This document shows, piece after piece, positions 1 to 16,062 of a stretch of DNA of 16,062 bases. This stretch comes from Macrostomum lignano (Eukaryota). The position numbers were made by a program, and so were the translations under genes. Under the pieces are notes generated by a model that was given only the letters and a program-made list of their open reading frames with translations, did not search any database and was not told the DNA's origin. Position 1 is the stretch's first letter; each line of letters begins with the position of its first letter. The DNA is taken from positions 1 through 16,062 of the forward strand of contig NIVC01001074.1 of NCBI GenBank assembly GCA_002269645.1. Direction: 5' to 3'.

Positions 1-175
1 CCCAGGTTAGATTCCGTGCTCGACCTCGATTACTTCATTAATTTTGAACTTGTCGAATGATTTATACCCATGAGGCCAACCCCATTGTAAGACAGTCAGA
101 ACATCCTGCGTGGGCATACATGGCATTACTGCCTTGACCTTCGAATGAGCCTGAGACACTCTACTCGTATTTCAG

Positions 176-319
176 ACGGTTACACAACCCATCAGCTCTT
201 GTTCGAATGGGTGGCTAAGATTGACGAGAGGGTCGAGTTCAGCGATGACTTAGAACTGCCCGAGTTTGTCACGCCCCCAAATATCAGTACGGAGACTTGC
301 GTTGTGAAATATCTCACTG
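176..319 (+). CDS. Cys-loop anion channel subunit (GlyR/GluCl-like), internal exon A: extracellular domain up to loop C. Upstream exons lie outside the window or were not recognised.
   Basis: Acceptor tttcAG (174-175) and donor GTgagt (320). 144 nt, phase 1/1. Translation xGYTTHQLLFEW...LELPEF...CVVKYLTG parallels GlyR FGYTMNDLIFEW...LTLPQF...CTKHYNTG. Confidence 0.9.
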
Positions 320-492
320 GTGAGTTGCGGTTGCTGCTGGGGGTAATTCAGATGCAAAAAGTCATGGGAATCTCTAGAGTTATGGGGGACAGTGATAGAG
401 TTGGGAGGGAGAGCGGTAGCATCTGGGGAGGAGAAAGTGGGAGAGCTCAATTGTCAATGCGTCTTGCCGTGAACCTGGACATTCCTATTTAG

Positions 493-722
493 GCGACTAC
501 TCATATCTGCTGGTGACATTTTTACCTGAACCGAAAGTCGGGGTTCTACTTGATCCAGACCTACATACCCAGCATTCTGATTGTCATCCTGAGCTGGGTG
601 TCATTTTGGATCGACGTCAGAGCGGTGCCAGCCAGGATCAGTCTTGGCTTGCTGACGGTTCTCAGCATGACTACGCAGAGCTCTGGGCATTGGGACAGCT
701 GCCCAGGGTGTCCTACATCAAG
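493..722 (+). CDS. Cys-loop anion channel exon B (beta10, M1, M2, M2-M3 loop) with two compensating indels
   Basis: Acceptor tttAG (491-492) and donor GTttgt (723). Removing one T from T5 (519-523) and adding one G at G3 (685-687) gives [77 protein letters not shown]. The PAR motif marks an anion-selective channel. Confidence 0.9.
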
Positions 723-1596
723 GTTTGTTATGATTGGTATGATCTATACCGCTGTTTGTAAGGTTTCAGATATGGATTTTTCACCTTAAGACCAGGAGCT
801 CCCAATTGTGTCCGCTGTTGGTTTTCCCTACACAATGATTTTACTTCACTTTCTTCAATTCAATAGTAGTTCTACTAAATCTCTTTTGGATTAAGCGTAA
901 AGAGGAAGAAACTTTAACTGATTTATAAGCAGTCTAATCTGTCTAAAGACTGTCCGCAGCCATGATATAGAGAGGGGGGTTTAGAATGCAGCGGAAGAAC
1001 ATTCAGAATTGCCTCCGTGTTTTTCGTGACTCTTGTAGAGGTTGGCCGGCGTTATCGATTTTATCAGGCCTTCTGACTCCGCCTATTCATGGCACTGAAG
1101 CTGCTCTGTCAGCTTTAGGTGAGACTATTGAGGACCTCTTGAGCAGCTCACAGGGAATCTCAATCTGGCTATTGTCCTTTTTTGTCTTCTCAATTCTGGA
1201 TTAGAATTCGACTAAAGGAATGAAGTTTTTCTGGCTTGGTGCAAAGCCATGCAGCCCTCAACATTTTGCTGCTGAGGGGTCCTCTGTTCCGCTCCAGAGC
1301 CGGCCGAATAAGATTTGAGAAATTTTTCCTGACACGCAGAACTTTTTCTTCATTCTCGGATCCGTTAGCAGGAGAAAGCGGGAGCGAAGGCAGCAATTGT
1401 GAAAGTTTTCGTGACTAGGTCTGCCGTGTAAAGAACTATTGAGAAAGGCATTCTTTGAGACAAATTTGACAGTTCACTTGTAGGTTTTGGCATGTTAAAA
1501 TGTTAAAATGTCAGGCGAAAGCTCGAATTTTTGAGGAGATTCTAAAGATGAAGTTTTTTTTATCTACGCGGGAGTGTTGTTATAGTTGGCCTAAGT

Positions 1597-1646
1597 GGGT
1601 TGAAACGGGTTGAAACGGGTTGAAACGGGTTGAAACGGGTTGAAAC
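1597..1646. repeat. Perfect 10-bp tandem repeat (GGGTTGAAAC)x5, intronic
   Basis: Five exact head-to-tail copies read directly from the sequence, with no spacers. Confidence 0.97.
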
Positions 1647-1834
1647 GCACGGCGGATTCCACCCGCTGCAATTGTCGATGGCTGACTTCATTAAATAGAA
1701 AAACTCGTATGCATTATAAGTATTTAGTAAATTTTATACCACTTAACGCTGTCTGATTTGAAGAATATTTGATTCTCTGCAAAATGCTTATTATTAGTTA
1801 CTATTTTTTCGATTCACAAAATAAAGAGTTTTAG

Positions 1835-2462
1835 CCATAGACGATTTCTTAGATTTCATTCTTTCTTTCGTTCTCTAGCGGCTGGTGTGCTGGTAGGCAC
1901 GGTTGAACTTCGAAAGATCACATCCATTGTCGGCTGATTTTCCATGCAAGAATGGCATTCTTGCACTCTTTTGCGTGCAGGAATGGATGTCTATGGTAAA
2001 ATCTCACTGAAAAAGCATTAGGCGCAGAAATGCATTCCTGCACGGTTTTGTGCATTCCTGCACGATGAATCATCCGACAATGGAATTCCTTCACGTTCAC
2101 TCGTGCGTGAATATATCATTCTTATTTGATCCAGCGTGCAAGAATGCTTTGGAAGTCGCCATATGCGTGCAGAAATGCAAGTGTCTATGGTAAAAGCATC
2201 TTGAATTTGCATGTGCACTCCGTGCAGGAATGTCAATCGTGCAAGAATGTAATGCGCAATGTTTCTATATTTAGAATAACAGCCATAGACTACAAGCATA
2301 ATCTTCTTTCAATCGTGCAAGAATGTTCAGACTAGCTCGCGCATATTTTGTCTATGGTTCAAGTTTAACTCCACACCCCCAGCTCCACCCTTGTCTACTT
2401 TAGCCACACATGTTGGATCAAATAAGAATGGGAATCAAGCACTTTGACTTGTGCGTCTATGG
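1835..2462. mobile_element. Motif-rich region with nested inverted repeats; possibly a degenerate non-autonomous DNA transposon
   Basis: 9 exact TGCARGAATG copies in both orientations (1945-2325) and 6 GTCTATGG/CCATAGAC copies. Perfect inverted repeats at 1923-1933/2074-2084 (11 bp) and 2117-2133/2414-2430 (17 bp). Termini and TSD not identified. Confidence 0.45.
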
Positions 2463-3076
2463 CAAAAACCCTCGAGCGCTACGCGCACTCGTGTTTCAGC
2501 CATTGACGCACTCGTCAGCGTGCTAGATTCCTCCATTGAAGGGTTAGGCTCTCGTCCAATATTTGTTTTATCGGTTTCTCCTTCAAAAACGTTTTAATTG
2601 ACTTCAGAATAGTTTTCTGGTCAACACAAATGCCTTGCATAGGTGTTAAGGACTTCAGACTCGTTTTTAATGTCCGGAAGGTAATCTAGAACGTCATGAT
2701 GTTATATAGCTAATAGTGTCCTTCTCACTGATTGACGAAGGACAAAAATGCTGTCATTAATAAGAAAACTAAGTAGCTGATGTCAGATGAGGAAAGGGAT
2801 AAAAGAAACTTCCTTCATTCTCCTCAGCTCAAGCCGTACTTATGTACCCCAGCCACTTTCATTTCCCACTGGGATCAGCCGCCAGTCTCCAGCAGCTTTC
2901 GGGGGGGGGGGTGGATAATTCAATTTGGACCCAATTTTTAAGCCGGTCTCACTAGCAGCATCGGTTGGTTGACCTCCACCGCCCAAAGAAAAAGGCACTC
3001 ACTTCTTCTAGAAGGAATTTCCTACTTTTTGCGCCAGCCGACCCGTCGCAGACGTCTTTATTCGCTTGGCATGCAA

Positions 3077-3106
3077 GGGCAGGGGGAGGATGGGGGGAGA
3101 GAGGGG
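3077..3106 (+). other. Canonical G-quadruplex-forming motif (intronic)
   Basis: GGG-CA-GGGGG-AGGAT-GGGGGG-AGAGA-GGGG fits the G3+N1-7 x4 pattern. Formation not demonstrated. Confidence 0.4.
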
Positions 3107-3235
3107 AAACCCAATTCGGAGAGCTTTCTCTGACTGCACTGTTGGAAGCTGCTGCGAATTTTACTTAGCTAAGAAAGTGCCTTTACTCTCTTGTGAAGGG
3201 GATGGAGGTCGCCTGTCAATTTTCTACGTTCATAA

Positions 3236-3530
3236 GGGGTTTGTAGCCACGACTGAAAGGTCGGGGGTTCGATTCTCGACCCAATCGGAACAGCTTGTGT
3301 CCTTGAGCAAGACACTACTTGACTCTGCATTGCTTTAGTTCACCCAGCTGTAAAATGGGTGTCTGCAATAGCCTGGGGAACTGAGGGTGTGTGTGGCGAC
3401 CCCCCCCCCCAGTCCTTGGACTGAACAGCCGTACGCAGCCTTCAGATGCGCCGCGCAATAGCTGCGGCTGAGCTGTCGGTTGCACACCTGGCCCAATTGA
3501 GCAGGTGTAATCAAATACTATTATTATTAA
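3236..3530 (+). mobile_element. tRNA-derived SINE, copy 1 (A box deleted)
   Basis: B-box-like GGTTCGATTCTC, central CCTTGAGCAAG...CACCCAGCTGT block, 3' stem-loop and (TAT)n tail. Homologous along its length to the reverse complement of 15737-16033, with 5 differences in the last ~108 bp before the tail. Confidence 0.85.
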
Positions 3531-3842
3531 TTCACATAAGATCTTACAGCCTCCTTCGAACGTGACGCAAGCAGCCTATTATTCACCTGAGTACTTGCCG
3601 AAACTCACTCTGTTAGGATAAATTGATTGATAATCAAAGAATACTTTATAATTTTGACAGCCACTCATTTAAGTTGATGCATCCATCGAAATCTGATAAG
3701 TTCTCAGTTGTTAAAGTGGGGGCTGGCTAACTTGTCTAAACTTTTAACGTGGTTTGTTTTCCTAACAAAGAGCCAAGCTGAATGAACAGATCAGATAGAG
3801 AAGGGAGCAGGGAGACCGAGAAAAAATGGACGTGAATGCTGA

Positions 3843-4191
3843 GGGGAAATTGCTCTGACAATGTACTCCATCAACTCTGCCGAGTCCAGAAGCCAGAACT
3901 GGGCGAGAAGAAAGCCGGATGCTCCGCTTTGGGAGTCCAACTTCCTGTCCGTAGCTCCGGGTGAGCAAATAGAGGCTCAACTGCTTTTTGTTCAGCAAAA
4001 GCTGACCAGAGAATTTGCTTTGTCATTCAACCTTTCTGTTGGCTGCCCGTATTGCTGGAGCGGCTACGATCGTGTTTACAACTTTTTATAGTTTCTACGT
4101 GTCAACAGAAATGCATTCAGAGTTGGCGATGAAGCTCCAGGAAATGCTGGCTGGGGAAGAGAAAGCAAAAGATGCAAAGTTTAAGCTATAG
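3843..4191 (+). pseudogene. Possible cryptic or degraded coding fragment with a hydrophobic segment, inside the channel intron
   Basis: ORF 3861-4091 plus a +1 frame (4006-4191) reading FLLAARIAGAATIVFTTFYSFYVSTEMHSELAMKLQEMLAGEEKAKDAKFKL*. Looks protein-like but needs a frameshift, and no identity is established. Confidence 0.25.
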
Positions 4192-4339
4192 AGCGCTTTG
4201 ACTGCTTTGCCGTTTGCGTCACGAGATTTTTGAGATGAGCCCTTCTGTAGCTTTTCCGAGGATATCTAAGGGATCGTATCAAGAAATGTAGACCAATGAT
4301 TGTAAATGACACAGCACAAACCCTCACTGTCCCAATCAG

Positions 4340-4528
4340 GCCATAGACGTGTGGATGTCCACCTGCCTGGTGTTCGTGTTCGGTGCCCTGATCGAGTACG
4401 CCATTGCGAACGTGCTGGCCCGGCAGCACAGCACTCTGGAACGCTGGGAGAACCTGCGCAGGATGTTGGACGAGCGGAGTGCAGCGCTGGCCGAGGCAAG
4501 AGACAATAGCGTTGGATCTAACAAGAGG
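4340..4528 (+). CDS. Cys-loop anion channel exon C (M3 and start of the intracellular loop)
   Basis: Acceptor atcAG (4338-4339) and donor GTatgc (4529). AIDVWMSTCLVFVFGALIEYAIANVL continues ...VSYIK| in phase 0, giving the conserved SYxKAIDxW motif. Implies a 3617-bp intron (723-4339). Confidence 0.93.
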
Positions 4529-4834
4529 GTATGCCGTTAAGTGTCATTTAATTAAAACTTCTTAACAGTTTGTCACCTGGGAAACCTGGCGCTTTCGTCG
4601 ATAGTCAAATATGAAGTACTTCTTTTGTACCTACACTTTTTGAAGTCTTCCATACTATTTTAGTGCCGTGTAAATCACTTACCGAGTTGGCTCGGGACTC
4701 ATTGACTCAGAGGTCGGCAAAATTTTAATGTCAGGGGGCCGAAATATAATCTAGATCATTGCTGCGAGCCAGCTGAGAGAGTAAAATAGAGGAAATGGGA
4801 GAAAAAGAGTAAAAAAGAGGAGATAAGAGATGAC

Positions 4835-5163
4835 AGAGGAGAGGAGAGGAGAGGAGAGGAGAGGAGAGGAGAGGAGAGGAGAGGAGAGGAGAGGAGAGGA
4901 GAGGAGAGGAGAGGAGAGGAGAGGAGAGGAGAGGAGAGGAGAGGAGAGGAGAGGAGAGGAGAGGAGAGGAGAGGAGAGGAGAGAGAGGAGGAGAGGAGAG
5001 GAGAGGAGAGGAGAGGAGAGAGAGGAGAGGAGAGGAGAGGAGAGGAGAGGAGAGGAGAGGAGAGAGGAGAGGAGAGGAGAGGAGAGGAGAGGAGAGGAGA
5101 GGAGAGAGGAGAGGAGAGGAGAGGAGAGGAGAGGAGAGGAGAGGAGAGGAGAGGAGAGGAGAG
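4835..5163. repeat. (AGAGG)n pentanucleotide microsatellite, ~329-bp pure purine tract in intron 4529-5220
   Basis: Read directly. Occasional shortened units between about 4980 and 5110. Confidence 0.98.
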
Positions 5164-5220
5164 TCTGCTTGTACCTGACAAAGACAATCTCACAAGACAT
5201 TTGTTGCATTCAATTTTCAG

Positions 5221-5580
5221 AACCGCTCTCAGGCCATCCCGATGATGACTTTCATGAACCGAGAGGCGGACGCTGCTACCGGGAGCTGCGAGACGGATAC
5301 CCTTATTAATAATTCTCGAAGCGTCGGTGCTGGCGCGGCTGGCGCCACCTCGGGTGATGGCGGCGGTGGGATCGGCGGCCTGCGCAGACGGGTCGCCTTC
5401 CAGTCTGTCGGTAGTGGCGACTCCGACAGTCCATTCGGTGGGAGCCACGGCAGCCTGCAGGAGGAGGAGTTCGTTAGCAGCGCTGAGATGATCGACAGGA
5501 TCTCGAGAGCTGCGTTTCCTCTGTCGTTCGGCATGTTTAACCTGGGTTATTGGGTGTACTATGTGTACATTGCTGAGTAA
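5221..5580 (+). CDS. Cys-loop anion channel terminal exon D (intracellular loop and M4, stop TAA)
   Basis: Acceptor ttttcAG (5219-5220), phase 0, in frame with ORF 5242-5580. Ends IDRISRAAFPLSFGMFNLGYWVYYVYIAE*, matching the M4 consensus IDxxSRxxFPxxFxxFNxxYW. Confidence 0.9.
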   Translation, partial: NRSQAIPMMTFMNREADAATGSCETDTLINNSRSVGAGAAGATSGDGGGGIGGLRRRVAFQSVGSGDSDSPFGGSHGSLQEEEFVSSAEMIDRISRAAFPLSFGMFNLGYWVYYVYIAE

Positions 5581-5780
5581 TTGTGTGTTGCTACTCTTCA
5601 ATTTGATTTGTGTATTGATACCAATGGTTAAAACTCGACGTTGCATGCATTCTACGTCTTTTTACTCGAGCGACGAAATTTAAATTCGTAGTGGAGTCTT
5701 TTGGCGTGAGTGGGTGCGCAACAAGTGTTATAACATCTATTCGTGTTGCTTAGCTGTTGCTTAGAAACCAATGTTGCGGT

Positions 5781-6106
5781 GGAGGATCCACTCTGATAGA
5801 ATGACAGGGTCCTGATGACCAACGAACACGTGAGCGTATGGGGAGGAGAGAGCAGTACGAGCTAGCATCTGGGGAGGAGAGAGCAGTACGAGCTAGCATC
5901 TGGGGAGGAGAGAGCAGTACGAGCTAGCATCTGGGGAGGAGAGAGCAGTACGAGCTAGCATCTGGGAGGAGAGAGCAGTACGAGCTAGCATCAGGGCAGG
6001 AGAGAGCCGGAGAGCCCATGGTCAGCAGCCGCTTGTCGTTAGTCTTGTCGGCGGAGGATCCACTCTGATAGAAGATCCGGGTCCTGACGACCAACGAGCA
6101 CGCGAG
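5781..6106. repeat. Pair of 54-bp imperfect direct repeats (5781-5834 and 6053-6106) bracketing a minisatellite
   Basis: The first 21 bp (GGAGGATCCACTCTGATAGAA) are identical; 7 mismatches over 54 bp. Confidence 0.9.
5840..6007. repeat. 31-bp minisatellite GGGGAGGAGAGAGCAGTACGAGCTAGCATCT, about 5.4 units
   Basis: Exact units at 5840, 5871, 5902 and 5933, a 30-bp unit at 5964 and a partial unit at 5994. Confidence 0.97.
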
Positions 6107-6216
6107 ATGAGTGAGGAAGCTCTTGGCTAACTTATTCGGTCTGGATCCGCCACGGAAATTTTTTTCTTATTTGTTTTGAAAACGCGAGTTTAGTAACGTT
6201 TAAGAGTTTTAAGTTC

Positions 6217-6222
6217 AATAAA
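6217..6222 (+). promoter_or_regulatory. Candidate polyadenylation signal of the channel gene
   Basis: First AATAAA I find downstream of the stop at 5580. Usage not shown. Confidence 0.35.
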
Positions 6223-6449
6223 GTCAAAGCAGAGTAACTGTGGAAAAAACTGCAAAAATTTATCAACCAAATGAAATCAAGCAAAAGAAACTTTGCTCTG
6301 ACTTTTGAATATTTGTCATTTCCATTGTTGCTACGTTGCTAATGACTTGAGCAGTCTGTAGAAGTATATACTCTACACAAATTTTTGCTTGTAGTTAGTT
6401 GTTCTTTGGTCGCTACGCATAAATGCGATATAAATACTCATAGATCATC

Positions 6450-6933
6450 AAATATAGCTTTTTGCAGCCCATTTGGGCTTACGCGCATTGAATTTAATCC
6501 AAGATAGGTTTGCCAATGACGTTTGCTGCATTTCTGCAACGTCAACAAAGGGTTCGTCTTGGCGATTGCCACCTTTCACAGGCGACCTAAGCCAGAAGTG
6601 GTTTCAACACGCTGATGGATGCTGTAAAGTCATCTTTCTTCTATATTCAGCAACCTTGCAATGTCCTTTGGGTGTTCACCTCTGTTGAGTGCTTTGATCA
6701 CAAGCCAGTGGCATACGTTCGACAACCTAGCATGGTTCACAATTCTGGGCTGATCTTGCTCCTCCGCAACAGTTGCAAATAAAGCTATGGACCAAATGGA
6801 TGCTTGTTGGACTAAATTAAGTGCCGCTGTGGCAGCCTTGCTGCCATAGACAAAAGCTCCGTTACATTGGCAAACCTATCTTGGATTAAATTAAATGCGC
6901 GTAAGCCCTAATGGGCTGCAAAAAGCCATATTT
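6450..6933. mobile_element. MITE-like element, ~484 bp, with 69-bp inverted repeats
   Basis: 6450-6518 matches the reverse complement of 6865-6933 at 66/69. Non-coding interior. No unambiguous TSD. Confidence 0.75.
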
Positions 6934-7790
6934 CTCGAACATTGAAATATCAGTTGCAAAGTGCTAGGCAGTTCTGTAGTTGCAGCAAACCTTAAAGTCC
7001 AATAAAAAGACATTCATATACGAGTACTCAATCTCAAACCTTTTTTATCTAATGGTTCATCTATTGATCTGCAGTCACGTACGCATTGGTGGCTTGTCAA
7101 AGCTGTCAAAGTCTCATTGGAAACTTAATAATAAAACAAGTGTTTTCCAGTTTAAACGGAAAGGCGAGCGCTTCGCTCAAGAAAAGAAGATTTCACATCA
7201 AGAGTTGTAAAATAATTCAAACTGAAAGTCCTTTTGCTTCTTTTGTTTTTATTGAAGCCATGCCTGACGTATTTAGGCAGGCGGAATGAGATGATAAATA
7301 AGTGGAAACGGTCGCACGCAGCTTATTTTCAACAGGGCTTCTTTCTCACGGGCTGCCAGTTTCTGCAGCCGAGCCTGCAAGGCATTGTGCGAAAGGCATG
7401 TCACTCTAAATGGGCCCCCTGTTATGTTCTCGCGCCTCTGTTAATTGGCAAATCACCTGTTCCATTTCAGCACCCTGCGGCGCTACCTCATCACTCTCCT
7501 TCGCAACCCCCCATTGTCGCAGTGGTACTTGAAACGTTGGCCAGGAGTGCACAGGCAGGCCAATTCGAGCGCAAGCGATGCAGGCAATGCACTCAGCATC
7601 CATTAGTCTAAGTGGGACACTCCAGGCTCGAGTGGAGCCTTTTGCCTTCTATTATTTGCCTATCTCGTACTCAATTTTGTTCTTTTAATCTAATGAGGCA
7701 ATGGTTGCATTGATGCTTATTGCAGTCCTCGAAGAACAATGTGTGACAAAATCCACAGGGGCTTATAATGGGTTTAGACATTCGGAAAAT

Positions 7791-7798
7791 TATATAAA
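7791..7798 (+). promoter_or_regulatory. Candidate TATA box of the FN2/TSR gene
   Basis: TATATAAA lies about 67 bp upstream of ATG 7865, with no intervening ATG. Confidence 0.4.
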
Positions 7799-7864
7799 CT
7801 GCACCGCTACGCTGCTACGCTCGAATCGAAGACAAATACATCATTGAATAAAAAAGACTCGAAG

Positions 7865-10800
7865 ATGATCCTGACAGTTGGACAGCGTCTGCTGCCCCTG
7901 CTTCTCTTGCTGCTGATTCAGATTTCCCTAGCGCTCAGCTGCAATCCCCCCAACTCAACTTCAGACAGCAGAGTCACAATCTCTACCACTGGGGGCGGCT
8001 CAGGCAGCGTCTGCTATTTCCCATTTGCGGACGGCTCCAACACTTACAACGATTGCACCGAGTATTGCTCGAGCGGCCAGTGCCGCTTCTGGTGCGCGAC
8101 CTCCTGCGACTACGGCGCCAGCAGCACCCTGTGGCGATACTGCAACTATCGGCTGGCGAACCTGACGCAGGAAAACTGTTCCGGTCTGGCAACCGCGGCT
8201 CAGAGTTCCGAGCCGTCTGTACTCTACGCTGGCCTCGGCTCCGGGACCAAGTGTGTGTTCCCGTTTCTGTATAACGGCAAGTGTCACTATGACTGCCTGA
8301 CCACTACAACTGAGCCGTGGTGCGCCACCACTGCAGAGAGCGCTATCATCGATAACAACTTCAAATACTGCGCTTATACAATTTCTGGTGCGGCATCGCA
8401 GAGCTGCGCCCGGCTTAACGCATCAGAGCCGGCCTACATCACGCCGCAGCTGAGCAGCTATTCCGTCATATACACCCAGGCTGATCCTTATGCTAACTGT
8501 ACTTTTCCATTCTACTATAATGGAAAGTGTTACGACGACTGCACCAGTGGGGCCGGCTTTCCCTGGTACCTGATCTGGTGCAGTACAGAGCGCTACTACC
8601 AGCCCAATAAGCGCATCCGATTCTGCCCCTACTACAGAAGCTACGTTGGCATCAAGACACTCGCGCTACGTTGGGGCTTTTACAGGATCTACCTGCAGAC
8701 TGGCTGCGGCAGCGGCGGAAGTTTTTGTAACGCTAGCATTGCCGCGGCGAATTCCACAGCTCCACTGGCAGCTTACGGTTCGCGACGACTGGCTCTGACC
8801 GCTCCAAGCACCGAAGCCGCAGTCATGTGGGAGGCCATGCCTCAGCCTAACGGTTTCTTCATCTTCAGAAGCGTTGTGCCATGCTACACCCCGGCTGACG
8901 CTTGGTCCTCCGATGTTGCAGACGCCACTTTTGAGAACATAACAAAAGAACGCGAATTTTGGATTGTTGACTCAGCCGGTGGCAGTGGCGGCAGTGGACT
9001 GTACACAATAAAATCTTCGTTCAACGATACTGCCGGATACTTCCTGGCGCCAAGCACTGTCAGCGGCTACTCTGTGCTCACTCTGCAATCAAGCACTCCT
9101 ACTGTATGGCTATTCGAAGAGATCTCCGATCTGGAGAAGTCCAATTTGAACGTATGCGACCAGCTAGACATCAACGGCGGCTGGTGCAACTGGACCGACT
9201 GGAGTACAGTGAGCAGCGAGTGGCAGATGCGCGAACGGAACTGTAGCTGTCCGAGCGTTGCTGGCAACGGCACAACATGCGAGGGAAACAGCACCGAATG
9301 GCGGGCAGTAGTCAACGGGACTTGGTGCCCGTGGTCTGCCTACGCACCGGCAGGCGGAGGTTTTGCCACCCGGACTCGCGCCTGCGCTTGCCCGGCACCG
9401 GCAAACAGCGGATTGGACTGTCCTGGCAGCGGAAATGACACGGGTTTGGTAACAAATGGTAGCTGGTGCGGATGGAGCGCCTTCTCCATGGCTTCAGGCG
9501 TCGGCACTAGGACACGTCAGTGCAACTGCAGCGCTCCAGCGTATGGCGGTACAGACTGCCTTGGGTCTGCCATCGACTCAGGAGCTGTCGTTAACGGCAG
9601 CTGGTGCGGTTGGAGCCCGTTCTCTGTGATTTCTGGAGTTGGAACTAGAACGCGACAGTGCAACTGCAGCGCTCCGGCGTACGGCGGCAACGACTGCGTC
9701 GGCTCCGCTAGCGATTCCGGTACGGCAGTGAACGGCACCTGGTGCGATTGGGGTGCATTCGCAGTGTCCAGCGGCATCGGGACTAGAACTCGTCAGTGCA
9801 ACTGTAGCTCACCATCGTACGGCGGAGTTGATTGTCCCGGTTCTGGCACTGACTCTGGTACGGTCGTTAATGGTACCTGGTGCGGATGGAGCGCCTATTC
9901 AGTGACAGGAGGGGTTGGAACAAGAACACGACAATGCAACTGCAGCAAACCAGCGTACGGCGGTGTCGACTGTGCAGGACCAGCAACCGACTCTGGCACA
10001 GTCATCAATGGCAGCTGGTGTGGCTGGAGTGCCTTCTCTGTGGCTGGTGGCGTCGGGACGAGAACGCGTCAGTGCAACTGCAGTGCAGCTGAGTACGGCG
10101 GCGTGGACTGTGTTGGTTCGGCAACCGAATCGGGCTCCGCAGTGGACGGCAGCTGGTGCGCATGGAGCGCTTATCAAGTCAACGGGGAGTTTAGCAACCG
10201 TTCGCGACTTTGCAACTGCTCAGCGCCCGCGTTCGGCGGCCAACCCTGTCCAGGCAATGCTAGTGAGACTCAGAGGGTAGTTAACGGCACCTGGTGTCCA
10301 TGGGGACCCTACATAGTGTCTGGCGCTAATAGTACCAGAGCGAGAAGTTGCAACTGCTCCGCCCCGGCATACGGCGGTGCCGACTGCATCGGAGCTGCCA
10401 ATGAGACTCAGGTGGTGATTAATGGTAGTTGGTGTGCCTGGAGTAGCTACACCCTGTCACCTGGAGGAGACTACGGTACACGAACTCGGGCGTGCAACTG
10501 TCCGGCTGTGGCCTTCGGGGCACCGACTGTCCGGAAGTGGAAACGACACCGGATTGAAGCAGGACGCAGCCTGGTGCGCCTGGTCCAGCTACATTGTCGA
10601 CCCTGCCACCGGCGTTGGCACGCGGAACCGCAGCTGCGCCTGTCCTGCTGTGCCAGCCCACGGAGGCTCAGCTGTCTGCTCGGGAAACTCGACCGAGTCT
10701 GGCCTCTCTATAAACGCGACCTGGTGCGCCTGGTCCGCCTACGCAGCCGACGGGTCTGGCAACGAGACCCGACAGCGAAACTGCAGCTGTCCGACTGGCG

Positions 10801-11551
10801 GCGACTTTGGAGGTTCAACTGTCTGCCCCGGCTCGGCTGTGGACACGCGCCAGATTGTCAACGGTAGCTGGTGCGCCTGGAGCAACTACACCGTCGAAGG
10901 CGGCTGGGGCGTCCGGAATCGAACCTGCGAGTGCCCACCGCGTCAGTACTGGGAGAGACGTGTCAAGGTAACACGACAGATTGGCTGGCTCAGGTAAATG
11001 GCAGTTGGTGCGCCTGGTCTGAACTCGTATACACCTATGGTGCGGTGTCGCGCACCCGACAGTGCAACTGTTCCGCACCCAATGACATCGGAGTCGCCTG
11101 CTCGGGCGTCTCAGTCGAGCACTATCCGTGCAATGCAACCGCCTGCGCCACCACGACCCCAGCGTCCACCACCGGCGCTGCATCAACGAGTTCTGCTCCA
11201 GCAGCCTGGTGTCCTTGGGGCAATTTCACAGCCGGGCCGTTCAACAGCGGCTTCATGTACCGCCAGCGCCTGTGCAACTGTCCAGCTCCGTCAGCCGCCG
11301 AATCAGTCACGTGTCCGGGAAGCGGTCTGGAGAACGTCACCTGCCGCATAGCTGGCTGCGAGCGCATCATTGCAATACTCAAAAGCAAAGGCGCTGCTGG
11401 CGCAGACATCAGCCAGTTGTCCAGCTTCCGCAAGCTCGTCGGCCTCGGCGCTGTCGTGTGCTCGGCCGCCGCGCTGTCGCTGGCCATCGGTGCTGTTCTC
11501 ACGCTGTGCAAAGCGGCCGGCAGCGGGACCGGCGCCACCGCGCCAGCCTGA
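7865..11551 (+). CDS. Intronless type I membrane glycoprotein: signal peptide, 3 FN2-like domains, possible beta-trefoil, 15 TSR-like repeats, TM. About 1229 aa after repairing three single-base deletions.
   Basis: ATG 7865 (aagATG; the track's TTG start at 7844 is unlikely). Signal peptide MILTVGQRLLPLLLLLLIQISLA. CxFPF...WC...C domains at 8012-8143, 8252-8371 and 8498-8626. WCxW...RxRxCxC repeats at 9173-11359. Hydrophobic LVGLGAVVCSAAALSLAIGAVLTLC at 11435-11509. Adding G at 10517-20, G at 10533-34 and C at 10934-36 joins ORFs 7844, 10422 and 10871 and restores the repeat consensus. Confidence 0.85.
9173..11359 (+). repeat. Coding tandem array of 15 TSR-like units; exact 138-nt period from 9455 to 10421
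   Basis: Unit starts at 9455, 9593, 9731, 9869, 10007, 10145, 10283 and 10421 are each 138 nt apart. Confidence 0.92.
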
Positions 11552-12113
11552 GGCCTTGGCGCCATTTTTGACCAAACCAATAAGAACGATAAAAACTGTG
11601 AACAAGTCTGACGATCGAAATTTTATTACGCAACACTCTGATTGAGTTGCATTGCTCACATTAGAAAAGCAAGTACGTACATCCTTGAGTTTTCAAAATA
11701 TCTCATTTTGTCGGTTTCTCTTTTAAAATATTATTTTTTCCTAAAACATCTCAAGAAAACAAAAAATTAATTTAAGACCTACCTCAGACTACTGTCTACT
11801 GTAAGTAACAGGGGTGAATATACATTTAGAAAAGCACATTTTTGCTACATCTTTTTTTATAGTTGGAAGATCTTTGTGTAAATCAATGCGCCTTCTGTAT
11901 CTCTATTTTATCTATTCAAGTTTTTAAGCTATTTTAGGAGGCAGATTCAGCGAAGAAAGACAATAAGGAGACCTGAGGTTTGCATTTTTTCTGCATCAAA
12001 ATTGTTTTTACCTTTGATAGGAGGCAGACCCTATGTCCATATTTTGATATGACTTGCCTTTCTGATGGCTCTGCTGATAATCATAAAGCTTTTTGTTTAG
12101 AAAACTAAGATTC

Positions 12114-13565
12114 TTAACAGTAGAAAGACCATGGGGTGTATTTCAAATACACACATTCTTTCTTTTGTCTGGATCTCCAAAAATATTAAACCAATTGCCA
12201 TGAAAATCCAGAACACGGGCTAAAATTTTCTGCTCTATTCGATGAAGCAACTTCGAGAATCACGAAAAATCGGCATCGTCGAGATATTCAACGATTTTCC
12301 ACGGGGTGTCTGGTGGCAAAATCCACCAACATTGGCAAAATTTTTCTGCTCACAAAATCTCATCATGAAACCACGTCGACTCAACAAACTATGCATATCA
12401 GTCGTAGAGGCCTTTCTTCTCAGCATCCCAGACACCAGGGTCCCATTCAACACCGTCTGGAGCATCGGCGGCGACCGTCGGACCTTCAACAAAAGCACCC
12501 GATCGGAATTTCAGAGACGGTTGCGTTCCCAAACTGAAATGGAAGAATCCTCTTCTGCATGCAGCATTCCGTCAGTAGACACAATCGGTGAAAGATATGG
12601 ACGATGGCGACCCTCTAGACTGACCTGTAGACATACAAGCGACCTTCGGGTCGTTCAACGGAGTGCCACCACGCTGCCCTGACGAGCTGGCACCCCCAAC
12701 ATCGTGGTCTGTAACTCTTCAACTTAATATGGTGCAAAAGCATTGTATAATATGCAAACATATCTGGTTTGGTGCCTTGATAGAAAAATCACGATGTTTG
12801 GGGTGCCAGCGCGTCAGGTCCGCGTGGTGGCACTCCGTTGAAGGTCCCGAAGGTCGTCCGGATAGAGCTGAATGGTGAAAATGATGCAGGACCATTGTAT
12901 AATATGCAGATATGCAGACATGCCTGGTTTGGTGCCTTGATAAAAAAGCAGGATGTTGGCATTGACGGTGTCAGCTCGTCGGGGCCGCGTGGTGGCACTC
13001 CGTTGAACGACCCGAAGGTCGCTTGTATGTCTACAGGTCAGTCTAGAGGGTCGCTATCGTCCATTTCATTCACCGATTATCTCTATTGACGGAATGCTGC
13101 ATGCAAAAGAGGATTCTTCAATTTCAGTTTTGGGAACGCAGCCGTCTCTGAGATGCCGATCGGGTGCTTTTGTTGAAGGTCTCGACGGTCGCCGCCGATG
13201 CTCCAGACGGTGATGAAGGGGACCCTGATGCCTGGAATTCTGAGAACAAAGGCGTCTACGACAGATAGACCCAGATTATTGAGCCAATATGGATTCACCA
13301 TAAAGGTTTATACAGTGTAGTGTTGGTTGTCCTTGCCACCAGTGTCTTCGACAAGAATCGTTGAATATCTCGACGATGCCGACGTCGGATGACATTGAAA
13401 GTTAGTTAGTCAGAAAGGGCGGAAAATTTTGATAAATATGACGGACTTTTGCGAAAATCGGTAATTCGGTTTGCGAGCTATCGTGAAATGGGTTGTGTGC
13501 ATTTTTAATACACCCCCCGTGGTCTTTCCCCAGGGGGAAAAATAGCGTGGTCTTTCTACTGTTAA
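12114..13565. mobile_element. TTAA-flanked non-autonomous fold-back DNA transposon (piggyBac-like ends), 1444 bp between the TTAA sites
   Basis: TTAA (12114-17) + CAGTAGAAAGACCA (12118-31) ... TGGTCTTTCTACTG (13548-61) + TTAA (13562-65). Internal inverted arms: 12270-12296/13356-13382 (27 bp perfect) and 12397-12694/12967-13266 (about 92% by manual alignment, with a 68-bp perfect core). Confidence 0.8.
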
Positions 13566-14729
13566 CGTAATTTTCCCGTTAAACCTGCCTCCTAAATTTT
13601 TTCAAGTTACTTACTTTCCCGTCCCTCAAGTTGAGCAGTCCTTGGGTAGGGAATGATCTTGCTCTACGGTAGGCTCAGAACATCAGTTCAGCCAGCTGTT
13701 TTGCCAGAATTTGGATGCAGTCAAAGTTGGAGTTGGACGAGAGGAGGCTGCCTGCAGAAAGGAGGCTGGAGGTATGGAGAGGAGAGAAGAGAAATGCTCT
13801 CTCTACAATCGACAGCAAAGTAGGATGTAGAACACTGCCTGACTGACAGGCGTGAGTTTTTTCCAGCTGGGCCGAAGTTGCCATGGCCACAATAGTTCGG
13901 CAAGCATTCGCAGAACAACAAGCCTTGACTTGCAGCAAGAAATCCAGATAAAAAGCCTGAAATTAATAGCGCCGGCATAAATTTATAAAAATCGAGCCTA
14001 CCCAATAATTGTCTCTCGACATGGGAAGAATTTCTCACGAACTGCAGTCAACGATGGAATGATTATTGTCAAGAGAACCAAAACGACTATATGCGAGAGG
14101 CTGCACCGCAAGAGGCCCTTGAAGGCACTCAAGATCCTGCTAGCTGCAATGCATTCAGCCCGATATTTTGCCGAGTGGGTGGTGCGCAATTAGCATTAAT
14201 AATCTGCCATATCGCTTTTTTCCCATTCTGGCTCAGATCCTTCCGTCCCCTCCCATCTCGGGCAGCCTGTGGACGCGACCTGCGTACATTGGCTCCTTAA
14301 ACAAAACAGATCCAGGGAAGAGAGTGAGGGCGAGGGGCGGGCAGAGAAAATGAAAGAGCCTGAGCAGCAGAGAGTGTCCCACAATTTAGGACAGCAGGAT
14401 GCGGGACTCGCGTCCTCTCCACCCCCTCCCTCAGGCGCGGCTTTTCCCCATTTTGTTTTGCATCGTCGCACACGGCTCAGGTGAGGACGGGGTTGGATTG
14501 TTGGGACAGCAAACAAAGTGTGGGCTGGCTCTGCCCCTGCCAAGCAAGTATAAAACCGGCACGTAAGTAACGATATAAGCCTCGTTGATGGCTTATAATC
14601 CTAGCACAGATGTAGGAGCGATCCAGTTGCCTGCTCAACTTGCATAGGATGCAAAGCAGTCTATTGCTCAGCGGCATGGAGACAGATGCATGCAGACAGC
14701 TATAGAGAAGGCCCATCGCAGCAAGCACA

Positions 14730-15512
14730 ATGACGGAGTCTCGCGCCCTGACTCGCAAGCAGAGCGTCATCATCGGTTTGTGCGCTCTGTGCCTGACCTT
14801 CGTCTTGCTGATGACAGCTGGTCAGACCGGCTCCGTCAGAGGGGTCGCAAACTGAGTCAGGAAATTGCCTGGCTGCCGTTCCGGCTCGTCAATAGCTACA
14901 GCGGTGGTGATTTTAACGATACAAATCGTCGAGACAACTCGTGGAGGAAGAATCTTCGACCGACGACCTCAACAGGGCTCCGATTTGATCCCTTCAACGA
15001 ATTGGCCGCTATGCTGGTGCCGAGCTCAAAGTCAGGCAACTCGACTGGTTGGAAGCGATTCCAGATGGTCTACCCGCAGCTTTACCGACATCTCACCAAG
15101 CTGACCGAATCGCCAGCCGCGGTTGCTCCAAATCTTCTAAACGCGCCAAACAACACCGCAAAGAATCTGTCTGCCTGCCGCCGTCCGCCAGACAAGAACC
15201 TGGCCCACCTGTTGAACCAGCCGACTCCAGCTTTCCGTTTGCTCGACCGACTTACCGAGGCGGCTTCTGGTCGCCCAGGAGCTGCTGGCCGCCGCTGTCG
15301 AAAACCGCCGTCCTGGTGCCGTACCGGAACCGAAGCGAGAATCTCGACAAGTTCGTGCCCTATATGCAGACCCTGCTGCAGCAGCAGAACATCGCCTACG
15401 GCATCTTCGTGATTGAGCAGGCGAATACGAAGCTGTTCAACCGCGCCAAACTGCTCAACGTTGGCTTCCGAGTGGCCAACAGTTTGCCAAGTTTGACTGC
15501 TTCGTGCTGCAC
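14730..15512 (+). CDS. GT7 family beta-1,4-galactosyltransferase / beta-1,4-GalNAc-transferase-like, first coding exon; the gene continues beyond the window
   Basis: Type II anchor MTESRALTRKQSVIIGLCALCLTFVLLMTAG, a long stem, then GGFWSPRSC..KTAVLVPYRNR, YGIFVIEQ, FNRAKLLNVGF and FDCFVLH followed by donor GTaagt (15513), just before the expected DVD motif. Needs three +1 repairs (about 14841-44, about 15252-53, about 15487-90). Confidence 0.88.
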
Positions 15513-15736
15513 GTAAGTAGATCTTTATGAATCCGTGGCTTCGTATCATTCTAGTTAATTAGCTCGTAAGGAGGGCTTTTTGGACACTGCAAAAATCACA
15601 AAGTCAAAACCAGAATGTGCTTTGTTTTGTACTTGTCTACAGTAGGCCTAACATCTAAATGACCCAAGTGGAAGGGGTTTTTATTGACTATTTGAAAATG
15701 CATGCATGTGAAAAATAATCGTCAAGATGCTTGAAC

Positions 15737-16033
15737 TAATAATAGTAATAATAATTGATTACACCTGCTCAGTTGGGCCAGGTGTGCAACGACAGCTCAG
15801 CCGCAGCTATAGCGGGGCGCATCTGAAGGCTGCGTACGGCTGTTGAGTCCAAGGACTGGGGGTCGCCACATACACCCTCAATTACACCAGCCCATCATAC
15901 AGCTGGGTGAACTGAAACAATTCAGAGTTAAGTATCTTTGCTCAAGGAAACAGATTGTTTCAATTGGATCGGGAATCGAACCCCGACCTTCAAGTCGTGA
16001 GTCCGATGCTCTAACCTCTAGGCTACAAAACCC
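15737..16033 (-). mobile_element. tRNA-derived SINE, copy 2 (intact A and B boxes), in the glycosyltransferase intron
   Basis: The minus strand reads GGGTTTTGTAGCCTAGAGGTTAGAGC (A box) ... GGTTCGATTCC (B box), then the same body as 3236-3530, a 3' stem-loop and an (ATT)n-like tail. Confidence 0.88.
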
Positions 16034-16062
16034 TTCCTTTACACCTGACTGATCTGTTGTGT

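Follow-up and report, generated by a model that had tools for sequence, protein, structure and literature searches.

Thrombospondin type-1 repeats (TSRs) are a textbook extracellular module, which, according to the current view, needs two things to fold in animals: a framework of six Cys and the O-fucose that POFUT2 adds to the CSxxC loop (consensus C-x-x-(S/T)-C-x-x-G, between C1 and C2). In the spondin/CCN TSRs (PF19028 and PF19035; C1–C4 bond), a Cys located before the Trp motif ties down the N-terminal end of strand I and pairs with C4, C3 being missing; in the TSP-1/properdin TSRs (PF00090; structure 1LSL), C3 and C4 lie in an RxRxC...GGxxC context. According to Xu et al. (bioRxiv 10.1101/779553), every solved TSP1 domain has the two C layers that link strands I and III, and it is at the N-terminal layer that the domains vary.

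TSRs with other sets of Cys occur. Eight-Cys TSRs are carried by SCO-spondin(-like), coadhesin-like, hemicentin-like and ADAMTS-like proteins (in Latimeria, Branchiostoma, Lingula, Haliotis, Lineus, Watersipora, Plakobranchus and Corticium); they keep all six canonical Cys and, in one or two units of each protein, add to these a further pair formed by a Cys within the Trp motif (W-C) and the second Cys of a CxC motif, e.g., ...GGWCEWSDW...RRRNCSCQGP.... Among uncharacterised proteins of invertebrates or marine eukaryotes, two (P0007 and P0019) have arrays of 2-Cys TSRs, i.e., TSRs exist with C3–C4 alone, and a 4-Cys type in Helobdella (T1FB46) keeps one I–III disulfide instead of the W-C/CxC pair.

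Here, we describe an array of 15 divergent TSRs in a Macrostomum lignano gene within a window (the whole stretch of DNA analysed) of 16,062 nt. The conceptual translation of the plus strand runs from the ATG at 7865 to the stop codon at 11549-11551, and in the assembly it is distributed over two open reading frames, 7844-10867 and 10871-11551. The features are as follows.

7865..11551, plus strand: whole gene, encoding a type I membrane protein of ~1229 aa, intronless, with three frame corrections
7865..7939, plus strand: predicted signal peptide, MILTVGQRLLPLLLLLLIQISLALS (N-terminal peak of a Kyte-Doolittle scan; cleavage site placed by eye)
8006..8629, plus strand: three fibronectin type II (FN2) domains (Pfam PF00040, E 9.7e-18, 64.3 bits, in 3 stretches)
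8630..9169, plus strand: conserved domain of ~180 aa with no assigned family, predicted to be all-beta (40-42% identity to the corresponding region of P0001 and P0002)
9170..11359, plus strand: array of 15 TSR units, each starting with WCxW
9170..10993, plus strand: units 1-13, four-Cys TSRs, W5 C6 W8 ... R20 x R22 x C24 x C26 ... G33 xx C36 x G38
9452..10417, plus strand: units 3-9, seven copies of 46 aa, the most regular of the array, with a 138-bp period
~10519-10522 (GGGG) and ~10531-10534 (CCGG), plus strand: frame slips 1 and 2, inside unit 10 (AFG / GTDCP / GSGNDTG in successive frames)
~10938-10943, plus strand: frame slip 3, inside unit 13 (CECPP / SVLGETC, from the three-frame display)
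10994..11146, plus strand: unit 14, six-Cys TSR in which CNATAC follows the four-Cys core at the C-terminal end
11147..11206, plus strand: linker between units 14 and 15, rich in Thr, Ser, Ala and Pro, ATTTPASTTGAASTSSAPAA (from the translation)
11207..11359, plus strand: unit 15, six-Cys TSR in which CRIAGC follows the core
11435..11509, plus strand: predicted transmembrane (TM) helix, LVGLGAVVCSAAALSLAIGAVLTLC, with the sole hydropathy peak >1.6 in the interior of the protein; a 13-aa tail separates it from the stop codon at 11549-11551

The only close relatives are two protein clusters of M. lignano itself (P0001 and P0002), 42-46% identical to the product over 91-99% of the query. The P0002 gene likewise consists of a single exon, and the coding parts of the two loci share 66-68% DNA identity; no synteny was found when their flanks were compared. 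The architecture is identical in P0001, P0002 and a third M. lignano protein, P0165, and the combination FN2 + TSR + TM seems limited to Macrostomum in the databases searched, which makes the protein a candidate lineage-specific adhesion receptor. The UniRef name of P0001, “Protein-tyrosine-phosphatase”, is supported neither by its sequence nor by its Pfam content. The M. lignano adhesive protein Mlig-ap2 also has TSRs, but it is a different, giant secreted protein. Literature searches (Macrostomum thrombospondin; four-Cys TSR; eight-Cys SCO-spondin; flatworm FN2 + TSR + TM) returned no description of the module or of the protein family. The ~180-aa domain has no Pfam match, and its AF2 model, built on a three-sequence alignment, is unusable (pLDDT 39.5); judged by eye, it might be a beta-trefoil.

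The motif WCxW occurs 15 times where 0.14 occurrences are expected from composition (2000 shuffles: mean 0.13, maximum 3), and at the DNA level TRF detects a period of 138 bp with 4.6-5.2 copies and 70-71% matches. An initial annotation of the window had delimited the array exactly: unit 1 has the Asn codon of its NGGWC at 9173, and the final Cys codon of unit 15 ends at 11359. It also reported exactly four Cys in units 1-13 and six in units 14-15, as is seen in the translation, and its counts of N-glycan sequons at fixed positions (N-G/A-S/T immediately ahead of the Trp motif in 11 of 15 units, N-C-S in 10 of 15) were reproduced; the unit length of 46 aa that it gave holds for units 3-9 and 13, the others having 47-50 aa. 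The arrangement of units 14 and 15 recurs in P0001, where unit 9 carries CNVSSC and unit 10 CTLNGC. When the window units are combined with those of the two M. lignano proteins (23 units in all), W5, C6, W8, R20, C24, C26, G33, C36 and G38 are invariant, R22 is at least 90% conserved and position 11 is occupied by F, Y or W. In all 15 units, W-C-x-W provides a putative C-mannosylation site of the W-x-x-W/C type, and 39 N-glycan sequons are predicted in 740 aa; the Cxx(S/T)C segment is deleted throughout (15/15), and with it the POFUT2 consensus.

The repeats are true TSR homologues. Searched against the PDB, the unit profile matches TSR2/3 of human TSP-1 (1LSL) at E 6e-18 with 35-38 bits per domain, and also C8, UNC5, C6/C7, ADAMTS13 and properdin; among 1.84 billion representative sequences, it finds 2162 proteins at E<=1e-3, mostly canonical TSR arrays, and almost all of the best 150 of these are canonical 6-Cys arrays. 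The alignment to TSP-1 TSR2/3 leaves a 5-residue gap at CSVTC and ends before the C5/C6 segment, in agreement with the proposal of the initial annotation that RxRxC and GGxxC are kept and that CSxxC and the terminal Cys pair are lost. The profile search and the comparison with PF00090 suggested there thus yielded TSR homologues, with a typical unit below the TSP_1 cut-off (18.4 against 21.6 bits; 40.9 bits for the whole array) and only 13 of the 23 units matching at E<=1. Matches to TSP1_spondin and TSP1_CFP_C are negligible, PF19028 hits 1 of 23 units (E 0.019) and PF19035 none of the 23; PF00090 being the only match, and a weak one, no Pfam family has this Cys pattern. For a 3-unit fragment, the best AF2 model reached a pLDDT of 82.3 (the other four 59-46), from a shallow alignment of paralogous repeats, with strands at unit residues 12-14, 17-22, 24-27 and 40-45. 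The best Foldseek matches of this model are TSRs of properdin and TSP-1 (probability 1.0, E 2e-6 to 4e-5), although TM-scores across several domains are low (0.2-0.3); one domain taken singly matches C8 alpha over 45 columns with an rmsd of 2.6 A.

Like the TSP-1/properdin TSRs, the units have the WxxWxx(W/F/Y) motif, preceded by V-N/D-G-x-W, the RxR ladder, the RxRxC...GGxxC segment and an elongated, three-stranded fold (here predicted). They differ from these in having neither the CSxxC(G) loop, which carries C1, C2 and the O-fucose site, nor C5 and C6 of the C-terminal CxxxxC, by which both strand I–III disulfides are lost, in carrying the extra W-C and CxC pair, and in being shorter (46 against ~55 aa) and mostly sub-threshold for PF00090. 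TSRs are characterised by six Cys in three disulfides, two of which are strand I–III layers (C1–C5, C2–C6). Units 1-13, with their four Cys, depart from this framework, and so do units 14-15, where a CxxxxC resembling C5/C6 is retained without C1/C2. The invariance of C3 (C24) and C4 (C36), whose bond is predicted, places the array in the thrombospondin/properdin subgroup. With the spondin/CCN TSRs, the units have in common a Cys that would tie down the N-terminal end of strand I; in the units, however, it is the Trp motif itself that contains this Cys; they also have C3, and the partner would be the new Cys at C3+2.

We counted the two extra Cys by anchoring on the motifs in 1338 TSR units of other proteins. 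Both the W+1 and the C3+2 Cys are present in 35 units, either one alone in 1 + 1 and neither in 1301, the counts being phylogenetically non-independent; when M. lignano is excluded, the figures are 18, 1 + 1 and 1301. (A contingency table based on HMM columns was replaced, as it contained 94 spurious “CxC only” cases arising from misaligned short B-C loops.) The pair spans 11 proteins and three Cys contexts. This co-occurrence strongly supports a predicted C6–C26 disulfide between the Cys of W-C and the second Cys of CxC. The initial annotation had proposed that the additional Cys form a new disulfide; the bond gains support from these counts, but the pair was not invented in this lineage, since many metazoan phyla have isolated canonical TSRs in which it forms a fourth disulfide. 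What is new is the exclusive use of the W-C/CxC pair together with the loss of both end disulfides: the pair is found in every unit of the array, and the I–III disulfides are absent from 13 of 15, unlike in the eight-Cys TSRs.

The identical 4-Cys unit, VNG[NT]WCxWxxW...RxRxCxCP...GGxxCxG, lacking C1, C2, C5 and C6, is found in two proteins from Tara-type metatranscriptomes (P0008 and P0039), the rest of which is unrelated to the window protein, with neither FN2 nor TM; in both, 4-Cys units alternate with 2-Cys units that lack the two extra Cys together. A homologue search with P0008 as the query returned only P0008 itself. The P0008 contig is a 5.1-kb JGI record (sample 3300018797). As for the distinct TSR subtype claimed in the initial annotation, the Cys pattern is indeed covered by no Pfam family, but Cys-poor TSRs (with 2 Cys, or 4-Cys of other types) exist elsewhere.

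The subthreshold TSP_1 score of a typical single unit, together with weak matches of a frame-shifted piece to RANK_CRD_2 and FXa_inhibition, which are spurious, could be taken to mean that the repeat is another small Cys-rich module (EGF-, TNFR- or granulin-like) and its resemblance to TSRs fortuitous. The conserved WxxW, RxR and GGxxC spacings, the profile matches to TSP-1 and thousands of TSR proteins and the Foldseek matches to properdin and TSP-1 already contradict a non-TSR reading, to which we give almost no weight; the model and its matches bear out the TSR fold expected in the initial annotation. The wiring of the four Cys leaves somewhat more room. They could be connected otherwise (C6–C24 with C26–C36, or between units), or C6 and C26 could be free or metal-binding thiols, CxC motifs being able to bind metals; moreover, when an 8-Cys SCO-spondin TSR was searched against the PDB, none of the solved TSRs among the five aligned matches had the W-C/CxC pair. 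This is nonetheless improbable: the 2-Cys TSR units hold only C24 and C36, which must therefore pair together, C6 and C26 are gained or lost together in 1336 of the 1338 units, as expected of partners, and the Cys of extracellular proteins, of which this is one, are as a rule paired in cystines.

A different question is whether the gene is intact. The array is not one open frame; it contains three 1-base slips, all in the same direction and absent from the initial annotation, as a consequence of which units 10 and 13 each span a slip, units 11-12 lie in another frame and the assembled reading frame ends at 10865-10867. The locus could thus be a pseudogene or a truncated allele, in which case the slips would be real and the product, if any, a secreted protein of 1001 aa with a scrambled tail and without the TM anchor. 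The clustering of the three slips within 425 bp and the early stop speak for this, as does the absence of any protein from this locus in a collection of 5.8 billion proteins, which an unannotated genome would explain equally well. All three slips, however, lie in G/C runs or in GC-rich surroundings, where the GC content of the window is highest (0.62-0.64), and this is what errors in a long-read consensus typically look like. With the frames corrected, ~140 codons are free of stops and every invariant W, C, R and G of units 10-13 is retained, and further downstream, the frame that encodes units 14-15 and the TM helix stays open as far as 11551. We therefore consider a pseudogene unlikely and the slips most simply explained as assembly indels in G/C runs; as assembled, the copy in the window is interrupted by the three slips, and the full protein may not be made from this locus.

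Taken with the rival readings, the evidence makes it probable that the 15 thrombospondin/properdin-type TSRs form the extracellular stalk of a single-pass membrane protein of macrostomid-flatworm type, in which a C6–C26 disulfide replaces the I–III pair. From the N-terminus, the protein consists of the predicted signal peptide, three FN2 domains, the unassigned and predicted beta domain, the 15 TSRs, the predicted TM helix and the 13-aa tail. Each 46-aa unit keeps the two ladders that supply the W and R of the CWR layers, with W5, W8 and the aromatic residue 11 on strand A and with R20 and R22 on strand B, and would keep the C24–C36 disulfide; the CSxxC loop and the C-terminal CxxxxC have been lost, and with them the two strand I–III disulfides (C-terminal end of the domain), in whose place the C6–C26 disulfide would stand. 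The i+2 spacing of strand B runs through R20, R22, C24 and C26, from which we infer an extra stacked cystine layer outside C24–C36, at the N-terminal end; the variability of the N-terminal layer in the TSP1 survey (see above) fits with a change mapping to that end. Stacked head to tail, the units would probably form a stiff, heavily N-glycosylated rod, which probably holds the FN2 and unassigned domains off the membrane for matrix or cell adhesion.

A bolder reading, which we put forward tentatively and regard as rather doubtful, is that the 46-aa unit represents a third structural class of TSR, in which the strand I–III disulfides are dispensable and stability comes from a doubled N-terminal cystine layer and head-to-tail packing. 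If this were true, the unit would be a POFUT2-independent, self-capping rod module, and current domain models would under-detect it, such that many invertebrate TSR proteins would be mis-annotated.

An array that has neither of the I–III disulfides nor the fucosylation site amounts to a natural minimal TSR, which could serve to probe what keeps the CWR stack in place. Such units escape annotation by Pfam: the precomputed Pfam content of the M. lignano homologues is fn2 only, and they are annotated as FN2 proteins. The array extends the known variability of a well-studied domain without overturning the current understanding of it and constitutes a real but modest variant.

Cutting the conceptual product of the gene at WCxW divides its thrombospondin type-1 repeats (TSRs) into 15 units; the number of WCxW motifs expected by composition is 0.14, and the maximum in 2000 shuffles was three. 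The array DNA has a period of 138 bp (TRF), and the initial annotation had placed its start and end exactly. The counts given there were also reproduced: exactly four Cys occur in units 1–13 and six in units 14 and 15 (split at WCxW), N-G/A-S/T stands immediately before the Trp motif in 11 of the 15 units, and N-C-S is found in 10. The unit length of 46 aa holds for units 3–9 and 13 rather than throughout.

The reading frame, apparently intronless, runs on the + strand from the ATG at 7865 to the stop at 11549–11551 and is assembled as two ORFs (7844–10867 and 10871–11551). The conceptual product of 1229 residues (an x is placed at each frame slip) has the following layout:

N-terminus: hydrophobic, signal-like segment
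Next: three fibronectin type II (FN2) domains (PF00040, E 9.7e-18)
8630–9169, + strand: region of about 180 aa that separates FN2 domains from TSRs, conserved in the M. lignano homologues P0001 and P0002
Next: 15 TSR units
11147–11206, + strand: Thr/Ser/Ala/Pro-rich, mucin-like linker separating TSR units 14 and 15, probably an O-glycosylated hinge
Residues 1192–1216: single transmembrane-like segment
C-terminus: tail of 13 residues

This is the layout of a type I membrane protein, with the FN2 domains distal and the 15 TSRs adjoining the membrane. The domain of about 180 aa shares 40–42% identity with P0001 and P0002 and has three motifs with W and at least two conserved Cys; no Pfam match was found for it, and the pLDDT of its AF2 model (39.5) is too low for use. 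Residues 1–885, searched against 5.8 billion proteins, have two close clusters only, both from Macrostomum lignano (P0001 and its cluster, Mlig009063; P0002 and its cluster, Mlig014498); identity is 42–46%, and the domain layout is shared. P0002 is encoded by a single exon, and no synteny was found between the flanks of its locus and the window. The window is therefore from a macrostomid-like flatworm, being either from a different species or a different paralogue. P0001 (UniRef A0A1I8FYL0) is named “Protein-tyrosine-phosphatase”, which does not fit an FN2, TSR and transmembrane sequence; its unit 8 is truncated relative to that of P0165 from its cluster, suggesting that the gene model is in error.

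The window has a eukaryotic appearance. Its GC content is about 0.56–0.63 in coding sequence versus about 0.42–0.47 elsewhere, and micro- and minisatellites are present. The following elements surround the TSR gene:

1597–1647: perfect (GGGTTGAAAC)x5, upstream
4835–5163: (AGAGG) microsatellite, about 65 copies, upstream
5242–5580, + strand: Cys-loop neurotransmitter-gated ion channel-like ORF (PF02932, E 1.6e-4, below gathering score)
5839–6007: 31-bp minisatellite, 5.5 copies, upstream
15049–15516, + strand: beta-1,4-galactosyltransferase-like ORF (PF13733, E 1.7e-24)

At its C-terminus, the channel-like ORF is similar to TM4 and the terminal part of a Cys-loop channel, and it probably represents the final exon of a gene lying upstream. 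The ORF at 15049–15516 matches the N-terminal region of glycosyltransferase family 7 and is an exon of a downstream gene.

Three-frame translation located three frame slips, at about 10519–10522 (TTCGGGGCACC), 10531–10534 (TGTCCGGAAG) and 10938–10943 (CCACCGCGTCA), each consisting of one missing base, the original frame being regained after the third. They fall within TSR units 10 and 13, with units 11–12 in another frame; the initial annotation does not mention this. Three 1-base slips interrupting the gene, with the assembled ORF ending at 10865–10867, could mark a pseudogene, possibly a young one; yet no stop interrupts the corrected frames, in which every invariant residue is retained, and each slip falls in a G/C run or in GC-rich surroundings, within the stretch of the window where GC content is highest. 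For these reasons, we clearly favour assembly indels and consider pseudogenisation rather unlikely.

The alignment comprised 23 four-Cys units, of which the window supplied 11 and the two M. lignano homologues the other 12. W5, C6, W8, R20, C24, C26, G33, C36 and G38 are invariant, and R22 is conserved to at least 90%. Against 1.84 billion representative proteins, the unit profile had 2162 matches at E ≤ 1e-3 and 97 at E ≤ 1e-30; the best 150 of these 2162, M. lignano aside, consist almost entirely of proteins with several TSRs that show the canonical W..W..CSxxC..RxRxC pattern. In the PDB, it matched TSR2/3 of human thrombospondin-1 (TSP-1; 1LSL, 3R6B, 7YYK) at E 6e-18 to 1e-15, with 35–38 bits per domain, and further C8, UNC5, BAI1, C6/C7, ADAMTS13 and properdin. 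The HMMER alignment of the profile (vngsWCaWSaytv.....sggvgtRtRsCnCsapaygGldCpGssnetg) to TSP-1 bears out the retention of RxRxC and GGxxC and the loss of CSxxC and the terminal Cys described initially: the unit lacks the five residues bearing C1 and C2, and stops ahead of the xCxxxxC segment bearing C5 and C6.

For three units, with an MSA of 16 sliding triplets, the best AF2 model reached a pLDDT of 82.3, the other four being poor (59 to 46). Its strands fit a TSR (tight A–B hairpin, strand B 17–27, strand C 40–45), and Foldseek matched it to properdin and TSP-1 TSR structures in the PDB (probability 1.0, E 2e-6 to 4e-5), with a single-domain match to the C8-alpha TSR (rmsd 2.6 Å, 45 columns). 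The predicted fold is that of a TSR; together with the profile matches, this led us to reject a non-TSR alternative.

PF00090 is the sole Pfam match, scoring 40.9 bits on a nine-plus-unit piece and 18.4 bits on a typical unit, under the 21.6-bit cut-off. Per unit, 13 of the 23 match it at E ≤ 1 (best 2.1e-5); TSP1_spondin (one unit, E 0.019) and TSP1_CFP_C (E 0.59) are negligible. For the M. lignano homologues, precomputed Pfam assigns nothing but fn2, and one homologue is named “Fibronectin type-II domain-containing protein”.

The initial annotation had proposed that the Cys of the Trp motif (C6) and the second Cys of CxC (C26) form a new disulfide. We scored both positions in TSR units from the best 150 representative proteins, using W-x-x-[WFY] and [RKQ]-x-[RK]-x-C as anchors.

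Co-occurrence of Cys at W+1 and C3+2 in 1338 TSR units
Both: 35 units
W+1 only: 1 unit
C3+2 only: 1 unit
Neither: 1301 units

Fisher's test gives 8e-67, and with M. lignano left out the counts are 18/1/1/1301 in the same order, in both cases for units that are not phylogenetically independent. The pair occurs in 11 proteins of under 50% mutual identity, on three different Cys backgrounds. The most telling cases are P0008 and P0039, two uncharacterised proteins from marine metatranscriptomes. Their arrays switch between 4-Cys units (WC...CxC) and 2-Cys units (WG...CxN), in the latter of which both extra Cys have been lost together and only C24 and C36 are kept. As the 2-Cys units have no other Cys, C24 pairs with C36, and therefore, by elimination, C6 would pair with C26 in the four-Cys unit. 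Given that R20, R22, C24 and C26 are placed at the i+2 spacing of strand B, this cystine would stack as an additional layer outside C3–C4, at the domain's N-terminal end. P0008 (L001; JGI 3300018797 contig, gene 30–4997) and P0039 both begin with a large Cys-rich region, followed by the alternating array and three units of another 2-Cys type (GYTxW...CIQQxLG); no named relatives of these proteins were found.

Single 8-Cys units in proteins whose TSRs are otherwise canonical also carry this pair, as a fourth disulfide: Latimeria SCO-spondin, Branchiostoma SCO-spondin-like, Lingula coadhesin, Haliotis coadhesin-like, Lineus and Plakobranchus hemicentin-like, Watersipora coadhesin-like and a Corticium (sponge) ADAMTS-like protein. 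Judged from these sequences, the pair was not invented in the window's lineage. The initial observation is confirmed and its interpretation supported, co-occurrence speaking for the disulfide, with one qualification: the “new” pair is an add-on that is old and recurrent. Among the PDB matches inspected as alignments, it was not found. In contrast to the 8-Cys TSRs, every unit here bears the extra pair and 13 of the 15 have lost both I–III disulfides (C1–C5 and C2–C6), which is what is particular to this array.

Units 14 and 15 have CxxxxC at the C5/C6 position (CNATAC and CRIAGC) and no C1/C2, and the last two units of the orthologue-like P0001 likewise have CxxxxC. From Cys parity, these two extra Cys are probably bonded to each other. 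Since both units precede a linker and not another unit, the following unit may take the place of this cap within the tandem array, a weak suggestion because the last unit of P0002 lacks one.

By likeness to the rod-like TSR arrays of thrombospondin and properdin, the 15 TSRs would form an extended stalk. The stalk would bear about 39 potential N-glycans and may serve adhesion to matrix or cells by presenting the FN2 domains, classically binders of collagen or gelatin, together with the domain of about 180 aa. Read from the motifs, the kept WxxW would permit C-mannosylation, and the POFUT2 site would be gone with the loss of CxxS/TC.

A survey of structures (bioRxiv 10.1101/779553) reports that every solved TSP1 domain has both C layers between strands I and III and that variation is confined to the N-terminal layer; at the level of sequence and model, the module in the window is an exception to this rule. 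P0007 and P0019 are 2-Cys TSR arrays with only C3 and C4, and P0011 (Helobdella robusta T1FB46) is of a 4-Cys type in which one I–III disulfide is kept, its units having one A–B-loop Cys, C3, C4 and one C-terminal Cys. Cys-poor TSRs therefore seem to be widespread in invertebrates, and under-annotated.

What the first reader, a model, noticed from the sequence alone, without database searches (positions are those of the whole stretch)
7865..11551. Candidate undescribed cell-surface receptor or adhesion protein: FN2x3, beta-trefoil-like domain, TSRx15, TM
I do not recognise this domain order from any named family. FN2 domains typically bind collagen/gelatin or lipids. The 15 repeats would form a long, heavily glycosylated stalk holding that head away from the membrane, and the tail is only about 13 aa, which suggests adhesion, capture or lectin-like function rather than signalling. 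The architecture is read from sequence; novelty and function are inference.
Basis: partly seen in the sequence, partly recalled or inferred. Interest (0 to 1): 0.75.

Follow-up and report, generated by a model that had tools for sequence, protein, structure and literature searches.

The report
Flatworm FN2–thrombospondin-repeat surface glycoprotein gene
A single-exon Macrostomum (flatworm) gene encodes a membrane-anchored, heavily glycosylated surface protein with three collagen-binding-type FN2 modules, an orphan domain and fifteen shortened thrombospondin repeats. The layout is real and unstudied, but it is built mostly from familiar parts and already has two uncharacterised sister genes in public M. 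lignano annotations.

Summary
Window 7865-11551 (+) is one intronless coding region broken by three 1-bp deletions in G-runs. Repaired, it gives a 1229-aa type I membrane protein:
- a signal peptide;
- 3 FN2 modules (Pfam E 7e-11);
- a 178-aa orphan domain;
- 15 thrombospondin type-1 repeats (profile vs PDB TSP-1, E 1e-19; AF2 pLDDT 85; Foldseek hits properdin and TSP-1);
- one TM helix and a 13-aa tail.

The 'beta-trefoil' reading of the middle domain could not be supported. Pfam, PDB sequences, 1.84 billion representative proteins, self-comparison and AF2 (pLDDT 39) all gave nothing.

Neighbouring exons are 98-100% identical to Macrostomum lignano proteins. The gene is an unannotated third paralogue (46% identity) of two M. 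lignano 'hypothetical' gene groups, Mlig009063 and Mlig014498, which share the architecture. No paper mentions those gene or protein IDs.

The neighbouring B4GALT exon carries two more 1-bp deletions (one in a C-run), so the frame breaks are most likely assembly errors.

Repeats 1-13 are a shortened 4-Cys TSR variant with re-wired cysteines.

The most likely function (inferred) is a non-signalling matrix-binding adhesion or capture receptor on a long glycosylated stalk. It is a new variant of a known kind, of moderate interest.

The parts
7865..11551 (+). Whole single-exon coding region (1229 codons plus stop after restoring three missing bases). As assembled it reads as ORFs 7844-10867 and 10871-11551, with a third frame in between.
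7865..7936 (+). Signal peptide (aa 1-24, MILTVGQRLLPLLLLLLIQISLAL)
   Evidence: One of only two Kyte-Doolittle hydrophobic segments. In-frame stops lie upstream. No signal-peptide predictor was available.
8012..8143 (+). FN2 module 1 (aa 50-93). It has an inserted Cys-rich loop, giving 8 conserved Cys when upstream C26 is counted.
   Evidence: Pfam fn2 model positions 1-42/42 matched, 20.0 bits alone, just under the 22.2 cutoff. The Cys are invariant in the paralogues. It aligns to a vertebrate FN2.
8252..8371 (+). FN2 module 2 (aa 130-169). It has 6 conserved Cys when linker C105 and the extra C140 are counted.
   Evidence: Pfam fn2 40.9 bits, E 2e-10
8498..8626 (+). FN2 module 3 (aa 212-254). 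It has 6 conserved Cys when linker C181 and the extra C222 are counted.
   Evidence: Pfam fn2 34.3 bits, E 2.4e-8
8633..9166 (+). Orphan middle domain (aa 257-434) with 4 conserved Cys. AF2 predicts it as strand-rich, but at low confidence. The fold is unknown.
   Evidence: It is 41-43% identical to the same region of P0001 and P0002. There is no Pfam hit at E<=10 for this sequence and no PDB sequence hit at E<=10. Only P0001 and P0002 match among 1.84 billion representatives. AF2 pLDDT is 38.6 and Foldseek finds nothing.
9167..11371 (+). Array of 15 thrombospondin type-1 repeats (aa 435-1170). Repeats 1-13 are 46-50-aa 4-Cys 'mini-TSRs'. Repeats 14 and 15 keep the C-terminal CxxxxC pair.
   Evidence: TSP-1 E 1.4e-19; TSP_1 31 bits; AF2 pLDDT 84.8; Foldseek properdin/TSP-1, E 2e-6 to 1e-5; 138-bp period, about 70% DNA identity
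10517..10520 (+). Frame break 1: the GGGG run lacks one G (in repeat 10; expected ...AFGGTDCP...)
10533..10534 (+). Frame break 2: the GG run lacks one G (expected ...DCPGSGNDTG...)
10951..10953 (+). Frame break 3: the GGG run lacks one G (in repeat 13; expected ...QYWGETCQG...). It returns translation to the original frame.
11147..11206 (+). Thr/Ser/Ala/Pro-rich mucin-like linker between repeats 14 and 15 (aa 1096-1115)
   Evidence: Read directly from the sequence
11435..11509 (+). Transmembrane helix (aa 1192-1216, LVGLGAVVCSAAALSLAIGAVLTLC)
   Evidence: The only internal hydrophobic segment. Equivalent segments occur in the paralogues.
11510..11551 (+). 13-aa cytoplasmic tail KAAGSGTGATAPA plus the TGA stop
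   Evidence: The tails of the paralogues are short (about 10 and about 41 aa) and not conserved.

Best explanation
**What it is (shown).** This is an unannotated third paralogue of a gene family so far seen only in Macrostomum. It sits in M. lignano (or a near-identical relative) between a Cys-loop chloride-channel gene and a B4GALT-like gene. It encodes a type I membrane glycoprotein made of:
- a signal peptide;
- three FN2 modules, each tethered by an extra conserved cysteine pair;
- a 178-aa orphan domain;
- 15 thrombospondin type-1 repeats;
- one TM helix;
- a 13-aa tail.

**State of the gene (inferred, about 0.75).** The three frame breaks are homopolymer deletion errors of the assembly, and the gene is intact in the animal.

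**How it most likely works (inferred, about 0.4-0.5).** It is a non-signalling adhesion or capture receptor.
- The FN2 triple, a module type that binds collagen/gelatin in MMP-2/9 and fibronectin and phosphorylcholine lipids in BSP/ELSPBP1 proteins, forms the ligand-binding head together with the orphan domain.
- The 15 TSRs form a semi-rigid, N-glycosylated and probably C-mannosylated stalk that holds the head away from the membrane. At roughly 4-5 nm per repeat, it could span some tens of nm.
- The short, unconserved tail only anchors the protein.

**The repeats (partly shown, partly inferred).** The repeats are a re-wired TSR.
- The CSxTCG loop carrying C1 and C2 is deleted.
- C5 and C6 are lost in repeats 1-13.
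- The C3-C4 pair is kept.
- A new pair is inferred to staple the N-terminus of strand A to the end of strand B: the Cys inside WCxW and the second Cys of CxC.

The single confidence figure given (0.5) is for the whole statement including the inferred function. The architecture and family assignment alone are about 0.95.
For: **Architecture**
- Domain calls: 10, 11, 26-28, 43, 62, 72.
- TSR fold: AF2 gives pLDDT 84.8 for repeats 3-5. The best Foldseek PDB hits are properdin TSRs and TSP-1 TSR2-3 (E 2e-6 to 1e-5). Single-domain superpositions on complement C7/C8 TSRs give 2.5-3 Å over 46-49 columns.
- Cysteine re-wiring: the HMM alignment to 1LSL shows a 5-residue gap exactly at 'svtCg' and no C5/C6.

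**Family**
- P0001 and P0002 are 46% identical with the same layout.
- They have 8-10 repeats and short tails.
- All 24 head cysteines are invariant across the three paralogues.

**Species**
- The B4GALT exon matches P0136 at 100% over 84 aa and exactly over the 49 aa before the frame break; only P0013 differs (K vs N).
- The GABA-receptor exon is 98% identical.

**Assembly-error reading**
- All three breaks are 1-bp deletions in G-runs.
- The corrected frame has no stop in 1229 codons, and repeats 11-13, which lie between the breaks, keep every invariant residue.
- The neighbouring B4GALT exon shows two further 1-bp deletions relative to three annotated M. lignano proteins. One is CCC->CC.
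- A paralogue shows the same kind of garbling in one annotation (P0001) but not in another (P0132/P0133).

**Non-signalling tail**
- The tail is 13 aa of G/A/S/T/P with no known motif, and tails are not conserved between paralogues.

**Glycosylated stalk**
- There are 39 N-x-S/T sequons in the array, two of them conserved per repeat (NG[ST]W and CNCS).
- There are 16 WxxW C-mannosylation motifs.
- The O-fucosylation motif CxxS/TCxxG is absent from the repeats.
Against: - No expression, localisation or binding data exist for any family member. No paper mentions the gene or protein IDs.
- No copy of this gene is in the protein databases, even truncated. It may be silent, or a real pseudogene.
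- M. lignano is a neopolyploid with about three copies of most loci (PMC10733133). Decay of one copy is therefore plausible and cannot be separated from assembly error without reads.
- FN2 ligand specificity cannot be read from sequence, and the extra disulfides and long linkers differ from vertebrate FN2 arrays.
- The TSR array is mildly acidic (pI 5.1), so the heparin-type binding of some TSRs is not implied.
- The fold of the middle domain is unknown.
- The disulfide pairing in the mini-TSR is inferred from alignment and strand geometry. It was not read from coordinates.
Confidence: 0.5

Rival explanations
1. It is a recently inactivated copy: a decaying homeologue or paralogue in the neopolyploid M. 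lignano genome. The three deletions are real. As written, the product would be a 1000-aa secreted protein ending in about 115 aa of out-of-frame sequence, or nothing at all.
For: - As assembled, frame 2 ends at a stop at 10865-10867, before the third deletion restores the frame.
- No matching protein or gene call exists in the databases.
- About 70% of the assembly is in three-copy blocks, and some duplicates have been lost or altered by rediploidisation (PMC10733133).
- The neighbouring B4GALT exon is also frame-broken, as expected if a whole segment were decaying.
Against: - All five frame-breaking differences in the window are 1-bp deletions, four of them clearly in homopolymer runs. There are no insertions, no nonsense mutations and no loss of invariant residues. 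This is the typical signature of long-read consensus error.
- Apart from the two deletions and the residues beside them, the B4GALT exon matches the annotated proteins P0136/P0137 exactly.
- A paralogue shows the same artefact in one annotation only.
Confidence: 0.22
2. It is a glycan- or gamete-recognition receptor rather than a matrix adhesin. The orphan domain would be a lectin-like (possibly beta-trefoil) module. The protein would be a functional analogue of the mannose-receptor family (ricin-type CysR + FN2 + repeat stalk + TM), or of sperm-coating FN2 proteins (BSP/ELSPBP1), for example on sperm, in the female antrum, or in innate immunity.
For: - The best cross-phylum sequence hits of the head are reptile epididymal sperm-binding protein 1-like FN2 proteins (E 1e-21).
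- The middle domain shows W-containing hairpin motifs at 44- and 49-aa spacing (MWEAM, EFWIV, VWLFE), two of them invariant.
- The paralogues are diverged (41-46% identity) and differ in repeat number (8, 8-10 and 15), as is common for recognition proteins.
- PLA2R1 and MRC1 share the head-on-stalk logic (PMC7524879).
Against: - The beta-trefoil was not detected by Pfam, PDB sequences, self-comparison (hhalign E 0.24) or AF2/Foldseek.
- The first 'QxW-like' Trp is not conserved.
- The tail has no endocytic motif.
- There are no expression data.
- The ELSPBP1 similarity covers the generic FN2 modules only.
Confidence: 0.2
3. It is mainly a structural glycocalyx or matrix component, perhaps shed from the membrane. 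The TSR array would be the functional part, as in secreted TSR-bearing adhesive proteins such as the flatworm glue protein Mlig-ap2, and the head would be accessory.
For: - TSRs occur in the M. lignano adhesive protein Mlig-ap2 (PMC6410801).
- The array makes up 60% of the protein and carries most of the glycosylation sites.
- A mucin-like linker and a basic juxtamembrane stretch precede the TM.
Against: - The head is at least as conserved as the stalk, with all its cysteines invariant, while stalk length varies from 8 to 15 repeats. This argues that the head carries the specific function.
- The TM segment is conserved in position in all paralogues.
- No cleavage site was identified.
Confidence: 0.08

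Closest known systems
Macrostomum lignano hypothetical proteins BOX15_Mlig009063g1/g2 (PAA73206.1, PAA54962.1 = A0A267E2T2; also A0A1I8FYL0) and BOX15_Mlig014498g1-g3 (PAA56683.1, PAA55111.1 = A0A267GYT2)
   Same: - Same architecture and order: signal peptide, FN2x3 with the same extra cysteines, the same orphan domain, mini-TSR array, TM, short tail.
- 46% identity over the aligned 65-71% of the query.
- The Mlig014498 gene is also a single uninterrupted coding block.
   Different: - They have 8-10 repeats against 15 here.
- Their tails are about 10 and about 41 aa against 13 aa.
- Mlig014498 lacks the two terminal 6-Cys repeats.
- None is characterised.
- The UniRef name 'Protein-tyrosine-phosphatase' for A0A1I8FYL0 has no Pfam support.
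THSD7A / THSD7B (thrombospondin type-1 domain-containing 7)
   Same: Type I membrane protein whose ectodomain is essentially a long TSR array (21 TSDs) (PMC7524879). The single TM and short tail are from my own knowledge. It works like a stalk-type adhesion protein.
   Different: - It has no FN2 head and no orphan domain.
- Its TSRs are full-size 6-Cys domains of alternating TSP-1 and C6 type.
- No sequence relationship beyond the generic TSR was seen: it is absent from the hits.
Mannose receptor family (MRC1, PLA2R1, MRC2/Endo180, LY75)
   Same: A ligand-binding head that includes an FN2 module, carried on a long array of repeated domains, with a single TM (PMC7524879). In Endo180 the FN2 binds collagen (my own knowledge).
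   Different: - The stalk there is made of C-type lectin-like domains, not TSRs.
- There is one FN2, not three.
- The ricin-type CysR domain is N-terminal to the FN2. Here the unassigned domain follows the FN2s and is not demonstrably a trefoil.
- Those tails carry endocytic motifs, which are absent here.
Tandem-FN2 proteins: MMP-2/MMP-9 collagen-binding domain, BSP/ELSPBP1 seminal proteins
   Same: Three consecutive FN2 modules with the canonical four Cys and the aromatic FPF/WC core. They align collinearly at E 1e-20 to 1e-21.
   Different: - The linkers here are 35-40 aa, each with an extra conserved Cys that probably pairs with an extra Cys inside the module (GKCxxDC).
- Module 1 has an inserted Cys-rich loop.
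- Here the modules are membrane-anchored through TSRs rather than part of a protease or a small secreted protein.
Canonical thrombospondin type-1 repeat (TSP-1 TSR2/3, properdin, UNC5, complement C6-C9)
   Same: WxxW and RxR layers, the C3-C4 pair (RxRxC...GGxxC) and the three-strand fold.
   Different: - Repeats 1-13 are 46-50 aa against about 55-60.
- They lack the CSxTCG loop (C1, C2) and also C5 and C6.
- They carry a new Cys inside WCxW and a CxC doublet.
- They have no O-fucosylation motif and two conserved N-glycan sequons per repeat.

Membership tests
Fibronectin type II domain (Pfam PF00040) | Profile match at or above Pfam's gathering score | tested here: met
   The whole protein scores 42.3 bits against 22.2. 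Module 2 scores 40.9 and module 3 scores 34.3. Module 1 scores 20.0, just under the cutoff, but matches the full model (1-42/42).
Fibronectin type II domain (Pfam PF00040) | Four canonical cysteines plus the aromatic core (C-x-FPF ... Y..C ... WC ... C) | tested here: met
   Present in all three modules, invariant in the paralogues, and aligned to vertebrate FN2s. The extra cysteines are additional and do not replace the canonical ones.
Fibronectin type II domain (Pfam PF00040) | Collagen/gelatin or phosphorylcholine binding | not testable with these tools
   Needs a binding assay.
Thrombospondin type-1 repeat (Pfam PF00090 / TSR superfamily) | Profile match | tested here: met
   TSP_1 scores 21.9 bits against 21.6 on the whole protein and 31 bits on repeats 3-5. 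A profile of the 15 repeats hits TSP-1 (1LSL) at E 1.4e-19, and also UNC5, C6-C9 and properdin.
Thrombospondin type-1 repeat (Pfam PF00090 / TSR superfamily) | WxxW and RxR motifs forming the Trp-Arg ladder | tested here: met
   W6, W9, R22 and R24 are invariant in all 15 repeats. The third Trp is replaced by Tyr or Phe.
Thrombospondin type-1 repeat (Pfam PF00090 / TSR superfamily) | Six cysteines forming three disulfides (C1-C5, C2-C6, C3-C4) | tested here: not met
   Repeats 1-13 have 4 Cys. C1 and C2 are deleted with their loop, C5 and C6 are absent, C3 and C4 are kept, and two new Cys appear. Repeats 14 and 15 regain the CxxxxC pair but still lack C1 and C2. This is a structural variant of the domain, not the canonical form.
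Thrombospondin type-1 repeat (Pfam PF00090 / TSR superfamily) | Elongated three-strand fold | tested here: met
   AF2 pLDDT is 84.8. Foldseek against PDB puts properdin and TSP-1 TSRs on top at probability 1.00. This is a prediction, not an experimental structure.
   There is no Pfam hit at E<=10 for this sequence; a paralogue gave only a sub-threshold glycoside-hydrolase hit. There is no PDB sequence hit at E<=10.
   The hhalign self-comparison gives an off-diagonal E of 0.24. Trp motifs lie at 44- and 49-aa spacing, but the first is not conserved. The alignment has only three sequences.
   The AF2 model has pLDDT 38.6, and Foldseek on it finds nothing at E<1. That model is too poor to decide.
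Mannose receptor family | CysR - FN2 - multiple C-type lectin-like domains - TM - endocytic tail | tested here: not met
   There is no CTLD or ricin Pfam match, the order is different, and there is no Tyr or di-hydrophobic motif in the tail. The resemblance is in functional logic only.
THSD7A/B | Orthology, with about 21 alternating full-size TSRs | tested here: not met
   No THSD7 protein is among the significant hits. The repeats are the 4-Cys mini type, and an FN2 head is present.
Macrostomum FN2-TSR membrane protein family (Mlig009063 / Mlig014498) | Collinear FN2x3 + orphan domain + mini-TSR array + TM, with conserved head cysteines | tested here: met
   E 2e-275 and 7e-226 at 46% identity. 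The orphan domain matches only these proteins among 1.84 billion representatives. All 24 head Cys are invariant.

The most novel reading that the evidence does not exclude
The family is a Macrostomum-specific invention with three novel elements.
1. The 178-aa orphan domain is a new ligand-binding fold.
2. The 4-Cys 'mini-TSR' is a new structural subclass of thrombospondin repeat, with a re-wired disulfide that allows unusually compact, rigid, N-glycan-coated stalks.
3. The protein is the cell-surface partner in a lineage-specific adhesion or recognition process. Examples would be anchoring in the duo-gland adhesive organ or sperm-female tract interaction, with stalk length (8 versus 15 repeats) tuning the reach.
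Probability: 0.15. Interest if true: 0.55.

Novelty: new variant of a known kind. Interest (0 to 1): 0.33.

Why it matters
- **FN2 evolution.** If real and expressed, it adds a membrane-anchored, triple-FN2 protein to a phylum where FN2 modules were long thought absent. They are now known in turbellarian VALs and several planarian proteins (PMC3435950, PMC6211748). It is useful for working out how FN2 modules evolved and what they bind outside vertebrates.
- **TSR structure.** It documents a compact 4-Cys form of the thrombospondin repeat. This is of interest to structural biologists and to anyone annotating TSRs, because Pfam only just detects it.
- **M. lignano biology.** It flags a gene that current annotations miss, probably because homopolymer errors break its frame. 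It also provides a testable candidate for cell-matrix or gamete adhesion.

It does not open a long-standing question.

Tried and rejected
- **Look-ups of encoding contigs.** The as-assembled 1000-aa product and P0001, P0013 and P0017 are not on record. I therefore could not fetch a second genomic copy to compare at the frame-break sites.
- **Middle domain.** Every test came back empty:
  - Pfam at E<=10;
  - PDB sequences with a profile at E<=10;
  - a profile search of 1.84 billion representatives, which gave only the two paralogues plus P0011, a repetitive protein (apparently bacterial) scoring by summing 14 weak stretches, rejected as spurious;
  - hhalign self-comparison;
  - AF2 with a 3-sequence alignment, pLDDT 38.6;
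  - Foldseek on that model, which gave only meaningless hits to pentameric ligand-gated channels at E>1.
- **Kringle instead of FN2.** Not listed by Pfam at E<=1.
- **'Protein-tyrosine-phosphatase' name of A0A1I8FYL0.** There is no phosphatase domain, so I treat the name as an annotation artefact. One member of its cluster is a 2735-aa fused model.
- **Introns as the cause of the frame changes.** Rejected, because the repeat consensus runs continuously across each junction with exactly one base missing.
- **Recent tandem duplication or assembly collapse of the repeats.** The DNA copies are only about 70% identical.
- **Structured RNA.** Rfam finds none in the window.
- **Literature.** Searches for the gene or protein IDs, and for Macrostomum with 'fibronectin type II', found nothing on this family.

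Full report

The window has a GC-rich block (52-63% GC against about 42-49% in the flanks). It coincides with a 1007-codon ORF at 7844-10867 and a 226-codon ORF at 10871-11551 on the + strand.

Three-frame translation shows one continuous protein. It starts at the ATG at 7865, with stops upstream in frame and a hydrophobic leader after it. It ends at the TGA at 11549-11551 and is interrupted by three frame changes. At each one the repeat consensus continues in another frame with exactly one base missing:
- the GGGG run at 10517-10520;
- the GG run at 10533-10534;
- the GGG run at 10951-10953.

Adding one G at each site gives 1229 codons without a stop. Kyte-Doolittle analysis finds only two hydrophobic segments, aa 1-24 and aa 1192-1216.

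**2. The domains**

*FN2.*
- Pfam fn2 scores 42.3 bits against a cutoff of 22.2, in three stretches.
- Scanned separately, modules 2 and 3 pass (40.9 and 34.3 bits). Module 1 is just under the cutoff (20.0 bits) but matches the full model.
- A database search with the head alone returns vertebrate tandem-FN2 proteins: ELSPBP1-like at E 1.4e-21, MMP-9 and a rotifer FN2 protein.
- BLASTP aligns the three modules collinearly with three FN2s of the Varanus protein at E 1e-20.
- Each module has cysteines beyond the canonical four. One lies in the 35-40-aa linker before it, and one sits inside (GKCxxDC). Module 1 also has an inserted Cys-rich loop. All are invariant in the paralogues.

*TSR array.*
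- There are exactly 15 units beginning W-C-x-W, with W, C, W, R, R, C, C, C and G invariant.
- A profile of the 15 units hits TSP-1 TSRs at E 1.4e-19. It then hits UNC5, complement C6-C9, properdin, BAI1 (vasculostatin-120) and ADAMTS13.
- The HMM alignment shows a five-residue deletion exactly where canonical TSRs carry 'CSxTCG' (C1 and C2). Repeats 1-13 end before C5 and C6.
- The C3-C4 pair (RxRxC...GGxxC) is kept, and two new cysteines appear: WCxW and CxC.
- Strand A runs antiparallel to strand B. The new Cys next to the first Trp therefore lies near the end of strand B, where the CxC sits, so a new staple between them is geometrically plausible. This is inference.
- AF2 on repeats 3-5, with 17 repeat-triplets as the alignment, gives pLDDT 84.8. 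Foldseek against PDB ranks properdin and TSP-1 TSR2-3 first, at E 2e-6 to 1e-5.
- The array carries 39 of the 48 N-glycan sequons, two of them conserved per repeat. It has 16 WxxW C-mannosylation motifs and lacks the O-fucosylation motif.
- The DNA repeats are only about 70% identical, so the array is old.

- It is 41-43% identical to the same region of the two paralogues.
- It has no Pfam match at E<=10 and no PDB sequence match at E<=10.
- In a profile search of 1.84 billion representative proteins it finds only those two paralogues, plus a spurious repetitive protein that looks bacterial.
- The hhalign self-comparison is not significant.
- AF2 gives pLDDT 38.6, strand-rich but unreliable. 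Foldseek on that model returns noise.
- There are W-containing hairpin motifs at trefoil-like spacing, but the first is not conserved.
- 'Beta-trefoil-like' is therefore an untested guess. The domain is a lineage-restricted orphan.

**3. Where the window comes from, and the family**

The window is animal DNA. Upstream lie exons of a Cys-loop (GABA/glycine-type) channel, and downstream a B4GALT-like exon.
- These exons are 98-100% identical to M. lignano proteins, including non-conserved stem sequence. The window is therefore M. lignano or a near-identical relative.
- The best matches to the target protein are M. lignano P0001 (A0A1I8FYL0) and P0002 (BOX15_Mlig014498g1) at only 46% identity.
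- Their clusters contain the NCBI models Mlig009063 g1/g2 and Mlig014498 g1-g3. UniProt calls these 'hypothetical' or 'Fibronectin type-II domain-containing protein'.
- They have the same layout with 8-10 repeats and short, unrelated tails. Mlig014498g1 is also one uninterrupted coding block in assembly GCA_002269645.1.
- The window gene is thus a third, unannotated paralogue with the longest stalk.
- No paper mentions any of these genes.
- FN2 modules in flatworms have been noted before (PMC3435950; PMC6211748). TSRs occur in the M. lignano glue protein Mlig-ap2 (PMC6410801).

**4. Broken gene or broken assembly?**

Several lines of evidence favour assembly error.
- All three breaks are 1-bp deletions in G-runs in the most GC-rich part of the gene.
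- The corrected frame is stop-free, and the repeats lying between the breaks keep all invariant residues.
- The neighbouring B4GALT exon matches annotated M. lignano proteins P0136/P0137 except for two further 1-bp deletions. One is CCC->CC at about 15474-15477.
- A paralogue shows the same sort of garbled stretch in its TSR array in one annotation (P0001) but not in the NCBI models.

That makes five of five frame-breaking differences single-base deletions, four of them clearly in homopolymer runs. This is the classic long-read consensus error, so I put about 0.75 on assembly error.

The rival is a decaying homeologue. M. lignano is a neopolyploid with about three copies of most loci (PMC10733133). 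That reading cannot be excluded without reads, and the gene's absence from protein sets is compatible with either.

**5. How it most likely works (inference from module biology)**

- The protein is a type I membrane glycoprotein. Its tail is 13 aa of G/A/S/T/P, has no known motif and is not conserved in the paralogues, so it is unlikely to signal by itself.
- The conserved, cysteine-rich head (FN2x3 plus the orphan domain) is the likely ligand-binding part. FN2 modules bind collagen/gelatin in MMP-2/9, fibronectin and Endo180, and bind phosphorylcholine lipids in BSP/ELSPBP1 proteins (established knowledge).
- The TSR array is an elongated, glycan-coated spacer whose length varies between paralogues.
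- My best reading is a matrix-binding adhesion or capture receptor.
- The rivals are a lectin or gamete-recognition receptor, analogous to the mannose-receptor family (PMC7524879), and a shed structural component.
- The array is mildly acidic (pI 5.1), so TSR-type heparin binding is not implied.

**6. Comparison with known proteins, and verdict**

- In function it most resembles THSD7A (a TSR stalk with a TM) and the mannose-receptor family (an FN2-containing head on a repeat stalk). It is a member of neither family, because defining features were tested and not met.
- It is a member of the uncharacterised Macrostomum FN2-TSR family.
- Its modules belong to the FN2 and TSR superfamilies, the latter as a shortened 4-Cys variant that fails the canonical six-cysteine criterion.
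- Novelty: a new variant of a known kind.
- The finding is real and tidy, and it exposes an annotation gap. However, lineage-specific shuffling of extracellular modules is common, and there are no functional data.
- Interest: about 0.33.

Noticed in passing
window 15080-15512 (+): A B4GALT-like exon ending at a GT donor (cac|gtaagt at 15513). It matches M. lignano proteins A0A1I8GGI4/A0A1I8IH22 except for two 1-bp deletions: near 15226-15230, and CCC->CC at about 15474-15477. This is the same error type as in the target gene.
   Followed up: yes
window 172-318, 520-684 and 5242-5580 (+): Exons of a Cys-loop ligand-gated (GABA/glycine-type) channel gene: the end of the ligand-binding domain, TM1-TM2, and a C-terminal TM4 exon ending at a stop at 5580. 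They are 98% identical to M. lignano A0A1I8HYA7 over 49 aa.
   Followed up: partly
window 4835-5163; 5839-6007; 1597-1647: An (AGAGG)n microsatellite of about 65 copies that creates long spurious ORFs on both strands (GEERR / SSPLL) and a strong GC/AT skew. There is also a 31-bp tandem repeat (5.5 copies) and a 10-bp tandem repeat (5 copies).
   Followed up: no
window 12222-13430: A large foldback (inverted-repeat) structure between the target gene and the B4GALT gene. It has nested arms of 53-172 nt that are 70-94% complementary. It may be a foldback or MITE-like element. The short ORFs on its two arms are mirror images.
   Followed up: no
P0001 (A0A1I8FYL0) aa ~780-805 vs P0132/P0133: The UniRef model of paralogue Mlig009063 reads 'AYTLPGGRLYRFQLPWQFTDSLTQ', where the NCBI models read an intact repeat 'AYTVTAGVGSRTRNCSCPAAAYTGSSCPGSSTDSLTQ'. 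It also has two extra repeats. Its name 'Protein-tyrosine-phosphatase' has no domain support, and one member of its cluster is a 2735-aa fused model.
   Followed up: partly
window 11552-12100: No canonical AATAAA or ATTAAA polyadenylation signal lies in the 560 nt after the stop codon; only an AATAAG about 35 nt downstream. The 3' end of the transcript is undefined.
   Followed up: no
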